From assembly GCA_017559955.1 (NCBI GenBank), contig JAFYPQ010000048.1, forward strand, positions 6,450 through 70,449: 64,000 nucleotides of DNA. Reading direction: 5' to 3'. The translations under genes and the position numbers were made by a program. Positions 1 to 64,000 of this stretch are shown here, in pieces. This stretch comes from Bacteroidales bacterium. Lineage in GTDB: Bacteria; Bacteroidota; Bacteroidia; Bacteroidales; G3-4614. How positions within the stretch are numbered: position 1 is the first letter of the stretch; every line of letters starts with the position of its first letter. The notes below the pieces were generated by a model. It made no database searches. It saw only the letters and a list, made by a program, of their open reading frames with translations, and had not been told where the DNA came from.

Positions 1-2291
1 AAACGGTCCATTACCTTAACTATTCTCTCAGAAGAGAATAGACGCATCAAATTATCTTCCAATGAGACGAAGAATACAGATGAACCCGGGTCGCCCTGGC
101 GTCCTGAACGTCCACGTAACTGACGGTCAACACGACGAGACTCATGACGTTCGGTTCCGATAATTGCCAAACCTCCTGCATTTTTCACTGCCTCCGATAG
201 CTTGATATCGGTTCCACGACCTGCCATATTGGTTGCTATGGTTACAGTTCCTCGTTGTCCTGCTTGTGCAACAATATCGGCCTCTTTTTGGTGCAACTTC
301 GCATTCAACACATTATGTTCGATGCGACGCATTTTCAACATCTTACTCAATAGCTCTGAAATTTCAACCGATGTTGTTCCGACCAATACCGGACGTCCTT
401 CTGCTACAAGAGTCTCTATTTCGGCTATTACTGCATTATATTTCTCTCGTTTTGTTTTATAGACCTTATCATTTATGTCGTCACGTAATATGGGGCGATG
501 TGTTGGTATTGTTATTACATCTAATTTATATATATCCCAAAACTCTCCTGCTTCGGTCTCGGCAGTTCCGGTCATTCCCGCCAATTTGTGATACATACGG
601 AAATAGTTTTGCAGTGTTATTGTTGCAAAGGTTTGTGTTGCAGCTTCGACTGTTACTCGCTCTTTTGCCTCAATAGCCTGATGTAATCCGTCTGAATAAC
701 GACGACCTTCCATTATACGTCCGGTCTGCTCATCTACAATTTTTACTTTATTGTCTATTACAACATACTCTTCATCTTTATTGAACAATGCGTATGCTTT
801 TAATAGTTGGTGTACAGTGTGTGTACGCTCTTGTTTTATTGAATAGTCTTGTAGAATAGCATCTTTTTTGTCTTGTTTCTCCTCGGGTGTAAGATTTTGG
901 TTATCTAAGTCTGATATTAAAGAGCCGACGTCAGGCAATACAAAGAAATTGGGGTCATCCATATTCCTTGATATAATGTCTAATCCTTTATCTGTTAAAT
1001 CAACACTATGATTTTTCTCGTCAATTACAAAGAAGAGTGGATCGGTTACTACATGCATTTGACGATTATTCTCTTGCATATAGAAGGCCTCGGTCTCCAA
1101 CATAAGGGCTTTTACTCCCGGTTCACTCAAGAACTTAATCAATGGAGTGTTTTTTGGTAATGCCTTATAGCAACGGAATAGTAACAGGCCTCCCTCTTTG
1201 CGTTCGTCTTTATCGGCTGAGGCTATTTTTTTTCGTGCATCTGCTAATAGTTGTGTTGCCAATGTTCTTTGAGCACGGTACAACTCCTCTACTTTGGGAC
1301 AAAATTGCTCGAAAAGCTGATCTTCGCCTTTTGGTACAGGTCCTGAAATAATCAATGGGGTACGGGCATCGTCAATCAATACCGAGTCAACCTCATCGAC
1401 TATGGCGTAGTTGTGAGCACGTTGCACCAAGTCTTGTGGCGATATTGCCATATTATCACGCAAATAGTCAAAACCAAACTCGTTATTTGTTCCGAAAGTA
1501 ATATCGGCATTATATGCTTTACGGCGTTCGTCCGAGTTTGGTTTGTATTTATCGATACAATCTACCGATAACCCGTGGAACATATAAAGAGGTCCCATCC
1601 ACTCAGAGTCACGTTTTGCCAAATAATCGTTTACTGTTACCACGTGTACTCCGTTTCGTGTTAAGGCATTCAAGAATACGGGTAGGGTTGCTACCAAGGT
1701 TTTTCCCTCACCTGTAGCCATCTCGGCAATTTTTCCTTTATGCAATACCACGCCGCCAAACAACTGTACGTCGTAGTGAACCATATCCCACTTTATTTCG
1801 TTTCCTCCAGCCATCCAGTGGTTTGTATATATTGCCTTGTCGCCTTCGATGCGAACAAAATCTCTTCCTTCTGCTGCCAATGCTCGGTCAAACTCAGTTG
1901 CCGTTACCTCAACCTCTTCATTCTCGGCAAAACGTCGTGCTGTATCTTTAACCACAGAATAGACAACCGGCATTACCTCATTTAATTTTTCTTCATACTT
2001 ATCGAGGACGACTTTCTCCAATTTGTCTATTTCGCTCCAATGCCCTTCACGTTTGTCGTATGGCAATGTCTCTACCTCTGCCTTTAACTCTGCTATACGT
2101 TTCTTCTCTGAAGCTACGGCGTCTTGAATTTCTTGTTTTACCTCATCTATTTTTGTACGTAATTGGTCGTTCGACAGAGATTTTATTGTTTCATATACAA
2201 CTTTTATGGTCTCTACATAAGGCTGTATATCTTTCATATCACGTTGCGATTTGTTTCCAAATATCTTTTTTAATATATCGTTAAATCCCAT
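1..2291 (-). CDS. secA: Preprotein translocase ATPase SecA (N-terminal ~763 aa; C-terminus runs off the window edge)
   Basis: Absent from the ORF track because it is open at position 1. My reverse-strand translation from the ATG (cat at 2289-2291) reads [20 protein letters not shown]...[18 protein letters not shown]...[19 protein letters not shown]...[12 protein letters not shown]...[13 protein letters not shown]...[25 protein letters not shown], which are the classic SecA motor motifs. Confidence 0.95.
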
Positions 2292-2306
2292 TTTATTTTT
2301 ATTTAT

Positions 2307-3899
2307 TTATTGATTATTTTCTTTTTTACTTTTTAATATTATCGGATATGATTTTGATGCACTCGGAGCCCGTATTCGTATTGCTCTGCATACAGTTGGA
2401 GCTACTGCAGTTGCATCAATCGGTTCTGATATTCGAACCGGAGTTACATCTTTACCTATGAATATTAATGGCGATGGAACTGCATTGTATTGTATATATT
2501 CATTTTCTTTTCCCTCTTCTTCAAAATTTATCTCCCATCCGGGTTTTATTTCCAATGCTATATCTCCGGAATATTGTCGGCTGTATCGACGCCGTTGCGG
2601 TGCCACTGCAACTATATCGCCGTGTAATATTTGATATGAGGTAAGAGCATCCTGAACTCCTTCCATTTGCGATAAGAACTCGGCACTATTTACCACAAAC
2701 TCTTCATAATCAAGTTCTTTCTTTTTTATCAGTTCTCGATTTAAGAATATCTCTCTGTCATGATAACCCAACACCCAATTCTCGTGGCCGTACATTGCCA
2801 TCAAATAATAATTTAGCAGTGCTGTTGCTCGTCGAGGATAGAATTCGCCCGTAGGCACTCCGTATAATCCATAAGGGCGGGCTTCGGTTTTGCTATAACC
2901 TGTTGATACTATAAATATAAATGCGTTGTCTATTCCTACCGTGTTGTCAATAAACGATAATAATTGCTCAATCTCTTTGTCCAATCTTACATAAATATCC
3001 TGTATCTCAACCCCGTAATCTCTAACATTCAACTCTCTATAGTTTCCTGCATAGTATCCGATGGTAAGCATATCTGGAATTGAACCTTTTCCTAATCGAG
3101 CCTTCTCTATTACTGAACACGCTACGGTTGTTACCTCGGTATTTATTAATGCCGACTGTTTTAGATATTTGTATTTATTATCGTCCTCAAAGAAATATTT
3201 AAACGAGAATTCTGGGTGGTTGTATGGTATGCCGTCGTATTGAGAGAGTGGCAATAGTGGCGACCACACGGTTTTGTTTATACGACTGTCGATGCCATTT
3301 TTTATGTTATGCTCGGTAATAAACATCGGAACCTCTTTATAATATGTAGAGGTTGCCCATTTGCCATTCTCTTCACTTAACCAAAAGGCTGCGTTTGCTG
3401 CATGCCCGCCCGATATTATAGCCACCTCTGATGTGGGAGCAACCGAATATATTCTTGCTTCGCCTGATGTACCGGATTTTAATTCGTCGGTTATTGTTGA
3501 TACAGCGATATTTCGAGGCGAGAGTGTTTCTGTTGTGAAGTTACCTAATTGATTTTTATCATACAATATAGATTGCTCATCTCTCTTCTCTTTGTTAAAT
3601 CGTGTTGTTGATGTTATTGAATGAGTCGAGGGATATGCTCCTGTGTATATTGTTGCTACGGATGAGGCTCTTGTTATATTATCATATCCGTAATCTATAT
3701 TTTCATATACCGCACCCTCTTTTATTAATCGTTTAAATCCGCCTTCACCAAACAGGTGTTGCATCATATCTATATAATCGGTACGAAGTTGATCAATTGT
3801 TATGCCTACTACCAATTTGGGTATGTCGGCACTCCTCTCTTGCGACTGCATAGAGGTTGAAAATATCAACAATATCAATGGTGCTAAAAACCTATTCAT
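2307..3899 (-). CDS. Alkaline phosphatase superfamily protein (nucleotide pyrophosphatase/phosphodiesterase-like), secreted
   Basis: 530 aa with an N-terminal signal peptide. The metal-site-like N-terminal motif GITIDQLRTDY is typical of AP-superfamily enzymes. It ends 15 nt upstream of secA. Confidence 0.65.
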   Translation of the reverse strand: MNRFLAPLILLIFSTSMQSQERSADIPKLVVGITIDQLRTDYIDMMQHLFGEGGFKRLIKEGAVYENIDYGYDNITRASSVATIYTGAYPSTHSITSTTRFNKEKRDEQSILYDKNQLGNFTTETLSPRNIAVSTITDELKSGTSGEARIYSVAPTSEVAIISGGHAANAAFWLSEENGKWATSTYYKEVPMFITEHNIKNGIDSRINKTVWSPLLPLSQYDGIPYNHPEFSFKYFFEDDNKYKYLKQSALINTEVTTVACSVIEKARLGKGSIPDMLTIGYYAGNYRELNVRDYGVEIQDIYVRLDKEIEQLLSFIDNTVGIDNAFIFIVSTGYSKTEARPYGLYGVPTGEFYPRRATALLNYYLMAMYGHENWVLGYHDREIFLNRELIKKKELDYEEFVVNSAEFLSQMEGVQDALTSYQILHGDIVAVAPQRRRYSRQYSGDIALEIKPGWEINFEEEGKENEYIQYNAVPSPLIFIGKDVTPVRISEPIDATAVAPTVCRAIRIRAPSASKSYPIILKSKKENNQ

Positions 3900-3911
3900 C
3901 TGTTTTACCGA

Positions 3912-5129
3912 TTATCTTTTCTTATTTTTGCTTCGTTCTACCCTTATGTATGTTATTGTTCGCACTAACAATATTGCTATTAACAATATTGTTGCCGTGT
4001 TTATCTCTTGTGGTATAAATATTATAAACAACGAGTAAAGTAGCAAAACCGCAAAATTAATAAAATGATAGCAATATAGAAACTTTTGAGCTTTTCTAAT
4101 CCAAATAAATGGCAACATTACCAACCATACCGGATGCAGCCACATTGCATTTATATTTGCCGATACTGCCGGATGCTCCGAAAAGAGCAATAAAAAATAT
4201 ATTACCAATCCTAACATTCCACATATAAAGAATATTATTGTATCAACCAATCTGAAATGTCGTACTATTATAATCTCCATTAGCGATAATATTACAATTA
4301 TCACAAATAGTGATATTGAAAAATTATTAGGAGTTATGTAATTAAATATTGTTCCGTCGTTTTTAGACTCTCGGGCTTTTAAAACCTCCTTAGGTTCGCC
4401 CGCCAACTTCACCATTTCTCCATTACGTTCGATAGTTGACTCCTTAAATATCTTCTCTGTGATATGAGGCAAGAAGGGTTTATCGGGCAACGATATTTGC
4501 GCATCTGCCTCGCCATCAAGAATAAGGTCAAGCCCGAATGTCAACCACTTATCCCCTTTTATGCATTCGTGAATAAGGTCTCGATAAGTTGGCAACTCCG
4601 CTCCCTCAGATTCGAGAAGCATTTTCCCATTCAGATTTTTTTCTATTATGTTTAATGGTCGTGTTGCACAATTGTCATAGAGGAACGAATATCGATATGT
4701 CTGATTTTCGGGCAACATATTCTCCAACAATGCCTCATATAGTTTATGAGCCTCTTCTTGTGTAAGGTATAGCGGTAACTCTCTAACACTGCTTCCCCTT
4801 ATGGCATACATTGTTAAAAAGTCGTGATAGTGCATACACCCTATCATATAATCGGTTTCGCCCTTTACAAAACGATACTCAAAGTGTGGCTCTTCAAACG
4901 AAAACAGTCCATAATGATATACTCCATCAAACTTCTTTGACGGAATATGTATCCTTATTCCTGTATGCCCAAATCGTTCGTATATCTGCTTTCCTTGTGA
5001 TGCCGTCAGCAACGATACAGATATAGTGTCGTTTTGGGTTAAGCCGGTTTTTATTTGAGATGCTTTTACTTGTGTTATATTTAGTAGTAATATAGCTACA
5101 AGAAAAACATTTACTATTATGTTTCGCAT
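3912..5129 (-). CDS. DUF4105-family membrane protein (the family that includes the Bacteroides lipoprotein N-acyltransferase Lnb)
   Basis: 405 aa. Signal peptide, then a periplasmic domain with the YERFGHTGIRI motif I associate with DUF4105, followed by several C-terminal TM helices (FSISLFVIIVILSL..., LGLVIYFLLLF..., WLVMLPFIW...). Confidence 0.5.
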   Translation of the reverse strand: MRNIIVNVFLVAILLLNITQVKASQIKTGLTQNDTISVSLLTASQGKQIYERFGHTGIRIHIPSKKFDGVYHYGLFSFEEPHFEYRFVKGETDYMIGCMHYHDFLTMYAIRGSSVRELPLYLTQEEAHKLYEALLENMLPENQTYRYSFLYDNCATRPLNIIEKNLNGKMLLESEGAELPTYRDLIHECIKGDKWLTFGLDLILDGEADAQISLPDKPFLPHITEKIFKESTIERNGEMVKLAGEPKEVLKARESKNDGTIFNYITPNNFSISLFVIIVILSLMEIIIVRHFRLVDTIIFFICGMLGLVIYFLLLFSEHPAVSANINAMWLHPVWLVMLPFIWIRKAQKFLYCYHFINFAVLLLYSLFIIFIPQEINTATILLIAILLVRTITYIRVERSKNKKR

Positions 5130-5138
5130 AATTATTCT

Positions 5139-6371
5139 CTATTTTGAGTTGGCTCTCAAAGTTGTTTTTCTATTGTCAACTCCCGATGCTCTTTGATATG
5201 GTTTTAACTCAAAATCGGACATTACGGCTATTATATGATCCATTACATCTGATGCAAAGTTCTCGTAATAGACCCAATCCTTATTTGCACTAAAAAAGTA
5301 TATTTCAAAGGGTAGTCCCTCTGATGATGGTTCTAAGTAACGAACCATTTTTGTTGCATCTTTTGCAGTATCAGAGTTGTTTCTTATATAGCTTTCGATA
5401 TATACTCTGAAGAGTTTTATATTTGTTATATCTCCACGTTCTTTATCTTTCGACGAACGATTTGCTACATAATCGGCTATTGCTTTATATTTTTTAGACA
5501 ATTGAGCTATCAGTTCTTCTCTTGCAAACTCTATGCAATACATATCTATCTCTATGGCTCGCTTTATTCTGCGACCATTTGATTCGCTCATCCCTCGCCA
5601 ATTTTGGAAAGAATCGTTCATCAAAGCGATAGGTGGTATTGTTGTTATTGTATTGTCAAAATTACGAACTTTCACGGTATTGAGAGTTACCTCTAACACA
5701 TCTCCGTCTATATTCTTACCCGGAACTGTTATCCAATCACCGGGGCGAAGCATATCGTTGTACGATAGTTGTATTCCTGCTATTAATCCAACAAATGAAT
5801 CTTTAAATATCAATGTCAGGATTGCTGCCGAGGCTCCCAATCCCGCTATCAATGTTCCAATCGATTCGTCTATCATTACCGCTATCATAACCAATATGCC
5901 GATAAATACCATCAACATTTGAAATACTTGGAAAATTCCTTTCAATGAGCGGTCTTTAAATCTCTCACTGCTAACTGCCAAATCGTATGCAAATGTTATA
6001 AGTCCCGAAATTGTTCTCATAACCTCGGCAATTATATATAGCACACTTAATTTTGCACAAAATTGATAGGCAAACATATCTTGGGGCAAGACCGAGGGCA
6101 ACATCAGATATACGATTATTGCAGGAACTATATTTGAAATTCTATTGGGTAATTTCCTTTCAAATAGTTTATCGTCCCACTTTACCTTTGATCTGCTCGC
6201 CAATTTTCGCAATGGAGAAGTTATTATCCAACGAGAAATATATGCACTTAATATTGAGACAGCTACTACTAAACCACCCAATATTATTCGAGCAAACAAC
6301 TCTTCATTTCCATTGGCAATTTTATATTCTTGCAACCAGGTTTGTATATATTCTAATATTTCTACTCCCAT
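5139..6371 (-). CDS. Mechanosensitive ion channel (MscS family)
   Basis: 410 aa. N-terminal TM helices, then the MscS pore/beta-domain pattern GLGASAAILTLIFKDSFVGLIAGIQLSYNDMLRPGDWITV...GDVLEVTLNTVKVRNFDNTITTIP. Confidence 0.8.
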   Translation of the reverse strand: MGVEILEYIQTWLQEYKIANGNEELFARIILGGLVVAVSILSAYISRWIITSPLRKLASRSKVKWDDKLFERKLPNRISNIVPAIIVYLMLPSVLPQDMFAYQFCAKLSVLYIIAEVMRTISGLITFAYDLAVSSERFKDRSLKGIFQVFQMLMVFIGILVMIAVMIDESIGTLIAGLGASAAILTLIFKDSFVGLIAGIQLSYNDMLRPGDWITVPGKNIDGDVLEVTLNTVKVRNFDNTITTIPPIALMNDSFQNWRGMSESNGRRIKRAIEIDMYCIEFAREELIAQLSKKYKAIADYVANRSSKDKERGDITNIKLFRVYIESYIRNNSDTAKDATKMVRYLEPSSEGLPFEIYFFSANKDWVYYENFASDVMDHIIAVMSDFELKPYQRASGVDNRKTTLRANSK

Positions 6372-6383
6372 ATTTTGGTTTAT

Positions 6384-6776
6384 CTATTTTCTAATTTCGG
6401 TCAATTTAAACATCTGCTCCATCATTTGCCACTTCTCGGTCGATGATGCTCCCTCAGGTGCTTTTTGAAATGCTCCGACAAATGCTTCCCACTCATCTTG
6501 CCCCGGCATCTGTGCTAATTTACCGAACGCCTCATCCCAATTGAAATCGATTGGAGTTTCTACTATCATAAACAAACGTGTTCCCAATATATATATCTCC
6601 ATATCTATTATCCCTATGGAGCGTAAACCTGCAGGAACTATATCCCATATATGCTCTGATTGATGATATTTTCGATATTCTGCTATCTTTTCAGCATCAT
6701 TCACCAAGTCTAATGTTTGACAAAATCTTTTGGTTAGTTTATGTTCATTAACCTCTTTATATCCTTGTTTTTCCAT
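6384..6776 (-). CDS. L-rhamnose mutarotase-like protein (RhaM/DUF718 fold)
   Basis: 130 aa. Motif EYRKYHQSEHIWDIVPAGLRSIGIIDMEIY...LFMIVE matches the Y..H...WPE...I.n..I dimeric alpha-beta barrel mutarotase pattern. Confidence 0.6.
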   Translation of the reverse strand: MEKQGYKEVNEHKLTKRFCQTLDLVNDAEKIAEYRKYHQSEHIWDIVPAGLRSIGIIDMEIYILGTRLFMIVETPIDFNWDEAFGKLAQMPGQDEWEAFVGAFQKAPEGASSTEKWQMMEQMFKLTEIRK

Positions 6777-6867
6777 GGTTTTACAATAAATTTTAAATGG
6801 CTTTTATATATTCTACAAAATTACTACTTTATTTACAAACAGTATATTATTATCAGTTATTTTTATT

Positions 6868-7080
6868 TTATGCCATAGGCTGACTATACAGATAATAAGC
6901 CATACATAATATTAATACTCCGACTATTCCATAAAAGGCTCTCGCCCCTTTTTTACCCAAAAGCTTTACAAACAGTCGTCCGTTCTCACTTGTAAAGAAC
7001 CATTTAAAGTTAAACGTCGCCGCCATAATTGACAATACTCCTAATATTGCAAATATGATTGCCGCTATTATATTCAACAT
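6868..7080 (-). CDS. Small two-TM membrane protein, Imm17-like
   Basis: 70 aa with two hydrophobic helices flanking NFKWFFTSENGRLFVKLLGKKGARAFYG. This resembles my recollection of the Imm17 immunity-protein family. It is the last gene of the porW-porX-tsaE string. Confidence 0.4.
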   Translation of the reverse strand: MLNIIAAIIFAILGVLSIMAATFNFKWFFTSENGRLFVKLLGKKGARAFYGIVGVLILCMAYYLYSQPMA

Positions 7081-7085
7081 CGTTC

Positions 7086-7514
7086 CTATATGGGTTTACA
7101 AACTACTTGGCGAAGTGAATTTTCCTTCTCTTCAACTGTTACTATAATGGTTTCGGGTGGTAATAATTCTTCTATCTTTTCACTCCACTCCATAAAGCAC
7201 AATGCTCCGCTGTAAAAATAGTCTTCATAGCCAAGGTCATATACCTCTTCTAACTTATTTATCCTATAAAAATCGAAATGATATACCAACTCTCCTGTTG
7301 TATCTGAGCGATACTCATTTACTATTGCAAATGTCGGACTGTTTACTCCTTCACTTATTCCCAACTCTTCGCATATTGCTTTTATAAAAGTTGTTTTTCC
7401 TGCTCCCATCTTTCCGTAAAAGGCAAATACTGTGGCATCTCCCATATTACGAATAAACTCTCGAGCTGTTTCGTTTATCTTCTCTAATGAGGGTATCTCT
7501 AATGTTATATCCAT
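7086..7514 (-). CDS. tsaE: tRNA t6A37 threonylcarbamoyl-adenosine biosynthesis protein TsaE
   Basis: 142 aa. P-loop [12 protein letters not shown] and [10 protein letters not shown] motifs characteristic of YjeE/TsaE. Confidence 0.9.
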
Positions 7515-7521
7515 AATTTCG

Positions 7522-9063
7522 CTATTTTTTTGTCAGGGTTACTAATGGTATTATCATCTCTTCCATCGATATTCCTCCATGCTGAAATGTATCTTTATAA
7601 TAGCCAACATAATAGTTATAATTGTTGGGATAAGCAAAGAAATCGTTATCGGTGGCAAATATATATGTTGAACTTATATTCAATGATGGCAAACCAAATT
7701 TCTCGGGATTTTTTATCTCATAAACCTGCTTAGGATTGTAACCCAACATCTTTCCTACTTTGTAGCGTAGATTTGTATTTGTATTTTTATCGCCCACCAC
7801 TTTAATAGGATTATCAACATATATTGTTCCGTGGTCGGTTGTTAAAACTATCTTGTAGCCCATATCAGCCATCTTTTTAAGAAGGTCCAACGCCGGTGAG
7901 TGTTTAAACCACGATTCGGTCAACGAGCGATATGCTGCTCCTGTTGATGCCAACTCCCGTATCATTTTCGATTCGGTTCGTGCATGCGACAGCATATCTA
8001 TAAAGTTAATTACACATACATTCAATTGATTGCTATTCAAATTCGATATCCTCTGTAAAACTTTTTCGGCAAACGCAGAATCGTTTATCTTTGTATATGA
8101 GAAACTATATTTCTTCCTATATCTATCTATTTGTGTTTGGATTAAAGGTGATTCATTTAAGTTTTTACCCTCATCTTCGTCTTCATCAACCCACAAATCA
8201 GGAAACATTTTTGCAATTTTATCGGGCATTAATCCTGAAAATATTGCATTGCGTGAATATTGTGTTGCTGTTGGCAATATGCTATAATAGACCTCTTCGT
8301 CGGCATAAAAATAGTCATCCAATAAAGGCTTAATGGTTTTCCACTGATCGAGGCGGAAATTATCTATTAGTACAAAAAATATCTTCTCTCCTTTATCTAA
8401 GCCTGGGAATAGTTTTGTTTTAAAAATCTCATTACTCATTAATGGGTGTTCCTCAGTTGTTACCCAATCTTCATAATTTTTCTTTACAAACTTTACAAAT
8501 GCTGCATTAGCTTCACGTTTCTGCATTTCAAGCATCGGTAACAATTCGCTTGACGTTTGTTGTAATTCCAACTCCCAATATACCAAACGTTTGTAAACCT
8601 CTTCCCAATCTTTGGCTGTTCTTGCATCCCCTATCTGCATTGATAGTTTTGCAAACTCTTGTTGGTAGGCATGTGTCGATTTTTCTTGTATTATTTCTCT
8701 ACTGTTAAGATTCTTTTTTATTGTCAAGAGTATTTGATTTGGATTTACAGGTTTTATCAAATAGTCGGATATTTTTCGTCCTATTGCCTGTTCCATTATA
8801 TTCTCCTCTTCACTTTTAGTTATCATAACCACTGGGATATGAGGATGTTGCTCTTTTATTATGGTCAGTGTCTCTATTCCGTTTAATCCCGGCATATTTT
8901 CGTCCAATATTACCAAATCGAACGACTCTCCGTTACACATATCTATCGCATCTTGTCCGTTTGTTACGGTTGTAACATCGTATCCTTTCTGTTCAAGAAA
9001 ATAGATGTGCGGTTTTAAAATATCTATTTCATCATCAGCCCAAAGGATGGTCTCTTTTCTCAT
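7522..9063 (-). CDS. porX: T9SS response regulator PorX (receiver domain plus PglZ/alkaline-phosphatase-like domain)
   Basis: 513 aa. The N-terminal CheY-like receiver ([25 protein letters not shown]...[14 protein letters not shown]) is fused to a PglZ-type domain ([12 protein letters not shown]...TTDHGT). This is the same architecture as P. gingivalis PorX. Confidence 0.85.
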
Positions 9064-11876
9064 AATTCTGTATCATTATCAGAGGCAACCGCATCATCAG
9101 CCATTGCACTCTCCCAAAATTTAAAATAACTTTCAAAGGTATTTCCTTGCATAAGCACATTGTAATTATCGGTACTTATCATTACAATTTTTACCTCTTC
9201 CGGTAAATCTATTCCATTAACCGACTCTATTTTTCTACGATAAAGCGTCAACTCTCGTAAATTATCAAATCCACTAATTCGTAACATTCCCACACCGCCG
9301 GTTGAGGTTATAGACAGGTCGAAATCTTTTATGTAGAAGTTTGTAAAATTATATCGTGCAACCAAAAACAATATTTGGTTTGCATCAATGCTGTCTGATG
9401 GAAATACCAATAACATCTCGTGCGGTGCATCTTTATCCCAAACAAATGGGGGAATCTCTTGCTGAGAAGCTAATGTATCGCTAAGGCTTTCACCTGTTCC
9501 AATCTTTATTTTGAAGATATCGATATTTCCGGAGCCTGATACAACTTGGCGACCCTCAGCCACTCCTTTTAACATTGCTGTTGCCAATGGGGTTACATCC
9601 TCCTCAGGATAGTTTTGCAGTAACTCTTTAAGAACAACTTTAAAATTATCTATATCTCCATCATTGACATAAGCCAACGCATTTACCAACATAAACTTAG
9701 GCATTAATTTAGATAGTGGATATTTCTCAACAAAAGTTTCATATTGTGTATGAACATCACTATTTAAACCTGCCGTAAATATCTCATATACTTGTCGATA
9801 TAACGAATCTTGCTCTATCTCCATAAGCTTTACATTCTCCAAATAGTTGGGATCTGCCATTGCTTGAGCATATTTACTTTCGGGGTATTCAACCAATATT
9901 TTTTGACGATACGACTCAGCTTCAATCTTATCATCATTAATCATATTCATCAAATAGATATTATAATATGTATCCAACATATAGCTATTTTCAGGGTATT
10001 GGGTCATTAATCTGTCAAATACACTCATTGCCGCTTCATAATCCTCCAAATCGTTTTTGAGGATTACTCCCATATTGTATAAACCATCCATAATAAGGTC
10101 GTCCGAGAGAGCTATCTCTTCGGGCGTACGAGGCAACTGTTGTAAATAATATTTAGGATCTTTAGTGTCCGTTACCGGAACATTTAATGAATCGGCAATA
10201 GCTTCAGCTTGTGCCAACGAATCGGCAATAGCTTCAGCATCCTCTTCTGCTCCATAATCATACTCTTCAAAATCAGACATAGAAAATGCGGCCTTGTTTA
10301 TACGCCTCCAATTATCCTCTAATTTACGTTTTCCCCACTTACGCTGAAATTCGGTTTTTCCTGTGGCTATTGTGGCTTTATTATAAAAATACCAACTCGA
10401 ACTTTTACCTCCTATCTGCATGGCCGGACCTGTAGGTGCCTGAGCACCGCCCATAGTCGATTGTCCAAATGCAGAGTTCATTGCCGACTGATTTGCCAAA
10501 TGCTCTTGTCGAGCAGTCTCCTCTGCCAATAATCGTTCTTGTTCCTTTACCTCTTCAATTTTCTCATTGATAAGTTTCATTATCTCCTCCTCGGGCAACG
10601 AAGCTACATATCTGAGACTATCTTGCAACTCTATTGTTGATGAGTGAACCACCAAATCATCTAAAACCTCAGAGCGTTTTAATAAGATATCATAATTTGG
10701 ATAATCCTCTCCTACTAATGGAACCCCTTCGGCATAACAGGGCTGGGCTTTTGTATATTTGCGTTGAGCGAAATAGATATTTCCTAATGTAATTTGATTT
10801 ATCGCCTTTTCTATTCCGTTTCGTGTACTCTCAGCATTGGCTTTTATATAATAATCGACAGCTTTCAATGTATCTCCCGCAGACAAATGAATATTTCCGA
10901 TTGCATAATATATTTGATCGAGATATTCATTGTTTCGAGAAGCTTTTGCCATTTTCTTTAACCCTTTTATAACTTTTGAGGTATCTCTATCGGTCATTAC
11001 CTCTGTCTGCTTAATTCGTGCATTGAATTCGGTTCTATATACAGGGTTTAAAGATATTACTTTTGAGTAGGTATCATATGCCGATTGGTTCTGCTCCAAT
11101 TTTTGATATAGCTGAGCCAATAGAAATGTTTGGCGTATCTCCTGAAATTTATCTTTTTGTGAATCGATAGAGACCTTCAAATAAGGTATTGCCTCTTCAT
11201 ACTCTCCCTTATTTATATGGTATTGTGCTGTTACCATAGATAGTTCTCCTTGCAATTTTTTAGGGATACTGTCGAGCGATATTTTATGTTTCACATCTTC
11301 CGCTTCATACATCCACCCCAACTCGGTATAACAACGCATAAGCCATATTTTTGCCTCTTTCACTAAATCGGGCAACCACGTAAAATGCTGTGTTATATAG
11401 TTAAATGTCGATGCCGCCTCTAAAAATTCGCCTGAATAGAATTGTGATTTTCCAACTAAAAACCAAGCATTATGAATATAAGGATTAAACTCCTCTCTAT
11501 TTAAAAACGCCTTATATTTAGGATCTGACGTTTTTTTTGGATCACGTTTTGGCTTCTTTTTTATAGAGTGTAATTGTATGGCCTTTTTGCCTTTATCTAT
11601 TGAACGTTTAAAATCGCCCGAAGGTTTTTGTTCTTTTTCGTTTGAATAGGCACTTACCGGGTGAATGTGAACAAGCGAAGTATAATCGTCTTGAAAATCT
11701 TTTTGCATATTCTTCAAAGACTCTTTATAGCTTTCGTTTCCATTGAAATAGACATTAAATCGTGTAGTTAAGCCATGATAAAAACGTGTCGCTTTTGTAT
11801 TCTTTTTTGTAGAACACGCCGACACCAATATTACCATGGTCAAAATCAATACTATTTTCAGCCTACTAATGTTCAA
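9060..11876 (-). CDS. porW: TPR lipoprotein, probable T9SS component PorW/SprE
   Basis: 938 aa. Lipobox LVSAC|STKK followed by RFYHGLTTRFNVYFNG, as I recall for the SprE/PorW N-terminus, then multiple TPR-like repeats. It overlaps porX by 4 nt. Confidence 0.65.
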   Translation of the reverse strand: MNISRLKIVLILTMVILVSACSTKKNTKATRFYHGLTTRFNVYFNGNESYKESLKNMQKDFQDDYTSLVHIHPVSAYSNEKEQKPSGDFKRSIDKGKKAIQLHSIKKKPKRDPKKTSDPKYKAFLNREEFNPYIHNAWFLVGKSQFYSGEFLEAASTFNYITQHFTWLPDLVKEAKIWLMRCYTELGWMYEAEDVKHKISLDSIPKKLQGELSMVTAQYHINKGEYEEAIPYLKVSIDSQKDKFQEIRQTFLLAQLYQKLEQNQSAYDTYSKVISLNPVYRTEFNARIKQTEVMTDRDTSKVIKGLKKMAKASRNNEYLDQIYYAIGNIHLSAGDTLKAVDYYIKANAESTRNGIEKAINQITLGNIYFAQRKYTKAQPCYAEGVPLVGEDYPNYDILLKRSEVLDDLVVHSSTIELQDSLRYVASLPEEEIMKLINEKIEEVKEQERLLAEETARQEHLANQSAMNSAFGQSTMGGAQAPTGPAMQIGGKSSSWYFYNKATIATGKTEFQRKWGKRKLEDNWRRINKAAFSMSDFEEYDYGAEEDAEAIADSLAQAEAIADSLNVPVTDTKDPKYYLQQLPRTPEEIALSDDLIMDGLYNMGVILKNDLEDYEAAMSVFDRLMTQYPENSYMLDTYYNIYLMNMINDDKIEAESYRQKILVEYPESKYAQAMADPNYLENVKLMEIEQDSLYRQVYEIFTAGLNSDVHTQYETFVEKYPLSKLMPKFMLVNALAYVNDGDIDNFKVVLKELLQNYPEEDVTPLATAMLKGVAEGRQVVSGSGNIDIFKIKIGTGESLSDTLASQQEIPPFVWDKDAPHEMLLVFPSDSIDANQILFLVARYNFTNFYIKDFDLSITSTGGVGMLRISGFDNLRELTLYRRKIESVNGIDLPEEVKIVMISTDNYNVLMQGNTFESYFKFWESAMADDAVASDNDTEL
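10189..10238 (-). repeat. In-frame 30-nt-period direct duplication inside porW
   Basis: The 20-mer gaatcggcaatagcttcagc occurs at 10189-10208 and again at 10219-10238. It encodes the duplicated AEAIADSL in ...EDAEAIADSLAQAEAIADSLNVP... Confidence 0.9.
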
Positions 11877-11951
11877 CTTCCTGTTTTTATATTAGTTACG
11901 GATTTTATCCGCTTTTATTGTATTATATATTCTTTTAAATGTTTCTCTATA

Positions 11952-12767
11952 TTACGACTGATACTTTTTAGACAGCACCATTTTTACTCCTCTTGCCAAT
12001 AGATATATCAAAGCCAATATAAATACTATTGTCGCCCCTGTCGGAAAGTTTATGTATGACGACAAGATTAAACCTGCCAATCCGCCAACCACCGATATAA
12101 ACATTGAAAGGATAACTATTTTATTATAACTCTTATTGAATATCTCGACACTCATTTGTGGCAACGATAGAAACGACAACAAAAGCATTATTCCTATCAA
12201 CTTTACCGTAAGTATTATTGCCAATGAAATTACTATAATTGCCAAATACTCAATAAACCCCACCTTCACTCCTCGCATCATTGCAAAATCTCTGTCAAAT
12301 GCCGTATATAATATCTCTTTACGAAATATTACAGATATTACAACAAGAAAGGTGGCATATATTGCATATAGATATAAATCGTTTTTTGTTACGGTCAATA
12401 TATCACCAAACAAAAAACCTGTAAGTCCGGTGTTATATCCCGGTGTTATGTAAACGAACATTATACCTATAGCCATCCCCAACGTCCAAAATACGGCAAT
12501 GGCAGAATCTTCTCTCACCCTCCCTCCTCTCGATAAAATCTCTATTCCAAAAGCCGAAGCCAAGGCGAAAATCAAAGCTGTCAATGTAGGAGATACCCCC
12601 ATGTACATTCCCAATCCTAATCCGCCAAACGAGGTATGAGTTATTCCTCCTGTTATAAACAACATTCTGCGAGAGACGATATAGGTCCCAACAATTCCTG
12701 CAACCACAGATATAAGAGTTATTGCTATTGCTGCATTTATAAAGAATGAATATTGAACTATCTCCAT
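11952..12767 (-). CDS. Metal (Zn/Mn) ABC transporter permease, ZnuB/TroC family
   Basis: 271 aa, very hydrophobic with about 8 TM helices. The GGITHTSFGGLGLG motif is typical of ABC-3 family permeases. Confidence 0.85.
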   Translation of the reverse strand: MEIVQYSFFINAAIAITLISVVAGIVGTYIVSRRMLFITGGITHTSFGGLGLGMYMGVSPTLTALIFALASAFGIEILSRGGRVREDSAIAVFWTLGMAIGIMFVYITPGYNTGLTGFLFGDILTVTKNDLYLYAIYATFLVVISVIFRKEILYTAFDRDFAMMRGVKVGFIEYLAIIVISLAIILTVKLIGIMLLLSFLSLPQMSVEIFNKSYNKIVILSMFISVVGGLAGLILSSYINFPTGATIVFILALIYLLARGVKMVLSKKYQS

Positions 12768-12770
12768 CTG

Positions 12771-13184
12771 CTATTTTTTAATGCGTCGTTCGGAGACAAC
12801 CAATAATACTTCATCTCTAATCTGCTCGGGCAACTCAATATTTCGCAAACACAAACTCCGAACCCAACCGGCAACCTCCTCACTGCGAAGTGTATAAAAC
12901 ACCTCTTCAAATGCAACAACTGCCTCCTTATCATACTCTTCGCATGGCACGCCTATATATGCATCCAATTCGTAATCGTTGTAATACTCAACATCCTTGC
13001 TAACAGCTGTTAGCAGAGAGTCTTTTTCGCACGTTTCGTGCATTCCGCAACATTCTGCATCGGCTTTTGCAGCTTTAATCTCCTCCTCTTTGGTTTGACG
13101 ACCGATATTAGTATAACGAGACAACAGAGCTGCTATGACTCCGACTAATACTGTTGCTATAACTATTATCCAAATCGCATTCAT
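12771..13184 (-). CDS. Hypothetical membrane-anchored protein with a Cys/His cluster
   Basis: 137 aa. One N-terminal TM helix, then AECCGMHETCEKD and an acidic soluble domain. It overlaps aroA by 4 nt and ends 3 nt before the ABC permease gene. Confidence 0.5.
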   Translation of the reverse strand: MNAIWIIVIATVLVGVIAALLSRYTNIGRQTKEEEIKAAKADAECCGMHETCEKDSLLTAVSKDVEYYNDYELDAYIGVPCEEYDKEAVVAFEEVFYTLRSEEVAGWVRSLCLRNIELPEQIRDEVLLVVSERRIKK

Positions 13185-14401
13185 TCCTCTATAACAAATC
13201 CTGCTTTTAATAAATCATTCCAAAATGTTGGATATGATTTTGTTACCACTTCTGACGATTTAATCATTATTTGAGGATAGAAGAATGATGCTATGGCAAA
13301 AGACATCGCCATACGATGGTCGTCGTATGTATCTATCTCTACTTCATCGTCCCTATCACATCTCTCTCCATTCCAAACAATAGTACCAGGGATTGAATCA
13401 TCTAAGAGAATGCCCAATTTTTTCATCTCTTTTACCAAAGCCGATATTCTGTCTGTCTCCTTTATCCTCAATGATTGCAATCCTGTCATCTTAAATGGCA
13501 TCCCTTTTAACGCCGCAACAACAACCAACGTTTGTGCCAAATCGGGAGTATCGGTAAGATCGACCTCATACAACTTGTTCACAAAATTGCATTTTCTTAA
13601 TCTCACACAGCCATCATTATACTCTGTCGCTACACCCAAGGGAGTAAAAAGAGATGCTACTTTTGAATCACCTTGAATAGAATTATTATCCAATCCTGCC
13701 AAAATAATATCGGCATCGTTTGCCAACGACACAAATCCATACCAATACGATGCGGCCGACCAATCCGGTTCGACCTTGTACGACAAAGGATTATAACGAC
13801 CGACAGGTACCGTTATTTCGTTTCCATCCATTTGTGGCTCGGCTCCAAAAAGAGACATAAGCGACATCGTCATTTTTATATATGGCAACGATATTATATT
13901 ACCTGTCAAGGTTAACTTTAGCCCATATCGAGTATATGGAGCTATCATTAAAAGGGCTGATATATATTGAGAACTGACACTTCCCGACAACTCTATCGCC
14001 CCCCCTTGTAACTCTTTTCCTCGTATCTTTAATGGCAAAAAGCCCTCTTTTTCTATATATTCAATATCTGCACCTATAGCACGCAACGCATCTACCAATA
14101 TTTTTATGGGACGTTGTTTCATCCTCTCCGACCCCGTTAGCTGATACTCTCCTTGTTGCATTGAGAGGTATGCCAACGAAAAGCGTGTTGCTGTTCCTGC
14201 CGCTCCTGTATTAACCTTACCAGATGTTGAAGATAGGGCAGAACGCATCATCTCCGAGTCATCGCATACTGCTATATTTTCGGGCATTATTTTGCTTTTC
14301 GATAATTTATTTAACAACAACACCCTATTACTTATACTTTTAGAATATGGTAGTCGTATTTCTCCATGCACTTTTGGCGGTGCTGTAACTTTTATATTCA
14401 T
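13181..14401 (-). CDS. aroA: 3-phosphoshikimate 1-carboxyvinyltransferase (EPSP synthase)
   Basis: 406 aa. LPYSKSISNRVLLL (KS.SNR), GAAGTATRF and DDHRMAMSFAI motifs. Confidence 0.95.
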   Translation of the reverse strand: MNIKVTAPPKVHGEIRLPYSKSISNRVLLLNKLSKSKIMPENIAVCDDSEMMRSALSSTSGKVNTGAAGTATRFSLAYLSMQQGEYQLTGSERMKQRPIKILVDALRAIGADIEYIEKEGFLPLKIRGKELQGGAIELSGSVSSQYISALLMIAPYTRYGLKLTLTGNIISLPYIKMTMSLMSLFGAEPQMDGNEITVPVGRYNPLSYKVEPDWSAASYWYGFVSLANDADIILAGLDNNSIQGDSKVASLFTPLGVATEYNDGCVRLRKCNFVNKLYEVDLTDTPDLAQTLVVVAALKGMPFKMTGLQSLRIKETDRISALVKEMKKLGILLDDSIPGTIVWNGERCDRDDEVEIDTYDDHRMAMSFAIASFFYPQIMIKSSEVVTKSYPTFWNDLLKAGFVIEE

Positions 14402-14409
14402 ATTATGTT

Positions 14410-15495
14410 TTATTCCGACAATACTTTTTGTCCTATCTCTTTTATTGCTCCTGTAGTAGGATGCAATACCATATAGGTTTGCATTTTCTTATCAACAAAC
14501 AACTTTGGTGCCAATCCAAATTTTACTCCAAATTGTGTCAATTCCACTTTTTTGTTAAATAAAAGCTCCCCTTGATATGTTAAAGACAATTGGGCCTCAC
14601 CCGGGATATTGTATATTATTGAATTTTCGGGAAGAACAAACAAATTCCCTTTCGAATCTAATGGATATGATGCTCGTACAACATTATCCAATGATATATA
14701 TATAGGCTCTCCACTTAGGTTATTGCTATCTACTATCCCATCTTTTTCTGAAACTCTCGCCACAACAACATCCTCACATTCTCCATCAGGTATCCATCTA
14801 AGTTTTACAATCTTACGCTGCGTTTGTTTTGTTCCGGAGAACATTACGGTCAATCTATTCTCTTGCTCTTCTAATTGTTGTAACATTATTTTTAGAGCCT
14901 CGCCATCAAATTGTTGATCCGAATCTCCCGTTATTATATCGGTTCGACTCTCTCTTATTCTATATATCTGCTTTGCTACCAACTCTGCCATTCTTATATT
15001 AGAGCCCGAAAGTAACATCTCCTCGGTTAAAGCATAAGAATAGCTGTTATCGTCAAGAGGAGAGGCCGTCATCTTAAACTCCGGCACCTCTTCAATCTCA
15101 CTCTCCAATACCGGTTCGGCATTTACAGCCAACAAAACCCCCTCTTCATTTTTATATATGTAGGGTGTTGCTCCGCTCTTTAACTGAACATTATAATAAA
15201 CATCATTATCGGGAATACTTGAAACTTTGGCCGACACAGAGACCAAACTCCAACTCTTTGAATCGTCCGTTACTTGAGCCGGTATTCCTAAATATTTTTG
15301 AGAATAATTTGCATACGGTCCAGCCTTCAATTGCGTAAGTTCAAGTTCAACTTCTATATCTATTACGGTTTTTGGCAATATATATGAAACTGAATAGTCG
15401 TTAAACTTCGCAGCTACCTGCTTCCCACTCTCTGCGGCATATGTAGCTACTGATAGCATAATTAAAACTACTGCTACTATTTTTTTCATAATCAT
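14410..15495 (-). CDS. Secreted hypothetical protein (possibly DUF4831 family)
   Basis: 361 aa with a signal peptide (LSVATYA|AESG) and no catalytic motif that I recognise. The family assignment is from memory only. Confidence 0.4.
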   Translation of the reverse strand: MIMKKIVAVVLIMLSVATYAAESGKQVAAKFNDYSVSYILPKTVIDIEVELELTQLKAGPYANYSQKYLGIPAQVTDDSKSWSLVSVSAKVSSIPDNDVYYNVQLKSGATPYIYKNEEGVLLAVNAEPVLESEIEEVPEFKMTASPLDDNSYSYALTEEMLLSGSNIRMAELVAKQIYRIRESRTDIITGDSDQQFDGEALKIMLQQLEEQENRLTVMFSGTKQTQRKIVKLRWIPDGECEDVVVARVSEKDGIVDSNNLSGEPIYISLDNVVRASYPLDSKGNLFVLPENSIIYNIPGEAQLSLTYQGELLFNKKVELTQFGVKFGLAPKLFVDKKMQTYMVLHPTTGAIKEIGQKVLSE

Positions 15496-17012
15496 TTCAT
15501 ATTATAGGTGTGTAATTTTTTAAATGCTCGCCCTAAGTTTTTTATTATATCGGTTGCCAATAAAGACTCCTGCGACTCCTCTTCCAATGCCATATCTGCT
15601 GCCAAACCATGTAGGTAAACCCCTATTACGGCAGCATCGGATGGTGCATAACTTTGAGCTATTAGAGAAGATATTATTCCGGTAAGTACATCTCCGCTGC
15701 CTGCAGTTGCCATTCCCGGATTTCCTGTACTATTAAAACATATATCTCCTGTCGGTTTAATTACTGCGGTGTTAGCTCCTTTTAAAACAATTGTTATCTC
15801 TTTTTCCACCGCAATCTGTTTAGCCTTTAAGAGACGTTGATACATTGTTTCGTTAGGTCCGAACAATCTGTCAAATTCATATTTATGGGGTGTTATCACC
15901 GAATACTTTGGAACTTTTGCAAAAAGACCTTTTGTCTCTGCTATTAAATTAAGAGCATCTGCATCTATAACCAATGGCACATTGGCTTTGTTTAATAGAT
16001 ATGTTAAAGCCTCTAACGTATCTCTATGTTTTCCCAATCCCGGACCTACTGCCACTACATTATGCCATTTTGATAGAGAGCAATTGGTTACCCTGTTCAT
16101 ATTCGAATCGCCTATAAACATGGCCTCCGGAACCGATGTCTGAATTATCTCTTCTCCGCATGCGGCAGAGTGGACGCTAACCAATCCCGCTCCTGTTCTT
16201 AATGCAGCTCTCGAAGCCATTACCGCAGCCCCCATCATTCCTGCACTTCCCGCCACCAATAAAAGATGTCCGTATTGACGTTTATCGGCATATTTATTTC
16301 TGCGTTTCAATAAAGGAGCAATATCGTCAGCCTCTACGTAATATAGAGGAGTCTCTTTTTCTGCAATTATTTCGGGAGATATTCCAATATCAGCAATTCG
16401 CCACTCTCCTACATACTCAACATTCTCCTCTAACATAAATGCAAGTTTGGGATATTGGAATGAAACTGTTATGTCTGCTTTTATAATACCACGTTTGTCA
16501 TTCTTTGAGTTATCCTCAGCAAACAACCCCGAGGGCATATCGATAGACAACACCGAAGCATCCGACTCATTTATATATTGAGCCAAAGATACATATCCGC
16601 CTGTTAAAGGACGGTTCAATCCAACACCAAACAATCCATCGACAACCAATACCCCTTTTGTAAGTTCTGGGGGTATAAATGTAAGCACAACCTCCTCGGC
16701 TTTCACAGATGTTTCGCTTAATAACTCAAAGTTCTTTTGTGCAAGCGGAGAAGCACTGCGAGTCGGGTTAAAGAAATAGACCGATACGGCATATCCCTCG
16801 TCAGACAACATTCGAGCCACAGCCATAGCATCGCCACCGTTATTGCCCGGCCCGGCAAATACTACAACCGGGGTATTGCGTCTCCAACGAGAAATAATTT
16901 CGTACGTTACTGCCGAGGCAGCTCGTTCCATAAGTTCATAAAAGCTTACAGACTCCTTTATAACAGTATATTCGTCTAACTCTTTATTATCTTTTGCACT
17001 GAATATCTTCAT
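15492..17012 (-). CDS. nnr: Bifunctional NAD(P)H-hydrate repair enzyme Nnr (epimerase plus ADP-dependent dehydratase)
   Basis: 506 aa. YjeF_N motif GPGNNGGDA and a C-terminal carbohydrate-kinase domain with GPGLG and AGSGDVLTG. Confidence 0.9.
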   Translation of the reverse strand: MKIFSAKDNKELDEYTVIKESVSFYELMERAASAVTYEIISRWRRNTPVVVFAGPGNNGGDAMAVARMLSDEGYAVSVYFFNPTRSASPLAQKNFELLSETSVKAEEVVLTFIPPELTKGVLVVDGLFGVGLNRPLTGGYVSLAQYINESDASVLSIDMPSGLFAEDNSKNDKRGIIKADITVSFQYPKLAFMLEENVEYVGEWRIADIGISPEIIAEKETPLYYVEADDIAPLLKRRNKYADKRQYGHLLLVAGSAGMMGAAVMASRAALRTGAGLVSVHSAACGEEIIQTSVPEAMFIGDSNMNRVTNCSLSKWHNVVAVGPGLGKHRDTLEALTYLLNKANVPLVIDADALNLIAETKGLFAKVPKYSVITPHKYEFDRLFGPNETMYQRLLKAKQIAVEKEITIVLKGANTAVIKPTGDICFNSTGNPGMATAGSGDVLTGIISSLIAQSYAPSDAAVIGVYLHGLAADMALEEESQESLLATDIIKNLGRAFKKLHTYNMK

Positions 17013-17179
17013 GTTACATTTTTATAAAAACAACAATTCGGCAGGTGTAAAGATAATTTTTTTTTATCACTATTAAAAATAAATTGATGTTAAATAAATT
17101 TGGCTGTATCATATCATTAATGTATCTTCGCAAATAGATTGCGGTAGTTTGCGTTTAATACTTTAATACTACCTCTTTT

Positions 17180-17187
17180 TAAGTTTG
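17180..17187 (+). promoter_or_regulatory. Putative Bacteroidota -7 promoter box (TAnnTTTG) for adk-obg
   Basis: taagtttg lies 57 nt upstream of the adk ATG in the divergent nnr/adk intergenic region. Confidence 0.35.
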
Positions 17188-17243
17188 ATTTTACAATTCA
17201 AGAATGGTTTAAATTCAGAAAATCTTAAAAAAACTATAATAAA

Positions 17244-17825
17244 ATGGACAAAATGCTTAACATCGTTATCTTTGGTGCTCCGGGTTCGGGCAAAGGTACA
17301 CAAAGCGAGAATTTAATTGAAAAGTATGGTCTTGCTCATATCTCAACCGGTGAAGTTTTAAGAGCAGAAATTAAAGCCGGAACAGAACTTGGCAAGGTTG
17401 CAGATAGTTTTATTTCGAAGGGTCAATTACTGCCCGATGAGTTAATCATCGACATTTTGGCTGATACTCTCGACAAAAAAGAGAAAACAAAAGGTGTTAT
17501 ATTTGACGGCTTCCCACGCACCATACCTCAAGCTGAGGCATTAAAAAAGATGTTGGCTGAACGAGATATGGAGATTTCGATTGTTATAGGTTTGGAAGTT
17601 GCAGAAGAGGAACTTATCGACCGTCTTTTAAAACGAGGACAAGCAAGCGGCAGAAGCGACGACAATATTGATACAATCAAAAGCCGCTTAGAGGTTTACA
17701 ACAACCAAACAAATCCTTTGAAAGAATTTTATATTAACGAAAAGCTATATGCAGGCATTAAAGGCGAAGGCTCAATAGAGGGCATCTTCGCTGATATCAA
17801 AAAAGCCATTGCATTACTTGACTAA
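17244..17825 (+). CDS. adk: Adenylate kinase
   Basis: 193 aa. GAPGSGKGTQ P-loop, ISTGEVLR and FDGFPRT motifs. Confidence 0.97.
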   Translation: MDKMLNIVIFGAPGSGKGTQSENLIEKYGLAHISTGEVLRAEIKAGTELGKVADSFISKGQLLPDELIIDILADTLDKKEKTKGVIFDGFPRTIPQAEALKKMLAERDMEISIVIGLEVAEEELIDRLLKRGQASGRSDDNIDTIKSRLEVYNNQTNPLKEFYINEKLYAGIKGEGSIEGIFADIKKAIALLD

Positions 17826-17844
17826 TTAGAGACATAGAGGAGAT

Positions 17845-18990
17845 ATGGCGGAATCGAATTTTGTAGATTACGTTAAAATATATTGCCGTTCGGGGCGTGG
17901 AGGAGCAGGCTCAACTCACCTTCGTAGAGAGAAGTTTGTAGCCAAAGGCGGACCCGACGGCGGAGACGGAGGTCGTGGCGGACACATAATTTTACGTGCT
18001 AACCGCAACTACTGGACTTTACTTCACCTGAAATACTCTCGACACGTTTTTGCCGGCAACGGTGAAAGCGGGAGCAAAGCTCGTAGCTTTGGAAAAGACG
18101 GAGAGGATAAAGTAATTGAGGTACCTTGCGGAACAGTTGTATTTGATGCAGATACAGGCAAATATATTTGCGAGGTTACAGACGACGGAGAAGAGAAGAT
18201 ATTACTTAAAGGAGGACGAGGAGGTTTAGGAAACTGGCATTTTAGAACCGCCACAAACCAAACTCCACGTTTTGCTCAACCCGGAGAGGATACCCAAGAG
18301 TGTACAATTATTCTTGAACTTAAACTTTTAGCTGACGTTGGTTTGGTAGGCTTTCCCAATGCAGGGAAATCAACACTATTGAGTGCAGTATCGGCTGCAA
18401 AGCCAAAAATAGCAGACTACCCATTTACTACTCTTGAACCAAACTTGGGAATTGTATCTTGCAGCGACAGCCGCTCGTTCATTATGGCAGACATCCCTGG
18501 TATTATCGAGGGAGCAGGAGAAGGCAAAGGATTGGGATTGAGATTCTTGCGACACATAGAACGCAACTCTCTTTTACTATTTATGATTCCTGCCGATGCC
18601 AAAGACATTGCCAAAGAGTACGAAATTTTGCTTAATGAGTTGGAGACATTCAATCCCGAACTTTTAGACAAGGGAAGAGTTATTGCTGTAACAAAATGCG
18701 ATATGCTTGACGAAGAACTTATGGATGCAATCAAAGCAGAGTTACCTAAAGATGTTCCTTCTGTAATGATTTCGTCGGTTACAGGATTTGGTGTTACCGA
18801 ACTTAAAAACCTTCTATGGGATATTTTAAATAGCGAAGAGAACAAGATTACAACCATAACCCACCGCAACCTTGATGTTAACCGCAAACGCAACGAAGAA
18901 GACGATTTTGATTTGGAACTCGACCAATTCGAGAGCGATGATGAAGAAGAGGTTGACGGGTTCTACTACGAAGAGGATTGGGATGAGTAG
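17845..18990 (+). CDS. obg: GTPase Obg/CgtA
   Basis: 381 aa. Gly-rich Obg fold ([30 protein letters not shown]) and G domain ([17 protein letters not shown]), with a long acidic C-terminal tail. Confidence 0.97.
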
Positions 18991-19060
18991 TTGATAGTTG
19001 TTAGTTATCAGTTGTTAGACATATTAGACTAATTGGACCAATTAGATATATAAGATAAAC

Positions 19061-19093
19061 GGAGTTGCACACTTGAAGTGCAACTCCGTTTTT
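19061..19093 (+). terminator. Rho-independent terminator downstream of obg
   Basis: Perfect 10-bp stem ggagttgcac / gtgcaactcc with a 7-nt loop, followed by gttttt. It lies between convergent obg and the 740-aa gene. Confidence 0.8.
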
Positions 19094-19130
19094 ATAGCAA
19101 GTAGGATTAGCCTAGCGTTTATATCTCTAC

Positions 19131-21353
19131 TCAATATTGATCCCAATAATTTTTCTCAAGATATGACTCTGCATGATAATCTATCAATTTATCGCACTCT
19201 CCTCTTACAAGCCTGCCTTTTTCTGTTTCAGGATACTTTTCCGCAACTGTTTTAAAATTGCACAACTGATAATTTAACTCCGAAGCAACATCGTAATCCG
19301 TAACCATTGCCATTGCCTCGGCAACAATCTCCTTTGCTTTTTCTTTAGCAAATGGAGCATACTTCTCTTTAGGCAAATAAGACCTCCACCCTTTGTAATA
19401 TTGAGTAAGTCCCCAACAAAACCCAAACGAGTTGCGTATTCCTATTGCATACTTCACCATAAGTTTAGCCTTTTTGTTTGGGTTCTGCTCATATTTTATA
19501 GATTTTTCTAATCTACACATCTCTTTGGCAAACGAGAGTTTGAAATAGTTGTCTTTGCCATACTTTACCCTCTTTTCTGAGAATGGATCATAATCAATCC
19601 ACACATTAAGATGGTCTTTATACGACTCATCTACATTCTTAAAATAGCTCAATGCCTTCGCATATTTCATCTCACGCAAATACTGGGTTCCAATTATATC
19701 GTTTAAATAATCACTATTAATATAGCCTCTCTTATTCAAAAATCTATCAAACTCAGTTTTTGGGTTTTGAGTTCTTATCAAATAATTATTTGCCACCTTA
19801 ACCCCCAATGTGTCAATCATTTTAAAGAAGTCATTAGAATAGTCGCTTCTATTATAATAATCTGAATATCTGTATTCCTCCATTGTATAGCTTCTAACTA
19901 CTTGTCGCTCATAATCTCCACTATAAGATTCAACCCACTTATAAGTATCCCGTTTGTTAACCAATAATAGCAATCTATTATCTGCCATATTTGCCAATTG
20001 CAAAGCTCTAATAGATTTTCCTGCCGCAATCATGCGGGGCGCAACTTCAGAAAGCAAAATACGTCTTAGCATATCGTTCCAATAATAGAAGCTAAGTCCA
20101 TACTCCATTTCAGAGGCACCTTCTGCCACTTTTTGTTCTACCTCTTTATTGATATTTGTTGCTATTTTATTATCGAGCCACTTTAGTTGTTCAAACAATT
20201 TAGCTTCGTATGAGGCATCATACTTATATATTTTTGCATCGAGATAAATTCTCAATACCTTTATAGAATCCCTAAGATAGTCATCTTTTACACATCTCTC
20301 TGCCATAGCCAAATACGATGAAGCATTTAAATAATCACCTTTTAAATCGGTCAAAAAAGCCAATGTATAATACCACAAAGCCTTATTCTTTATCTTTTTA
20401 TCCTTTAGCATTTCGAGCGATAGAGTACGCAATTTATCTATATCTCTATTCACTCTTTCTACTAATTTTGGATCGTAAGGTGAATCATAGGTAGTTTTAG
20501 CCCAACACAGATCTAACTCTACATCTCTCACATGTGCTTGTAACATAGAAGTTATTTTAGCATCATTGGAATGGTAACTACAAACTTCTGCGAAAGCCTC
20601 AATGTAAGACAACTCCTTCCCTCTTATTTTTGAACAATACATGATAGAAGATACATCTCCTAATTGAGCAAAATATTCAATCCATTTCTCCGATTTGCCT
20701 ATTCTAAATTCTGCACCTGCAATATAGGGTAGCGCAAGGCGACGCATAATATTGCCTTCGGGAAGTTTTGAGATATCTTTCTCCCATAACTCTACACACT
20801 CTTCATATCTGCCCAACGTTGTTAATGCTCTGACAGCTTGGAGCAGATATCGATCTCTAAGACGTTTGTCCTTTGATGCCAACGACATCTCCAGCACCTC
20901 CTCTATTGATATTTTTGTTCCAAAAGTCATTGTTGGATAGTACCATGCCGAGTTTATTCTAGAGCGAATATACTCGTTTGTTTTTGCCAACATAAGAAAT
21001 TCCAATATAGTTGTATCTTTGTTTGTAATCCACTTTGAAAACTTATTGGTATAGTTAAAAGGTCCGTCGTTATAAATCTTCTCAAACTCATCTAAAGGCA
21101 TTTTATATACAACCTCATAAATATCCTTCAATGGTATCTCTTTAGATGTAAGTTCTTGCCATGCAATACAATTGGCTTTATACTCCGACTCATCAATATC
21201 TGCGCCTAAATCTTTATCATGACGAGGCGAATTCACTCTATACATAAAGAGCTCGCTAACAGGATATGCAGAGCCACTACACGCAAGAGTTTCATTAACA
21301 CAAAAAGCTAATAGTAAACTAATAAGCGAGAATTTTATCAATTTCTTCATCAC
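19131..21353 (-). CDS. Hypothetical lipoprotein, probably all-alpha/TPR-like
   Basis: 740 aa. Lipobox NETLAC|SGS. Rich in Y/W/K with helical-repeat character and no recognisable catalytic motif. Its start overlaps the upstream gene by 35 nt. Confidence 0.55.
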   Translation of the reverse strand: MMKKLIKFSLISLLLAFCVNETLACSGSAYPVSELFMYRVNSPRHDKDLGADIDESEYKANCIAWQELTSKEIPLKDIYEVVYKMPLDEFEKIYNDGPFNYTNKFSKWITNKDTTILEFLMLAKTNEYIRSRINSAWYYPTMTFGTKISIEEVLEMSLASKDKRLRDRYLLQAVRALTTLGRYEECVELWEKDISKLPEGNIMRRLALPYIAGAEFRIGKSEKWIEYFAQLGDVSSIMYCSKIRGKELSYIEAFAEVCSYHSNDAKITSMLQAHVRDVELDLCWAKTTYDSPYDPKLVERVNRDIDKLRTLSLEMLKDKKIKNKALWYYTLAFLTDLKGDYLNASSYLAMAERCVKDDYLRDSIKVLRIYLDAKIYKYDASYEAKLFEQLKWLDNKIATNINKEVEQKVAEGASEMEYGLSFYYWNDMLRRILLSEVAPRMIAAGKSIRALQLANMADNRLLLLVNKRDTYKWVESYSGDYERQVVRSYTMEEYRYSDYYNRSDYSNDFFKMIDTLGVKVANNYLIRTQNPKTEFDRFLNKRGYINSDYLNDIIGTQYLREMKYAKALSYFKNVDESYKDHLNVWIDYDPFSEKRVKYGKDNYFKLSFAKEMCRLEKSIKYEQNPNKKAKLMVKYAIGIRNSFGFCWGLTQYYKGWRSYLPKEKYAPFAKEKAKEIVAEAMAMVTDYDVASELNYQLCNFKTVAEKYPETEKGRLVRGECDKLIDYHAESYLEKNYWDQY

Positions 21354-22281
21354 TATAATTCTTTAATTGTTCATCATCTAGATGGTATAATATATTACCG
21401 CATGTGGGTTGTCCTAAGCGAGACTCAACAAATGCTTTTACTTTGTAAATCTCTCGGCATGTAGGTCGCTCTCGTCTTATATATTCATTCTCAACTGATA
21501 CGCTATCGTTTTCTGAAACAATTGAAACGAACTTATCATCTTTAAATTTAACACCCCAACCAAAAAGAGGATATGCATAAGAAAGTGGCAAGCTGTATGA
21601 CTTTTTCTTTTTTATATATGGTTTTACATTTGTTATATCAAGAATAGAATTTCTTGTTTCAGGATCTTTCAAGGATCCTGTATTGTATAACATTAAGACT
21701 CCTTTATCAACAGGGGGTGGCATTTCTCGTAGCTGATGCAACCTAATGGTTGCACTCAACTTTATTCCTCTATCTGCCAATATAGCTTTTGCTTTTCTAC
21801 ATAAATCATCATAGATGTATTTTGTGGTTTTTGTCCAATCACAATCAAACTGAATCTCCTTAATTTCGCCACACTTATTGTAATTACACATAGCCAACAG
21901 GCGTTCTACTATAAGCGAAGCATAATCGACATCACAATTCTGCATGTTTTTGAGAGCACCAAGCGTTATATATGTAACAGGAACAATCTCGATATTTTCG
22001 GGCACTTCAGAGATGAATTTAGTAGTGGCTATTGGCTCTACACCCTCCTCTCCTGAAAGAAAATCCCGTAGCAATGCCACATCAAACATTCTCATATAAA
22101 TTCGTTCAATGTTATGCTTCTCCATAAACGATACCTCAGATGAGTCAAGTTCAAATGTTGTCTTCCAATAATATATCGAATTATGACCCTTAACCTCACT
22201 TTTTTTCTCCCGAGAACAACCCAAAGTAATTACAACTATAAAAGTGAACAAACAGATATATTTCATTAATCTCATAACCAC
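21319..22281 (-). CDS. Hypothetical lipoprotein (possible TIM-barrel-like fold)
   Basis: 320 aa. Lipobox ITLGC|SREKK. An alternating beta/alpha-like pattern (IERIYMRMFDV, IEIVPVTYI, IKEIQFDCDW, IKLSATIRLHQL) suggests a barrel, but this is inference only. Confidence 0.5.
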   Translation of the reverse strand: MVMRLMKYICLFTFIVVITLGCSREKKSEVKGHNSIYYWKTTFELDSSEVSFMEKHNIERIYMRMFDVALLRDFLSGEEGVEPIATTKFISEVPENIEIVPVTYITLGALKNMQNCDVDYASLIVERLLAMCNYNKCGEIKEIQFDCDWTKTTKYIYDDLCRKAKAILADRGIKLSATIRLHQLREMPPPVDKGVLMLYNTGSLKDPETRNSILDITNVKPYIKKKKSYSLPLSYAYPLFGWGVKFKDDKFVSIVSENDSVSVENEYIRRERPTCREIYKVKAFVESRLGQPTCGNILYHLDDEQLKNYSDEEIDKILAY

Positions 22282-22460
22282 TCCTCCTCTTCAAAAGTTA
22301 CGTTACTATATTCAACTATTTGCAAAGAGGCATACTCTGCTACCTCATAATTCTTTTCATGAAAATTGAGTTGGAGTTTCTGTTCTCTCAAAAAATATGC
22401 ACTTATGGCAATATAAGTGCCACAAATCATTGCCCCTGTAATTAACATTTTACGTTTCAT
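22272..22460 (-). CDS. Small single-TM protein, first gene of the lipoprotein operon
   Basis: 62 aa. One hydrophobic helix (LITGAMICGTYIAISAYF). It overlaps the next gene by 10 nt and is preceded by a -7 box. Confidence 0.4.
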   Translation of the reverse strand: MKRKMLITGAMICGTYIAISAYFLREQKLQLNFHEKNYEVAEYASLQIVEYSNVTFEEEEWL

Positions 22461-22497
22461 ATATTTTGTTTTTTCTTATTAATGATGTTTTACAGTT

Positions 22498-22505
22498 CAA
22501 ACTTA
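22498..22505 (-). promoter_or_regulatory. Putative -7 promoter box (TAnnTTTG on the minus strand)
   Basis: Plus-strand caaactta is taagtttg on the minus strand. It lies 38 nt upstream of the 62-aa ORF ATG and immediately after the upstream terminator. Confidence 0.35.
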
Positions 22506-22508
22506 AGC

Positions 22509-22555
22509 AAAAAAAACTTCGTACTGCCGAGTTTAAGACTCAACTGTACGAAGTT
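22509..22555 (-). terminator. Rho-independent terminator ending the LytTR two-gene unit
   Basis: On the minus strand, aacttcgtac ... gtacgaagtt forms a 10-bp outer stem with an inner gagt/actc stem, followed by T8 (A8 at 22509-22516 on the plus strand). It lies 74 nt after the 300-aa gene stop. Confidence 0.7.
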
Positions 22556-22628
22556 ATTACGGGAGTGTATGAAGTATTACTTTATATGCAATTTCATAGA
22601 GAATCACTCTTCATATTATTCAAATTTT

Positions 22629-23531
22629 CTAGTTTTTACGCCATATCAAATATGATATATTTCGAGGTATCTTCTTTTTATATTTATAATATAAATCTTC
22701 GCCAAACTCATGCATTTGACCATTTTCATCAACAGCCCAACCATACGATGATGATCCAATTAGATATATCGCCTGATCGACACCAAGGTCCACCAATACC
22801 TGAGAGAAGTCATGGAATGACTCTTTTGTAAGACTTTCAACCATAAATATCTCCCCGTTTCGGTCGCATATCGACCTTCTTACCGACTTTGTCTTAATCT
22901 CATTCTCTACAACAGCCCCATTTTTCACAAGAGGATATTGTCTAAAGAAATACCCCCCTGTCTCTGTTGCCTCCTCGAACAAAGGAGAATTGTCCTCCAC
23001 TCCAATTGTTATATTACCATCTATCGAAGCACAAAATCCCCTCTTTGACAATCCCCACGCTTTAGGCTCCCCCTTTAAAACGAAAGCTCCTACAATTCCT
23101 CCATTATCGGCACGTACATCTGCTGCTTGCGCTGCGTATATAATCGTAGTGTCAGTTCTGTTCAATTTCCCTATATGCAATGACATAGTTGCATTATGAG
23201 GTATATATATTCTTATAGGCACATCATTTATTAATGTGTCTTTTATCTCAACAAAGCCTGTTTCTGACAGTCCAACCTCTCTACCTAACCTTTCAAGCTC
23301 CACAGTTTTCTCCTCGGGAAGAGCAACAACCTCAGGCTCAAAAAGCGAGGGTTCAACCATTTGTTGTTCGCTAATTTTCTTATTGTTTAATGTAAGTAGC
23401 ATTACTACTCCAATAACAACTATTGCTATTAGCGAAACAATAATATACATATTGCGTGAGGATTTATTATCCTTACTCTCCTCACCTACCACTCGTATTT
23501 GGTCGTCTCTAATATCTTTTAAATCCTTCAT
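22629..23531 (-). CDS. Single-pass membrane protein with an extracytoplasmic phosphodiester-glycosidase (NAGPA/DUF2233)-like domain
   Basis: 300 aa. A 27-aa charged N-tail, one TM helix (MYIIVSLIAIVVIGVVMLLTL), then a ~250-aa domain with NGGIVGAFVLKG...RRSICDRNGEIFMVES...VLVDLGVDQAIYLIGSSSYGW. This resembles the NAGPA family pattern, but the usual LDGGGS motif is replaced by LIGSSS. Confidence 0.45.
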   Translation of the reverse strand: MKDLKDIRDDQIRVVGEESKDNKSSRNMYIIVSLIAIVVIGVVMLLTLNNKKISEQQMVEPSLFEPEVVALPEEKTVELERLGREVGLSETGFVEIKDTLINDVPIRIYIPHNATMSLHIGKLNRTDTTIIYAAQAADVRADNGGIVGAFVLKGEPKAWGLSKRGFCASIDGNITIGVEDNSPLFEEATETGGYFFRQYPLVKNGAVVENEIKTKSVRRSICDRNGEIFMVESLTKESFHDFSQVLVDLGVDQAIYLIGSSSYGWAVDENGQMHEFGEDLYYKYKKKIPRNISYLIWRKN

Positions 23532-23533
23532 AG

Positions 23534-23896
23534 CTATTTCACTTCGCTTTCAAACATCTCTTTTAATTGTTTTAATGCCTCTTTTGATGCCGTTACCGTA
23601 TGACTAAACGACGAGACATTAGAAAGCACCAATTTTTGTTTGGCTATATTTATATAGTATATATATGAACTATTAACAATTAAACTCTTTCCTATTCGGA
23701 TAAAGTTTTTACCATCATTACCAAGTTGCGAAGAGATCATCTTCTCAATCTGACCTAGCTGATATGAAACCATACGGGTTTCATTATCTGCCTGTACCAA
23801 CGTTGAATAGTTGCCATCAGATGATATATATACGATTTGATTTGGGTCGATACGCACCAGATCAACCGATGTTGATATAATAAGTCGTCTCTTCAT
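23534..23896 (-). CDS. Stand-alone LytTR DNA-binding domain protein (no receiver domain)
   Basis: 120 aa. VRIDPNQIVYISSDGNYSTLV...FIRIGKSLIVN is the LytTR signature. There is no other domain. It ends 2 nt before the membrane-protein gene. Confidence 0.75.
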   Translation of the reverse strand: MKRRLIISTSVDLVRIDPNQIVYISSDGNYSTLVQADNETRMVSYQLGQIEKMISSQLGNDGKNFIRIGKSLIVNSSYIYYINIAKQKLVLSNVSSFSHTVTASKEALKQLKEMFESEVK

Positions 23897-23913
23897 ATAT
23901 TTAATTTGCTATA

Positions 23914-23921
23914 CAAATATA
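23914..23921 (-). promoter_or_regulatory. Putative -7 promoter box for the LytTR unit
   Basis: Plus-strand caaatata is tatatttg on the minus strand, 18 nt upstream of the ATG. This would give a very short leader. Confidence 0.3.
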
Positions 23922-24030
23922 TTGTTGTTATTTTATATTACAAAACCATAATTTAGAGAATGTATGAAATTACCTTTTAAACGTACAAAATAGATATCTC
24001 TTCGTTTCGTAGAATAAATTCTATAACGCA

Positions 24031-24063
24031 ACAAGGGATTGCCCAAATTGGGCAATCCCTTGT
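24031..24063 (-). terminator. Hairpin terminator downstream of pnp
   Basis: Perfect 14-bp stem acaagggattgccc / gggcaatcccttgt with a 5-nt loop, 31 nt after the pnp stop. The trailing U-tract is weak. Confidence 0.6.
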
Positions 24064-24093
24064 CTATTATTTAGTGGTTGTGTTTGCAACTAC

Positions 24094-26262
24094 TTATTTG
24101 TTCTCTTTGCGTGGAGCACGTGGAGCTCTTTGAGGACGATCTTCCCAACCTTCTGGTTTAGGCTGCAAAGCTTTCATTGACAAACGGAATTTACCTGTCT
24201 TCTTGTCTATCTCAACAAGTTTAACTGTAACTTCGTCGCCCTCTTTGATTCCAGACTCTTCCATTGTCTCCAAACGTTTGTAAGCAATTTCAGAGATGTG
24301 CAACAATCCATCTTTACCAGGCATAAACTCAACAAATGCACCAAATGCAAGGATTGATTTTACTTTTCCTGTGTAAGTCTCTCCCTCCTCGGGTATTGCT
24401 ACAATTCCTTTAATGCGAGCAAGTGCTGCATCGATTGATTCTCGGTTAGATGCTGCAATTTCAACACGACCGCCCTCTTCTACCTCTTCAATTGTTACTA
24501 CTGCTCCAGACTCCTCTTGAATTCCTTGGATAATTTTTCCACCGGGGCCGATAACGGCTCCAATCATATCTTTAGGAATCAAAATAGTTTCAATGCGAGG
24601 TGCGTGAGGTTTGAAGTCTTCACGTGGCTCTGGTATTGTATCAAGGATTTTACCAAGGATGTGCATACGTCCGTCGTGTGCTTGCATCAAGGCTTTTTCA
24701 AGAATTTCGTATGGTAGCCCGTCAACTTTTATATCCATTTGTGTTGCTGTGATACCATCTTTTGTTCCTGTTACCTTGAAGTCCATATCTCCTAAGTGGT
24801 CCTCATCACCAAGAATATCAGAAAGAACTGCATATTTTTGGTTGTCTGTAATCAATCCCATTGCAATACCTGAAACTGGTTTCTTAATCTTAACACCAGC
24901 GTCCATCAACGCAAGTGTTCCAGCACATACTGTAGCCATTGAAGAAGAACCGTTTGATTCTAAGATGTCTGATACTACACGAACTGTATATGGATAGTCG
25001 GCTGGAATCATTCCTTTAAGTGCACGACATGCCAAGTTTCCGTGTCCAACCTCACGACGTCCAACTCCACGAGATGCTTTAGCCTCGCCTGTTGAGAATG
25101 GAGGGAAGTTGTAGTGTAACAAGAAGCGTTGGTGCGATTGATCAAGAACATCATCAACAATCTTCTCATCAAGTTTTGTTCCAAGTGTAACTGTTGTCAA
25201 TGATTGAGTTTCACCACGAGTGAAGACTGCAGATCCGTGAGGTCCGGGTAGATAATCTACCTCACACCATATAGGACGGATTTGTGTTGTTTCACGTCCG
25301 TCAAGACGTTTTCCTTCATCAAGAATGCAACGACGCATAGCCTCTTTCTCTACATCGTGATAGTAACGTTTAACCAGTGCTGTTTTAGCCTCACGATCCT
25401 CTTCTGTCATTGACTCCAAGTACTCATTCAACACAGCCTCGAATGCCTCACCACGTGCGTGTTTGTTTGCATTTCCTGATGCTGCAATTGCATAAGCTTT
25501 ATCATAACATTTTTCACGAACATCTTTACGAAGATCCTCATCGTTTACTTCGTGGCAATATGTACGTTTTACTGTTGTTCCGCACATTTCAGACAACTCC
25601 AATTGTGCTTGACATTGTACTTTAATTGCATCGTGAGCAAATTTCAAAGCGTTCAAAAGATCCAACTCTGAAACCTCGTCCATCTCACCCTCAACCATCA
25701 TGATGTTCTCCATAGTAGCACCTACCATCAAGTCCATGTCAGCTTTTGCCAACTCTTCATATGTTGGGTTGATTTTGAACTCGCCATCGATACGAGCCAC
25801 ACGAACCTCTGAGATTGGTCCGTTGAATGGGATATCCGACACTGCAAGTGCTGCTGATGCTGCCAATCCTGCAAGTGCATCGGGAATATCTTTTCCGTCA
25901 GCCGAGAACATTACGATGTTTACGTATACCTCTGCATGATAATCATCGGGGAATAGTGGACGTAATGCACGGTCAACAAGACGAGATGTCAATATCTCAT
26001 AATCTGACGCTCTACCTTCACGTTTTGTAAAACCTCCTGGAAAACGTCCGATTGACGCAAATTTCTCTTTATACTCAACTTGCAAAGGCATAAAATCTAC
26101 ACCTTCATTTGCATCTTTTGCTGCACACACTGTTGCCAAAAGCATGGTATTTCCCATGCGAACCTCAACCGCTCCATCAGCTTGTTTTGCTAACTTCCCG
26201 GTCTCGATGGTGATTACTCGTCCATCACCTAAATCGATTGTCTTCTTAATCGGATTAATCAT
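24094..26262 (-). CDS. pnp: Polyribonucleotide nucleotidyltransferase (PNPase)
   Basis: 722 aa. Two RNase PH domains plus KH and S1 domains ([15 protein letters not shown]), with typical N-terminal [11 protein letters not shown]. Confidence 0.98.
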
Positions 26263-26291
26263 AATATTTTTATTTCATTCCAAAATTCGAA

Positions 26292-26299
26292 CAAAGATA
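26292..26299 (-). promoter_or_regulatory. Putative -7 promoter box for pnp
   Basis: Plus-strand caaagata is tatctttg on the minus strand, 30 nt upstream of the pnp ATG. A second match (caaattta) is at 26302-26309. Confidence 0.3.
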
Positions 26300-26449
26300 A
26301 CCAAATTTATTTGTTAAAAGAACTTTAAAGGGATTTTTTTAAGACAATAGATGTTTTTTTGATTACAAACAACTTATAAAAGAGCTATTGTATTAACAGA
26401 CTATTATATTTTCGGTTTTATATTTTTTACAAGCGTATAAATATCCAAT

Positions 26450-26472
26450 AAAAAAAGGGTCCTCCCGGACCC
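26450..26472 (-). terminator. Rho-independent terminator ending the six-gene exported-protein operon
   Basis: GC stem gggtcc / ggaccc with loop tccc. On the minus strand it is followed by a 7-nt U-run (aaaaaaa at 26450-26456 on the plus strand). It lies 25 nt after the 399-aa gene stop. Confidence 0.8.
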
Positions 26473-26496
26473 TTTCCCATATTACTATATGAGTTA

Positions 26497-27696
26497 TTAT
26501 TTTATCTCACGAATTAACATTCCGGGCAAGAACTCTGCACGTCCCGACACTTTTTTAAATGATGTTGCCGAAAGATCAGAACCCATAGCATTCTCTTCGG
26601 TTGCCATATATCTGTTATCCCAAATTTTTCCGGGGATGGGTTTTATCACTCCTACTCGTTTGTATGCAGTCAATCCGTCTTCGGTCATATACTTCTCCAA
26701 TACTTCATATTTTGAGGCATCTGTTATTCCCTCTTTCATTCCTATTTTTGCAGTAATTTCGGGATCGACCGAATATATCGGGGTTTTCACCTTGAATTGT
26801 TCATAGGTTCGTTGCAATTCCAATACCGATTTATCGATTGAGCGTGTGCACACCTTACGTATCATATCTATTGGTTCAAATACTCCCGCATAAGATGTTT
26901 CTCCACTATCAACTTTTTTCGAGCCTACAAATTTCAATTTAAAGGTTTGTGTATCTTCGTTAAATGCTTTTACCTTATCAGGATTTACCTCGCCATTTGA
27001 CATATAGTAGTCGGTATAAAATTTATTTGCCACCTCATCGTTCCACTCCAATTGATATAAATATGAGGTTACTATTACACGAAATCCTCTGATATCCTCA
27101 ATAGCATCTCCGATAGCATCTGTTAAATCTGATATTCCCGAGCCAAAGAACATTCCTAAGACAGATCCAACCCCTTTTAGTATTCCGGCTCCTATTTTTG
27201 CCGATTTCTCTTTATCTACATATCTTATATCATTTACCAACACAAAGGTATTTTTTATCAACTCCTCTCCTGCATCCTTCAACATTGCCTCTCCTCTGAT
27301 TGTTTGCTTCGACATCTCAACATCGAAGTAATCGGCATCATACAATCCTCGCTCCGAAACTTTGTCTATGTTACACTCTCCTGTAAGGGGATCTCGATTA
27401 AACCATAAAGCCACCATTCTTCGTGCCACATTATTAGCTTCGAGGAATTTAGAGATATCCGCCTCCGACTCTTTTTTGTCCATAGACGATACCAACTTTA
27501 TATTCAGGTCGTGATTGTTATACTTATCGGGAGTGGGCATCGATACAAACACATCGCTTATCTCTGATGTATATTTTGCCTGATCGTGGCTTATACATAT
27601 TGAATATATCGAACTTCTGCGATACTCTCCCTCTTCTTGTGCCACGGCACATATAGGTATAAGAAGTGTTGCTATTATTATAAATATATTTCTCAT
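26497..27696 (-). CDS. Secreted hypothetical protein (gene 6 of the exported-protein operon)
   Basis: 399 aa. Type-I signal peptide (PICAVA|QEEG), a Gly-rich internal segment (KIGAGILKGVGSVLGMFFGSGISD) and no recognisable catalytic motif. Confidence 0.55.
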   Translation of the reverse strand: MRNIFIIIATLLIPICAVAQEEGEYRRSSIYSICISHDQAKYTSEISDVFVSMPTPDKYNNHDLNIKLVSSMDKKESEADISKFLEANNVARRMVALWFNRDPLTGECNIDKVSERGLYDADYFDVEMSKQTIRGEAMLKDAGEELIKNTFVLVNDIRYVDKEKSAKIGAGILKGVGSVLGMFFGSGISDLTDAIGDAIEDIRGFRVIVTSYLYQLEWNDEVANKFYTDYYMSNGEVNPDKVKAFNEDTQTFKLKFVGSKKVDSGETSYAGVFEPIDMIRKVCTRSIDKSVLELQRTYEQFKVKTPIYSVDPEITAKIGMKEGITDASKYEVLEKYMTEDGLTAYKRVGVIKPIPGKIWDNRYMATEENAMGSDLSATSFKKVSGRAEFLPGMLIREIK

Positions 27697-27723
27697 TTTC
27701 CGTTATCTTATTAGTTAATATTC

Positions 27724-29406
27724 TTAATAAGCCCACGATTCGTTAGGCAACACATCTCCAATAGAGCATTTGGTAACATTCTTGTACATATTCATCAATA
27801 GCACATATCTTGCACCCAATGGCTTTTTGGACTTCTTGTAAACGTTCTCCAAAAGATATTTTGCATCTGCCTCGGTTGATAATCCTAAAGGAACTACAAA
27901 TATCCCCGATTTGTCGATACATCCCCATACGTTGCTATCAGTTTTTACCATAGCATAGTCTCCCTCGAATGGAAATCCAAACATTGGTAATGCGGCATCA
28001 AAGCTTATTCGTGCAATTCCCGTTTTATCGATATAATATCCTTTCCCTTCTTTATAGGCATAGGCTAATCCCTCTTTAAAATCGCCTACTTTTGTATATC
28101 CGCTATCGAAACACTCCTTGCCCTCTGTATTAATCCAGCAATATGTCCCACTGTTTTTTTTCACTACTGCAAAATCATCGCTATATTGCGAAATATTTTC
28201 ATATGGAATAGCATTGATTTTCTTTCCGTCCGAATCGAGAACATAATTATAAACTATTGGCGTATTGGCTGATAATTCTTTAGTTGATACCAATGCTCTG
28301 CCATCGTCTGATATTTCAGATACGACGGTAAATTCAAAATTAGATAGAATATTTCCTTTATCATCTACATACGCCCACTTCTTGTTTTGTTGAACAAATG
28401 CTCGACCTTTATTGGGCTTTATAATAACACTTTCGAAGCGGGGAGAAAACACCTCGTTTCCTGCTTCGTTAATATATCCCCACAATACAGGAGCCTTTTT
28501 ACTCTCCTTCAAACCTACGGCTGCCATTCCGCCCGAAAATTGATATGCTCCATCATATTTAATTTCAGTTACAGCCTCGCCTTGTGCGTTTATATATCCG
28601 TATTTATCTCCTAACTTCACCCAAGACATGCCATTCTCAAATACTCCTGCAAAGTCGTCATAATACGTTTCGTTCAAAAATTCGCCATTATCGTTTATAT
28701 ATGCAAATTTTCGTTTTGAGTTTTGCACCCAAGATATTCCGCCTACAAAATCGGCTTTGACTGATAGATATTTTGGGGCTACCAACTCCTCTCCATTACT
28801 CTTTATATAACCCCATAGACCACCTACAATCTTCTTGTCTTGTTGCTCAACGCCTCCGACATTAACCCAACACACTCCGTTTGAATCGAATGCTCCATGA
28901 CCCGCATATTTAACTTCTGAGATTAAGACTCCTTGCGAATTTATTAATCCGTACTTTTTACCGGCTCTAACCCATGCGGTAGAGGTATTATCAAAGAAAC
29001 CTATTTCATCATACTTTGCAGGAAGAACTACTTCACCTTTGGTATTTATATATCCTAATTTACCTCCGCTTACGACACCCTCTTCTACTTTTCCTCCTGA
29101 ATTTATTTGAGCCAATCCATATTTGTTATAGGGACCAATATTTGCATAATTAATTGGGACCAACACATTTCCTAATGTGTCGATTATTCCAAACTTCTGT
29201 TTCTTTGATACTTTTGCTTTTCCGTCGATAAACTCCTCTACGGTTTCATAGGTAGGAGATATCACCACATTACTATCAGAATCGATATACCCCCACTTGC
29301 CTTTTTCATTCTGAAACGCTCTTAAATCGGCAGCATTCACAGAGAAGGAGATTGTGGTGGCAAAAAGCAATGCTGTACATATATTCCTTTTCATAATTTT
29401 ATTCAT
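27724..29406 (-). CDS. Secreted WG-repeat (KWG-type) protein (gene 5)
   Basis: 560 aa with a signal peptide (SVNA|ADL). About 13 copies of the unit K(W/Y)G(Y/L)I(N/D)..G..V(I/L).P.Y., for example KWGYIDSDSNVVISPTYE, KLGYINTKGEVVLPAKYD and LWGYINEAGNEVFSPRFE. Confidence 0.8.
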   Translation of the reverse strand: MNKIMKRNICTALLFATTISFSVNAADLRAFQNEKGKWGYIDSDSNVVISPTYETVEEFIDGKAKVSKKQKFGIIDTLGNVLVPINYANIGPYNKYGLAQINSGGKVEEGVVSGGKLGYINTKGEVVLPAKYDEIGFFDNTSTAWVRAGKKYGLINSQGVLISEVKYAGHGAFDSNGVCWVNVGGVEQQDKKIVGGLWGYIKSNGEELVAPKYLSVKADFVGGISWVQNSKRKFAYINDNGEFLNETYYDDFAGVFENGMSWVKLGDKYGYINAQGEAVTEIKYDGAYQFSGGMAAVGLKESKKAPVLWGYINEAGNEVFSPRFESVIIKPNKGRAFVQQNKKWAYVDDKGNILSNFEFTVVSEISDDGRALVSTKELSANTPIVYNYVLDSDGKKINAIPYENISQYSDDFAVVKKNSGTYCWINTEGKECFDSGYTKVGDFKEGLAYAYKEGKGYYIDKTGIARISFDAALPMFGFPFEGDYAMVKTDSNVWGCIDKSGIFVVPLGLSTEADAKYLLENVYKKSKKPLGARYVLLMNMYKNVTKCSIGDVLPNESWAY

Positions 29407-29429
29407 ATAGGGTTTCTATGAAACAAGCA

Positions 29430-30386
29430 TTAATATCCAAATATATTTGTAGTATTGGGTTGTTGTCCTGTTCCGTATGCAACACCGACATCACGAGCTG
29501 CCTGTATTTTTGCTTTCTCAATCTCTATGTCCGACAAGATTAAGTTTTGATCGAATACTTTATCCGATTTAATCTCTTTCTTTATCTCTTCGTATAGTGC
29601 TTGTGCTTCAGAATAACATCCATATTCAGGATAAATCAATGCCAAATATTGAGCTGCTTTTTTAGCTCCCGACTCATTTTGTTCGGCAACCCATGCAGAG
29701 CGTGCTGCTTGAAGATTTTCATTACAAATATCATTCATATATAGGTTGTAGATATTTATAGTCTCTTTATTTGCCTCTTCTGCATATTTCGAGCAATCGG
29801 GTATTGCAATGATAGTATATAGAGCCTCCTCGAATTGCTTCATTGCCGCCAACTTTTTAGCTTTTATTATAATATTGGCTCCATTGGCATCGTAATAAGC
29901 TATGGCTTTCTCTTTTCCTTTTTTAAACAGAGACAATAGTTGGGGAGAGTTGGGCTTCAATGATTTTATTGCTGATATTTGAGCCTTACTCTCCGAATTA
30001 TCAACTGCCTTTAACGGCATTGTTTCAGAATAATATATAACACCTGTGTTTACGTCTATAAGGTACAAAGTCAATTCAAAGTCTAACGAGTATTTTGCAG
30101 GAGGTCCGGGCAATACATCTTTTGTCAAGCATATCAACTTCGGCACTATTGCCAACGATGACCCTTCGCCTAAAACAAAACTCTCATTGTTTGAAATCTG
30201 TCCTATTCTCTTTACCAAAAAATCCTCTGCCGATTTTGTTAATCCGCTCTCTTCAGGAGCAACTACTCTTACTGATATATCACAATCTTGTGCAGAGACA
30301 TTTGCAAACATTACTGAAAACAGTAATGCACATATCGATAATTTTATTTTGCGTTTCATATTCTTAATGTTTTTATTTTTCTCCAA
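29430..30386 (-). CDS. Secreted hypothetical protein (gene 4); the start may be Met10 at 30359
   Basis: 318 aa with a signal peptide (ANVSA|QDCD). N-terminal mixed alpha/beta region and a helical C-terminal half. The first ATG overlaps the upstream gene by 14 nt, whereas Met10 would leave a 13-nt gap. Confidence 0.55.
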   Translation of the reverse strand: MEKNKNIKNMKRKIKLSICALLFSVMFANVSAQDCDISVRVVAPEESGLTKSAEDFLVKRIGQISNNESFVLGEGSSLAIVPKLICLTKDVLPGPPAKYSLDFELTLYLIDVNTGVIYYSETMPLKAVDNSESKAQISAIKSLKPNSPQLLSLFKKGKEKAIAYYDANGANIIIKAKKLAAMKQFEEALYTIIAIPDCSKYAEEANKETINIYNLYMNDICNENLQAARSAWVAEQNESGAKKAAQYLALIYPEYGCYSEAQALYEEIKKEIKSDKVFDQNLILSDIEIEKAKIQAARDVGVAYGTGQQPNTTNIFGY

Positions 30387-31320
30387 TTATTAATACAGCC
30401 TCACCCAAACCTCTTGTCAATACTTTCGATTGAAGGTTATATGGTGCCTGACGCAAATATTTTGATAGAGAGCGAACAAAATATTCTGTATCCATTGCTC
30501 TTCCGTTCTCACGATAAAGAGGAATTCGTACTTGTGAAAAATCGATATAGTTCTCTGTTCCGTCAAGTTTGCTATAACGATGTTCTACTGTGTTTTCATA
30601 CATCCAATCGTCGATTATCTCAGAAAGTTCACTTCCATCAAATTCACTTTCCAAATCGATACCAGAACCATTGTCAAATACCCTTATTCGAACAGAAACT
30701 TCACGACCATTTGTAAACAAATCGTCGAAGTAAACTTGAAGGCGTGAAGCAAATTCATCCATATTTGCGACAATCGCCTCTTCTAACAAAAGAACGGTTT
30801 CGGCTGTCATAGAAGGAGAACCTGTCCCTTGAACTGCCGCAATTTGCTTATTGGTATAAGCATCAAGTGCTTGCAGATTATATGTTATGCTTTTCTTGGG
30901 ACCCAATTGATTTACAGTCCAATCAACAGATAATATAATATCCGCTTTGGCTACTCGTCTTATCTTATCCAAAAGACTCTCGGCAATTGTCGAACCCGAT
31001 TTTGACATTACCAATCGTTCTTCTGCCTCACGTTGTTCTATTCCTGAAATAGTTGCAGAAAGGTCTTTCAAGGGGAAACCTCTATCTGCCATCAATGCTC
31101 CCAATTTTGAGATAACATTTGTAAGTTCCTTGTCTGTTTTTACCGCTTTCTTATAATCAGGGACTTGTTCTTTAACTCCTTGATTATCTGATGTTATCAT
31201 ATATCCTTTTTCGTTACACCATACATCGCTTGGCATAACCATTATTTCGGGTTTCTTTGCTTGTGAAAAGCACAATACAGAAACAAAAACTAATAGTGCT
31301 GATAAAAATAACTTTTTCAT
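30373..31320 (-). CDS. Secreted hypothetical protein (gene 3; possibly DUF6175-like)
   Basis: 315 aa. Signal peptide (LCFSQA|KKPE), then PEIMVMPSDVWCNEKGY. The family name is from memory only. Confidence 0.5.
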   Translation of the reverse strand: MKKLFLSALLVFVSVLCFSQAKKPEIMVMPSDVWCNEKGYMITSDNQGVKEQVPDYKKAVKTDKELTNVISKLGALMADRGFPLKDLSATISGIEQREAEERLVMSKSGSTIAESLLDKIRRVAKADIILSVDWTVNQLGPKKSITYNLQALDAYTNKQIAAVQGTGSPSMTAETVLLLEEAIVANMDEFASRLQVYFDDLFTNGREVSVRIRVFDNGSGIDLESEFDGSELSEIIDDWMYENTVEHRYSKLDGTENYIDFSQVRIPLYRENGRAMDTEYFVRSLSKYLRQAPYNLQSKVLTRGLGEAVLIIGEK

Positions 31321-31326
31321 ATTTGC

Positions 31327-31803
31327 CTATTTTATTATTCCATTTGATTTTAAATACTCTTTTAATTGCGGACGATATACCATCACAACAATACCGAATT
31401 TTTTCTCTCGTTTACTCAACTCTTTTGTTCTGTTTAAACGACGACCTCCTTCATCATCGGTTACGAATTTTTTGTAATCGCCATTCTCGCTAAAAAAGAA
31501 ATTGAAGAAATCTTCATATTTCTCGCGTGCATTTGCCTCAAATATCAATGGTTTTGTATTACATAGTTCGTTCCCCGATCTTATACCTTTAAATATAACA
31601 TCGTTCAAAGCATTCTTCATTGCTTGTTGTTTTGCATCGTCTCGAGTTCTTCCCGCACCCCAAGCAATTAATGTTTGCGAACCGTCTTGTGCCACTCCCA
31701 AACACTCTGTTTCATACTCATAGTATGTTGTTGATGTTTTTTTTGCATATCCTATTGTTGTTATTACAACTAATATTGCAATCAATAAAACTCTCTTATT
31801 CAT
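31327..31803 (-). CDS. Small secreted protein, paralog B (gene 2)
   Basis: 158 aa with a signal peptide (TIGYA|KK). It aligns by eye with the neighbouring 157-aa protein across YEYETEC.G, KPL, DFFNFFF and L..YL...GII. Confidence 0.55.
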   Translation of the reverse strand: MNKRVLLIAILVVITTIGYAKKTSTTYYEYETECLGVAQDGSQTLIAWGAGRTRDDAKQQAMKNALNDVIFKGIRSGNELCNTKPLIFEANAREKYEDFFNFFFSENGDYKKFVTDDEGGRRLNRTKELSKREKKFGIVVMVYRPQLKEYLKSNGIIK

Positions 31804-31815
31804 ATCTGTTTGCTT

Positions 31816-32289
31816 TTAAAATCCTGTTGACAATCCTCTTATAACTCCTGCCTTCTCCAAATCTTTTCTCAGTGCATCTTTCGAAATGATGGCGATAGTT
31901 CCGACTTTATATTTTTTACTTACTTTGATATATTCGTATGGTGTTGACGCCAATGTTACATAAGAAAGATATTGTTTATCTGCTCCAAAAAAGCTGTTGA
32001 AAAAATCTTTGTGTTGCGATTCTGCTATTGCCGAACCTGCCAATGGTTTAAAGCTACGACATTCTCCAGATGCTGAAACGCCTCTGAATAGAGCTCCGTG
32101 TACAGCTGCCTTTTTCAACTCATCCGGTGTTACCTTCTTGTTTGCCGAATAGACCCATACTTTTACCATATAATATCCCTCTTTAGAGATTGCTCCTCCA
32201 CATTCTACATCATATTCAAACATATCTGATGCAAAAGATGAAAATGGAGCCAAAAAGATTACAAGTAATCCTAAAACGAACTTTTTCAT
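31816..32289 (-). CDS. Small secreted protein, paralog A (gene 1)
   Basis: 157 aa with a signal peptide (SSFA|SDM). Shared motifs with the 158-aa neighbour: FEYDVEC.G, KPL, DFFNSFF and L.KDLEKAGVI. Confidence 0.55.
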   Translation of the reverse strand: MKKFVLGLLVIFLAPFSSFASDMFEYDVECGGAISKEGYYMVKVWVYSANKKVTPDELKKAAVHGALFRGVSASGECRSFKPLAGSAIAESQHKDFFNSFFGADKQYLSYVTLASTPYEYIKVSKKYKVGTIAIISKDALRKDLEKAGVIRGLSTGF

Positions 32290-32354
32290 ATTTATTAATT
32301 ATATTTATGCTTCCTACTCTTGGAGATTTTCGGAATCCTCTATGCTTAATAATG

Positions 32355-32362
32355 CAAATTTA
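32355..32362 (-). promoter_or_regulatory. Putative -7 promoter box for the six-gene operon
   Basis: Plus-strand caaattta is taaatttg on the minus strand, 66 nt upstream of the first ATG (32289). Confidence 0.35.
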
Positions 32363-32477
32363 TAAATTTCATTTAAAATTTCATAAAAAAACAAACTAAA
32401 AATATGTATAAATTCAGTCAATATAAGAATTGCGCATGAAACCCAGAGTTATTAAGGCAACAACAAGAAAAATTTAA

Positions 32478-33395
32478 TCACATCATCACCACCAACAATG
32501 TGGTTACAGAGATAATTACCCAAAGAATTACACCCAAAAGCAGAGGCTTTACTCCAACCTTTTTAAGTGCTGATACAGACAAGCCACAACCTATCAAAAA
32601 GAGGGTTACGGTTAAGAGTTTCTTTGAGATAAAAACTATATTTTCTGTCAATACCTGAGGTAATGGAAGGTATGTATTTATAAGCATTGCCACAACAAAC
32701 AGAATTATAAACCAAGGGATTGTTGCTCTTTTGCCTTTTGTTCTGAATACAAATGCCGAAGCAAATGCCAATGGGATTATCCACAATGCTCGTGTAAGTT
32801 TTATTGTTGTTGCAACTTTAAGCGCCTCATCTCCGTATGCAGCACCTGCCCCTACAACCGAACTTGTATCGTGAATTGCTATTGCAGCCCATGTCCCGAA
32901 TTGTTGTTGAGTAAGGTCAAGAGCATGTCCTATAACGGGAAATATAAATAGGGCTATTGCATTGAGCACGAATATGGTTATTAATGCCAAGGAGGTGTCG
33001 TTATCATCGGCATCGATAACAGGTGCAACTGCAGCAATGGCACTACCTCCGCATATTGCTGTTCCCGAAGATATAAGGTAACTGTTTTTACGATTTATAT
33101 TTAGGAATTTCCCTAAAAACACTCCCAATATCATAACTCCCATCACCGAAATTATCGTAAATATCATTCCCTCTTTTCCTGCTTGCAACGATTCATGAAG
33201 ATTCATGCCAAATCCCAATCCCACAACCGATATTTGCAACATATATTTAGATGCTTTCTTAGCCAACTTGGGATATGGTGTTCCGAGTATTAAAGAGAAC
33301 AATATTCCAACAAACAGTGCTACTGCCGGTGTTAAAAAAAGCGACCCCACAAAGAGAATTGCAAATAATATTTTTACCACTAAATCTCGATTCAT
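32478..33395 (-). CDS. YeiH/UPF0324 family membrane protein (putative sulfate-exporter family transporter)
   Basis: 305 aa, polytopic. Size and Gly-rich helices (GTAICGGSAIAAVAPV, AIHDTSSVVGAGAAYG) match the YeiH family. Confidence 0.75.
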   Translation of the reverse strand: MNRDLVVKILFAILFVGSLFLTPAVALFVGILFSLILGTPYPKLAKKASKYMLQISVVGLGFGMNLHESLQAGKEGMIFTIISVMGVMILGVFLGKFLNINRKNSYLISSGTAICGGSAIAAVAPVIDADDNDTSLALITIFVLNAIALFIFPVIGHALDLTQQQFGTWAAIAIHDTSSVVGAGAAYGDEALKVATTIKLTRALWIIPLAFASAFVFRTKGKRATIPWFIILFVVAMLINTYLPLPQVLTENIVFISKKLLTVTLFLIGCGLSVSALKKVGVKPLLLGVILWVIISVTTLLVVMM

Positions 33396-33510
33396 TATCT
33401 ATATTTTTATTTTTGATTAATTACCTATCTTATTTTATAGGTGCAAAGTTAACAATAAATAGTTTATTGCGAATTTTTATTTACTTTTGTATCATAAAAA
33501 CATTTCATAT

Positions 33511-33927
33511 ATGGCAACCGAGAAACCCTATTTTTACGAAATTGAGATTAAAGTTCGTGACTACGAATGTGATGCTCAAGGCATTGTTAATAATGCAAAC
33601 TACCAACACTACTTTGAACATGCTCGTCATGAATTCTTAGAACATGCGGGGTGCTCGTTTGGCAAAATGCGAGAAAAGGGCATTGAACCTGTTGTTGCAC
33701 GCATTGAGATTAACTACAAAAACTCGTTACGAGGTGGCGAACTATTTGTTTGTAAACTTTACATGCAACGAGAAGGTATAAGATTTGTTTTCTATCAGGA
33801 TATTTTCAGAGTTTCTGACGGGGCCTTATGCGCCGAAGCAAAAGTTACGACTGTTTGTACAAAAGATGGCAAAATAGATAAAGGAGATGATTTCGCTACT
33901 CTTTTAGAGGAGTTTATATCTAAGTAA
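33511..33927 (+). CDS. Acyl-CoA thioesterase, YbgC/4HBT hot-dog family
   Basis: Motif VRDYECDAQGIVNNANYQHYFEHARHEFL matches the YbgC active-site region. I prefer the ATG at 33511 over the TTG at 33487 used in the ORF track. Confidence 0.85.
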   Translation: MATEKPYFYEIEIKVRDYECDAQGIVNNANYQHYFEHARHEFLEHAGCSFGKMREKGIEPVVARIEINYKNSLRGGELFVCKLYMQREGIRFVFYQDIFRVSDGALCAEAKVTTVCTKDGKIDKGDDFATLLEEFISK

Positions 33928-33937
33928 TATATCCTAT

Positions 33938-35050
33938 ATGGATTTAAGGGAGAGAGAGTTTTTTATTGCACTTGCCAATATTAAAGGGATTAACTTTAAT
34001 TTGGCAAAAGCTCTGATTGAGAGGTATGGCTCTGCCGAGGCTGTGTTCTCTGCAGATACTCTGTTTATACCTAACGAAGAGGGTGAGGAGCAGGGAATCA
34101 ATCTCTTTAAAAAATCTTCTCGTGAAGAGGTGCTTATCCTCGCACAAAAGGAGATTACCTTTATTGAAAAACACGATATTACTCCTATCAGCTTTTGCTG
34201 CAACAACTACCCCAACCGATTATTAAACTGCATTGATGCTCCAATTCTGTTATACTCAAAAGGCAACATCGATTTCAATTCAACAAAATTTGTGAGTATT
34301 GTTGGCACCCGACACGCTACGGAATATGGCAGGGACTGGTGTGAAAAGTTTATCAGAGAGCTCCATGACATGTTCCCCGATGTGGTTATTGTAAGTGGTT
34401 TAGCATACGGAATTGATATTTGCGCACACCGGGCTGCGTTGGATTGTGGTGCTAAAACAGTTGCAGTTTTAGGAAATCCTCTTAATAGCATCTACCCTTC
34501 TACTCATCGACATACCGCCGAAAAAATTATTACCAATGGAGCTTTACTTAGTGAATACTCTTCTCAATCTCCTACATTAAAGGTTAATTTTGTTGCTCGC
34601 AACAGAATTGTCGCAGGTATGAGTGATGCCACGGTTATTGTCGAATCGAAAGAGAAAGGAGGCTCATTGATTACAGCAGCTCTTGCATCAGATTACTCTC
34701 GTGAGGTTTTTGCCCTCCCTGGCAATATCGACAGAGAGACATCAATGGGATGCAACAATCTTATACGTGATAACAAAGCTGCACTTATCACTTCGGCAAA
34801 AGATATGGCCAATGCTCTTGGCTGGGAGTGTATGCAATCGTCAAAGAGAGTACAAAATACTCTTTTCCCCGATTTCGACGAAACAGAGCAAAAAATTATT
34901 GATATTATAACCCAAAATAAAGAGGCTGATATTAATATTTTAAGCGAAGTTTCAGGTATCGCCACCTCAAAACTATTGTCATCTCTTATGGGTTTGGAAT
35001 TTAAAGGAGCTATTAAATCATACCCCGGCAATAGGTATAAAATAATATAA
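33938..35050 (+). CDS. dprA: DNA-processing protein DprA (Smf)
   Basis: 370 aa. Rossmann-like DprA core SGLAYGIDICAHRAAL...TVAVLGNPL...YPSTH...GGSLITA. Confidence 0.9.
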   Translation: MDLREREFFIALANIKGINFNLAKALIERYGSAEAVFSADTLFIPNEEGEEQGINLFKKSSREEVLILAQKEITFIEKHDITPISFCCNNYPNRLLNCIDAPILLYSKGNIDFNSTKFVSIVGTRHATEYGRDWCEKFIRELHDMFPDVVIVSGLAYGIDICAHRAALDCGAKTVAVLGNPLNSIYPSTHRHTAEKIITNGALLSEYSSQSPTLKVNFVARNRIVAGMSDATVIVESKEKGGSLITAALASDYSREVFALPGNIDRETSMGCNNLIRDNKAALITSAKDMANALGWECMQSSKRVQNTLFPDFDETEQKIIDIITQNKEADINILSEVSGIATSKLLSSLMGLEFKGAIKSYPGNRYKII

Positions 35051-35124
35051 GCAATAGTTGTTGGCTTCGCCATCCTTCGAGTAGTTGATTGCAACCTTCA
35101 ATATGTAAAGAGCGGTTGATTAAT

Positions 35125-35793
35125 TTACTCTTTTATCTTTACCCCTTTATCTTCAACCAATATTACTCTATTTGCCATATCTAAGGCCTTATAGGTATCG
35201 TGAAGAACAACTACTATTGTTGTTTTTGTTGAGAACTCCTCTAAAATAGAGTATAGATGCTCTGTAAACCCATTGTCTAAATATGAGGTCGGTTCATCTA
35301 AAACAAGCAGAGAAGGTTGCGATATTATTGCTCTTGCAAAAAGGGCTCGCTGAAATTGTCCTCCCGAGACCTCTCCTATTTGTCTGTTTTGCAATGTGTC
35401 AAGTTGCATCGATTGCAACAACTCCGCCACCTTACAGGCTCTCTCTTCTTTTGTAAGTGCATCTCTAACACCCATTAATCCGCTCTCAACCACCTCTTTT
35501 ATCGACATCGGAAATCGCAAATCGAGAGTATTCTTTTGAGGCAAATAACCTATACTCTCTCGCATTCTTGTTGCCAAATTGGAATTTTCATCATAATAAA
35601 CAACCTCCCCGCAAGTTGGTTTTTGCAAACCCAACATTACCCTTATAAGTGATGTTTTTCCTCCTCCGTTAGCTCCTGTTACAAGCATAAAATCACCTCT
35701 GTTTAAGGTAAGATTTACATCTCTTAATATTGTTCTGTTTTCGTATGAGAGTGTTATGTTTTTAAGTTCGATATGTCTATTTTGAGATTGCAT
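35125..35793 (-). CDS. Metal ABC transporter ATP-binding protein (ZnuC-like)
   Basis: 222 aa. Walker A GANGGGKTS, signature SGGQFQRALFARA and Walker B LLVLDEPTS. Confidence 0.85.
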   Translation of the reverse strand: MQSQNRHIELKNITLSYENRTILRDVNLTLNRGDFMLVTGANGGGKTSLIRVMLGLQKPTCGEVVYYDENSNLATRMRESIGYLPQKNTLDLRFPMSIKEVVESGLMGVRDALTKEERACKVAELLQSMQLDTLQNRQIGEVSGGQFQRALFARAIISQPSLLVLDEPTSYLDNGFTEHLYSILEEFSTKTTIVVVLHDTYKALDMANRVILVEDKGVKIKE

Positions 35794-36634
35794 CTGCTAC
35801 TTTTATTATCTCCTCGGTAAAATTATATGCTAACGGATTTATAACAACTATCTTTGCATCTATTTCACGGGCAAATGTTTGTACAAGAGTCGGATTAAAC
35901 TCATTTTGGATAAAGACCGTCTCGACACCGCCTTTTAGAGCTTCGCTTATTGCTTTTTGCATCGACTGAGGGGTCATCTCTTTTCCTCTCTCCTCTAATG
36001 ACAACTGTTGCAATCCATAATCTCGAGCAAAATATGAGAGCGACGGATGAAATATTGCAAATTGTCGTTCTTGCGATTTAGATAAAATCTCCTCGACCTT
36101 TAAATCGACAGAGTCGAGTTCCGATATAAGCTTATTGTAGTTTACTTCATAATAAGAGATATTCTCTTTATCATACTCACTAATGGCTTTATACATATTT
36201 GTTGCCATAATTTTTGCAGCTTTGGGCGAACTCCAATAGTGAGGATCGTAATGCAGATGTTCCTCTCCTCCGTGAAGACATTGAGAGGCTATAAAATCGA
36301 TATCCTCAGATAGGGTTATCTCTCGCACATCGGGCATATTACGAAGTATTGAAGGCAATGTTGTTTTTTCAAAGCCCAGCTCTCCTACTTTAAAATATAT
36401 AACAGAAGATGTTATATCCATCATTTGGCGAGGTGTAGCAACGTATTCTTCAGGATTGCCTCCTTCAGGTATAGCACACACCACCTCCATTTTCTCTCCC
36501 ACTATTTTATCGAGCAGATACTTCTGTGGCAATATTGTTACGGCAACTCGTATTTTTTTATCGTCATTATTGGCACTACAACCAATAACGACGATTATCA
36601 GCAACAAAAGAGACAACTCTTTTATCTTTAACAT
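35777..36634 (-). CDS. Metal ABC transporter substrate-binding lipoprotein (ZnuA/TroA cluster 9)
   Basis: 285 aa. Lipobox VVIGC|SANN, DPHYW and FHPSLSYFARDYGL motifs typical of the ZnuA/TroA family. Confidence 0.85.
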   Translation of the reverse strand: MLKIKELSLLLLIIVVIGCSANNDDKKIRVAVTILPQKYLLDKIVGEKMEVVCAIPEGGNPEEYVATPRQMMDITSSVIYFKVGELGFEKTTLPSILRNMPDVREITLSEDIDFIASQCLHGGEEHLHYDPHYWSSPKAAKIMATNMYKAISEYDKENISYYEVNYNKLISELDSVDLKVEEILSKSQERQFAIFHPSLSYFARDYGLQQLSLEERGKEMTPQSMQKAISEALKGGVETVFIQNEFNPTLVQTFAREIDAKIVVINPLAYNFTEEIIKVADAISK

Positions 36635-39063
36635 CCCTTCTTTTTATTTTTAATGGCATTTACTACTATTACTGCTCCTGCAAACAGGATAATTGCAATT
36701 GAGATAAATGCTATAATGGTATTAACCTTTAATGATGTAGGCTCGAAACGGAATTCTATTTCGTGCTCTCCTGCGGGAATATTCACTCCTCTAAGAACAT
36801 AATTGACTCTTGCCATCTCAGCTGGTTCTCCATCAATGGTTATTTGCCAACCCCACGGAAAGTATATTTCAGAAAATACAGCCAAACCTCCGTTCTTTGA
36901 AACAGATTTATAATTAAGTTTGTTCGGCTGATAGCTTGTGAGATAAATCACATCCTCCTCCGACACTTCATATATTTGATCCGACACTATATCTGCAAAG
37001 TGCTTATCTACAACTGCTGTTTCCTTCTCATTAAAATCGTTCAAGGCCTCCATTTCGGCTTTCGCCCCATCGACCCACTTCACCTCACTAACAAACCACG
37101 CATTACCCGAAGCTTCGGGGTTATACATCGCCACAGGTACTCCATCTTCGCCCTGTGTTATAAAGTATTTTGTATTCAGCATATTTATAACCGACATATT
37201 GCCTTGACTCAACTGATATTTTATAAGGTCATCATATCGACGAAGTTTTGCAGCACTATATCCGCCCACCGATTTATGATAGTATGATGTTGTGGGATCA
37301 TTATAAGTATCTACGGTTAAATTCAACACTCTGAAATTTGGATCGTCATCTTGAAGAATAGCCATATCCGCCTCTGTCTTTGGGAATGGATTTTTAACCC
37401 TTCGCTCAGAAACAAAGTTTTTACTACTTAAATAGCGTTTGTTTACAGGATACATATCAAATATTACCAACATTGATAATATTGCAACTGATATACCAAG
37501 AACAACTCTTTTATTGTTATTTTTTATCATTAATAGCAGTACCGGTACCGATAAAGCTATAAACAAGAAGCTTCTCCAAACATCTGATACAAATATTGAT
37601 TTTCGAACATCTATCAACTCATCAATATATATTTTATACTCGGGATACTTACTAAATTCTTGCACTTCGGCTTTTGACAAGAAGTTGAAGAACACAGACG
37701 GCATTATCATAAATGCCAATAGTATTACCATTATTATTCCTAATGGTACGAAAAATTTTACAGAAAAGTTTTTTATATCTTTTCCCTTTTCAAGCAACTC
37801 TTTTAGTGCCAATATTGCCAAGAGCGGTATAGCAAACTCCGCAACAACCAATATACTTGATACGGTACGGAACTTATCATACATTGGCATATTGTTTACA
37901 AACCACTCGGTCAAAGGCATAAAGTTATGTCCCCACGACAGAAGTAGAGATGCTATTGTTGCAACAATACATACCCATTTAATGGGACCTTTAACTATTA
38001 TGCATCCCAATAGGAATAGAAACATTACAATAGCTCCGACATATACAGGACCCGCAGTAAATGGTTGGTCGCCCCAATAGCGGTTCATCTGACCGACAAA
38101 TTGTCTCATTTGAGGGTCTGCCTCTTTCATCGCCTCTTTATCTTGTGAAATATATCCGCTTGCTCCCCCCTTTGTATCGGGTACAAGAAGTGTCCAACTC
38201 TCACCTATTCCATAACTCCATTGAGTTATATAGTCGATACTCAAACCTCCACTGCCCTCTTGACCCTTCGATTCAGAAGCGAGTTCGGATTTACCTCGCA
38301 TTGTCTCTTTTGAGTATTCATATGTATTATATATGCTTGGAAGGTTTGCCGCCACTGCAAGTATTGCAGCCGCCATAAGCGAAAGGGTTGCTTTCCCAAA
38401 TACTTTCAACTCTTTTTTAGCTACAGAGTTAACAGCATAACCTATAACCAATGGAATTATAAACAAGAATGAGTAGTAACTCATCTGTATATGGTTGGCA
38501 TGTATTTGCAACATTCCGAAGAATGCTGCGAGTAATGCTCCTTTTATATACTTTCCTTGATATGCCAATATAATTCCCGCTATTGTTGGAGGAATGTAAG
38601 CAAGGGTTATGAATTTCCATATATGACCTGCGGCTATTATTATAAAGAAGTATGACGAGAATGCATATGCCAATGAGCCTAACAGTGAGAAATACCACTT
38701 AACATTCAGTGTCATTAACAATATAAAGAAGCCTATTGCCATTATATATATGTACGATACAGGTATGGGCAGACCCAAAGAATAAATTTTCTCTATTGCT
38801 CGAATTACCTTATTGTTCTCGTACGAGGGCGATATTTGGAAATTGGGCATACCCCCAAAAAGAGAGTTGGTCCAACGAGTGGTTTCGCCGGTTTGCTCAT
38901 TAAAAGCTTTTGCCTCCTGACCTATTGCTATTCCTTGTTGCGTATCGCCCTGAAAGAGCATTTTTCCCTCAAATATATCGGGAGAAAAATAGAATACCGA
39001 TATTATGACTATTGCCGATATTGAAATAAGCCAAGGTAATAATTTCTTAAAATATTTCTCCAT
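36628..39063 (-). CDS. YfhO-family polytopic membrane protein (putative glycosyltransferase-C-like)
   Basis: 811 aa. About 13 N-terminal TM helices, a large extracytoplasmic C-terminal domain and a final TM helix. The architecture is that of the YfhO family. Confidence 0.65.
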   Translation of the reverse strand: MEKYFKKLLPWLISISAIVIISVFYFSPDIFEGKMLFQGDTQQGIAIGQEAKAFNEQTGETTRWTNSLFGGMPNFQISPSYENNKVIRAIEKIYSLGLPIPVSYIYIMAIGFFILLMTLNVKWYFSLLGSLAYAFSSYFFIIIAAGHIWKFITLAYIPPTIAGIILAYQGKYIKGALLAAFFGMLQIHANHIQMSYYSFLFIIPLVIGYAVNSVAKKELKVFGKATLSLMAAAILAVAANLPSIYNTYEYSKETMRGKSELASESKGQEGSGGLSIDYITQWSYGIGESWTLLVPDTKGGASGYISQDKEAMKEADPQMRQFVGQMNRYWGDQPFTAGPVYVGAIVMFLFLLGCIIVKGPIKWVCIVATIASLLLSWGHNFMPLTEWFVNNMPMYDKFRTVSSILVVAEFAIPLLAILALKELLEKGKDIKNFSVKFFVPLGIIMVILLAFMIMPSVFFNFLSKAEVQEFSKYPEYKIYIDELIDVRKSIFVSDVWRSFLFIALSVPVLLLMIKNNNKRVVLGISVAILSMLVIFDMYPVNKRYLSSKNFVSERRVKNPFPKTEADMAILQDDDPNFRVLNLTVDTYNDPTTSYYHKSVGGYSAAKLRRYDDLIKYQLSQGNMSVINMLNTKYFITQGEDGVPVAMYNPEASGNAWFVSEVKWVDGAKAEMEALNDFNEKETAVVDKHFADIVSDQIYEVSEEDVIYLTSYQPNKLNYKSVSKNGGLAVFSEIYFPWGWQITIDGEPAEMARVNYVLRGVNIPAGEHEIEFRFEPTSLKVNTIIAFISIAIILFAGAVIVVNAIKNKKKGC

Positions 39064-39066
39064 AAG

Positions 39067-40290
39067 TTATCTATTTGTCTGTTTTATTAATCTCGAATTT
39101 ATATACTTTACAGGATACCAGGCTATCAACATACCTGTAATCAAAACAACGCCCATTATAAAAATAAGGTCGCTCCAAATTACCTTTACTGGATAGTATT
39201 CAACTATAAAGTTTGGACCCATTCTCAACAATCCTAAATGTTGTTGCAACAACGACAAGCCCAAGCCCAATACCAATCCTATAGTTGCTCCTATCAGTGT
39301 AATTAAGACTCCCTGATTATAAAATATCTTTATGATAAGCGAGTTGCTTGCTCCTATATTATAGAATGTTTTTATATTGGCACTTTTGTCAATTATCAGC
39401 ATTGATACAGAAGCAATTATATTGAATGCCGATATTATTAAGACAAAAACCAACATAAAGAATGTTATCCATTTTTCGATAGCCATCATCGAGAATGCTT
39501 CACTCTTTTGTTCCTTGCGGTTTTTTAAAATATAATCTTCTCCTAAGACTCTTTGGGCGTCGGTTTTTATGGCATCAATCCTACTTTCGTCTTTAACCTT
39601 TATCTCTAACAGAGTTGCTTCCGTTGTATAATTGAATAAATTTTTTGCCACCGAAATTGGCACATAAATAAGCCTATCGTCATACTCCGGCTGACTGATT
39701 GAAAATACTCCTGAGCAATATACTTGGTCGGTATTAAACGATGTTGAAGGATTTACCATATTCACCTTTGCCATTCGCTTAGGGGCATATAGATATATGG
39801 GTGATATAAAACGAGGAGCAACCATTAAGTGATTTGATACTCCCACTCCTATTACTGCTCGTGGAATGGTGTCGCAAAACTCTGTCGTTCCGTCAATTAA
39901 AGCTCTATCGATACTATTTACTGACGAATAGTTTGACGGAACTCCCTTTACGACAACCGGTTGTTGCTTATCCCCAAATATTGCAAGAGCATTATCCTCT
40001 ATTATGGGAGTTATGGCTTCAACCCCATCAATCGAATATAATTTTGCAACCTCGGGAGCTGAGGTTTGCAATGTTTTCCCGATTTTTGCACGTACCTCAA
40101 TTTGAGGGTCAATCTCGGAATATAGCATAGATATTATCTCCTCAAATCCATTATATACCGACAATGTACATATCATTGCCATTGTTGCAACAGCTACTCC
40201 GCATACCGATACTGCAGATACTGCATTTATGGCAGAATGAGACTTTTTTGAGAAAAGATATCTTAATGCTATTTTTAAGGATAAGAACAT
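39067..40290 (-). CDS. FtsX-like ABC permease, LolC/LolE family
   Basis: 407 aa. TM1, a large periplasmic MacB-like domain, then three C-terminal TM helices (FtsX domain). N-terminus MFLSLKIALRYLFSKKSHSAINAVS is typical of LolE. Confidence 0.8.
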   Translation of the reverse strand: MFLSLKIALRYLFSKKSHSAINAVSAVSVCGVAVATMAMICTLSVYNGFEEIISMLYSEIDPQIEVRAKIGKTLQTSAPEVAKLYSIDGVEAITPIIEDNALAIFGDKQQPVVVKGVPSNYSSVNSIDRALIDGTTEFCDTIPRAVIGVGVSNHLMVAPRFISPIYLYAPKRMAKVNMVNPSTSFNTDQVYCSGVFSISQPEYDDRLIYVPISVAKNLFNYTTEATLLEIKVKDESRIDAIKTDAQRVLGEDYILKNRKEQKSEAFSMMAIEKWITFFMLVFVLIISAFNIIASVSMLIIDKSANIKTFYNIGASNSLIIKIFYNQGVLITLIGATIGLVLGLGLSLLQQHLGLLRMGPNFIVEYYPVKVIWSDLIFIMGVVLITGMLIAWYPVKYINSRLIKQTNR

Positions 40291-40294
40291 TGTT

Positions 40295-40630
40295 CTATTT
40301 GTTTAACAGCGTATCAATATTGTCGATATAATCAAGAGAGTCGTCTATAAAAAATGACAACTCGGGTACTTTACGAAGTTGAAAACGAACTCGTCCCGCC
40401 AATTCATAGCGAATACTTTTTGCACTCTCTTTGATTGCACCTAATATAGTTTCGGCTTTATCAGAGGGGAATATGCTCAAATACACTTTTGCAACGCTTA
40501 AATCGGGGCTTACCCTCACTATACTTACCGAGACCAATGTCCCCGCCATTTTTTTTGTTTCTGCTAAAAATATTTCTCCTAACTCCTTTTGTAATAATCT
40601 ATTTATCTTACTTTGTCTTGTAGTTTCCAT
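40295..40630 (-). CDS. rbfA: Ribosome-binding factor A
   Basis: 111 aa. R..KINRLLQKELGEI...VSIVRVSPDLSVAKVYLS is the RbfA KH-like pattern. Confidence 0.9.
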   Translation of the reverse strand: METTRQSKINRLLQKELGEIFLAETKKMAGTLVSVSIVRVSPDLSVAKVYLSIFPSDKAETILGAIKESAKSIRYELAGRVRFQLRKVPELSFFIDDSLDYIDNIDTLLNK

Positions 40631-40638
40631 AGTATCGT

Positions 40639-41268
40639 CTATTTTTTATAAATAATAGTTAATCCATCTCTCGATGGGACAAAAACTTTTTCTACTCGTT
40701 CGTCGGCGGCAACCATATCGTTAAACCGTCGTAAGCCTTCGGTTTGAGGGTCGTGTTCCGATTCGTCAAGAATCTTACCCGACCATAATGTATTGTCTGC
40801 CAACATAAATCCTCCTTTACGTACTTTCGGATATACCAATTCGTAATATTCACAATATTCTCGCTTGTCGGCATCTATAAAGACCATATCAAACTCCTCG
40901 TCAAGTGTTGGAATTATAGCCTTTGCATCTCCCATCAATAAATGTATCTTATCTTTGTTGGGTGATTGCACAAGATATTCGTTGATAAAATCTTCCAATT
41001 CATCGTTCTCCTCTATTGTGTATATTATTCCATCATCGGGGAGTGCCTCTGCAAAACATTGTGCCGAATATCCTGTAAAAGTTCCCAACTCCAAAACTTT
41101 TTTTGCATTTATCATTCGACAAAACATCTTTAACATTCGCCCTTGTACGTGTCCCGATAACATTCGTGAACGCACTAATTTTACATTCGTGTCCCGATTT
41201 AAACGACTGAGCAGCTCGCCCTCGGGGTCGATGTGTGCCTGTATATATAATTCCTCGTCGGTAAACAT
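40639..41268 (-). CDS. Class I SAM-dependent O-methyltransferase (family 3, caffeoyl-CoA OMT/YrrM-like)
   Basis: 209 aa. SAM motif VLELGTFTGYSAQCFAEAL, plus DMVFIDADK and the metal-binding DN.LW pattern. Confidence 0.8.
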   Translation of the reverse strand: MFTDEELYIQAHIDPEGELLSRLNRDTNVKLVRSRMLSGHVQGRMLKMFCRMINAKKVLELGTFTGYSAQCFAEALPDDGIIYTIEENDELEDFINEYLVQSPNKDKIHLLMGDAKAIIPTLDEEFDMVFIDADKREYCEYYELVYPKVRKGGFMLADNTLWSGKILDESEHDPQTEGLRRFNDMVAADERVEKVFVPSRDGLTIIYKK

Positions 41269-41276
41269 TTCTTTTT

Positions 41277-41696
41277 CTATTTTTTAACTGCCTCTATTGC
41301 CAATCGATACGAATCCAATCCAAAACCAGCTATTGTTCCTATGCATGATGCTGCAATATATGAGATACGTCGGTACTCCTCTCTTGCATTTACATTTGAT
41401 ATATGAACTTCAATTACAGGAACTTTTATAGCCCTTATTGCATCGGATATAGCAATTGAAGTATGAGTATAAGCTCCTGCATTTAAGACAATAGCATCTA
41501 CTTTGCCAAATCCCTCTTCGTGCAACTTATCTATTATATCTCCTTCGTTATTTGACTGATAATATGTAAGTTCGTCATTACAATATTTTTCTTGTAACTC
41601 GGCAAAATAGTTTTCAAAACTTTTGCTTCCGTAAATACTCTCCTCTCTCCTACCCAATAAATTTAGATTGGGTCCATTTATTATAAGTATCTTCAT
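41277..41696 (-). CDS. aroQ: Type II 3-dehydroquinate dehydratase
   Basis: 139 aa. ILIINGPNLNLLGRRE..IYG, NAGAYTHTSIA and HISN motifs. Confidence 0.95.
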   Translation of the reverse strand: MKILIINGPNLNLLGRREESIYGSKSFENYFAELQEKYCNDELTYYQSNNEGDIIDKLHEEGFGKVDAIVLNAGAYTHTSIAISDAIRAIKVPVIEVHISNVNAREEYRRISYIAASCIGTIAGFGLDSYRLAIEAVKK

Positions 41697-41710
41697 AACA
41701 GATTTTTTGT

Positions 41711-41718
41711 TAATTTTG
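41711..41718 (+). promoter_or_regulatory. Putative -7 box for xerD
   Basis: taattttg lies 134 nt upstream of the xerD ATG. The distance is long, so confidence is low. Confidence 0.25.
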
Positions 41719-41761
41719 CATCACGATATTATGCTTTATAATTAAGCACAATACGCAAAGA

Positions 41762-41769
41762 CAAAAGTA
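41762..41769 (-). promoter_or_regulatory. Putative -7 box for the aroQ...znuC operon
   Basis: Plus-strand caaaagta is tacttttg on the minus strand, 66 nt upstream of the aroQ ATG. Confidence 0.35.
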
Positions 41770-41851
41770 ATAAATTTTATTTTATTGTAGAGCGTTTTGA
41801 ATTTTTTATTCGGGCGACAACAGCAAAGAGGTAAAAAATCGCTACAATTCT

Positions 41852-42763
41852 ATGGCTGAGAGCAACAAAAAGAGAGATATTATAAAAGATTATGTTGTTT
41901 ATTTAAAGTTAGAAAAAGCCCTTTCTGAAAACAGCATTGAGGCCTATCTAAACGACTTAAATAAATTCATAAGCTTCCTTAACTGCGAGGTTTATAGTGT
42001 TGACACTTTTGAGAATGCCGATATAATTCAATTCCTATCCGCACTCCACGATATGGGTATATGTCCAAGATCTCAAGCTCGAATTTTATCAGGAATAAAA
42101 TCGTTTTACAAATTTTTACTGATAGATGGATATATAAAAACCGACCCTCTCGCAAATATCGAATCTCCCAAATTGGGCAAACACCTGCCCGAAGTTTTAA
42201 CTATCGAAGAGATAAACAAGCTAACGGACAGTTTTGATTTATCTCAACCAGAAGGGCATAGAAACAAAACAATAATAGAGGTTATGTATGGGTGCGGACT
42301 TCGTGTTTCGGAACTTGTCAATTTAAAAATCTCAAACATATTTCCGAACGATGGTTATATCTTAATAGAAGGCAAAGGCAAAAAGCAAAGAATTGTTCCA
42401 ATTGCCGATAGTGCCATAAAAGAGATTAAACTATATTTGGAGAGTCGCAAACTATTGAACATCAAAAAAGGTTGTGAAGATTTTCTTTTCCTAAACCGAC
42501 GAGGCGGACAACTATCAAGAGTAATGATTTTTTACATTATAAAAAACCAATGCGAAGTTTGCAACATTAACAAAAACATCAGTCCTCACACTTTGCGGCA
42601 CACCTTTGCCACACACCTATTGGAGGGTGGAGCCAATTTAAGAGCCATCCAACAGATGTTGGGACACGAAAGTATTGCAACTACCGAAATTTATGTACAC
42701 CTCGATAGAGAATTCTTACGACAAGAAATTCTAATTCATCACCCAAGGAACAATAGCAATTAA
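41852..42763 (+). CDS. xerD: Site-specific tyrosine recombinase XerD
   Basis: 303 aa. N-terminal SAM-like core-binding domain and catalytic R...HTLRHTFATHLLEGGANLRAIQQMLGHESIATTEIYVH. Confidence 0.9.
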   Translation: MAESNKKRDIIKDYVVYLKLEKALSENSIEAYLNDLNKFISFLNCEVYSVDTFENADIIQFLSALHDMGICPRSQARILSGIKSFYKFLLIDGYIKTDPLANIESPKLGKHLPEVLTIEEINKLTDSFDLSQPEGHRNKTIIEVMYGCGLRVSELVNLKISNIFPNDGYILIEGKGKKQRIVPIADSAIKEIKLYLESRKLLNIKKGCEDFLFLNRRGGQLSRVMIFYIIKNQCEVCNINKNISPHTLRHTFATHLLEGGANLRAIQQMLGHESIATTEIYVHLDREFLRQEILIHHPRNNSN

Positions 42764-42880
42764 GCTTCTGTTTTAATATATAAGTGGCAAAAAGAGCCAT
42801 TTTATCTCTAAATATTACTGGAATAATGTTATCAAATCAAAAAAATGATTACAATTTTATGTAAATTGACAAAAAGGCAG

Positions 42881-42888
42881 TATATTTG
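42881..42888 (+). promoter_or_regulatory. Putative -7 box for the 561-aa lipoprotein gene
   Basis: tatatttg lies 120 nt upstream of the ATG at 43008. Confidence 0.3.
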
Positions 42889-43007
42889 TAACATTATTCG
42901 GATACTATGTAAAAAGAGCTGATAAAGTTTGGCACATTTTTTTTATTCGTATTTTGAAATTAAGAGATCACAATAATAATTTTATCAACACAAAAGAAAA
43001 ATTAACT

Positions 43008-44693
43008 ATGAACAAAAAACTTTATTTACCTTTATTACTTGCCTTATTGGTAGTAATTACTGGATGTAAAATGGGTTCGATGACTTCTGAGGATTTCTCA
43101 GTAACACCAAGCCCACTTGAAGTTGTTGCTGGGAAAGTTGACGCTACCATCACAGGTGTTTTCCCCGAAAAATACTTCAAAAAAAGAGTTACTGTAACTG
43201 TTACTCCTTACTTAGTATATGCTGATGGAGAAACTGCAGGTACTCCATTTGTTTACCAAGGAGAGAAAATAGTTGGTAACGACGAAGAGATTCAATACAA
43301 AATGGGTGGTACTATCACTATGCCCGTCTCTTTCGACTACGTTCCTGCTATGAAAAAATCTGAGTTGTGGTTAGGTTTTGTAGTAACCAACAAAAGAGGA
43401 ACTAAAACTTACGAACTTGAAAGAGTTAAAGTTGCTGATGGTATTATAGCTACTGCAGAACTTGCAGACGTTAACAAGGTAAAACCCGCTATCGGTGCTG
43501 ACGCATTCCAACGCATCATCAACGAAACTTACAACGCAGACATTATGTTCCTTATCCAACAAGCTAACATCCGCTCAAAACAACTTAAGAGCGAAGAGAT
43601 GAACGCTTTGAACGCTAAAGTGAACGAGACTAAATCTGACGACAGAAAAGAGTTGAAAGGTATTGAAATTTCTTCTTACGCTTCTCCTGACGGTGGTTAC
43701 GATCTTAACTACAAACTTGCTGAGAAACGTGAAGACAACACAATGAAAGCTCTTAACAAACAACTTAAAAAAGATACTATCTCAACTGAGGTTACAGGTA
43801 AATTTACTGCTCAAGATTGGGATGGTTTCAAAACTTTAGTTGAGAAATCAAGCATCCAAGACAAAGAACTTATCCTTCGTGTTCTTTCAATGTACAACGA
43901 TCCCGCTCAACGTGAGAAAGAGATCAAAAACATGTCAAGCACATTCAAAGTTCTTGCTGATGAAATTCTTCCCCAACTTCGTTATTCAAGAATTACTGCA
44001 AGTATCGACTTAATTGGTAAATCAGACGAAGAGATTATGGCTCTTGTAGCTACAGATCCTAAAGAACTTTCAGTTGAGGAACTTCTTTACGCAGGAACAT
44101 TAACTACTGACAAAGAGCAACAACTTTATATCTACACTAAAGCCGCAGAGTACTTCCCCAACGACTACCGTGGATTTAACAACGCAGGTATGGTTTGCTT
44201 CGAAATGGGTAAATTCTCTGACGCTAACGCTTGGTTTGAGAAAGCAGCCAACGTATCAGCTGACGCTGCTCAAGTTCAAATGAACAAAGGTCTTATCGCT
44301 CTTAAAGAGGGAGACCAAGAGAAAGCTGCTCAGTACTTCGGAAACGCTGCTACTTTGGAGGAGACTAAAGAGGCTACAGGTGTTCTTTACTTAGAGCAAG
44401 GTGAATACCAAAAAGCTGTTAAAGCATTTGGCGACAACAAAACAAACAACGCTGCTTTAGCTCAAATCATGGTTAAAGATTACGCAAAAGCAAAAAGCAC
44501 TCTTGATGCAGTTGCTAATCCAGACGCTATGACTTACTACCTAAAAGCTGTTATTGGTGCTCGCACTAACAACGAGACTGAGTTGGCAAGCAACCTTCGT
44601 CAAGCAGTTAACATCTGCGAGAAATTGAAAGTTGAGGCTGCTAACGATATCGAGTTCGCTAACTACGACATCACAGGTATCATCGCTGAATAA
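43008..44693 (+). CDS. Lipoprotein with an OmpA-like segment and C-terminal TPR repeats; probably abundant
   Basis: 561 aa from the ATG at 43008 (MNKKLYLPLLLALLVVITGC|KMG lipobox). The ORF track's TTG at 42954 adds 18 non-signal residues. Contains SSYASPDGGYDLNYKLAEKRED (OmpA_C-like) and TPR-like AEYFPNDYRGFNNAGMVCFEMGKFSDA. Codon usage by eye resembles pnp and other highly expressed genes. Confidence 0.55.
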   Translation: MNKKLYLPLLLALLVVITGCKMGSMTSEDFSVTPSPLEVVAGKVDATITGVFPEKYFKKRVTVTVTPYLVYADGETAGTPFVYQGEKIVGNDEEIQYKMGGTITMPVSFDYVPAMKKSELWLGFVVTNKRGTKTYELERVKVADGIIATAELADVNKVKPAIGADAFQRIINETYNADIMFLIQQANIRSKQLKSEEMNALNAKVNETKSDDRKELKGIEISSYASPDGGYDLNYKLAEKREDNTMKALNKQLKKDTISTEVTGKFTAQDWDGFKTLVEKSSIQDKELILRVLSMYNDPAQREKEIKNMSSTFKVLADEILPQLRYSRITASIDLIGKSDEEIMALVATDPKELSVEELLYAGTLTTDKEQQLYIYTKAAEYFPNDYRGFNNAGMVCFEMGKFSDANAWFEKAANVSADAAQVQMNKGLIALKEGDQEKAAQYFGNAATLEETKEATGVLYLEQGEYQKAVKAFGDNKTNNAALAQIMVKDYAKAKSTLDAVANPDAMTYYLKAVIGARTNNETELASNLRQAVNICEKLKVEAANDIEFANYDITGIIAE

Positions 44694-44704
44694 TTTTAGA
44701 GATA

Positions 44705-44737
44705 CATATTTCTCAATAAGGCTGTCATTTGGCAGCC
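44705..44737 (+). terminator. Rho-independent terminator after the lipoprotein gene
   Basis: Stem aataaggctgtc / ggcagccttatt (one G-U pair) with loop attt, followed by a T-rich tail. Confidence 0.75.
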
Positions 44738-44821
44738 TTATTTTATTTAAAAGATTTAAAACTTTTTCTTTGTACTTTCGGTTATAATAACTAACTTGCA
44801 AGAGTTTTAAAATTTTACGTA

Positions 44822-45898
44822 ATGGAAAAACTTAACAGCATTATTGACAACTTTGCCTTAGAAGGAAAAGTTGCAGAGGTAAAACCTCTCGGAAACGGGC
44901 TTATTAATACCACATACGCCATTATTACAGAGGGCGATAATGATAATTATGTTTTGCAATGTATTAACCACAACATATTTAAAGATGTTGAACTATTACA
45001 AAACAATATCGAAGCCATAACCAATCAAATTGAAAAAAAACTTACAGAAAAGGGAGAGAGCGACATCAAACGCAAAACTCTTCGCACAGTAAAAACAAAA
45101 GACAATAAACTATACTATTTTGATGGAGAGAAATATTGGCGTGTTACAATTCTCATCCCCGATGCTGTTACATTTGAAAGCGTAACACCCGATTTGGCAT
45201 ACCAAACAGGGTTGGCTTTTGGAGATTTTCAATATATGCTATCTGAGCTTCCCGAACCCCTCGGAGAAACAATTCCGGATTTCCACAACATGGAGTTTAG
45301 ATTAGAGCAATTAGACGAAGCAATTGAAAACGACAAAGCAGGCAGAGTTGATTCGATGATGGAGATTATTGAAGAGATCGACGACCGAAGAGATGAAATG
45401 TGCAAGGTTCAACAACTATTCCGTGAGGGCAAATTTCCCAAACGTATCACTCACTGTGATACAAAGGTAAACAATATCCTTTTTGATAAGAACGGTAAAA
45501 TTTTGTGTGTTATCGATCTTGATACTACAATGCCAGGGTTTGTGCTTTCTGACTTTGGAGACTTTATGAGAACCGCAGGCAACAAAGGGAAAGAGGATGA
45601 CACCGATTTAAGTGCAGTCGGAATTGATATGGAGATTTTTAAATCTTTTGCAAAAGGTTACATTGAGAGTGCAGGAAAATTCTTAACTCAAATTGAAAAG
45701 GAGATGCTTCCGTACGGAGCCAAATTGCTTACATATATGCAAACCGTACGTTTCTTAACAGACTACCTCAATGGAGATACATACTACAAAATTCAATATC
45801 CCGAACACAACAAGCAACGAACTCTTGCTCAATTCAAGCATTTAAGGAGTATTGAAGAGCACGAAGAGGAGATGAATAAATTTATTGCTTCATTGTAA
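44822..45898 (+). CDS. APH-family anomeric sugar kinase, N-acetylhexosamine 1-kinase (NahK)-like
   Basis: 358 aa. It is collinear with my recollection of Bifidobacterium NahK: FALEG...G.G.INTTY, FGDFQ, ITHCDTKVNNILFD (catalytic loop), IDLDTTMPG and RFLTDYLNGDTYYKIQYPEHN. Confidence 0.65.
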   Translation: MEKLNSIIDNFALEGKVAEVKPLGNGLINTTYAIITEGDNDNYVLQCINHNIFKDVELLQNNIEAITNQIEKKLTEKGESDIKRKTLRTVKTKDNKLYYFDGEKYWRVTILIPDAVTFESVTPDLAYQTGLAFGDFQYMLSELPEPLGETIPDFHNMEFRLEQLDEAIENDKAGRVDSMMEIIEEIDDRRDEMCKVQQLFREGKFPKRITHCDTKVNNILFDKNGKILCVIDLDTTMPGFVLSDFGDFMRTAGNKGKEDDTDLSAVGIDMEIFKSFAKGYIESAGKFLTQIEKEMLPYGAKLLTYMQTVRFLTDYLNGDTYYKIQYPEHNKQRTLAQFKHLRSIEEHEEEMNKFIASL

Positions 45899-45911
45899 AA
45901 TATTAGCACAT

Positions 45912-45947
45912 AAAAAATGAACGAGAAAATTCTCGTTCATTTTTTTT
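45912..45947. terminator. Bidirectional rho-independent terminator between the kinase gene and dnaX
   Basis: Perfect 10-bp stem atgaacgaga / tctcgttcat with loop aaat, flanked by A5 and T7. The T-run overlaps the dnaX stop codon by 2 nt. Confidence 0.8.
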
Positions 45948-47700
45948 ACATTATCTCCAAATCAAACTCTTTATATAAAGTTACTATATTAGGATTTTTG
46001 CCCACCATATAGTTTAATTTGTCGAGAGGTGAAAATATTGTTTTTCTCGCTACCGGAGCCAATTCTACGACTTCCATATCGATATAGCTATTATTCAACA
46101 CCTTTCGCAAATAAGGTAATAATGAATCTCGTCTATCTTTTAATCGTTGGTGCTGATCGGCATTTGTTACCTGAACCCTGAATTTATAGTTATCTTTCAA
46201 TTCAATAGAGCAACTCTTCATCGTACTTACCAATATCGTTTCTGTTGGGATGGTTGCTGCATACTCTAACCACGCTCTACGCAACTGTTCCAAAGTAAAT
46301 CGATTTGAACACTCCTCGACAGATTGCTCTTTTGATAGCTCCTGTACCTCCGGCTTTTGCGATTGTAGTATCGATATTGTGGCCACCTGTTTAGCCGGTG
46401 CTTTAAAGTTATTTGTTATCGGACGTATCTTTACCTCCTCTGCTTTATTAACTTTAATTTGCGATGTTCTGTTTGGTAATACACTCGCCTCTGCTTTTAT
46501 CTGAGGCTGTTTTGGAGTTTCCGATAGCGAAGTGTTAGGAAGAGCTATTGATTCAAGTTTATACTCTTCCCACCAATAAAGTTCTTCTACTTGGTCAGAT
46601 TTTTTTTTTTGATTGAGCTGACTTATTTTTATAAGTGATAGCTCAACCAACAAACGCTTATTACTGCTTACCTTGTAATTAAAGTCGCACGTACTTGATA
46701 TATCTATCGCCCTATATAAAAAGTCATTTGAGCATTTGGCTGCCTGTTCGGCATATTTCTTTGAGACACTTTCTCCCACCTCTAACAACGGAAGGGTTAC
46801 AGGGTCTTTACATACCAACAAGTCTCGTAAGTGGTTGCTTAAACCCGATATGAAATATTGAGCTTCAAATCCATTTCTCAATATCTCGTCGAATATCATC
46901 AATGCTCCAGATACATTTCCCTCTATGAATGCATCAGTCAATCTGAAATAGTAGTCATAATCTAAAAGATTAAGATTTGCCACTACACTTTTATAGGTAA
47001 TGTTACCTCCCGAGTATGCCGACATTTGATCGAATACCGAAAGAGCATCTCTCATTCCTCCATCACTCTTTTGTGCTATTACCGACAATGCCTCCTCTTC
47101 ATATGCAATACCTTCGCTTTCGGCAACATATTTAAGGTGCTCTACGGTATCTGATATTGATATACGTTGAAAGTCATATATTTGGCAACGAGACAAAATA
47201 GTTGGAAGTATTTTATGCTTCTCGGTCGTTGCCAATATAAATAATGCATGTTGTGGAGGTTCTTCAAGGGTTTTCAAAAATGCATTAAACGCCGCAGGAG
47301 AGAGCATATGAACCTCATCAATTATAAATACTTTGTATTTGCCCAATTGGGGTGGTATGCGAACCTGATCTATTAATTGACGAATATCCTCTACAGAGTT
47401 GTTTGAAGCAGCATCTAATTCGTGAATATTGTACGAACGCCCTTCGTTAAACGATTGACAAGATTCGCAAGAGTTACATGCTTCGCCTTCGGGAGTTGGA
47501 TTGCTACAATTTATTGATTTTGCAAAAATTCTGGCACAAGTAGTTTTTCCTACACCCCTTGGACCGCAAAACAGATAGGCATGAGCAAGTTTATTTGATT
47601 GAATGGCATTTTTAAGTGTTTGGGTAAGCGAACGTTGCCCCACAACAGAGATAAATGTCGAGGGACGATATTTGCGTGCCGATACTATATAATTTTCCAT
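45946..47700 (-). CDS. dnaX: DNA polymerase III subunit tau (gamma/tau), DnaX
   Basis: 584 aa. ARKYRPSTF, GPRGVGKTT Walker A, Zn module C..C..C, DEVHML and SRC motifs. Confidence 0.95.
   Translation of the reverse strand: MENYIVSARKYRPSTFISVVGQRSLTQTLKNAIQSNKLAHAYLFCGPRGVGKTTCARIFAKSINCSNPTPEGEACNSCESCQSFNEGRSYNIHELDAASNNSVEDIRQLIDQVRIPPQLGKYKVFIIDEVHMLSPAAFNAFLKTLEEPPQHALFILATTEKHKILPTILSRCQIYDFQRISISDTVEHLKYVAESEGIAYEEEALSVIAQKSDGGMRDALSVFDQMSAYSGGNITYKSVVANLNLLDYDYYFRLTDAFIEGNVSGALMIFDEILRNGFEAQYFISGLSNHLRDLLVCKDPVTLPLLEVGESVSKKYAEQAAKCSNDFLYRAIDISSTCDFNYKVSSNKRLLVELSLIKISQLNQKKKSDQVEELYWWEEYKLESIALPNTSLSETPKQPQIKAEASVLPNRTSQIKVNKAEEVKIRPITNNFKAPAKQVATISILQSQKPEVQELSKEQSVEECSNRFTLEQLRRAWLEYAATIPTETILVSTMKSCSIELKDNYKFRVQVTNADQHQRLKDRRDSLLPYLRKVLNNSYIDMEVVELAPVARKTIFSPLDKLNYMVGKNPNIVTLYKEFDLEIM
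46600..46610 (-). other. A11 homopolymer / A_AAA_AAA slippery heptamer inside dnaX (candidate recoding site)
   Basis: T11 on the plus strand. The coding strand reads CAA AAA AAA AAA TCT GAC CAA GTA G (Q364-K-K-K-S368). The -1 frame gives ATC TGA and the +1 frame gives CTG ACC AAG TAG. Confidence 0.5.
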
Positions 47701-47761
47701 TCTGTATTTCTTTTTTTCTTGCTAAATGCGAAGTTACTATTTTTTTAGTTATTGCACAAGT

Positions 47762-48229
47762 CTATTTCATATTAAATGAAAATGGCAACAAACTTTTTGC
47801 CGATTCAATTATATAAGCCTCTTGTTTTGCATATATAATTATACGAATAGGAATATTTTGTCGATTCTCATACTCCAATAACACCTGACGGCAGGCTCCG
47901 CAAGGGAATGCCAAGATCTCCTCTTCCCTATTTTTATCGTAAGCTGTTACGGCTATCGCTTCGATTATAGCATTGGGGTTTTGTGCCGAAGCCGAATATA
48001 AGGCCACTCTTTCGGCACACATCCCCGATGGGTATGCTTCGTTCTCTTGATTACTACCCAAGACCACCATTCCCGCACACTCAACAGCAGACCCTACACA
48101 AAAATTTGAATACGGAGCATAAGACCCTTGTTGTGCCTCCTGCGATTTGGCAATTAGATTTTTATCCCTGTCTGATAACTCAGTGTAGGGGTAAATGCTT
48201 ATCTTTGCAACAAAATCAATCTCTTTCAT
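47762..48229 (-). CDS. cdd: Cytidine deaminase
   Basis: 155 aa. Zinc motifs CAERVAL and PCGACRQ. Confidence 0.9.
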   Translation of the reverse strand: MKEIDFVAKISIYPYTELSDRDKNLIAKSQEAQQGSYAPYSNFCVGSAVECAGMVVLGSNQENEAYPSGMCAERVALYSASAQNPNAIIEAIAVTAYDKNREEEILAFPCGACRQVLLEYENRQNIPIRIIIYAKQEAYIIESAKSLLPFSFNMK

Positions 48230-48256
48230 ATAAAAACATTATATATTGCGAAGGTA

Positions 48257-49192
48257 ATGAAAAATTTCTCATCTTTTATAATTAACAATAGTTATATAAA
48301 AATTTTTACCATTTTACTAATTGTTTTCGGTATCAATTCCGGGATGTTTGCTCAATCGCAAAACAAAACCTATCTCTCCTACATAGAGAAATATAAGGAT
48401 GAGGCTATCCGCCAACAAAAGAGGTATAAAATACCTGCAAGCATTACCCTCGCCCAAGGACTTTTAGAATCGGGAGCGGGAAATGGCAAACTTGCAAGAG
48501 AGTCGAACAATCACTTCGGCATTAAATGCCACGGAGTATGGAATGGAGAAAAGGTCTATCACGACGACGACGAAAAAGGCGAATGTTTTAGAAAATATGA
48601 CAATCCTTTACAATCGTACGAAGACCATTCTCTTTTTTTGACTTCTCGTCCAAGATATTCCGAACTTTTTGAATTGGAGATTACCGACTACAAAGGTTGG
48701 GCAAACGGATTGAAAAGATGCGGATATGCAACAGACAAAGCATACGCAAGTAAACTTATTGGAATTATAGAGCTATACAATCTAAACCACTACGATAAAG
48801 AGGCATTAAAAAAGAAAGAGAAAAAGAATTTTGTTGAGGCTCCTCATACCCCTTACACATCTTGGGAGTTGCTATACATTGAAGCCCGCCAAGGCGACAC
48901 ATTCAACAGCATTGGCAAAGAGTTTGGAATAAAGCCTCGAAAATTGGCAAAATATAACGACCTCCCCAAAGATGCTGTTTTAACAGATGGTATGGTTATA
49001 TACCTGGAAGAGAAAAATAAATACTCTAAAAAAGGACATAAATACCATATCATAAGAGAGGGAGAGTCGCTTCACTCTATTGCCCAAAAATATGGAATAA
49101 AATTATCTTCTATATACTCTCTAAACGAAATAAGTTCGGATTACGTTCCTCAAATCGGAGAGAAGCTAAAACTTAACAGGAAGATAAAATAA
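48257..49192 (+). CDS. Peptidoglycan hydrolase: glucosaminidase (GH73/FlgJ-like) domain plus two LysM domains
   Basis: 311 aa with a signal peptide. ASITLAQGLLESGAGNGKLARESNNHFGIKC is the glucosaminidase motif. LysM units are YIEARQGDTFNSIGKEFGIKPRKLAKYN and YHIIREGESLHSIAQKYGIKLSSIYSLN. Confidence 0.8.
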   Translation: MKNFSSFIINNSYIKIFTILLIVFGINSGMFAQSQNKTYLSYIEKYKDEAIRQQKRYKIPASITLAQGLLESGAGNGKLARESNNHFGIKCHGVWNGEKVYHDDDEKGECFRKYDNPLQSYEDHSLFLTSRPRYSELFELEITDYKGWANGLKRCGYATDKAYASKLIGIIELYNLNHYDKEALKKKEKKNFVEAPHTPYTSWELLYIEARQGDTFNSIGKEFGIKPRKLAKYNDLPKDAVLTDGMVIYLEEKNKYSKKGHKYHIIREGESLHSIAQKYGIKLSSIYSLNEISSDYVPQIGEKLKLNRKIK

Positions 49193-49206
49193 AGAATTAT
49201 CGTAGC

Positions 49207-49245
49207 AAAAAAATAGACAACATCTTGTGTTGCCTATTTTTTTTT
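49207..49245. terminator. Bidirectional rho-independent terminator
   Basis: 10-bp stem atagacaaca / tgttgcctat (one mismatch) with a 5-nt loop, flanked by A7 and T9. It lies between convergent genes. Confidence 0.7.
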
Positions 49246-49261
49246 GCATTATGACAATCTC

Positions 49262-50662
49262 TTAGAGCCCCCATTTATGGCGTTGTCCAAATGTAAAACT
49301 TAGTCCTAATGAGGTATTTATATGAAATTTATTAATTGGCAGATAATATTCAGGTGTAACTTTTATCCCGGGATAACAATCAACAGCCAAGAAGAGATTA
49401 AATCCTTTTGGACACAAATTTAATAAAGCCCCAAACGAACCTCCCATATTTGAAATTGTTCCATTCAAAGACATCATAAAGACTTTTTTAGCTCTAAAAT
49501 TTGCAACAAACATTCCCTCTGTGTATGTTTCTCTTCCAAAACGAGTATGCGACAAAACTCCTAACGATATTGCATTATTCAAGAATGAATATTCGGCTCC
49601 AACATTTACCGAGGCATTCAAGAATGATGTCGTTTGTGGTTTATTAACCTCTTTAAACTCGAGTATATCAGAAAATTGCTCTTCTAAATCATCAGCACTC
49701 TCATCACTACCGGTGTTAACTCCATCATATAGCACTGTTGACACAGTCTCTGCCGAGACATTGTGTTTCCAAAGCATAAATCCCAAATCATTGATCGAAG
49801 CAGATATTTCAAGATTTTCTATAGGACGATATGTTACTCCCAAGTCAAATGCAAGACCACCTCCTGCTATTCCTAATTGAGAGTCATCAAACTCAATGCC
49901 ATCGATAACCTGGCAAGGCTCGCCTTCTGAATTAATTTCGGTTGTATTATTCAATTTAACTCCCTTTGCCGACACGTTAGCAGTACCTCTGCTGTTTATT
50001 ATCCATTGAGAGTTTATATTATCCATGGTAATATCCATTTGATCAATGTTCAAGTCTGCATTCACCAATCCAATCAAACCCTTAATCTTAGCTCCTATAG
50101 TCCATTTTTCGTTTATTTTATGAGAATGACCTAATGCTATATCGAAATAGGCAGATGTTCTAAGATTAATATCTCTAACTTTATAGTGAGTAGGGAGAGT
50201 TGTCGATTGACGGCCCACCTTCAAGAATTCAAAAATCTCCTTAGGCATTTGAGTTCCTGCAGAGGTATGTAAAGAGACATCAAAGGTGTTAAATCCATTC
50301 CATTTATAAAACCCGAAAGAGAGCAAGTCCATATCAAAATTAGTTACAATCCTATTTTGAGACTTCAAACTCCCCAGAAACTCTTTCGAACTAACCTCAG
50401 GGCTTAAAAAAGTCAATAGTTCTCCGCTCTCAGACGGATATAGGAATGTTCCTAATCCGACATTGCTACTTACTCCGAAATTAACATTTCCTAAAAGAGG
50501 AAAACTCACATAACCATATTCACTCGATAAAGCAGGATTTAATTTATGTCGGGTTGTCATTCCTTCGAGAAAGTACGCCGAGTGTGCCGTCTGTGCTGTT
50601 GCCGGAACAATTGCAAATATTCCCAATAGTGCAACAAATATATTTCTTATATATCTTTTCAT
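49262..50662 (-). CDS. Putative outer-membrane beta-barrel protein (possibly DUF5723 family)
   Basis: 466 aa. Signal peptide (VPATA|QTAHS), N-terminal SAYFLEGMTTRHKLNPA, many alternating-hydrophobic strands and a C-terminal LGLSFTFGQRHKWGL. The family name is from memory. Confidence 0.5.
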   Translation of the reverse strand: MKRYIRNIFVALLGIFAIVPATAQTAHSAYFLEGMTTRHKLNPALSSEYGYVSFPLLGNVNFGVSSNVGLGTFLYPSESGELLTFLSPEVSSKEFLGSLKSQNRIVTNFDMDLLSFGFYKWNGFNTFDVSLHTSAGTQMPKEIFEFLKVGRQSTTLPTHYKVRDINLRTSAYFDIALGHSHKINEKWTIGAKIKGLIGLVNADLNIDQMDITMDNINSQWIINSRGTANVSAKGVKLNNTTEINSEGEPCQVIDGIEFDDSQLGIAGGGLAFDLGVTYRPIENLEISASINDLGFMLWKHNVSAETVSTVLYDGVNTGSDESADDLEEQFSDILEFKEVNKPQTTSFLNASVNVGAEYSFLNNAISLGVLSHTRFGRETYTEGMFVANFRAKKVFMMSLNGTISNMGGSFGALLNLCPKGFNLFLAVDCYPGIKVTPEYYLPINKFHINTSLGLSFTFGQRHKWGL

Positions 50663-50676
50663 CTCTATTTCTGTTT

Positions 50677-52500
50677 TTATAAGTTATCAATATCTACATC
50701 TAATCCCTCGGGTAATTCCAAATCAATCTTCATACTTAGCGATTGATATTTAGAGATAAGTCCACTATCTGGGAATAACACCTTAACCTGCCATTTTATT
50801 TGGTCTATTTTTTGCATCTCCCCTTCATGCAATTCGTGAATTTCAATTTTCAGGCTTGTTTCTGTCGGCACTACATTCTCTGTCAACTCGATTGTTTGTG
50901 AGGCCTTTATCTTTTCGGGAATTATCACCTCCACACCATCTATTTTATTGCCATAAACATCATATAGCTCTGCCGACAACTCCATATCTGCTGGGAATCC
51001 ATTTAATACTTTAGCATTAGCATATATTGTCTTAGCAGATATAGTTTCGAATATATCGGCGTTCAAATCGTCGGTTACATCAGAATATACGATGCAAGAG
51101 TTTTCCTCTAACATAAACGGTACTCGAACCTCATATTTTATATCGACATGATATGGCTCGCCCATATAAAAATCGTATATATGATTGGGATCGGTATATC
51201 CTCTACCCGACACCTCTATATACGATGGTATTTTTTGTGTTATAGTTCCTAACTCCAAACACTCCACAAAATCATACCCTAAATTATCTAATTCAGGAAT
51301 TCGTTGACACGCAACATATTCATAATTTATTGTTGCTCCGGGAGTATCATGGTCATCTCCCGGTACTGCAATGTGATTAACCTCTATTTCTATCTTCTCC
51401 CCATTTTCATTGTAAATATTATTTCCCTTCTCATCTTTTGGAACCAAAACAATATCAGCATATATTGTATCCATAGGCACTGTTGTCTCTATCACTATGG
51501 GAATGTATGGATTGGTTAGGATTAGCGATGTTTCGGGATTATTCAAGAAATCGGGCAATTCCCCTATATAAACCCTCTCTTTCTCCAACACATCACTCAT
51601 TGTTGCATTACCGAAGGCTTCGTCAATATATACCTCAGGAATATTTAGAGAGGGAGCTATCTGCAAGGTTTGCTCCACTATCGCTCCCGAATTTGAAACC
51701 GACAAAGATATTGCTCCGCTCAATGAGACCTCCTCGTCAAGGATTATTTTGTTATTGACAAACATATCCTCCCCTATCGCAACTCCATTTATTTTTACCC
51801 CTATAACAACAGAATTCTCCATAGCCTCTCCATTCAAGACTATTACATTCGAATTATCATCTGTCGTTACCGTTATATTACCTGATGCAGTTATCTGCTC
51901 TTTATCCATAATCAAAGCAGAGGGCAACTCCAATTTATAATTGTCAAATTTAATTTTATCAACTTTTAATCCTGATTGAGAAGAGACTGCTTTTCCTGAG
52001 CCATCCAATATCTCGAATTTAATTGTTGACACCCAATTATCATGAGTATAAATTTTCTCGATATAGGTTACTTTTTCATCTATTTTTGCTGTTTCACAAT
52101 GCAGATTAGCATTATAATCTGTCAAATCAGAAGGTAATTCAAATGTTACACTTCCTGTTGGGATTATGGCATTAAATGATTTTATTACTCCGAAATCGGG
52201 ATTTTGTTCGGGTATTCTCACCTTATCTACAATTTGCATTTCGACACTGAGAACTTCGCTATTTGTCGAAATTTCATAAACTCCTTTCTCGTTTAGAACA
52301 ATCTCATCTTCTGATGATATTAAATCGTCAAAATACAAATCACCTGTTTGAAGCAACGGGAAGTTTATTCCATTTTCGAACAGATGTATATCGTCTGAAA
52401 TATTATCCATATCGTACCTTTCATCAACGCAAGACGTCGTTGATATAATTATAGGCATACAACCTATGGCTAAAAGCAAATTCTTCATATTCATTCTCAT
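50677..52500 (-). CDS. Large hypothetical lipoprotein, likely surface-exposed
   Basis: 607 aa. Lipobox ISTTSC|VDERYDMDNISDD with acidic residues directly after Cys+1, resembling the Bacteroidota lipoprotein export signal. Beta-rich and acidic. It ends 14 nt upstream of the barrel gene. Confidence 0.5.
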   Translation of the reverse strand: MRMNMKNLLLAIGCMPIIISTTSCVDERYDMDNISDDIHLFENGINFPLLQTGDLYFDDLISSEDEIVLNEKGVYEISTNSEVLSVEMQIVDKVRIPEQNPDFGVIKSFNAIIPTGSVTFELPSDLTDYNANLHCETAKIDEKVTYIEKIYTHDNWVSTIKFEILDGSGKAVSSQSGLKVDKIKFDNYKLELPSALIMDKEQITASGNITVTTDDNSNVIVLNGEAMENSVVIGVKINGVAIGEDMFVNNKIILDEEVSLSGAISLSVSNSGAIVEQTLQIAPSLNIPEVYIDEAFGNATMSDVLEKERVYIGELPDFLNNPETSLILTNPYIPIVIETTVPMDTIYADIVLVPKDEKGNNIYNENGEKIEIEVNHIAVPGDDHDTPGATINYEYVACQRIPELDNLGYDFVECLELGTITQKIPSYIEVSGRGYTDPNHIYDFYMGEPYHVDIKYEVRVPFMLEENSCIVYSDVTDDLNADIFETISAKTIYANAKVLNGFPADMELSAELYDVYGNKIDGVEVIIPEKIKASQTIELTENVVPTETSLKIEIHELHEGEMQKIDQIKWQVKVLFPDSGLISKYQSLSMKIDLELPEGLDVDIDNL

Positions 52501-52562
52501 ATCTGTTTATTTTTATTGTCCTTTACATTGTTTGTCGAATACAAACATCTATCTCTCAAATA

Positions 52563-52570
52563 CAAAGATA
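52563..52570 (-). promoter_or_regulatory. Putative -7 box for the lipoprotein/barrel pair
   Basis: Plus-strand caaagata is tatctttg on the minus strand, 63 nt upstream of the ATG at 52500. Confidence 0.35.
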
Positions 52571-52680
52571 AGTAAAATAAATAAATATATGCATATTTTA
52601 GCATTTTTTTACATAAAAATATTCATATTCATTAAACCTTCTCTTGATAGTTATGTCAAATAACTAAATTTCTCGTACCG

Positions 52681-55473
52681 ATGAAGCAATTTATTAAATA
52701 TATATCATACATAATCATACTATCGCTTACCATTTTCGACGTTTATGCACAAGGAAAATCTTCTGTTTCAGGCATAGTTATAGATGAAATCAAAGCTCCT
52801 ATGCCTCAACTGAGTGTAAGAGTTTTAAATTCAAAAGACAGCAGTTTTGTAAAAGGAAGCACATCTTCAGACAAAGGCAAATTTAAAATCAGTGAACTAT
52901 CCGAAGGCAGCTACATATTTCATTTTTCTTACTTAGGATATAATGATTTATATAAAAATGTTTCGGTAAAGAGCGGCAAAGAGAGTATAAATTTAGGAAC
53001 AATAGAGATGAAGCCTGCCGACATTATGCTGTCGGAAGCTGTTATTGTAGGCAAAACTCCCGATATTATCGCAAAAGAAGACACCCTCGAATATAATGCC
53101 GATTCGTATAAAACGCAACCCAATGCCGTGGTTGAGGATATGATAAAAAAGATGCCGGGAATTGAGATTGACGAAAATGGGAAAATCACAGCCAATGGAA
53201 AAGAGGTAAAGAAAATATTAATTGACGGACAAGAGTTTTTCTCGGACGATCCAAAAGTCGCATCTAAAAACCTTCCTGCAAATATGGTAGATAAACTGCA
53301 AGTTATCGACAGGAAATCGGACGAAGCAAGATTCTCGGGAGTTGACGACGGAGAAGATGAAACCATAATTAATCTGACCGTAAAAAAAGGAATGAAAAAT
53401 GGTTGGTTCGGAAATATTCAGGCAGGAGGAGCTACAGGAGCCAGATATGAAGGAATGCTTATGGCCAACTACTTTAAAGACACTAATCAATTGACCATAT
53501 TGGCAGGAGCAAACAATACAAACAATATGGGTGCCGCCGATTTGGGAGGCACTATGTTTTCGGGCAGTTCAAGACGAGGAAGAGGAGACCGAGGTCCTAT
53601 GCAAGGAGAAAACAGTTCGGCAGTGGCAGGTCTTAATTTTAATGTGGGCAAAACCGATAAGTTCAGAGCCGGAGGCGACGTAAAATATGCATATTCCGAC
53701 CTGGATTTAAAAGAGCATAGCGAACGTCAAAACTTTTTATCGCCCGACAGTTCAACCTTCGACAATTCCCTTAAAGAGAATAGAAACAAAAGCCATAATA
53801 TTGAGATGAATTATCGCCTTTTGTGGAATCCCGACGAATATACTCAAATTGAATTCAGACCAAACTTTAAATTCAACAGCTCAAAAATGAGCAACAACAG
53901 TGCTTCAAGCTCATTTGGAATTAATGATTTAGGACAAGAGGAACGAATAACAACAGGGTCGTTAAACTCTCATAGCAAAGCAAACGGCTATAACGTTTCG
54001 GGCAGACTCAGTGTGAGCCGCAAATTAAAAGGCAAAGAGGGGCGTCAAATAAGTTTAAGTTTAAACTATGGCTACAACAATAGCAAAGAAGACGGGTATA
54101 GCTACAACAATACAAGTTTTTATAAAAGTGGCGTAATAGAAAATACCGACTTAAAAGACAACAACCACAGTTGGGGTGGCAGCTATGACATAAGAGCCTC
54201 TTATGTTGAGCCTATAAACAAACATACCACTTGGTCGGTTTCATACAACTACAGATATAATTATACCTATGCCGACAAGTTATCGTATAACATAAATAGC
54301 GATGGTTCATTAGGGGATTTAAACACTGAGTATAGCAATAGTTTTAGAAATAATTTCCAACGACACAAAGCCAGTACCTCTTTTAATGGAACATACGATA
54401 AAATGAATTATAATGTGGGGCTTGATTTTGAGCCTTCAAAATCAGAGTCTCGCAACTTGATTGATAGCAGCAGGGATGTTGACGGCAAAATGCAATTCAA
54501 CCTCTCTCCTTTTCTAAGGTATAATTACTCTATCAGCCAAAATGAATATCTTAGAATTAGTTACAGAGGAAGAACCCAACAGCCCTCTATTTCTCAACTT
54601 CAACCAAGTCAAACTATTTCGGACCCCCTTCGCAGAACAGAAGGTAATCCCGATCTTAAAGCGTCATACGACAACTCTCTAAATATAAGATATAATAGTT
54701 TTAATAGGGAGAGACAACGTTCGATGATGCTTATGCTTAACGCCAATTACGTTATGAACAGCATTGTTAATGCCACATTCTACGACAAGGAGGGGATACA
54801 GATTACCAAACCGGTGAATGAAAATGGCGTGTGGAATATATGGAGTATGTTTTTAACAAATATGCCTTTCAAAAATAAAAAATTCTCTTTCAATAATTTT
54901 ACAAGTTTCGGATGTAACAGGCAAATAGGTTACTCTAACTCTTTGCGAAATGCCTCTATGAATTACAACATCAAAGAGAATTTGGAATTTGTATATAGCG
55001 ACTCTTTCGGTGATATTAGAATTGGCGGTAACGGAGGTTATCAAAGGACTAAAAACTCTATTCAATCATCAAGAAACGAAAATACTTTTGATTATGGAGC
55101 TAAATTTGCCACAACTATATACATACCCAGCAATATTACTTTTACAACAGATGTGAACTTCAACGGCAAAGCCGGTTACTCTGATGGTTATGACAAAAAA
55201 GTATGGCTGTGGAACGCCCAACTCTCTTGGAACTTCTTAAAACAAAAACAGGCTTCACTTATTGTTAGAGCATACGACATATTAAATCAAAACAAGAATA
55301 TCAGCCGTAGTGTTACCGGTAACTATATTCAAGATATTGAAACAAACAGTGTAGGCAGATACGTTATGTTCTCTTTTGCATACCGTTTTAACTCTTTCGC
55401 AAAGAAGGGTGAATCGACTCCCCAAATTGAGATGAACAACAGACGAGGCCCTCACGGAGGCGGAAGATGGTAA
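52681..55473 (+). CDS. Outer-membrane beta-barrel protein with an N-terminal CarboxypepD_reg domain and TonB-dependent-receptor-like plug
   Basis: 930 aa with a signal peptide. VSGIVIDEIKAPMPQLSVRVLN...GKFKISELSEGSYIFHFSYLGY is a CarboxypepD_reg-like domain. DTLEYNADSY...MIKKMPGIEIDENGKITANGKEVKKILIDGQEFF is plug-like. The barrel ends ...YVMFSFAYRF. Confidence 0.7.
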   Translation: MKQFIKYISYIIILSLTIFDVYAQGKSSVSGIVIDEIKAPMPQLSVRVLNSKDSSFVKGSTSSDKGKFKISELSEGSYIFHFSYLGYNDLYKNVSVKSGKESINLGTIEMKPADIMLSEAVIVGKTPDIIAKEDTLEYNADSYKTQPNAVVEDMIKKMPGIEIDENGKITANGKEVKKILIDGQEFFSDDPKVASKNLPANMVDKLQVIDRKSDEARFSGVDDGEDETIINLTVKKGMKNGWFGNIQAGGATGARYEGMLMANYFKDTNQLTILAGANNTNNMGAADLGGTMFSGSSRRGRGDRGPMQGENSSAVAGLNFNVGKTDKFRAGGDVKYAYSDLDLKEHSERQNFLSPDSSTFDNSLKENRNKSHNIEMNYRLLWNPDEYTQIEFRPNFKFNSSKMSNNSASSSFGINDLGQEERITTGSLNSHSKANGYNVSGRLSVSRKLKGKEGRQISLSLNYGYNNSKEDGYSYNNTSFYKSGVIENTDLKDNNHSWGGSYDIRASYVEPINKHTTWSVSYNYRYNYTYADKLSYNINSDGSLGDLNTEYSNSFRNNFQRHKASTSFNGTYDKMNYNVGLDFEPSKSESRNLIDSSRDVDGKMQFNLSPFLRYNYSISQNEYLRISYRGRTQQPSISQLQPSQTISDPLRRTEGNPDLKASYDNSLNIRYNSFNRERQRSMMLMLNANYVMNSIVNATFYDKEGIQITKPVNENGVWNIWSMFLTNMPFKNKKFSFNNFTSFGCNRQIGYSNSLRNASMNYNIKENLEFVYSDSFGDIRIGGNGGYQRTKNSIQSSRNENTFDYGAKFATTIYIPSNITFTTDVNFNGKAGYSDGYDKKVWLWNAQLSWNFLKQKQASLIVRAYDILNQNKNISRSVTGNYIQDIETNSVGRYVMFSFAYRFNSFAKKGESTPQIEMNNRRGPHGGGRW

Positions 55474-55542
55474 TTTACAGATTTATATACCAATAGAGGG
55501 CGACTGATTAGCCGCCCTCTATTGGTATATATGGGTTATTAA

Positions 55543-56742
55543 TTATAATGCAGATACAATCTCTTCTGTATCTTTTGCAATCATCAACTCTTCATCTGTT
55601 GGTATTACAACTACTTTTACGGCAGAATCGGCTGATGAAATCACAATCTCCTCACCACGAGAGTTGTTTTTCTCATCATCAATCTTAATTCCAAGATATG
55701 TCAATCTCTCGCAAATGTTTTTACGAGAATTTATCTGATTCTCTCCTACTCCGCCGGTAAATACTATAATATCGACACCGTTAAGAGCCGCTGTATATGC
55801 TCCGATGTATTTTGCTATACGATAGTGATACATATCCAATGCAAGTTTTGCCTGCTCGTTACCCTCTTTTATTGCAGCATCAATTTCACGCATATCTGAA
55901 GAGACCTCCGATACTCCCATCACACCACTCTTCTTGTTTATTAGGTTTGATAGTTGCTCGGGAGTTAAGTCCTCTTTCTCCATTATGTAAATTAATGCTC
56001 CAGCATCTATATCTCCTACACGAGTTCCCATAACCAATCCCTCGACAGGAGTCAGACCCATTGATGTATCGATAGATTTACCTCCTTTTACTGCTGTAAT
56101 AGAACCTCCGTTTCCTATATGACAAGTAATAATTCTTTGCTCTTTTGCATCTACGCCAAGGAAATCGCATACTCGTTGCGATACATAACGGTGGCTTGTT
56201 CCGTGAAATCCATAACGACGTACTCCGTAGTTTTTGTACAAGTCGTAAGGAAGAGCATACATATATGCATACGAGGGTATTGTTTGATGAAAGGCTGTAT
56301 CAAACACTCCCACTTGAGGTACGTTTGGCAAAATTGCATCTACTGCCTCTATTCCTTTCATATTTGCTGGGTTATGCAAAGGAGCTATATCATAACACTC
56401 TTTGATTTTCTCTTTTACCTCGTCGGTAATCAACACAGATGTATTGAATTTTTCGCCTCCGTGTACAATGCGGTGGCCGACAGCTCCTATCTCATCAAGA
56501 GATTTTATACATCCGTACTCCTCCCCAACCAAGGTATTTAGAATAAAATCGATACCTGCTGTATGCTCAGGAATATCTTTTTCAAGAACGACTTTCTCCC
56601 CCGAAGGAAGTGTTATTTTTAGAAATGAACCTTTTAGACCTATCTTCTCAATTCCTCCTTGTGCCTCCACCGAGTGATCGGTTGTATTAAAGAGTTTGTA
56701 TTTAATTGATGAAGATCCGCAATTTAATACAAGTACTTTCAT
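55543..56742 (-). CDS. ackA: Acetate kinase
   Basis: 399 aa. MKVLVLNCGSSSIKYKLF, HRIVHGG, FHGTSH and GGVGEN motifs. Confidence 0.97.
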   Translation of the reverse strand: MKVLVLNCGSSSIKYKLFNTTDHSVEAQGGIEKIGLKGSFLKITLPSGEKVVLEKDIPEHTAGIDFILNTLVGEEYGCIKSLDEIGAVGHRIVHGGEKFNTSVLITDEVKEKIKECYDIAPLHNPANMKGIEAVDAILPNVPQVGVFDTAFHQTIPSYAYMYALPYDLYKNYGVRRYGFHGTSHRYVSQRVCDFLGVDAKEQRIITCHIGNGGSITAVKGGKSIDTSMGLTPVEGLVMGTRVGDIDAGALIYIMEKEDLTPEQLSNLINKKSGVMGVSEVSSDMREIDAAIKEGNEQAKLALDMYHYRIAKYIGAYTAALNGVDIIVFTGGVGENQINSRKNICERLTYLGIKIDDEKNNSRGEEIVISSADSAVKVVVIPTDEELMIAKDTEEIVSAL

Positions 56743-56815
56743 AATGTTATCCTTTTTACACGAACAAAACCCACTCTTTTTTTGAGTGAGTTTTATTCTG
56801 TTTATTTGTTTGTTA

Positions 56816-57832
56816 TTATTGTTTTTTCGATTTCAACTGTATTGATTGTACTGCCGCCACAGCAACTGTCATGTATATTTCCTCTGCCGTGCATCCTCTT
56901 GAAAGGTCGTTTATGGGTGCCGCCAAACCTTGAAGAATAGGACCTATGGCTTTTGCTCCGGCAAAGCGTTGAACAAGTTTGTATCCGATATTGCCTGCTT
57001 CAAGCGATGGGAATACCAATACATTTGCCTTTCCTGCAACAGGGCTTCCGGGAGCTTTTGATGCTCCAACCTCAGGAACCATAGCGGCATCTAATTGCAT
57101 CTCACCATCAAGCATAATCTCGGGGCAACGCTCTTTTGCAATACGAGTAGCCTCTATTACTTTATCTATTCTCTCATGTTTTGCACTTCCTTTTGTTGAG
57201 AAGCTCAACATCGCTACACGAGGTTCAAATCCCGCAAGTGCTTTTGTTGTCTCGGCTGTCGATATAGCAATTTGTGCCAACTCCTCGGCTGTGGGATCGG
57301 GACATACAGCACAATCTGCAAATGTCATTACACCATCCTCTCCCAAAGTATTGTCTTTAAGAACCATAATAAAGAGTCCTGAAACTACACTGATTCCGGG
57401 TGCGGTTTTTACTATTTGGAATGCAGGACGCAACACACTGCTTGTTGCATTACAAGCTCCTGCAATTTCGCCATCGGCATCGCCTTTTTTTATCATCAAC
57501 GGTGCTAAATATAATGGATCTTCCGCCAATTTAATTGCTTGCTCCATTGTCATTCCTTTTGATTTACGCAACTCATACAAATATGTTGCATACTCCTCCT
57601 TCTTAGGATTAGTCAAGGGGTTGATTATTGTTGCTCCTGAAAGATTTTTCAAGCCCAATTCTACGGCTTTTGCCTCTATCTCAGACTCATCTCCCATAAG
57701 GATAATATCAGCAACCTTATCTGCCACTAATTTGTCGGCAGCGATAAGAGTACGATTATCTCCTCCTTCCGGCAAAATTATACGTTGAATGTTCGCTTGT
57801 GCTTGCGATACGATTTTAGCTATTACGTCCAT
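56816..57832 (-). CDS. pta: Phosphate acetyltransferase
   Basis: 338 aa. PTA_PTB domain with RIILPEG, SFSTKGSAKH and GNIGYKLVQR motifs. Adjacent to ackA. Confidence 0.95.
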   Translation of the reverse strand: MDVIAKIVSQAQANIQRIILPEGGDNRTLIAADKLVADKVADIILMGDESEIEAKAVELGLKNLSGATIINPLTNPKKEEYATYLYELRKSKGMTMEQAIKLAEDPLYLAPLMIKKGDADGEIAGACNATSSVLRPAFQIVKTAPGISVVSGLFIMVLKDNTLGEDGVMTFADCAVCPDPTAEELAQIAISTAETTKALAGFEPRVAMLSFSTKGSAKHERIDKVIEATRIAKERCPEIMLDGEMQLDAAMVPEVGASKAPGSPVAGKANVLVFPSLEAGNIGYKLVQRFAGAKAIGPILQGLAAPINDLSRGCTAEEIYMTVAVAAVQSIQLKSKKQ

Positions 57833-58225
57833 ACTTTTATAGTTTTTGTTGTTTGTTTTAGCTGTTAGTTTTTTCGATATTAATTCTTAATAGACAATAC
57901 ATTAACATACTACATCAAATATAAATGCAACGTATATGCTTACATTTTTTAAGAATTCACGTTACAAAATTACAAAAAATTGCAATATCAAGATAACAAA
58001 ATGGCACTTTTTTATTCTTAATTGCATCTTTAAAAGCGGTTTTGAATTTTATCAATTAAGTTTGTTTGTTACTACATGAAAAACGTTTCAGATTTCTTTA
58101 TTATCAAGGTATTCAAATTTACAATACACCCTACTCTACAAGAGTTACAAGTATGCTGTATTTTGCTTAATAATACTTGCAACAGCTTTGATGCGTAACG
58201 AGTTTGAGATATCCCGTAATTTTGT

Positions 58226-58233
58226 TATTTTTG
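58226..58233 (+). promoter_or_regulatory. Putative -7 box for the acyltransferase/Stealth genes
   Basis: tatttttg lies 23 nt upstream of the ATG at 58256, giving a short leader. Confidence 0.3.
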
Positions 58234-58255
58234 CACTACCGATTTATTAAAGTTT

Positions 58256-59209
58256 ATGAATAAAATAGAGGAACATTATAACAGTTTGACATGGCGTCAG
58301 AAGTTGGCATTTAACATTCTATGGGTTCTCTGTTGCATAGTTCGTTTTATGCCCCGTTGGTTTCGCTTTGGAGTTATAAGACCTTTCTTATCGTGGATAT
58401 TCCGACTTATCGGTTATCGACGAGATGTTATTCTTCGCAACCTCGCAAATGCATTTCCCGAAAAATCGGAGTTGGAGAGACAAAACATAATGCGGAGATA
58501 TTATATAACTCTTGCCGAGGTGTTTGTAAATACCATATCCCTTGTAAACGCAACTCCAAAACGAGATGGTAAAGCTTTAATTTGCAGTGGTGCAAAAGAA
58601 CATATCGAAAAAAATAAGAACCGTGATTGGATAGCTATGGCTTCACATTTTGGATGTTGGGAGTTTTTCCCGATGTGGGGATGGATTGATACCGATTGTG
58701 AATTTTTAAGTGTGTATCACCCATTAAAAAATTCTGTTTTCGAACACTTCTATCTGCGTATTCGTAGTTTTGCTCCTAATATTGTTCCTGTAACCATGGC
58801 AGAGTCGCTACGTTACTATATAAAGAACAGAAACAGAGGACACAATATGGTATTGGGTCTTATCTCCGACCAAAGCCCGGTTTTGAGAGCTGATACCGAA
58901 TGGATTGATTTTCTAAATCAGCCTACAGCATTTATAGACGGTAGCGAAAAATTAGCATTACGCTTTGGTATTCCTGTATATTTTATCGATATAGAACGTC
59001 GTGCAGCAGATAGTTATCATCTAAATTTTATTGAGATATATGACGGAGAAGAGTCTGTTGCTCCAAATGAGATTACACGTCGTTATGCCGAAAAACTTGA
59101 AAGTATGATACGCAAATCACCGGAATTGTGGTTATGGTCGCATAAAAGATGGAAACATACATCAGCAAAACAGGCTCGACTATTTAAAAACAAAAGCAAC
59201 AATAAATAA
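58256..59209 (+). CDS. Lysophospholipid/lipid A late acyltransferase family protein (LpxL/HtrB-like)
   Basis: 317 aa. N-terminal membrane anchor and the H(X)4(D/E) catalytic motif in MASHFGCWEFFP, as in the LpxL HFGNWE. Confidence 0.75.
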   Translation: MNKIEEHYNSLTWRQKLAFNILWVLCCIVRFMPRWFRFGVIRPFLSWIFRLIGYRRDVILRNLANAFPEKSELERQNIMRRYYITLAEVFVNTISLVNATPKRDGKALICSGAKEHIEKNKNRDWIAMASHFGCWEFFPMWGWIDTDCEFLSVYHPLKNSVFEHFYLRIRSFAPNIVPVTMAESLRYYIKNRNRGHNMVLGLISDQSPVLRADTEWIDFLNQPTAFIDGSEKLALRFGIPVYFIDIERRAADSYHLNFIEIYDGEESVAPNEITRRYAEKLESMIRKSPELWLWSHKRWKHTSAKQARLFKNKSNNK

Positions 59210-59263
59210 GAGACTATACGATATTTTAACTATATTTGTTTTTTGTAAAGAACACAACACAGA

Positions 59264-60142
59264 ATGGATATTGTAATAACCTATGTTAATGGTCTTGACC
59301 CCTTGTGGCAGCAGGAGTACTCGAAACAGACAAACACCCCTATTCTTGAAAAGCGTTTTAGAGATTGGGGGACATTAAAATATCTGTTTCGTGGTATAGC
59401 CGTTAATATGCCATATATCCAAAAAATTCACCTTGTTGTATCGGGCGAGAGTCAGGTTCCCGAATGGGTAAATCGTGATAAGGTAAATGTTGTACTGCAC
59501 AAGGATATCATACCCGCAGATTTTTTACCAACATTCAACAGCAACACAATAGAGATGCACCTGCACAACATTGCAGGACTGAGTGAGGAGTTTATATATT
59601 TCAATGACGACATCTTTCCTATGCAACCCATCAAGCCAACCGATTTTTTTATTGACGGGCGTGGTATTATAAAGATGAGCAGACATATTCTCGCTTTGGA
59701 TATGTTTAAAAAGATATGTAGAAACTCCGACCGTGTTGCTCGTAAAGCTCTTGGACTTAAACCATCACTTATGTTTTTACGTCCGCAACACACTTGTGCC
59801 CCAATGTTCCGCAGCGAAAACAAAGAGTTATACGATACGGTAAAAGAGGATATACTGGCTTCATTAACTCGTACTCGTTCCAACTCAAACATAGCTCAAT
59901 ACCTCTTTACTAATTATGTTTATTTAAAGGGACGAATAATAAATAAAAGACAATCGAAACATCAATTCTCGGTAGGTATTTCAAGTATTAGCTCTATTCA
60001 TAAATTTATCATAAATCCAAAACGCAAGCTCGTGTGCATTAATGACGTAAAGTTACCCGATGAAAGATATAAACAAATGAGAGCAATGCTTATCTCTACT
60101 TTTAATGAGAAATTCCCTTGTAAATCACAATATGAAAAATAA
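59264..60142 (+). CDS. Stealth-family hexose-1-phosphoryltransferase (CR1-CR4 protein) 1
   Basis: 292 aa. CR1 DIVITYVNGLDPLW and CR2 ...LPTFNSNTIEMHLHNIAGLSEEFIYFNDDIF. Confidence 0.85.
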   Translation: MDIVITYVNGLDPLWQQEYSKQTNTPILEKRFRDWGTLKYLFRGIAVNMPYIQKIHLVVSGESQVPEWVNRDKVNVVLHKDIIPADFLPTFNSNTIEMHLHNIAGLSEEFIYFNDDIFPMQPIKPTDFFIDGRGIIKMSRHILALDMFKKICRNSDRVARKALGLKPSLMFLRPQHTCAPMFRSENKELYDTVKEDILASLTRTRSNSNIAQYLFTNYVYLKGRIINKRQSKHQFSVGISSISSIHKFIINPKRKLVCINDVKLPDERYKQMRAMLISTFNEKFPCKSQYEK

Positions 60143-61103
60143 TCCTAAAATTGACGCCGTAATAACTTGGGTTGATGGCAACGACCCCAGACACAGAGCC
60201 AAACGTGATATGTTTGGAGACAACAAATCTCTCACCAAAGACGATATTGCAGGAGATACTCGCTACACCAGCGTTGGCGAGATAATGTATTGCGTAGCAT
60301 CAATAAACCGTTTCGCCCCTTGGATTAATAAGATATATATCGTTACAGACGAACAAAATCCTAATGTGGAGCCATTTCTTGAAAAGTATTTTCCAGAGGG
60401 ACATATTCCCGTTGAGATTGTCGATCACAAGGTTATTTTCGAAGGATACGAACAATATTTGCCTACATTCAACTCTATTTGTTTAGAGTCTATGACTTGG
60501 CGTATCCCGGGTTTAAGCGAAAGATTTATTGAGTTTAACGACGACCTTATTCTAAGTGCTCCTACTCAACCCGAAGATTTCTTCACTGAAGATGGTGTAG
60601 TATGTTATGGCAGAGAATACAGTTCTCTTATAATTCGTTTTAACGGTTTGTTTAAGTATCGCAAAGACGGCAGTAAACGTGTTACATTCAAGGGAACAAT
60701 GCTTAATGCTGCCAAATTAATAGGCAAACGTGGAAAGATAATTAAAATATACCACACTCCTAAAGCATTATTAAAGAGCATATATAAGGATTTCTTTGAA
60801 GCACACCCCGAACATCTTGAAAACAACCTTCGCTATCGTTTCCGCCACGCCAAACAGTATAATCCTCAAGAGTTAATGTACCTGATACTATACAAACAGG
60901 GACGTTGCGAATTACGCCGTGCTTACAGCCAACTGCTTTATATAAAGCCCACAGAAGAGCCTGAGTTTGTACTTGGAAGATTGGCTGAATTTGACTCGAA
61001 AGCCAACCACAAATTCGGATGTTTTAATTCGTTAGACCAAACAACAGAAGAATTGCGTAATACGATTATCGACTGGATTGAACGCCGTATAGGCTTGAAA
61101 TAA
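60132..61103 (+). CDS. Stealth-family hexose-1-phosphoryltransferase 2
   Basis: 323 aa from the ATG at 60132 (MKNNPKIDAVITWVDGNDPRH is CR1). CR2 is LPTFNSICLESMTWRIPGLSERFIEFNDDLIL. It overlaps the upstream Stealth gene by 11 nt. The ORF track start at 60105 is a non-ATG extension. Confidence 0.85.
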   Translation: MKNNPKIDAVITWVDGNDPRHRAKRDMFGDNKSLTKDDIAGDTRYTSVGEIMYCVASINRFAPWINKIYIVTDEQNPNVEPFLEKYFPEGHIPVEIVDHKVIFEGYEQYLPTFNSICLESMTWRIPGLSERFIEFNDDLILSAPTQPEDFFTEDGVVCYGREYSSLIIRFNGLFKYRKDGSKRVTFKGTMLNAAKLIGKRGKIIKIYHTPKALLKSIYKDFFEAHPEHLENNLRYRFRHAKQYNPQELMYLILYKQGRCELRRAYSQLLYIKPTEEPEFVLGRLAEFDSKANHKFGCFNSLDQTTEELRNTIIDWIERRIGLK

Positions 61104-61110
61104 TCAGCGT

Positions 61111-62187
61111 CTAATATATCTCCCTTAAATATGGTCTGCTTTTTCGAAGCTCTTTATCTTTCCATATAGTCTCATTTAAGTTAAATCGCACAGCCAGTTG
61201 CTGTTGAAAATTAAATGAGTTCGGTAATATATGGAATGATAATTTTGCCGAACAATTCACAAAGCTGTTTCTATAAAAATAGATATTTACATCGGTTTGA
61301 TTATACCATTTATCTGAGCGATAAAAGGGATCGCCTTGATACATCTGTGCAGCGAATTGTCCATAGAAAGGAAACATATCGCCACCGTAATAGAATGTAT
61401 TATCCAACCCCAAATATTTCCACGCCACATTAAACTCTACAAGAGGTCCGTTTGGAATATGTTTTTCTCCTGTTCCTCTGTGGCGTTCAATTCCCACATA
61501 GTAACCAACCCTTAAAGAGAGTGTATCTAATTTAGGGGCCAAAGATGTCAAATCAGCCCCCACATATGGCGAGATAGAGATATGATCCATTACCGCCTCT
61601 CCTACTACACGTTTTGAAGAGCGAGCTAAATGGTTCATATTAAAATAGCCTCCCAAGATAAATATTTTTGGAGTCCATCGTCCAGAAGCCAATACCATAA
61701 AAGCCTCACGACGCATCTTTGTTTGCATCTGTGTCCAATCGATATACACTTCGGCATAGCCTCTTTTTGCCTGATATTGAAACAGTGCTCCCGCTATATT
61801 CGGACGACATATTGCTATTGAATCATATTGCAAATATGAAGGAAGTTTCTCTATAAGTTGAGTTCGGGGAAACAGTCCAAAGGTCATAGAGAATCCTCTC
61901 TTAGCATATCTGTAATATAACGTAGGTGTTATCTTACTCTCTTTTACTTCTGCACCAAATGGTTGTACCCAACTTGCTCCCGCCATTAAACGATGCGAAT
62001 CGGCAAACTCCACTCCTACTTCGGGAGAAATACGTACTCCGAACAAAGTTTTATCCGAAGTCAAGGCTGTATTATACTCCCTATTATCGAAGTAGCCTAA
62101 AAAATCAATATCCCACATCAGCTTTTGTGCTGATGCGGGGTATATTACAAAAAGTAATAGAGCTATATATGCAACTCTTTTTATCAC
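61111..62187 (-). CDS. Hypothetical outer-membrane protein (beta-barrel-like)
   Basis: 358 aa. Signal peptide (YPASA|QKL), aromatic-rich alternating pattern and a C-terminal aromatic residue (...YLREIY). It starts 11 nt after the gltX stop. Confidence 0.45.
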   Translation of the reverse strand: MIKRVAYIALLLFVIYPASAQKLMWDIDFLGYFDNREYNTALTSDKTLFGVRISPEVGVEFADSHRLMAGASWVQPFGAEVKESKITPTLYYRYAKRGFSMTFGLFPRTQLIEKLPSYLQYDSIAICRPNIAGALFQYQAKRGYAEVYIDWTQMQTKMRREAFMVLASGRWTPKIFILGGYFNMNHLARSSKRVVGEAVMDHISISPYVGADLTSLAPKLDTLSLRVGYYVGIERHRGTGEKHIPNGPLVEFNVAWKYLGLDNTFYYGGDMFPFYGQFAAQMYQGDPFYRSDKWYNQTDVNIYFYRNSFVNCSAKLSFHILPNSFNFQQQLAVRFNLNETIWKDKELRKSRPYLREIY

Positions 62188-62198
62188 CTTTATTATAT

Positions 62199-63725
62199 TT
62201 ATGCTATGGGTTGTATCTTCTCTAATGCAACTTTTAAACGAGCAATTGTTTCGTCTTTACCTATTATCTCGGTAATATCAAACATATGCGGACCTCGACA
62301 CTCTCCTACAACTGCCAAACGGAAAGCATTCATTGTGTTTCCTAAATGATATTCGTTTTTGGCAATCCAACCCAAAACAACCTCTTCCAATGCAGAGGAT
62401 GCATAGTTTTCTTCTCCCTCCAAAAGAGCGACCAATTCTGTTATTATTTGTGGCATTCCCTCTTTCCAACGTTTGCGAATATCTTTTTCAGCATAACTCT
62501 CGGGAGCCTCAAAGAAGAATGATGTTTGTTGCCATAAATCTTTTGCAAAATTTATTCGAGATTTTACCAACGACACAATCTTTTCAATATCATAAGCATC
62601 AACATCTATCCCTTTATCCGACAAAATAGGCTTAAACATCTCTGCAACTTCAGTATCGCTCTTCTCTTGTATATATTTGTGGTTAAACCACTTTCCTTTC
62701 TCGTAATCGAATTTCGCTCCTGCTTTACTGCATTTCTCTATATTGAATAGTTTTATCAACTCCTCCATCGAAAGCAGTTCCTGTTCTGTCCCCGGATTCC
62801 ATCCTAATAGAGCCAAGAAGTTTACCACAGCCTCCGGCAGATAGCCACTCTCTCTGTATCCTGATGAAATTTCACCGCTTTTAGGATCTTTCCACTCTAA
62901 CGGGAATACAGGGAAACCTAAACGGTCTCCGTCTCGCTTGCTTAATTTACCGTTACCCTCGGGCTTCAACAACAATGGCAAGTGTGCAAATCGAGGCATT
63001 GTCTCTTCCCAACCAAACGCTCTGTATAGCAAAACGTGCAAGGGAGCAGAAGGCAACCACTCTTCGCCTCTTATAACGTGAGTTACCTCCATTAAGTGGT
63101 CATCTACAATATTTGCCAAGTGATATGTTGGCAGGTCATCAGCCGATTTATAAAGGACTTTATCGTCAAGCACCGATGAGTTTATAGTTACCTTACCTCT
63201 AATCATATCATCTACAACCACATCCTCATTTGGCTCAATTTTTATACGAACAACATATTTCTCTCCATCAGCTATAAGTTTTTCAACTTCTGCTTTATCC
63301 ATTACCAAAGAGTTACGCATTGTGCCTCGAGTTTTAGCATCGTATTGGAAATTTGAAATTTCGTTTCTTTTTGCTTCCAACTCCTCAGGTGTATCAAATG
63401 CAATATAGGCTTTACCTGCCTCTAATAGTTGGTTTACATATTTACGATATATATCACGACGTTCTGATTGGCGATATGGACCAAACTCTCCTCCATAATT
63501 AACACCTTCGTCAAACTTTACTCCTAACCACTCTAACGACGATATTATATAATCTTCAGCTCCGGGCACAAAACGTTGTGAGTCGGTATCTTCAATACGA
63601 AGAATCATATCTCCTCCATGTTGTTTTGCAAATAGATAGTTATATAATGCAGTTCTTACTCCGCCAATATGTAATGGTCCTGTAGGACTTGGTGCAAAAC
63701 GCACTCTTACTTTACGTTGTTCCAT
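62199..63725 (-). CDS. gltX: Glutamate--tRNA ligase
   Basis: 508 aa. HIGH-type motif [11 protein letters not shown] and KMSKS-type motif KLSKR. Confidence 0.97.
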
Positions 63726-63766
63726 ATGTATATTATTATTTGTATTCCGTTATTTATATTATTTTG

Positions 63767-63774
63767 CAAAGGTA
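63767..63774 (-). promoter_or_regulatory. Putative -7 box for gltX
   Basis: Plus-strand caaaggta is tacctttg on the minus strand, 41 nt upstream of the gltX ATG. Confidence 0.4.
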
Positions 63775-63844
63775 TTCATTTTTTGCGAAAAAAGAATTCT
63801 ATAAATTAATATTTTAGGCTATTGCCCGAATAAAATATTATTTG

Positions 63845-63852
63845 TACCTTTG
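63845..63852 (+). promoter_or_regulatory. Putative -7 box for rplY
   Basis: tacctttg lies 81 nt upstream of the rplY ATG. It is the same octamer as the divergent gltX box. Confidence 0.4.
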
Positions 63853-63932
63853 CATCGCTTTTTAGTATTCCGTGCGATGGGAAATTAAGGAGTAAATAAA
63901 CTTAATTTTTAGTAACACAAAATTTTTAAACA

Positions 63933-64000
63933 ATGAAAACTTTTAAATTAGAAGGCTCTCCTCGTGTAAACTTAGGTAAAAAAGAGAGCAAATCTCTTCG
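63933..64000 (+). CDS. rplY: 50S ribosomal protein L25/general stress protein Ctc (first 22 codons only; continues beyond the window)
   Basis: MKTFKLEGSPRVNLGKKESKSL matches the usual L25 N-terminus (MK.i.L.g..R...GK...k.LR). Confidence 0.65.
   Translation, partial: MKTFKLEGSPRVNLGKKESKSL

Follow-up and report, generated by a model that had tools for sequence, protein, structure and literature searches.

A stand-alone LytTR protein and its NAGPA-fold membrane partner as a putative regulatory system of Bacteroidales

Within the 64,000-nucleotide stretch of Bacteroidales DNA analysed here (the window), a small LytTR DNA-binding protein is encoded immediately upstream of a single-pass membrane protein. 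The question raised by this arrangement is whether the two proteins form a signalling system and, if so, which genes it would control and what it would sense. LytTR regulatory systems (LRS) are a proposed signalling class characterised only in Streptococcus mutans, where HdrRM, BrsRM and three others have been described; the signals to which they naturally respond are unknown (Zou et al. 2018, PMC6193735). A sequence-only reading of the window had assigned the pair to this class, and that assignment is supported here by the fold of the membrane protein, the co-conservation of the two genes, a missing catalytic aspartate and conserved repeats with a 21-bp period. We estimate at about 0.65 the probability that the pair is an LRS of a new, Bacteroidales-specific type, working as proposed below. 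The pairing was said to have no described function and, in line with this, our literature search found no paper describing a LytTR gene paired with a NAGPA/DUF2233-type membrane protein.

The gene pair and its membrane partner

The first gene (23534-23896, minus strand) encodes a protein of 120 aa, in which the LytTR domain (Pfam PF04397) covers residues 13-115 with E=5e-12. Neither a second Pfam domain nor a hydrophobic segment was found in these 120 aa, and the protein corresponds to the soluble, LytTR-domain-only regulator that is typical of an LRS. Its TAG stop codon is followed by two nucleotides (ct) and then by the ATG of the 300-aa partner ORF (22629-23531, minus strand); Pfam and the sequence thus agree with the earlier description of a LytTR domain alone, ending 2 nt before this ORF. 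The partner is composed of an N-terminal cytoplasmic tail, a transmembrane (TM) helix (residues 26-49) and an ectodomain of NAGPA fold. With its 2-nt gap, its TM helix and its adjacency to the regulator gene in other genomes, it has the features of the LRS membrane gene, which shares an operon with the regulator and is conserved with it.

The co-conservation of the two genes was borne out by a neighbourhood survey, in which they were adjacent in every related locus covering both, across some 30 genomes and contigs of Bacteroidales. The partner is immediately preceded by the LytTR gene in all 19 contig loci covering that side and in all ten Bacteroidales species genomes having a partner match with E<=1e-48, to which one divergent copy is added. 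When searched in reverse, the partner adjoins a stand-alone LytTR homologue (E<=1e-24) in 10 of 12 genomes, the gaps or overlaps being mostly of 4 nt or less. This adjacency holds at partner identities down to 27-46%, which argues against the view that the pair is a mere juxtaposition of unrelated genes and that the repeats described below are fortuitous or non-regulatory.

The AlphaFold2 model of the partner has a mean pLDDT of 90 and consists of 25 low-confidence N-terminal residues, the helix 26-49 and, beyond a linker, a beta-rich domain extending over residues ~91-300 (22632-23261, minus strand). One TM helix and an extracytoplasmic domain had been correctly predicted, but the folded ectodomain is of ~210 aa and not of ~250. 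A resemblance to NAGPA had also been put forward, together with a structural comparison as a check. When this was carried out with Foldseek against the PDB, the top 13 matches of the ectodomain model were all NAGPA/DUF2233 structures, with E values from 2e-9 to 8e-7 and a probability of 1.0. At the sequence level, PF09992 (NAGPA) scored 23.9 bits against the partner with hmmscan and 25.2 bits in a six-frame search of the genome, for a cut-off of 25, and this domain is already annotated on some close homologues. The profile of the partner family, which comprises about 520 clusters at 50% identity, had Slr0280 (5H3K) as its sole PDB match (E=0.005). Single-sequence PDB searches with the LytTR protein and with the partner gave no match; the NCBIfam search yielded nothing useful, and for the partner Pfam and NCBIfam together returned NAGPA and TM-helix noise only.

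In NAGPA, the invariant DGGGS motif carries the catalytic aspartate, D286 in the human protein (PMC13474241). Residues 257-262 of the partner, LIGSSS, align to the L-D-G-G-G-S of canonical DUF2233 proteins, as had been suspected. Among 59 family members, the position aligned to the catalytic aspartate is occupied by V (45), I (5), T (5), M (2), N (1) or C (1), and in none of them by D. In the family as a whole, DGGGS is replaced by [VI]GS, in the context L-[VI]-G-S, and the DGR motif by E/x-S/T. The idea of a pseudo-enzyme is strengthened by this family-wide loss, from which we infer that the protein is non-catalytic: because the aspartate of DGGGS is gone, the ectodomain would probably bind a ligand and not cleave it.

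A second conserved element is found on the other side of the membrane. In the cytoplasmic part, conservation across the 59 partner sequences is confined to the motif DIxDDEIRIIG (residues 6-16, 23484-23516 on the minus strand, here DIRDDQIRVVG), and this family alignment makes the motif a candidate contact with the LytTR protein. In one genome (G140), the motif and the TM helix are kept and the ectodomain is a TonB_C domain; the closest match to the LytTR protein of G140 (63% identity) comes from G028, a genome whose partner is of the NAGPA type. The orientation expected from the positive-inside rule is ambiguous for the partner sequence of the window and clearer in the family alignment. Two variants of the N-terminal motif coincide with clades.

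These observations also bear on the possibility that the membrane protein functions as an envelope enzyme whose active site has been rebuilt, and that it is co-expressed with the LytTR protein and perhaps regulated by it, without being a sensor or an inhibitor. The fold of NAGPA is that of an enzyme, another glycosidase-like fold (p320, see below) is present among the neighbouring genes, and the family alignment contains many invariant charged or polar ectodomain residues (D138, R140, D142, N143, K163, R197, Q198 and R218), of which D138, R140, D142, N143, R197, Q198 and R218 could form a different catalytic site and not a binding site. However, both canonical motifs have been lost throughout the family, an enzyme would have no need of a conserved cytoplasmic motif, and neither the exchange with TonB_C while motif and TM helix are kept nor the strict adjacency to the LytTR gene, with gaps close to zero, would be expected of one. 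We consider a working enzyme unlikely and retain a ligand-binding ectodomain as the preferred reading.

Operators, promoters and the hairpin between them

The pair promoter, as read from the sequence (23914-23944, minus strand), is made of a -33 TTTG (23941-23944), a 19-nt spacer and a -7 box, TATATTTG (23914-23921); the pair therefore does have its own -7 box, as had been claimed for it. Upstream of this promoter, a pattern search located a putative auto-operator (23961-23989, minus strand) with the half-sites TTTGTACG (23982-23989) and TTCATACA (23961-23968), arranged with a 21-bp period. A putative cargo operator (22545-22573, minus strand) was detected as an exact match to the pattern, in front of the adjacent genes that we designate as cargo; its half-sites, TTCATACA (22566-22573) and TTCGTACA (22545-22552), have the same 21-bp period, and the cargo -7 box, TAAGTTTG (22498-22505, minus strand), lies 39 nt past the second half-site.

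The predicted operator is thus formed by two TTYRTACA half-sites 21 bp apart and stands upstream of both the pair and the adjacent cargo genes. Two matches to this pattern are present in the window, for 0.09 expected. The same repeats precede the LytTR gene in related loci, and in 16 related loci the same operator arrangement is found in front of the cargo genes. Allowing at most one mismatch and breaking ties toward position 39, the -7 box begins 39-40 nt past the second half-site in each of the 37 sites, taken from 29 loci, many of which are closely related, so that the site counts overstate their independence; the full TAnnTTTG begins at this same distance in all 20 auto-promoters. Direct repeats upstream of the operon promoter, in the form of a 9-bp repeat with 12-bp spacing, are a hallmark of LRS (PMC6193735), and here the -33 element and the -7 box are situated ~15 nt and 39 nt, respectively, downstream of the repeats. 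The number of operator matches and the fixed operator-promoter distance add to the adjacency of the two genes in making a chance association of unrelated neighbours highly improbable. The conserved predicted sites suggest that the regulator may turn on itself and the adjoining envelope-protein genes.

Genome-wide, the two operators of the window are the only sites that stand before genes with the right promoter geometry. Eight other, loose matches were rejected as chance occurrences; the best two, one before a NAD-synthetase-like gene and the other where no gene lies, are without this geometry.

Positions 22509-22554 of the minus strand are occupied by a hairpin resembling an intrinsic terminator (22517-22554) and by the eight T residues (22509-22516) that follow it. 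This element stands between the cargo operator, whose second half-site shares positions with the 5' arm of the hairpin, and the corresponding -7 box. For the 106-nt stretch, a folding energy of -27.4 kcal/mol (z = -4.4) was computed, a value attained by none of 200 shuffled sequences. Direct folding therefore shows that the terminator indicated by the sequence-only reading at 22509-22555 is a real hairpin, which a simple terminator scan had missed because of an internal bulge. In related loci, a hairpin of different sequence is present in the equivalent place. The description of the pair as a self-contained transcription unit was half right: the pair has its own -7 box and terminator, but it is not fully self-contained, since the terminator is located inside the cargo promoter. 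The operon at 19131-22460, which had been named as the first candidate regulon, does carry the same predicted operator as the pair.

Insertion and cargo

In comparison with genomes of the same genus, the pair and its cargo form a 5.1-kb module (18991-24093), an insertion flanked on the left by obg (17845-18990, plus strand) and on the right by pnp (24094-26262, minus strand), two convergent genes. The distance between obg and pnp is about 140 bp in 4 of 11 same-genus genomes (G008, G001, G005 and G007) and 250-630 bp in three more (G006, G003 and G011). The partner gene was found in none of the 11 same-genus genomes searched. As the module is an insertion missing from these genomes, a link with the resident genes is improbable.

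The cargo transcript begins with a 62-aa ORF (p62; 22272-22460, minus strand) containing one hydrophobic segment. It had no tblastn match in any of the related loci and is known from this genome only; in other loci, the p320 gene begins where this ORF begins here. It is followed by p320 (21319-22281, minus strand), a lipoprotein predicted by AlphaFold2 and Foldseek to be a GH18-like TIM barrel. The model has a pLDDT of 80 and was built from only 9 sequences; GH18 enzymes and chitinase-like proteins account for all of its top 50 Foldseek matches, with a best E value of 1e-7 and a TM of about 0.45-0.5, and no Pfam domain, GH18 included, was matched by the p320 sequence. The barrel is shared with GH18 chitinases, the cortex-lytic enzyme SleL and chitinase-like lectins, and D-x-D-W is placed where the strand formed by residues 142-147 of the model ends. 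Unlike GH18 enzymes, p320 does not have the DxxDxDxE motif with its catalytic glutamate: in the invariant E-x-Q-x-D-C-D-W-T, as read from the alignment with the register assigned by eye, a threonine takes the place of the glutamate of DxDxE (DxDWE becoming DCDWT), and in this p320 resembles the non-catalytic chi-lectins.

The third gene, p740 (19131-21353, minus strand), encodes a predicted lipoprotein of 740 aa and always follows p320. Searches of Pfam and of the PDB gave no match for p740; none of its 469 homologues is annotated with a Pfam domain, and where names are given, in a few cases, they read "hypothetical". The single-sequence PDB searches with p320 and p740 returned non-significant matches only (E >= 0.7).

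The cargo differs from one locus to another and consists of p320-p740, alpha-2-macroglobulin, TPR proteins or WG-repeat proteins, all with signal peptides or lipoboxes. In one locus (L018), partner and cargo are parted by an insertion of 0.8 kb, and there the operator is found in front of the cargo gene, away from the end of the partner gene. Judging from these sequence comparisons, the pair and its operator appear to behave as a portable two-gene cassette placed beside different envelope-protein genes in gut Bacteroidales. This would provide a first regulatory context for the orphan lipoprotein families p320 and p740, and for alpha-2-macroglobulin in some gut Bacteroidales.

Proposed mechanism and relation to known systems

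From the arrangement of the predicted sites, we infer that the 120-aa LytTR protein would bind the two TTYRTACA half-sites, 21 bp apart and ~39 nt upstream of the -7 box, at roughly -80 to -50 from the start site, and would activate two promoters, one driving its own two-gene operon and the other the cargo operon (p62-p320-p740 here). Through DIxDDEIRIIG, the co-translated membrane protein would retain the regulator at the inner membrane in an inactive state. The periplasmic NAGPA-fold domain would probably bind, and not cleave, a ligand, plausibly a GlcNAc-containing envelope or glycan molecule. Binding of this ligand, or the loss or degradation of the partner, would then free the regulator and lead to positive feedback and to induction of the cargo.

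The sign of regulation is not fixed by the sequence, and the partner might act positively, by recruiting, stabilising or activating the LytTR protein at the membrane, in which case both proteins would be needed and the sign would be opposite to that of the streptococcal LRS. Translational coupling, which leads to a fixed stoichiometry, fits such an obligate complex as well as it fits an inhibitor. However, two genomes (G276 and G009) contain orphan LytTR genes from the same clade that lack a partner, which is more readily understood for a regulator able to work alone; the LRS partners that have been characterised act as inhibitors (PMC6193735), and a membrane-tethered DNA-binding activator would have to reach two chromosomal promoters. 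A positive role is thus given a low probability, and inhibition by the partner remains our preferred reading.

A broader reading can be offered only tentatively and is, in our opinion, rather doubtful. The module might be a horizontally mobile envelope-surveillance switch of gut Bacteroidales, in which the dead-enzyme NAGPA domain would serve as periplasmic receptor for GlcNAc-containing material and release the LytTR activator, the envelope proteins encoded behind the portable operator would be protective, and DIxDDEIRIIG would be an anti-LytTR module of general use, fusible to NAGPA-like or TonB_C sensors. If this were true, peptidoglycan or capsule fragments and host or fungal glycans would be candidate ligands, and the induced cargo would comprise alpha-2-macroglobulin, the GH18-like pseudo-chitinase with its 740-aa partner, TPR proteins and WG-repeat proteins.

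The pair shares with the S. mutans LRS a soluble, receiver-less LytTR regulator, a co-transcribed membrane protein and the presence of the same repeats before the target genes. It differs from them in its partner, which is single-pass with a NAGPA-fold ectodomain and unrelated to HdrM/BrsM (DUF2154 and similar), no sequence or domain similarity to these being found with Pfam and NCBIfam. The half-site is TTYRTACA and the promoter of the Bacteroidetes -33/-7 type, and the interval of ~15 nt from the second half-site to the TTTG compares with 4-11 nt reported for the streptococcal LRS. The cargo genes encode envelope lipoproteins, whereas those of the S. mutans LRS are bacteriocin or competence genes, and inhibition by the partner is here proposed by analogy.

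LRS-like operons have been described in Bacteroides, with an NfeD/DUF2154 membrane protein encoded upstream of a LytTR protein that has TM segments (PMC6193735). The Bacteroidia host, the association of LytTR with a membrane protein and the direct repeats upstream of a -33/-7 promoter are common to both. In those operons, however, the gene order is reversed, the regulator is membrane-embedded, the partner domains are others, and the repeats, of 11 bp, are separated by an 11-bp spacer and differ in sequence (TCCGGTATTCA).

The ectodomain has the fold of NAGPA, the mannose-6-phosphate uncovering enzyme, and of bacterial DUF2233 proteins (PDB 6PKI, 6PKU, 3OHG and 5H3K). Unlike these, the partner is devoid of the DGGGS aspartate and of DGR, and it possesses an N-terminal TM anchor and a conserved cytoplasmic tail. 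It would represent a bacterial case of an enzyme fold apparently re-used as a receptor.

In pairs of ECF sigma factors and single-pass anti-sigma factors, a small cytoplasmic factor is co-translated with a membrane protein and autoregulated. A short cytoplasmic N-terminus as putative factor binder and exchangeable extracytoplasmic sensors recall these pairs, but the analogy is one of logic only, as the regulator here is a predicted LytTR DNA-binding activator and not a sigma factor, and no anti-sigma domain is present. Compared with the streptococcal LRS, the Bacteroidales variant adds a recognisable ligand-type ectodomain and a short candidate interaction peptide; with its sharply defined operator and a small predicted regulon that can be read from the genome sequence, it makes the signal, the mechanism and the output each directly testable.

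The gene pair and its ectodomain

All the genes discussed here are on the minus strand. The 120-aa LytTR regulator (23534-23896) is matched by the Pfam LytTR domain PF04397 over residues 13-115 (E=5e-12), with no second Pfam domain beside it. Its gene ends with a TAG stop codon, 2 bases upstream of the ATG of the 300-aa membrane partner (22629-23531). Upstream of the LytTR gene, TTTG (23941-23944), a 19-nt spacer and TATATTTG (23914-23921) constitute a predicted promoter of the Bacteroidetes -33/-7 layout. The sequence-only reading had described the pair accurately: the two ORFs, the 2-nt gap, the single helix, the -7 box and the hairpin with its T-run were all found.

The AlphaFold2 model of the partner, built from 59 diverse homologues, has a mean pLDDT of 90. 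Its first 25 residues are of low confidence; one long helix (26-49) follows, then a linker, and the rest of the protein, from about residue 91 on, is a beta-rich domain. At the sequence level, assignment of this ectodomain to PF09992 is borderline (23.9 bits by hmmscan for a cut-off of 25; 25.2 bits in a six-frame genome search). When the model was compared with the PDB by Foldseek, each of the best 13 matches was either a NAGPA catalytic domain or a DUF2233 protein from bacteria (structures 6PKI, 6PKG, 6PKY, 6PKU, 6U11, 3OHG and 5H3K), with E values of 2e-9 to 8e-7 and a probability of 1.0; the next, unrelated match had an E value of about 0.1. The predicted fold is thus clearly that of NAGPA/DUF2233, as had been proposed.

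It had also been suggested that this domain is a non-catalytic pseudo-enzyme. The DGGGS motif is invariant in NAGPA, which needs the Asp of this motif (D286 in the human enzyme) for activity (PMC13474241). Three independent alignments were made: the family profile was aligned with Slr0280 (5H3K) and, separately, with two canonical DUF2233 proteins of other Bacteroidales, and hhalign provided the third comparison. In each of them, the A-I-Y-L-[VI]-G-S segment of the partner family falls on A-L-N-L-D-G-G-G-S. The Asp position is occupied by V (45 sequences), I (5), T (5), M (2), N (1) or C (1), and by D in none of the 59. Likewise, the canonical DGR motif becomes E/x-S/T. The ectodomain is therefore likely to be non-catalytic, but this falls short of proof because the family keeps invariant polar residues of its own (D138, R140, D142, N143, R197, Q198 and R218).

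Operators, terminator and cargo genes

In an alignment of the 200-nt regions preceding the LytTR genes, ATTTCATACAT was found twice, 21 bp apart, in nearly every locus. With one mismatch allowed, TTYRTACA-N13-TTYRTACA matched the window twice for 0.09 matches expected, and none of 100 shuffles contained two. These matches define a putative auto-operator upstream of the LytTR gene (23961-23989, minus strand) and, past the partner gene but ahead of the next operon, a putative cargo operator (22545-22573, minus strand). In total, 37 sites were gathered from 29 loci, several of which are near-duplicates of one another. In all 37, a TAnnTTTG box (at most one mismatch, ties resolved toward position 39) begins 39-40 nt past the second half-site, and the box is perfect in all 20 auto-promoters. 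Since no further credible operator was found in the genome of the window, the LytTR regulon there would be the module itself (18991-24093).

Three observations support the view that the second operator drives the neighbouring genes. First, in locus L018, a 0.8-kb insert parts the partner gene from the operator, which stays beside the cargo gene. Second, the operator faces a divergently transcribed gene in three loci (L016, L017 and L029). Third, the cargo varies. About ten loci, the window among them, have the lipoproteins p320 (21319-22281 here) and p740 (19131-21353 here); L010 and L012 have an 1816-aa alpha-2-macroglobulin lipoprotein, whereas L014, L022, L016 and L017 code for secreted TPR proteins, L023 for a WG-repeat lipoprotein and L029 for a lipoprotein of no named family. 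All cargo proteins carry a signal peptide or a lipobox. The insert in L018 (6933-7678) consists of two small genes, a nucleotidyltransferase/HEPN-like pair by motif.

No Pfam match was obtained for p320. The structures similar to its model (pLDDT 80) are all GH18 enzymes or chitinase-like proteins (SleL, chitinases, YdhD, SI-CLP). As an invariant D-C-D-W-T replaces the GH18 D-x-D-W-E in our own reading of the register, p320 may be a second GlcNAc-type fold devoid of the catalytic acid. For p740, no similarity was found in Pfam, the PDB or homologue annotations. In the window, the place where p320 begins in every other locus is taken by a 62-aa ORF with one hydrophobic segment (22272-22460). 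No related locus has a match to this ORF, which is a small gene specific to the lineage or else a spurious reading frame within a 190-nt insert.

Downstream of the partner gene, a hairpin (22517-22554) is followed by eight T. The 106-nt stretch that contains it folds at -27.4 kcal/mol (z = -4.4), a value equalled in 0 of 200 shuffles. The pair had been regarded as a self-contained unit, and it does have its own promoter and terminator. However, the predicted terminator would be nested within a LytTR-dependent promoter: the hairpin and T-run have the cargo operator on one side, its second half-site overlapping the 5' arm, and the cargo -7 box on the other. In related loci, a hairpin of other sequence occupies the same position (e.g. 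GAACCCCGAAAA...TTTTCGGGGTTC in L018, L020 and L021). Pair and cargo would then form one regulatory module.

Distribution and genomic setting

When prokaryotic species were scanned with one genome each, 21 partner loci were recovered, all in animal-gut Bacteroidales MAGs, and the LytTR gene immediately precedes the partner in every one that covers the upstream side. The partner was matched at E<=1e-10 in 15 of 401 evenly sampled Bacteroidales species genomes; at E<=1e-48, LytTR lies upstream in 10/10 matches, plus one divergent copy at 27% identity. Conversely, a stand-alone LytTR homologue (E<=1e-24) was present in 12 genomes and adjoins a NAGPA-like partner in 10, where the two genes mostly overlap by 4 nt or lie 1-2 nt apart; the other two have an orphan LytTR (G276) and a different partner (G140). 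The predicted co-conservation across Bacteroidales was therefore recovered in both search directions. At 50% identity, the partner family falls into about 520 clusters, and no member was found in the 393 Bacteroidota genomes searched outside Bacteroidales.

Orphan LytTR genes of the same family were seen in L065 (G276) and L069 (G009:C28), followed after about 135 nt by genes for an esterase-like secreted protein and a PurU-like product, respectively. One of the 21 partner loci, L024 (5874-6900), holds a degenerate module copy in which both genes are truncated (LytTR residues 1-42, a partner without N-terminus) and p740 is reduced to its last 45 residues, through either a deletion or an assembly artefact.

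The window belongs to contig 48 of a 1.9-Mb Bacteroidales MAG, 86% complete. The distance between obg and pnp is 5.1 kb here (18991-24093) and about 140 bp in four relatives, whose pnp is 88% (G005) or 90-92% (G008, G001 and G007) identical. In G009 (C21, 1505-5521), the gap is filled not by the module but by a gene for a 1250-aa secreted protein. The sequence upstream of that gene shares 74% identity with the LytTR promoter, one ATTTCATACAT half-site being preserved, a pattern suggestive of cargo replacement at a recombination hot spot. The close spacing of obg and pnp in relatives, the different gene in G009 and the lack of any partner match in the 11 other species genomes searched in this genus mark the site as a swap point and the module as accessory, probably horizontally acquired. 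One edge of the inserted module is marked by a repeat of about 100 nt just past obg (18988-19095, hairpin at 19057-19091). Many copies of this repeat, in both orientations, are present in this genome and all same-genus genomes searched; it may be a REP- or MITE-like intergenic element.

Ectodomain exchange and relation to known systems

The sole conserved cytoplasmic stretch of the partner is D-I-x-D-D-E-I-R-I-I-G (residues 6-16), replaced by N-E-V-Y-F-L-G in one subclade. In G140 (C101, 1498-2372), the LytTR gene is followed by that of a 173-aa protein starting MKDEINENEVYFLG, with the same N-terminal motif and single TM helix as NAGPA-type partners but with TonB_C (Pfam E=4.5e-7) where those have the NAGPA fold. 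The closest LytTR to that of G140 (63% identity) is in G028, whose partner shares the N-terminal variant but has a NAGPA-type ectodomain. The ectodomain has thus been exchanged while tail and TM helix were retained, which argues that the tail would serve the regulator and the ectodomain would be an input module. More distant stand-alone LytTR proteins (35-40% identity; L071, L084, L085 and L086) have, in each case, a 217-228-aa FHA-domain protein encoded just a few nt downstream; this is a different type of LytTR pair and apparently an undescribed one.

The pair would work as a LytTR regulatory system (LRS), as first suggested: the LytTR protein, a predicted activator, lacks a receiver, a membrane partner is encoded in the same operon, and direct-repeat operators precede the pair's own promoter as well as its targets. 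No paper linking LytTR with DUF2233 or NAGPA was found in the literature that could be searched. The comparative evidence for an LRS-type system is unusually clean; inhibition by the partner and the signal are what we infer. The pair falls outside the HdrRM and BrsRM families because its partner is unrelated to theirs (Pfam, NCBIfam), and it differs from the LRS-like operons of Bacteroides (Zou et al., PMC6193735) in gene order, regulator topology, repeat sequence and partner domains. It would represent a new form of LRS, a class of systems already known.

Follow-up and report, generated by a model that had tools for sequence, protein, structure and literature searches.

What six exported proteins with no recognisable enzyme among them might do together is the question raised by one stretch of Bacteroidales DNA (64,000 nucleotides of contig JAFYPQ010000048.1, here called the window). 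The original prediction, made from the sequence alone, was that they form a structural or scaffolding system of the envelope, and that no described system has this gene set. No description of such a system was found in the literature searched, in agreement with that claim. The analysis below retains the idea of a scaffold and revises its composition.

An operon of six exported proteins

The genes, named A to F in the direction of transcription, are six closely packed minus-strand open reading frames (26497–32289), and they are one operon. Their coordinates give the sizes and the spacings that had been predicted, the latter being 12, 6, -14 (or +13), 23 and 27 nt from A to F. A (31816–32289) encodes an exported protein of 157 amino acids and B (31327–31803) a paralogue of 158 amino acids, C (30373–31320) a protein of 315 amino acids that belongs to DUF6175, and D (29430–30359) a protein of 309 amino acids from its ATG, or 318 if translation begins with the TTG at 30386. 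E (27724–29406) is a WG-repeat protein of 560 or 556 amino acids, and F (26497–27696) has 399 amino acids and a predicted three-domain architecture like that of FlgT. The alternative starts of D and E come from gene callers on identical metagenome contigs, where D begins at the ATG at 30359 and E has 556 amino acids.

A candidate -7 promoter box of the Bacteroidota type, TAAATTTG, is found upstream of A where it had been expected (32355–32362, minus strand). It is the sole minus-strand match to the motif TAnnTTTG in this intergenic region, though the motif is low in information: the window contains 118 copies where 75 ± 8.6 would be expected. At the other end, the predicted GC-stem terminator is well supported: the hairpin GGGUCC-GGGA-GGACCC followed by a U-run (26450–26475, minus strand) has a folding energy of -17.4 kcal/mol, which is not equalled by any of 200 shuffled sequences (z = -3.9).

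All six products have N-termini that look like signal peptides, as claimed, and none of the six has a lipobox in this organism. No enzyme family and no type IX secretion (T9SS) C-terminal domain, including sorting domains of the Por_Secre_tail type, matches any of them above curated cut-offs in Pfam and NCBIfam, which bears out that part of the original prediction, and models of anti-phage defence and phage proteins (PADLOC, PHROGs) give no match either. Matches to family libraries are limited to two products. C matches DUF6175 (PF19672) over profile positions 1–293 of 293, scoring 384 bits where the gathering cut-off is 23 (E = 5e-115), a family of which no mention was found in the literature searched, and E matches WG_beta_rep (PF14903) with 220 bits (gathering cut-off 25.6); the latter includes ten repeat matches, so that E is a WG-repeat protein as had been proposed.

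A conserved core and a variable slot

One check proposed at the outset was synteny across Bacteroidota. When a locus is counted as complete if it extends at least 5 kb on each side of the C gene (n = 43), the A/B, C, D and F families occur together in 43 of 43 DUF6175 loci, and in 42 of these they span no more than 9 kb. Both Bacteroidales and Flavobacteriales are represented (among them Prevotella, Bacteroides, Tannerella, Dysgonomonas, Paludibacteraceae, Rikenellaceae, Myroides and Flavobacterium), the flanking genes differ between loci and are unrelated, and in some clusters the gene order is permuted. Some genomes have the module twice, in diverged copies (loci L056 and L072; L049; L065). 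In one common Prevotella, the module lies directly upstream of purH-mreBCD-pbp2-rodA. Its occurrence looks patchy, with 1,377 representatives at the 50% identity level, which argues for an accessory rather than a core role in the envelope.

The six genes as a unit did not survive this comparison. What is kept instead is a core of four families with a variable slot, and E is an optional part outside the invariant core. Whatever fold it encodes, the gene next upstream of F has a product ending in P-E-E-x-W-[DG]-[YF]-COOH, and the E protein carries this tail motif in its last eight residues (LPNESWAY, 27727–27750). Ends of the form W-x-[YF] were found in 42 of 1,996 open reading frames, and every one of the 42 is the gene immediately upstream of F, although the proteins have unrelated folds. 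E and F also remain together in clusters with permuted gene order. The WG-repeat protein is one of several interchangeable occupants of this slot. To judge from the literature, the tail E-E-x-W-[DG]-[YF]-COOH upstream of F has no previous description and is new here.

In other lineages, the variable domains are instead part of F itself. N-terminal extensions are present in 58 of 150 F representatives and contain UVR, PEGA, DUF2846, LysM, Sel1 or MORN domains, while C-terminal extensions are present in 14 of the 150, most of which end like outer-membrane proteins (G-x-x-F). The C-terminal extensions resemble small proteins encoded inside some of the clusters by the genes f7 and f27 (f27 matches Pfam OMP_b-brl at 1e-8). 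These small proteins and the similar C-terminal extensions are probably outer-membrane barrels.

These observations bear on one alternative, that there is no system at all and that unrelated exported proteins are adjacent by chance. The families have no detectable sequence relationships with each other (a mutual comparison of the A/B, C and D profiles found none) and no functional annotation, as this explanation would expect. It is contradicted by a core that stays together in all complete loci even though the flanks are unrelated and the gene order is permuted, by a tail motif confined to the gene upstream of F, and by F proteins to which variable domains or probable barrels are fused. Chance adjacency is therefore hardly credible.

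Fold similarities of C and D

The profile searches suggested in the original prediction revealed no enzyme family above curated cut-offs, yet the proteins are not without relatives, which appear at the fold level in the CsgG/PelC/LpoB/FlgT group. No sequence or profile link of any of the products to the FlgT, CsgG or PelC families was found. In its AlphaFold2 model (pLDDT 85.3), C has two tandem alpha/beta domains of the type seen in CsgG, PelC, LpoB, GNA1162 and the N and M domains of FlgT. Both domains match CsgG, PelC, GNA1162 or LpoB structures (E = 1e-5 to 6e-3). The Foldseek matches of the model are GNA1162 (4hrv, 1.3e-5), CsgG (4uv2, 1.2e-4) and FlgT (8z5n_0, 3.7e-4), followed by PelC and the C-terminal domain of LpoB (4q6z, 5.6e-3); across the matches of C and F the TM-scores are low (0.21–0.28), and the similarity is at fold level only. 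The structures matched are those of outer-membrane lipoproteins that face the periplasm and have an alpha/beta fold like that of TolB-N (CsgG, PelC, LpoB and GNA1162, or DUF799). Several proteins of this group assemble into rings in the outer membrane or beneath it, for example the CsgG nonamer and the PelC dodecamer. C differs from them in being a non-lipoprotein with two tandem domains, and it stands outside their sequence families: there is no Pfam CsgG match, no true lipobox, and no curli or Pel partner gene in the cluster. Its likeness to CsgG is limited to the fold of the pre-pore form (4uv2), and the model of C predicts no transmembrane hairpins of the CsgG type.

The N-terminal alpha/beta half of D is weakly LptE-like (5tse, E = 0.02). 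The C-terminal half is helical and resembles tetratricopeptide repeats (TPRs), with a match to a designed CTPR protein (E = 0.1), and TPR-type matches are seen in 6 of 49 D homologues. D has a conserved aromatic C-terminal tail (GQQPxTTNxxW-L-R), which in the window reads NIFGY.

With LpoB among the matches of C (the C-terminal domain 4q6z) and a TPR-like half in D that would recall LpoA, the module could in principle regulate peptidoglycan synthesis or remodelling, or serve as an adaptor for it, much as the outer-membrane lipoproteins LpoA and LpoB do, with its variable domains bound to the wall. The LysM domains fused to some F proteins and the place of the module in one common Prevotella directly upstream of purH-mreBCD-pbp2-rodA fit this idea. 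The LpoB match is, however, weaker than those to GNA1162, CsgG and FlgT, LysM occurs in just 2 of the 58 N-terminal fusions, the adjacency to mreB is seen in one lineage only, and the module has no penicillin-binding protein or hydrolase and no conserved flanks. Such a role is improbable.

F, its insert and the secretion alternative

The AlphaFold2 model of F (pLDDT 76.8, pTM 0.72) has two alpha/beta domains and a C-terminal beta domain. Its strongest Foldseek matches are FlgT, the ring protein with three domains from the Vibrio flagellar H-ring (3w1e, 2.7e-7), and the LPHT-ring chain 8z5n_0 (1.4e-6), with TM-scores of only 0.21–0.24. Matches to FlgT are the only ones below 1e-3, and they have a probability of 1.0 and extend over the full length (about 415 aligned columns). 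At the sequence level, none of 48 F homologues matches the FlgT Pfam models at E ≤ 0.1, and the F profile finds nothing among PDB sequences at E ≤ 10.

The predicted Gly-rich segment of F was confirmed, and is a helix-loop-helix insert rich in Ala and Gly within one of the alpha/beta domains (residues ~162–202, 27091–27213). In this protein it is only moderately hydrophobic, with a maximum 19-residue Kyte-Doolittle mean of 1.39. In position and composition it recalls the hairpin with which TraT, a surface-exclusion lipoprotein that forms a decamer, enters the membrane as an alpha-helical barrel, and the Pfam TraT model gives weak matches in 5 of 48 F homologues (best E = 0.0056). Against a verified TraT sequence the F profile gives no significant match (hmmsearch, hhalign), and F differs from TraT in having a type I signal peptide and no lipobox, a much larger size and another domain composition. 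Chromosomal homologues of TraT of unknown function exist (PMC11733297).

It is unlikely that the module is a small secretion or sorting apparatus, in which C and/or F would be a conduit like CsgG, PelC or TraT, placed in the outer membrane or beneath it, the W-[DG]-[YF] proteins the cargo and their tail an export signal. A short tail common to unrelated proteins has the look of a sorting signal, some clusters include barrel partners, C matches the CsgG and PelC folds, and the insert of F, together with the weak TraT matches in 5 of 48 F homologues, could be read in the same way. Against this, 58 of 150 F representatives contain the variable domains as covalent fusions, which fits display or anchoring and not the free release of cargo. 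The model of C has no predicted CsgG-type hairpins, the TraT comparison of F is not significant, and the cluster contains no energy source, no polymer-synthesis genes and no amyloid-type cargo.

The likeness to TraT has also been considered as a sign of a coat with a role in protection or exclusion. Such an oligomer, set into the outer membrane, would shield the cell surface from conjugation, complement or phage. The weak matches and the Gly/Ala hairpin of F would agree with it, as would the two diverged module copies in some genomes, and TraT is present low in the Foldseek list of F (9fs5, E = 0.34). This coat is very improbable, given that the profile comparison is not significant, that F is a non-lipoprotein, that the defence and phage libraries match nothing, and that the LysM, Sel1 and PEGA domains point to the periplasm.

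The small A/B proteins and the outer membrane

A and B are tandem paralogues, as originally noted, with 25% identity (E = 6e-12). A-type proteins end in a conserved GLSxGF-COOH tail (GLSTGF in the window, 31819–31836), and two cysteines of A, C30 and C77, are conserved; B-type proteins are without the GF tail. A has no match above curated cut-offs in Pfam or NCBIfam and none among PDB sequences. LPP20 does not match any of 53 A/B homologues, and a search of the PDB with the A/B profile gives no relevant match.

The earlier statement that lipoboxes are lacking holds for the six products here but not for B-type orthologues elsewhere, most of which have one (39 of 70 homologues). In the window neither A nor B has a lipobox, and the signal peptide of B is of the ordinary type I; the cluster is also without a barrel gene. 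Among 27 distinct B-type peptides following the lipobox cysteine none is acidic, meaning that the acidic signal for surface export is not present.

A proposed scaffold with interchangeable heads

The predicted folds of C and F are like those of proteins that form rings under the outer membrane (FlgT, CsgG, PelC), and the module is therefore probably an undescribed scaffold anchored in that membrane. In its fuller form, a periplasmic scaffold tethered to the outer membrane that docks or carries variable heads, similar to the H-ring or a PelC-type assembly and belonging to no known family, this explanation is the leading one, and about as much can be said for it as against it. Counting against it are a likeness confined to the fold level with low TM-scores, the failure of sequence and profile methods to connect any product with those families, the lack of relationship among the A/B, C and D profiles, the absence in this organism of a B lipobox and of a barrel gene, the moderate hydrophobicity of the F insert and the patchy distribution. 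The conserved synteny, the lack of enzyme families above curated cut-offs, the ring-type folds modelled for C and F, the B lipoproteins and the probable barrels speak for the structural reading of the original prediction; its fixed set of proteins does not stand.

According to this scaffold explanation, the module would be self-contained and specific to Bacteroidota, an oligomeric and likely ring-like structure at the periplasmic face of the outer membrane, with F as its base. A and B may tether or decorate the base, B as a lipoprotein in most species and A with its conserved Phe-terminated tail. C, with its two CsgG/PelC/LpoB-like domains, and D, with LptE-like and TPR-like halves, would be conserved accessory layers. 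The head would be attached to F in one of two ways, either as an N-terminal fusion or as the product of a separate upstream gene that docks on the core, presumably onto F, by its C-terminal tail. In the window this head would be the WG-repeat protein E, and the module is presumed to be attached to the outer membrane in this organism as well. Its cellular role may lie in envelope architecture or in the coupling of the outer membrane to peptidoglycan, together with the presentation of ligand-binding domains.

The closest parallel may be the flagellar H-ring of Vibrio, which is made of FlgT and the lipoproteins FlgP and FlgO. Bacteroidota are not known to be flagellated, and neither the window nor the related loci show flagellar genes (flgOP, L/P-ring, motor) in their gene maps or Pfam tables. 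The likeness is that the modelled fold of F has FlgT as its best and only strong PDB match, that C appears to match FlgT too, that the small partners of about 140–160 amino acids are probably outer-membrane lipoproteins in most species, though A and B of the window have no lipobox, and that the genes are clustered. A precedent for docking by a tail is FlgP, a small lipoprotein whose C-terminal tail (residues ~132–145) fits into clefts in the ring formed by FlgT (PMC13626733; bioRxiv 10.64898/2025.12.02.691832), and by analogy the conserved aromatic-ended tails of the module could be comparable. The differences are that the module has no flagellar genes and no Pfam match to FlgT_N/M/C, FlgO or LPP20, that its TM-scores are low, and that it adds conserved C and D proteins, a slot for variable heads and, within F, the Ala/Gly insert.

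A more specific version of the scaffold, which is possible but doubtful, is a free-standing and non-flagellar cousin of the H-ring, with a FlgT-like base, small lipoproteins, tails docking into grooves and a periplasmic ring tethered to the outer membrane. The ring would carry interchangeable ligand-binding heads, either brought in by the short E-E-x-W-[DG]-[YF]-COOH tail or fused to the base. If true, it would be a new class of envelope organelle in Bacteroidota, and a candidate for a non-flagellar ancestor or sibling of the outer rings of the flagellar motor.

Structure and boundaries of the operon

Read as open reading frames (ORFs), the six minus-strand genes at 26497-32289 encode proteins of 157, 158, 315, 318, 560 and 399 aa, here called A (31816-32289), B (31327-31803), C (30373-31320), D (29430-30359, or to 30386), E (27724-29406) and F (26497-27696). 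In identical metagenome contigs, gene callers place the start codon of D at 30359 (an ATG, giving 309 aa) and make E 556 aa long. The close packing described in the original prediction is reproduced from these coordinates, with spacings of 12, 6, -14 (or +13), 23 and 27 nt, and all six N-termini look like the ordinary type I signal peptides that it claimed. A and B had been called tandem paralogues and are indeed related (25% identity, E = 6e-12). The GC-stem terminator holds up as well: a GGGUCC-GGGA-GGACCC hairpin with a U-run behind it has a folding energy of -17.4 kcal/mol (z = -3.9), a stability that 200 shuffled sequences never reach. As for the proposed -7 box, TAAATTTG is present at 32362-32355 on the minus strand. 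Since TAnnTTTG boxes are common in the window (118 copies, 75 ± 8.6 expected), it is a plausible promoter rather than a proven one.

The next gene after the operon is pnp. Immediately before it (26292-26309, minus strand) stand a pair of neighbouring TAnnTTTG boxes, TAAATTTG and TATCTTTG, so that pnp is apparently transcribed from a promoter of its own beyond the operon terminator. Beyond pnp, at 19131-23900 on the minus strand, is another unannotated block, conserved in same-species contigs, in which a LytTR-domain gene of ~120 aa is followed by four ORFs (300, 62, ~320 and ~740 aa) that have no recorded Pfam family.

Sequence families

Profile searches had been proposed for all six proteins, of which only C and E gave real family matches, C to DUF6175 (E = 5e-115) and E to WG-repeat proteins (220 bits, 10 repeats). 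The closest relatives are from Candidatus Caccoplasma / Coprobacter-like Bacteroidales MAGs. All NCBIfam matches of A-F fell far below the curated cut-offs, and the defence and phage libraries PADLOC and PHROGs gave no match. Compared with PDB chains, the sequences of A, C, D, E and F returned nothing meaningful and the A/B, C and F family profiles nothing; the D profile gave a weak LptE match only (E = 0.02, N-terminal half). Pfam searches with 48-53 homologues per family found no recurrent informative family beyond weak TraT matches for F and weak TPR-type repeat matches in the C-terminal half of D. That all parts might be diverged paralogues has no support from sequence: hhalign related none of the A/B, C and D profiles to another.

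Leptospira is another group in which WG repeats are common. An optional N-terminal domain of ~60 aa in f7, an ORF cluster from related loci (L021:9200-9922, L065:8515-9432), resembles NCBIfam Lepto_7_Nterm (9e-9, below cut-off), and D of the window (29430-30359) weakly matches LIC_11959_fam (0.054). Taken together, accessory parts of the module may have relatives in Leptospira.

Synteny and distribution

Scanning one genome per GTDB species with the DUF6175 alignment yielded 79 loci, from genera including Prevotella, Alloprevotella, Bacteroides, Tannerella, Dysgonomonas, Myroides and Flavobacterium, and also from Paludibacteraceae, Rikenellaceae and Muribaculaceae. The recurrent order, based on tblastn and ORF clustering, is A/B (one or two copies) - [f7] - C - D - [variable slot] - F, where A/B is the small-protein family of A and B and the variable slot is the gene directly upstream of F. 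Occasionally the order is permuted to [variable] - F - A/B - [f7] - A/B - C - D. Among the complete loci, those with at least 5 kb on either side of C (n = 43), synteny was borne out for four families: A/B, C, D and F are all present in 43 of 43, with a core of at most 9 kb in 42. The WG-repeat family of E, on the other hand, is found in just 19. Flanking genes vary from lineage to lineage, and the module is thus self-contained. That these genes form no system at all is hardly credible, being contradicted by this synteny.

In two common gut Prevotella (L086, L087; 2383-14954) the genes run in the permuted order E-F-A-f7-B-C-D and are followed immediately by purH-mreB-mreC-mreD-pbp2-rodA, an adjacency not seen in other lineages, which may be a coincidence. 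Complete modules also occur on two contigs labelled as non-Bacteroidota, from a Ruminococcus flavefaciens MAG (L046) and from Flexilinea sp. (L078). Their proteins are 54-58% identical to the C of the window, as in typical Bacteroidales versions, and mis-binning is a likelier explanation than transfer from one phylum to another.

The variable slot and its C-terminal tail

The genes in the variable slot share a short C-terminus. Of 1,996 ORFs (80 aa or longer) scanned in the window and the 79 loci, 42 ended in W-x-[YF], and all 42 were the gene immediately upstream of F; chance alone would, as we estimate, produce less than one such ORF. The tail is carried by WG-repeat E proteins, by the unrelated families f13 or f26, and by an unclassified 277-aa protein. 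Its consensus is D-V-I-P-E-E-L-W-[DG]-[YF]-COOH, and E of the window ends in ...VLPNESWAY. The E-F pair is kept together in permuted modules. In loci that have no tail gene, D is usually the gene next to F on its upstream side, and its own C-terminus is ...W-L-R; that of A-type proteins is GLSxGF-COOH.

Searched exhaustively by HMM, the F family has 1,377 representatives at 50% identity, of which the best 150 comprise 73 plain, 58 N-extended and 14 C-extended proteins and 5 fragments. The N-terminal extensions in this best 150 are 111-1,032 aa long, begin with a signal-like N-terminus in 51 of 58, and include UVR motifs (12), PEGA (8), DUF2846 (5) and LysM (2), as well as Sel1, MORN, META and DUF4377 domains. 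No remnant of the W-[DG]-[YF] tail is left at their junctions with F, which excludes simple E-F read-throughs as their origin. The upstream tail genes and the N-terminal fusions together point to F as a conserved base for variable domains, or heads, attached covalently or, as we infer, through the tail. A different reading of the same tail is that it serves as an export signal and the module as a secretion or sorting device. This is unlikely, and the covalent fusions of heads to F weaken it.

Some genomes possess two diverged copies of the module or an extra F (L049, L065 and L075; L056 together with L072 from the same MAG). The extra F is accompanied by a tail-bearing partner of its own; a second complete module has another head protein. 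Such cases suggest that the head-base pair diversifies within a genome.

Links to the outer membrane

A clean lipobox (e.g. LTGC, LLGC or LASC) is present in 39 of 70 B-type orthologues; in the other families the signal peptides are of the ordinary type I. In Bacteroidota, acidic peptides after the cysteine are the signal for lipoprotein export to the surface. None of the 27 distinct post-Cys peptides of the B-type lipoproteins is acidic, which points to the periplasmic face. Putative barrels are a second link. In 27 loci f7, a protein of ~240 aa ending in ...GYEF, with an alternating, Gly- and aromatic-rich pattern, is encoded inside the cluster, and another subgroup of loci has the ORF cluster f27, which matches Pfam OMP_b-brl at 1e-8. 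The C-terminal extensions of 14 F proteins (160-290 aa, among the best 150 of 1,377 representatives) mostly end in an outer-membrane-protein-like ...G-x-x-F. Neither Pfam nor the barrel profiles of f7 and f27 gave a significant match to them, and it is from this ending and their composition only that they may be read as barrels.

Predicted folds

In the AF2 model of F (pLDDT 76.8, pTM 0.72), two alpha/beta domains precede a C-terminal beta domain. Against the PDB, Foldseek gave only two matches below 1e-3, both Vibrio FlgT (3w1e, 2.7e-7; LPHT-ring chain 8z5n_0, 1.4e-6), with probability 1.0, full-length alignment and TM-scores of 0.21-0.24. The C-terminal domain also resembles the N-terminal beta-barrel of F1-ATPase subunits, and CsgG and TraT are far down the list. 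The model of C (pLDDT 85.3) has two tandem alpha/beta domains and matches GNA1162/DUF799 (1.3e-5), pre-pore CsgG (1.2e-4) and FlgT (3.7e-4), as well as XCC0632, PelC and the C-terminal domain of LpoB. Sequence and profile methods link C, D and F neither to these fold-matched families nor to one another; judged from the models, the kinship of C and F to the FlgT, CsgG, PelC and LpoB group is at the level of fold only. An LpoA/LpoB-like regulator of wall synthesis, a role that the LpoB match of C might bring to mind, is quite improbable.

Between two strands of F lies an inserted helix-loop-helix, rich in Ala and Gly, that recalls the membrane hairpin of TraT. Its 19-residue hydropathy maximum is 1.39 here and up to ~2.0 in homologues, and weak Pfam TraT matches occur in 5 of 48 F homologues. 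Against a TraT reference sequence checked with annotated plasmids, hmmsearch and hhalign were both non-significant, and homology was therefore downgraded to resemblance. A TraT-like protective coat is very improbable.

Proposed function

We infer the function of the module from the low-TM fold matches and comparative genomics. The preferred reading, which could equally hold or fail, is a periplasmic scaffold, tethered to the outer membrane, that carries variable heads. The nearest precedent understood in detail is the H-ring of Vibrio, with 26 FlgT subunits per ring and the small lipoproteins FlgP and FlgO as concentric rings anchored in the outer membrane; FlgP is reported to slot its C-terminal tail into clefts of the FlgT ring (PMC13626733; bioRxiv 10.64898/2025.12.02.691832). 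By analogy, F would oligomerise beneath the outer membrane, and the assembly would be anchored by the lipid of B and, where present, by f7, f27 or fused barrels. A, C and D would form further layers, and the conserved C-terminal tails would act as latches between subunits. The head, here the WG-repeat protein E, would be held by its W-[DG]-[YF] tail and supply binding specificity. The LysM heads of some lineages suggest contact with peptidoglycan, and coupling of outer membrane and wall, or envelope architecture, is accordingly the most likely role on this analogy.

Novelty and significance

Within the literature library searched there is no paper that mentions DUF6175 and none that links FlgT-like proteins to Bacteroidota; in line with the original prediction, no description of the module was found. 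Neither sequence nor genomic context places it with FlgT, CsgG, PelC, LpoB or TraT, and on sequence it is outside these families. In the predicted models, its broader kind appears to be that of periplasmic assemblies of TolB-N/CsgG-like domains near the outer membrane. The new features are the fixed four-family core, the variable head slot and the short C-terminal tail motif.

Bacteroidota are dominant in the human and animal gut, and their envelope is unlike the Proteobacteria model, with many parts uncharacterised. The module is spread over thousands of protein clusters, including those of very common gut Prevotella, and its annotation consists of a single DUF name. If it is a scaffold with exchangeable heads, tethered to the outer membrane, it would be a new envelope structure and a target for cryo-ET, and its short C-terminal motif, for docking or sorting, would likewise be new and open to direct test. 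It would also give FlgT-type ring proteins a concrete relative outside flagella, with a bearing on how flagellar motors came by their accessory rings. This unannotated module, widespread in an important phylum, yields directly testable predictions.

Follow-up and report, generated by a model that had tools for sequence, protein, structure and literature searches.

A conserved A11 tract in dnaX of Bacteroidales as a candidate site of tau/gamma recoding

In Escherichia coli, dnaX gives rise to the clamp-loader subunit tau and, through -1 ribosomal frameshifting, to gamma; the shift takes place at A_AAA_AAG with the help of a 3' stem-loop and an SD-like element, and Rfam includes a DnaX frameshifting element. 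E. coli cannot do without full-length tau, whose C-terminal part binds helicase and polymerase. The importance of gamma outside E. coli is an old question, in which the main argument has been its repeated invention via frameshifting, slippage and proteolysis.

The closest described systems reach two products by several routes. In Thermus thermophilus, dnaX undergoes transcriptional slippage on an A9 run (Larsen et al. 2000, as recounted in PMC1088944 and PMC5009743). Recoding has been predicted for dnaX genes split into two ORFs, mostly at A10 and in some cases at shorter runs, in Flavobacterium johnsoniae, F. psychrophilum, Cytophaga hutchinsonii, Capnocytophaga ochracea, Chlorobi and Coraliomargarita (Antonov et al. 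2013, PMC3711429). Stem-loop-mediated transcriptional slippage is described for the Roseiflexus IS630 element (Penno et al. 2015, as reviewed in PMC5009743), while gamma of Caulobacter crescentus results from partial proteolysis of tau (PMC5009743; bioRxiv 10.1101/2022.11.10.516041). Recoding of dnaX at A-runs is thus already published for Thermus, Flavobacterium, Cytophaga and Chlorobi, and what is new here is a covarying hairpin on the 5' side of the run. We found no paper on dnaX recoding in Bacteroidales, or on expression of Bacteroidota dnaX, in the literature searched.

Here we analyse the dnaX gene found in a 64,000-nt stretch of DNA from a Bacteroidales bacterium (hereafter the window). 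Like Thermus dnaX as it is presented in the reports cited above, this gene has a sense-strand A-run of at least 9 nt past the clamp-loader domains and encodes tau in one ORF. In both genes, going by the same reports for Thermus, stops lie nearby in both alternative frames, so that gamma would result whenever the run changes in length by a number not divisible by three.

The dnaX gene and its A11 tract

The dnaX coding sequence (45946..47700, minus strand) was recognised from its ORF and HMM matches, and its zero frame encodes full-length tau of 584 aa. The ORF scored 820 bits against the NCBIfam equivalog PRK14971 (cut-off 685) and 453 bits against TIGR02397 (dnaX_nterm), and contains the Pfam domains DNA_pol3_delta2, DNAX_ATPase_lid and DNA_pol3_gamma3 (domain III), the last of which ends at residue 367. 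The protein aligns colinearly with E. coli DnaX over residues 3-302 and matches structures of the latter with E = 4e-70. The tau-only part, residues 368-584 (45946..46599, minus strand), consists of a linker and a conserved C-terminal domain (Pfam DUF8439); it would be absent from slipped products, and its homologues in two-ORF relatives are the downstream ORFs that lie out of frame.

The proposed slippage site is an A11 tract, C AA AAA AAA AAA, which covers codons Q364 to K367 (46600..46610, minus strand). The minus strand reads ctc aat CAA AAA AAA AAA TCT GAC CAA GTA G (L N Q364 K K K S368), which confirms the original prediction of an A11 run with the heptamer A_AAA_AAA in phase. On the plus strand, the corresponding T11 is the longest homopolymer of the window, followed by two T9 tracts, both intergenic, and other runs within long ORFs are all 8 nt or shorter. 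An identical DnaX protein with the same A11 frame was found on four independent metagenome contigs, and the tract is therefore not a read error. A chance origin is also unlikely, since all seven of the other KKK tripeptides in the long ORFs of the window are broken by AAG despite the use of AAA for 75% of Lys codons (GC content 37%). A tRNA scan of the window, in which the tRNA-Lys repertoire was sought, returned zero tRNA genes.

Downstream of the A11 tract, 217 codons precede a stop in the zero frame, 1 in the -1 frame and 4 in the +1 frame. In the -1 frame, ATC is followed by a TGA stop (46595..46597, minus strand), which would be reached by an mRNA with one extra A or by a -1 ribosomal shift, the predicted gamma being 368 aa long and ending ...LNQKKKI. 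In the +1 frame, CTG ACC AAG leads to a TAG stop (46587..46589, minus strand), and the predicted product, gamma', would have 370-371 aa, ending ...QKKNLTK or ...QKKKNLTK, and would come from mRNA that has lost one A or gained two. Closure of both alternative frames within a few codons, as originally described, was thus found at these two stops; in the window genome alone, the chance of both off-frames closing within 4 codons is about 10%. The proposed position of a truncation at the end of domain III also stood, given that the Pfam domain III match stops at 367, and the short products would correspond to domains I-III. What proved wrong was the idea that they would end where E. coli gamma does: the site aligns with approximately E. 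coli residue 365-370, roughly 60 residues before the end of that protein at residue 430/431 (PDB chain 8giy_B, 431 aa).

Conservation of the run and frame changes among relatives

The clade of the window comprises eight lineages (59-100% protein identity), seven of which carry A11 and the eighth A10 followed by G. This eighth lineage (L179), whose protein is 59% identical to the window DnaX, carries the canonical A_AAA_AAG and is the sole lineage with the AAG version of the heptamer. Elsewhere in dnaX only 1 of 15 invariant-Lys columns is AAA in all eight lineages, while uniform CAA was seen in 0 of 10 invariant-Gln columns and uniform GAA in 0 of 12 invariant-Glu columns. Synonymous sites outside the run are saturated across the clade, with AAA and AAG interchanging freely. 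Comparison of these orthologs indicates that the A11 tract is under purifying selection at the nucleotide level and is not there by chance.

The off-frame stops follow the same pattern. The -1 stop lies 1-2 codons past the run throughout the clade, and the +1 stop is kept across it as ...CTG ACC AAR TAG. Both non-tau frames are closed within 1-10 codons in every run-bearing lineage, a closure that falls at about the 1-14% percentile of the lineage's own gene in each case (Fisher over 12 lineages, p = 2.7e-6).

The wider survey covered 80 Bacteroidota species among the matches listed from a genome collection, retrieved with search patterns unrelated to the A-run site; the window's own clade was not among these matches, the best of which was 57% identical. 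A run of A9-A11 is present at the site in 12 of the 80 species among the matches listed, A7-8 in 2 and A6 or shorter in 66, and the distribution of run lengths across these species is bimodal. The 12 long runs among these matches sit 9-24 codons past the last domain III helix and account for all but one of the 13 runs of at least A9 found anywhere in the 80 listed dnaX genes. Parabacteroides distasonis has an A9 at the site; no A-run was found there in Bacteroidaceae, Prevotellaceae or Coprobacter-like relatives. The presence of run-less families in the order implies that gamma made through an A-run is dispensable in them or is supplied by another route, and in Bacteroidaceae and Prevotellaceae without a run, proteolysis as in Caulobacter may be such a route. 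A metagenome set of 80 loci among the matches listed was mostly of Prevotella type, and KKK was part of one of the two patterns used to retrieve it; because of this bias, run frequencies were taken from the genome set alone.

The comparison further indicates that relatives exist whose tau requires slipping at the A-run. In four Prolixibacteraceae/Mariniphaga loci (L042, L048, L051 and L056) with A10 or A11, the zero frame stops at the run and is followed by a -1 ORF of 202-238 codons. The -1 ORFs of L048 and L051 have significant BLASTP similarity to the C-terminus of the window tau, and the conserved C-terminal motif KF.LDFE is present in those of all four. A zero-frame stop at the run with tau in the -1 frame was also seen in L085, giving five two-ORF relatives in total. 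Closer to the window, an A12 haplotype of its sister species is identical in three samples (metagenome assemblies ERZ27317805, ERZ27317802 and ERZ28593768), with 18-24 SNPs per 1650 nt relative to A11 strains. The zero frame of this strain encodes a 368-aa product ending ...KKKI* (P0038), which equals the predicted gamma of the window, and its tau ORF of 217 codons is intact in the +1 frame, with 5-9 synonymous versus 2 non-synonymous differences; in that frame, tau is out of reach for a -1 ribosomal shift. Even within the window's own strain, a single 2.5-kb metagenome contig carries a 10-nt deletion that places tau in the -1 frame. A second 368-aa protein, P0066, was rejected as a frameshift allele, being a contig-end fragment labelled partial. 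Long A-runs are hypermutable in DNA too, which alone could yield A12 and deletion variants.

These results lend comparative support to the original prediction of a candidate tau/gamma recoding site: the run and the off-frame closure are conserved among orthologs despite AAA/AAG variation elsewhere in the gene, and frame-flipped relatives occur. That close strains swap the product spelled by the DNA frame is strong natural evidence of slippage efficient enough for the supply of an essential protein. There is also a consequence for annotation, as two-ORF and A12 dnaX genes in MAGs will be called truncated or pseudogenised unless recoding is recognised.

An RNA hairpin on the 5' side of the run

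Folding predictions and covariation point to a conserved RNA hairpin that adjoins the run on its 5' side (46609..46650, minus strand) and is proposed here as a slippage stimulator. Its outer stem, UUGGUUGAGCU/AGCUCAAUCAA, includes the first two A's of the run, and its inner stem is ACUUAU/AUAAGU. The 121-nt stretch 46540-46660, containing the hairpin, the run and downstream stems, has a folding energy of -31.5 kcal/mol (z = -4.5), and in the 50-nt upstream stretch (-17.4 kcal/mol) the hairpin is the sole predicted structure. Across the clade 91% of cells are paired, with compensatory changes at 5 pairs, a signal matched by 0 of 500 shuffles, slid controls reaching 22-44%; RNAalifold recovers the same hairpin. 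The homologous positions of 138 run-less dnaX genes form on average 9.5 of the 17 hairpin pairs and never 14 or more, and because these genes form so few of its pairs, the hairpin is not a by-product of the protein sequence. In a cross-lineage comparison of local MFE values, most Parabacteroides either lack the hairpin or show an unremarkable one, and so do the two-ORF Prolixibacteraceae and the Saprospiraceae locus; it is therefore not a general requirement.

The combination of hairpin and run was also considered as an intrinsic terminator, a candidate that we rejected: a scan of both strands called no terminator there, A's and not T's follow the hairpin, and the position is 700 nt inside the gene. 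The hairpin nevertheless offers a testable link between programmed slippage in cells and the mechanics of intrinsic terminators.

On the 3' side, a weak stem (UCU.ACCAA / UUGGU.GGA; 46568..46599, minus strand) is predicted from the first base past the run. It leaves a spacer of 0-3 nt, is AU-rich, shows slight covariation and, as modelled, is probably incidental. A stronger stem, GGGAAGAGU/GCUCUUCC, begins 28 nt downstream, and the 80 nt past the run have z = -2.2. We rejected both as E. coli-like stimulators, the one being weak and at 0-3 nt and the other 28 nt off, and no stem was predicted to start 5-9 nt past the heptamer. An Rfam scan of 46300-46900 (E <= 10) gave chance matches and no DnaX frameshift element. 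Upstream of the run no SD-like element was found, AUAAGUCAGCUCAAUC being without a GGAGG-like motif.

Proposed mechanism, alternatives and known systems

We think it probable that the A11 tract is a selected recoding site at which slippage of RNA polymerase would give two clamp-loader subunits from dnaX. Slippage at the polymerase, its efficiency and the role of the hairpin we infer from sequence, and a Thermus-type transcriptional event is favoured by the lack of E. coli-type stimulators and by the frame flips seen in a gene that is essential. With RNA polymerase on the T11 template, the all-rA:dT hybrid would realign and produce mRNAs with A10, A11, A12, A13 and so on. Messages with A11 or A14 would be translated into full-length tau (584-585 aa), those with A12 would stop at ATC-TGA and yield the 368-aa gamma ending ...KKKI, and those with A10 or A13 would stop at TAG after 370-371 aa, each short product being a minimal gamma of domains I-III alone. 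The nascent-RNA hairpin, which ends in the first two A's, would probably aid realignment in that it makes the hybrid shorter at its upstream end, as demonstrated for a Roseiflexus IS630 element.

Ribosomal frameshifting of the E. coli type, in which two tRNA-Lys would slip by -1 on A_AAA_AAA of a faithful mRNA and read ATC and then TGA, appears unlikely here. The in-phase heptamer and a -1 stop 1-2 codons past the run would serve it equally well, L179 has the E. coli shift site A_AAA_AAG, and a -1 shift could suffice to reach tau in all five two-ORF relatives; frameshifting of this type would, however, leave the conserved +1-frame closure without a use, and the tau of the A12 strain demands a +1 or -2 frame change. 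Moreover, the Rfam DnaX element, an SD-like stimulator and a well-spaced 3' stem are all missing, and the conserved structure is on the 5' side of the run, where RNA structure attenuates -1 shifting and does not stimulate it. The heptamer A_AAA_AAA is also much less shift-prone than A_AAA_AAG in E. coli (PMC5009743). Both alternative frames would be within reach of ribosomes that slide, or make mixed +1/-2 excursions, on lysine poly(A), perhaps pushed forward by the refolding 5' hairpin. Such sliding could account for the A12 strain and for the closure of both frames, and it is documented on iterated AAA codons in E. coli (PMC4363877). We hold it to be very unlikely all the same, as it is described mainly as reduced protein output and not as defined product ratios, and as runs down to A9 (Parabacteroides) occupy the same site; transcriptional slippage is the simpler explanation, having been shown directly on A9 for Thermus dnaX in the account cited above.

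A still smaller probability attaches to phase variation at the DNA level alone, with the run a hypermutable contingency tract, A10, A11 and A12 replication slippage mutants, and recoding not programmed. The A10-deletion, A11 and A12 alleles among close strains are what it would produce, but it would leave A12, the majority genotype in three samples, and the two-ORF families without tau, although the tau ORF is intact and homologous in both; nor is there an obvious gain from switching off an essential replication subunit. Strongly disfavoured, and to our minds the least probable of all, is a Lys-Lys-Lys linker that has no function, its A11 arisen by chance in an AT-rich genome where off-frame stops are common. 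The base composition, the AAA usage and the roughly 10% chance of double closure in the window genome alone would all allow this, yet the run outlasts synonymous saturation, its length is bimodally distributed in the species among the matches listed, and 12 of the 13 runs of at least A9 in those 80 dnaX genes are at one spot. The avoidance of AAA-only spelling by other KKK tripeptides, the closure statistic (p = 2.7e-6) and the frame-flipped relatives likewise speak against chance.

Returning to transcriptional slippage, we suggest, more tentatively and with some doubt, that decoding of dnaX in the clade may be barely frame-dependent, hairpin-driven slippage being so efficient that strains with tau in the 0, +1 or -1 frame of their DNA are all viable. 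If true, dnaX would provide the first case of stem-loop-stimulated transcriptional slippage in a chromosomal housekeeping gene, the phenomenon having until now been shown for an IS element only, as well as a natural polymorphism in which the DNA frame of one strain spells tau and that of another gamma. More broadly, gut Bacteroidales would join the lineages with a selected A-run, among them the culturable and genetically tractable P. distasonis.

The locus combines features of several known systems. It shares with E. coli dnaX a predicted gamma that lacks the tau-specific C-terminus and a -1 stop one codon past the shift; it differs in having neither the SD-like element nor a spaced 3' stem-loop nor a match to the Rfam model, in its last codon, which is AAA and not AAG, and in the predicted end of gamma, which relative to the domains comes about 60 residues sooner. 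In Caulobacter two DnaX forms likewise come from one gene, but there the process is post-translational and involves no slippery tract. Compared with Thermus, as covered by the reports cited, the run is A11 and not A9, a conserved 5' hairpin adjoins it, and slippage is here a prediction; the run is also at residues 364-367 of 584, whereas that of Thermus is placed far later, 'seven-eighths' along (PMC1088944). Four of the two-ORF species of Antonov et al. belong to Bacteroidota like the window, and the Prolixibacteraceae/Mariniphaga loci and L085 share their layout. In that class gamma is what the DNA frame encodes, a -1 shift or an additional A being required for tau, whereas the DNA frame of the window encodes tau; a third layout, not listed in PMC3711429, is that of the A12 sister strain, where tau occupies the +1 frame. 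As in Roseiflexus IS630, by the reviewed account, a nascent-RNA hairpin would lie directly 5' of the slippage motif, in the geometry of an intrinsic terminator without its U-tract. There the motif is T5C5, the change a single-base deletion and the gene a transposase, whereas here the motif is A11, the gene is chromosomal and essential for replication, and the hairpin is a putative stimulator.

The A11 run of dnaX and its predicted products

The dnaX gene is a 584-aa ORF on the minus strand (45946-47700) that scores 820 bits against NCBIfam PRK14971 (cut-off 685) and 453 bits against TIGR02397, and in its product Pfam recognises DNA_pol3_delta2, the ATPase lid and domain III, the last ending at residue 367. 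At this point the gene reads ctc aat CAA AAA AAA AAA TCT GAC CAA GTA G (L N Q364 K K K S368). Every other homopolymer of the 64-kb window is shorter than the A11 run (46600-46610, minus strand; T11 on the plus strand): two T9 runs, both intergenic, come next, and all other runs in long ORFs measure at most 8 nt. Past the run, the -1 frame continues ATC TGA and the +1 frame CTG ACC AAG TAG. The original prediction had described the site accurately. Four independent metagenome contigs encode a protein identical to the window DnaX, which rules out an error in run length.

The C-terminal domain of tau, the full-length product (residues about 435-584; 45946-46400, minus strand), matches DUF8439, a precomputed Pfam assignment, and its conserved terminal motif, K-E/F-F-x-L-D/E, is also found in distant Bacteroidota tau proteins. 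The domain has no annotation beyond this DUF but is presumably equivalent to the polymerase-binding domain V. An antisense ORF of 84 aa within dnaX (46250-46504, plus strand) is probably spurious.

Transcripts with the templated A11, or with A14, would be translated into tau (584 or 585 aa), whereas the short product, gamma, would arise from A12 (368 aa, ending ...LNQKKKI), A10 (370 aa, ending ...QKKNLTK) or A13 (371 aa, ending ...QKKKNLTK). The window DnaX is colinear with that of E. coli with a one-residue offset, so that the run falls near E. coli residues 365-370, where domain III ends and where the clamp-loader gamma constructs of 368-373 aa used in crystal structures stop as well (1xxi, 1jr3). 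A truncated product would keep domains I-III, as the original prediction had expected, but would not end where E. coli gamma does, since natural E. coli gamma has 431 aa (8giy_B) and the run lies about 60 residues earlier. In Bacteroidales, gamma would thus be minimal, consisting of domains I-III only.

Conservation of the run and closure of the alternative frames

The window is AT-rich (37% GC) and favours AAA (75% of Lys codons) and CAA (80% of Gln codons), so a chance AAA-AAA-AAA is not rare a priori. All seven other KKK tripeptides in its long ORFs (at least 200 aa) are, however, broken by at least one AAG, and despite its codon usage the genome appears to avoid long A-runs within genes. 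We compared the DNA of eight lineages from the window's own uncultured Bacteroidales group (59-100% DnaX identity). Synonymous sites are saturated across this set: among the other invariant columns, only 1 of 15 for Lys is uniformly AAA, and none of 10 for Gln is uniformly CAA or of 12 for Glu uniformly GAA. All eight lineages keep the run, with codon position and phase unchanged, as A11 in seven and as A10 followed by G in one; two of its Lys columns are AAA in 8/8 and the third in 7/8, and the Gln or Glu codon just before it always ends in A. The run, kept while synonymous sites elsewhere are saturated, is under purifying selection that acts on nucleotides and not on amino acids.

In a wider scan (one genome per species, found with peptide patterns unrelated to the site), we recorded the longest A-run within 40 codons after the last domain III helix. 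Among the matches listed, which comprised 80 Bacteroidota dnaX, the distribution was bimodal: 12 species had A9-A11, 2 had A7-8 and 66 had A6 or shorter. Only one run of A9 or longer occurred elsewhere in these 80 genes. Among the carriers are Parabacteroides and other Tannerellaceae (A9-A10), Labilibaculum, Prolixibacteraceae and Mariniphaga, and one Saprospiraceae MAG; in the genome of a Parabacteroides distasonis isolate the site reads GAT AAA AAA AAA GCG TTA ATT GAG. The run was absent from the Bacteroidaceae, Prevotellaceae and Coprobacter-like genomes examined. Despite differing downstream sequence, the two non-tau frames shut within 1-10 codons in every run-bearing lineage, a closure that ranks at about the 1-14% percentile within the respective gene (p = 2.7e-6 when 12 lineages are combined by Fisher's method). 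The ortholog comparison that the original prediction had proposed therefore came out in its favour, for both the A-run and the off-frame stops.

One Tannerellaceae MAG (L014) carries two A9 runs in dnaX, at residues 371 and 411; the second, 40 codons downstream of the first and with an immediate -1 stop, may be a second recoding site leading to a longer gamma. Among loci L086-L165 and L001-L080, run-less dnaX of the Prevotella/Bacteroides type (e.g. L090, L096) share a basic motif, G-R-S/K-P-K/R-R-L-K-S-L-F-K, which is conserved in the linker about 15-30 codons past the domain III helix and might mark another way to make or anchor a short DnaX.

Relatives with tau in another frame

In four related loci (L042, L048, L051 and L056) with A10 or A11, the zero frame stops at or just past the run and a -1 ORF of 202-238 codons follows, with significant BLASTP similarity to the window tau C-terminus in L048 and L051 and a terminal KF.LDFE motif in 4/4; these are dnaX of the two-ORF type. 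The sister species P0020 (78% identity) has A11 in most contigs and a separate A12 haplotype (L082:3591-3602, L083, L084), identical in three samples and separated from the A11 strains by 18-24 SNPs per 1650 nt. The zero frame of this haplotype ends ...QKKKI-stop, exactly matching the predicted gamma, and its +1 frame preserves the entire tau part of 217 codons, in which 5-9 synonymous and 2 non-synonymous changes distinguish it from the A11 strains. A ribosome shifting to -1 in this strain would run into a stop after four codons, and tau can be made there only if one A is lost, two A's are gained, or the ribosome undergoes a +1/-2 event. This layout, with gamma in the DNA frame and tau in +1, is not among published dnaX recoding classes.

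In a single 2.5-kb contig of the window's own strain (L085:1549-1562; window 46590-46610), which also differs by one SNP, a 10-nt deletion (ATCTGACCAA) leaves cA10 GTAG, placing gamma in frame and tau in -1, as in Flavobacterium and Cytophaga dnaX. The deletion may be genuine or may have arisen in assembly. Since tau is essential in E. coli, the frame-flipped genotypes imply slippage at the run at a rate sufficient to provide tau.

Proposed mechanism of recoding and comparison with known systems

E. coli-type frameshift signals are absent at the site: the Rfam DnaX-element gave no match even at E <= 10, no SD-like element was found upstream of the run, and the nearest predicted 3' stem, 0-3 nt past the shift site, is weak, the only solid one lying 28 nt away. 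Ribosomal frameshifting, or ribosome sliding on a poly(A) stretch as described in PMC4363877, is a less likely alternative. RNA polymerase realignment on the A-run would give mRNAs with both inserted and deleted A's, which fits the occurrence of run lengths 9, 10, 11 and 12, of tau in all three frames among relatives, and the closure of both alternative frames. Thermus dnaX works in this way (PMC1088944, PMC5009743), and the predominance of insertions there (PMC5009743) agrees with two-ORF alleles mostly needing one extra A. The comparative evidence (clade conservation, off-frame closure and frame-flipped relatives) supports a selected tau/gamma recoding site, as originally proposed, and transcriptional slippage, which we favour with fair but not high confidence, is its most likely mechanism.

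A hairpin is predicted directly 5' of the run (46609-46650, minus strand), with an outer stem UUGGUUGAGCU/AGCUCAAUCAA that includes the run's first two A's and an inner stem ACUUAU/AUAAGU. It is the sole predicted structure in the 50 nt ending at the second A (-17.4 kcal/mol), and the 121-nt stretch of hairpin, run and downstream stems folds at -31.5 kcal/mol (z = -4.5 against shuffles). Across the eight clade lineages 91% of hairpin cells are paired (22-44% in slid controls), five pairs show changes on both sides (reached by 0/500 shuffles), and RNAalifold independently predicts the same hairpin. At homologous positions, 138 run-less dnaX form on average 9.5 of 17 pairs and never 14 or more, compared with 15-17 in the core clade; the hairpin therefore does not simply follow from the conserved LVEL...QL protein sequence. 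Several further single-ORF lineages (L037, L086/L099, L100/L105, L177, L005) have a hairpin of their own, with its end 1-4 nt from the run; among those folded, none was found near the run in most Parabacteroides or in two-ORF lineages. In a small comparison of L037, L099, L100, L105, L177 and the window clade with L042, L048, L051 and L056, run-adjoining hairpins accompany single-ORF A10-A11 alleles and are missing from two-ORF alleles needing an inserted A, which would fit a hairpin favouring forward realignment (deletions).

In Roseiflexus IS630, a nascent-RNA stem-loop directly 5' of the slippage motif stimulates slippage, presumably by melting the RNA:DNA hybrid at its upstream end and so favouring forward realignment (Penno et al. 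2015, via PMC5009743). By analogy, the window hairpin would act as a stimulator in the same manner. A-run recoding of dnaX is already established for Thermus, and Antonov et al. (2013, PMC3711429) predicted it for two-ORF dnaX with A10 in Flavobacterium johnsoniae, F. psychrophilum, Cytophaga hutchinsonii, Capnocytophaga ochracea and Chlorobi; a one-nucleotide change can swap which dnaX product needs the shift, according to a 2016 review (PMC5009743). In the literature searched we found no report of Bacteroidales dnaX recoding, of a single-ORF A-run allele in Bacteroidota, of any +1-frame dnaX allele or of a hairpin at a dnaX slippage site. If confirmed, the 5' hairpin and the strain-level frame flips would be additions to the A-run recoding already known.
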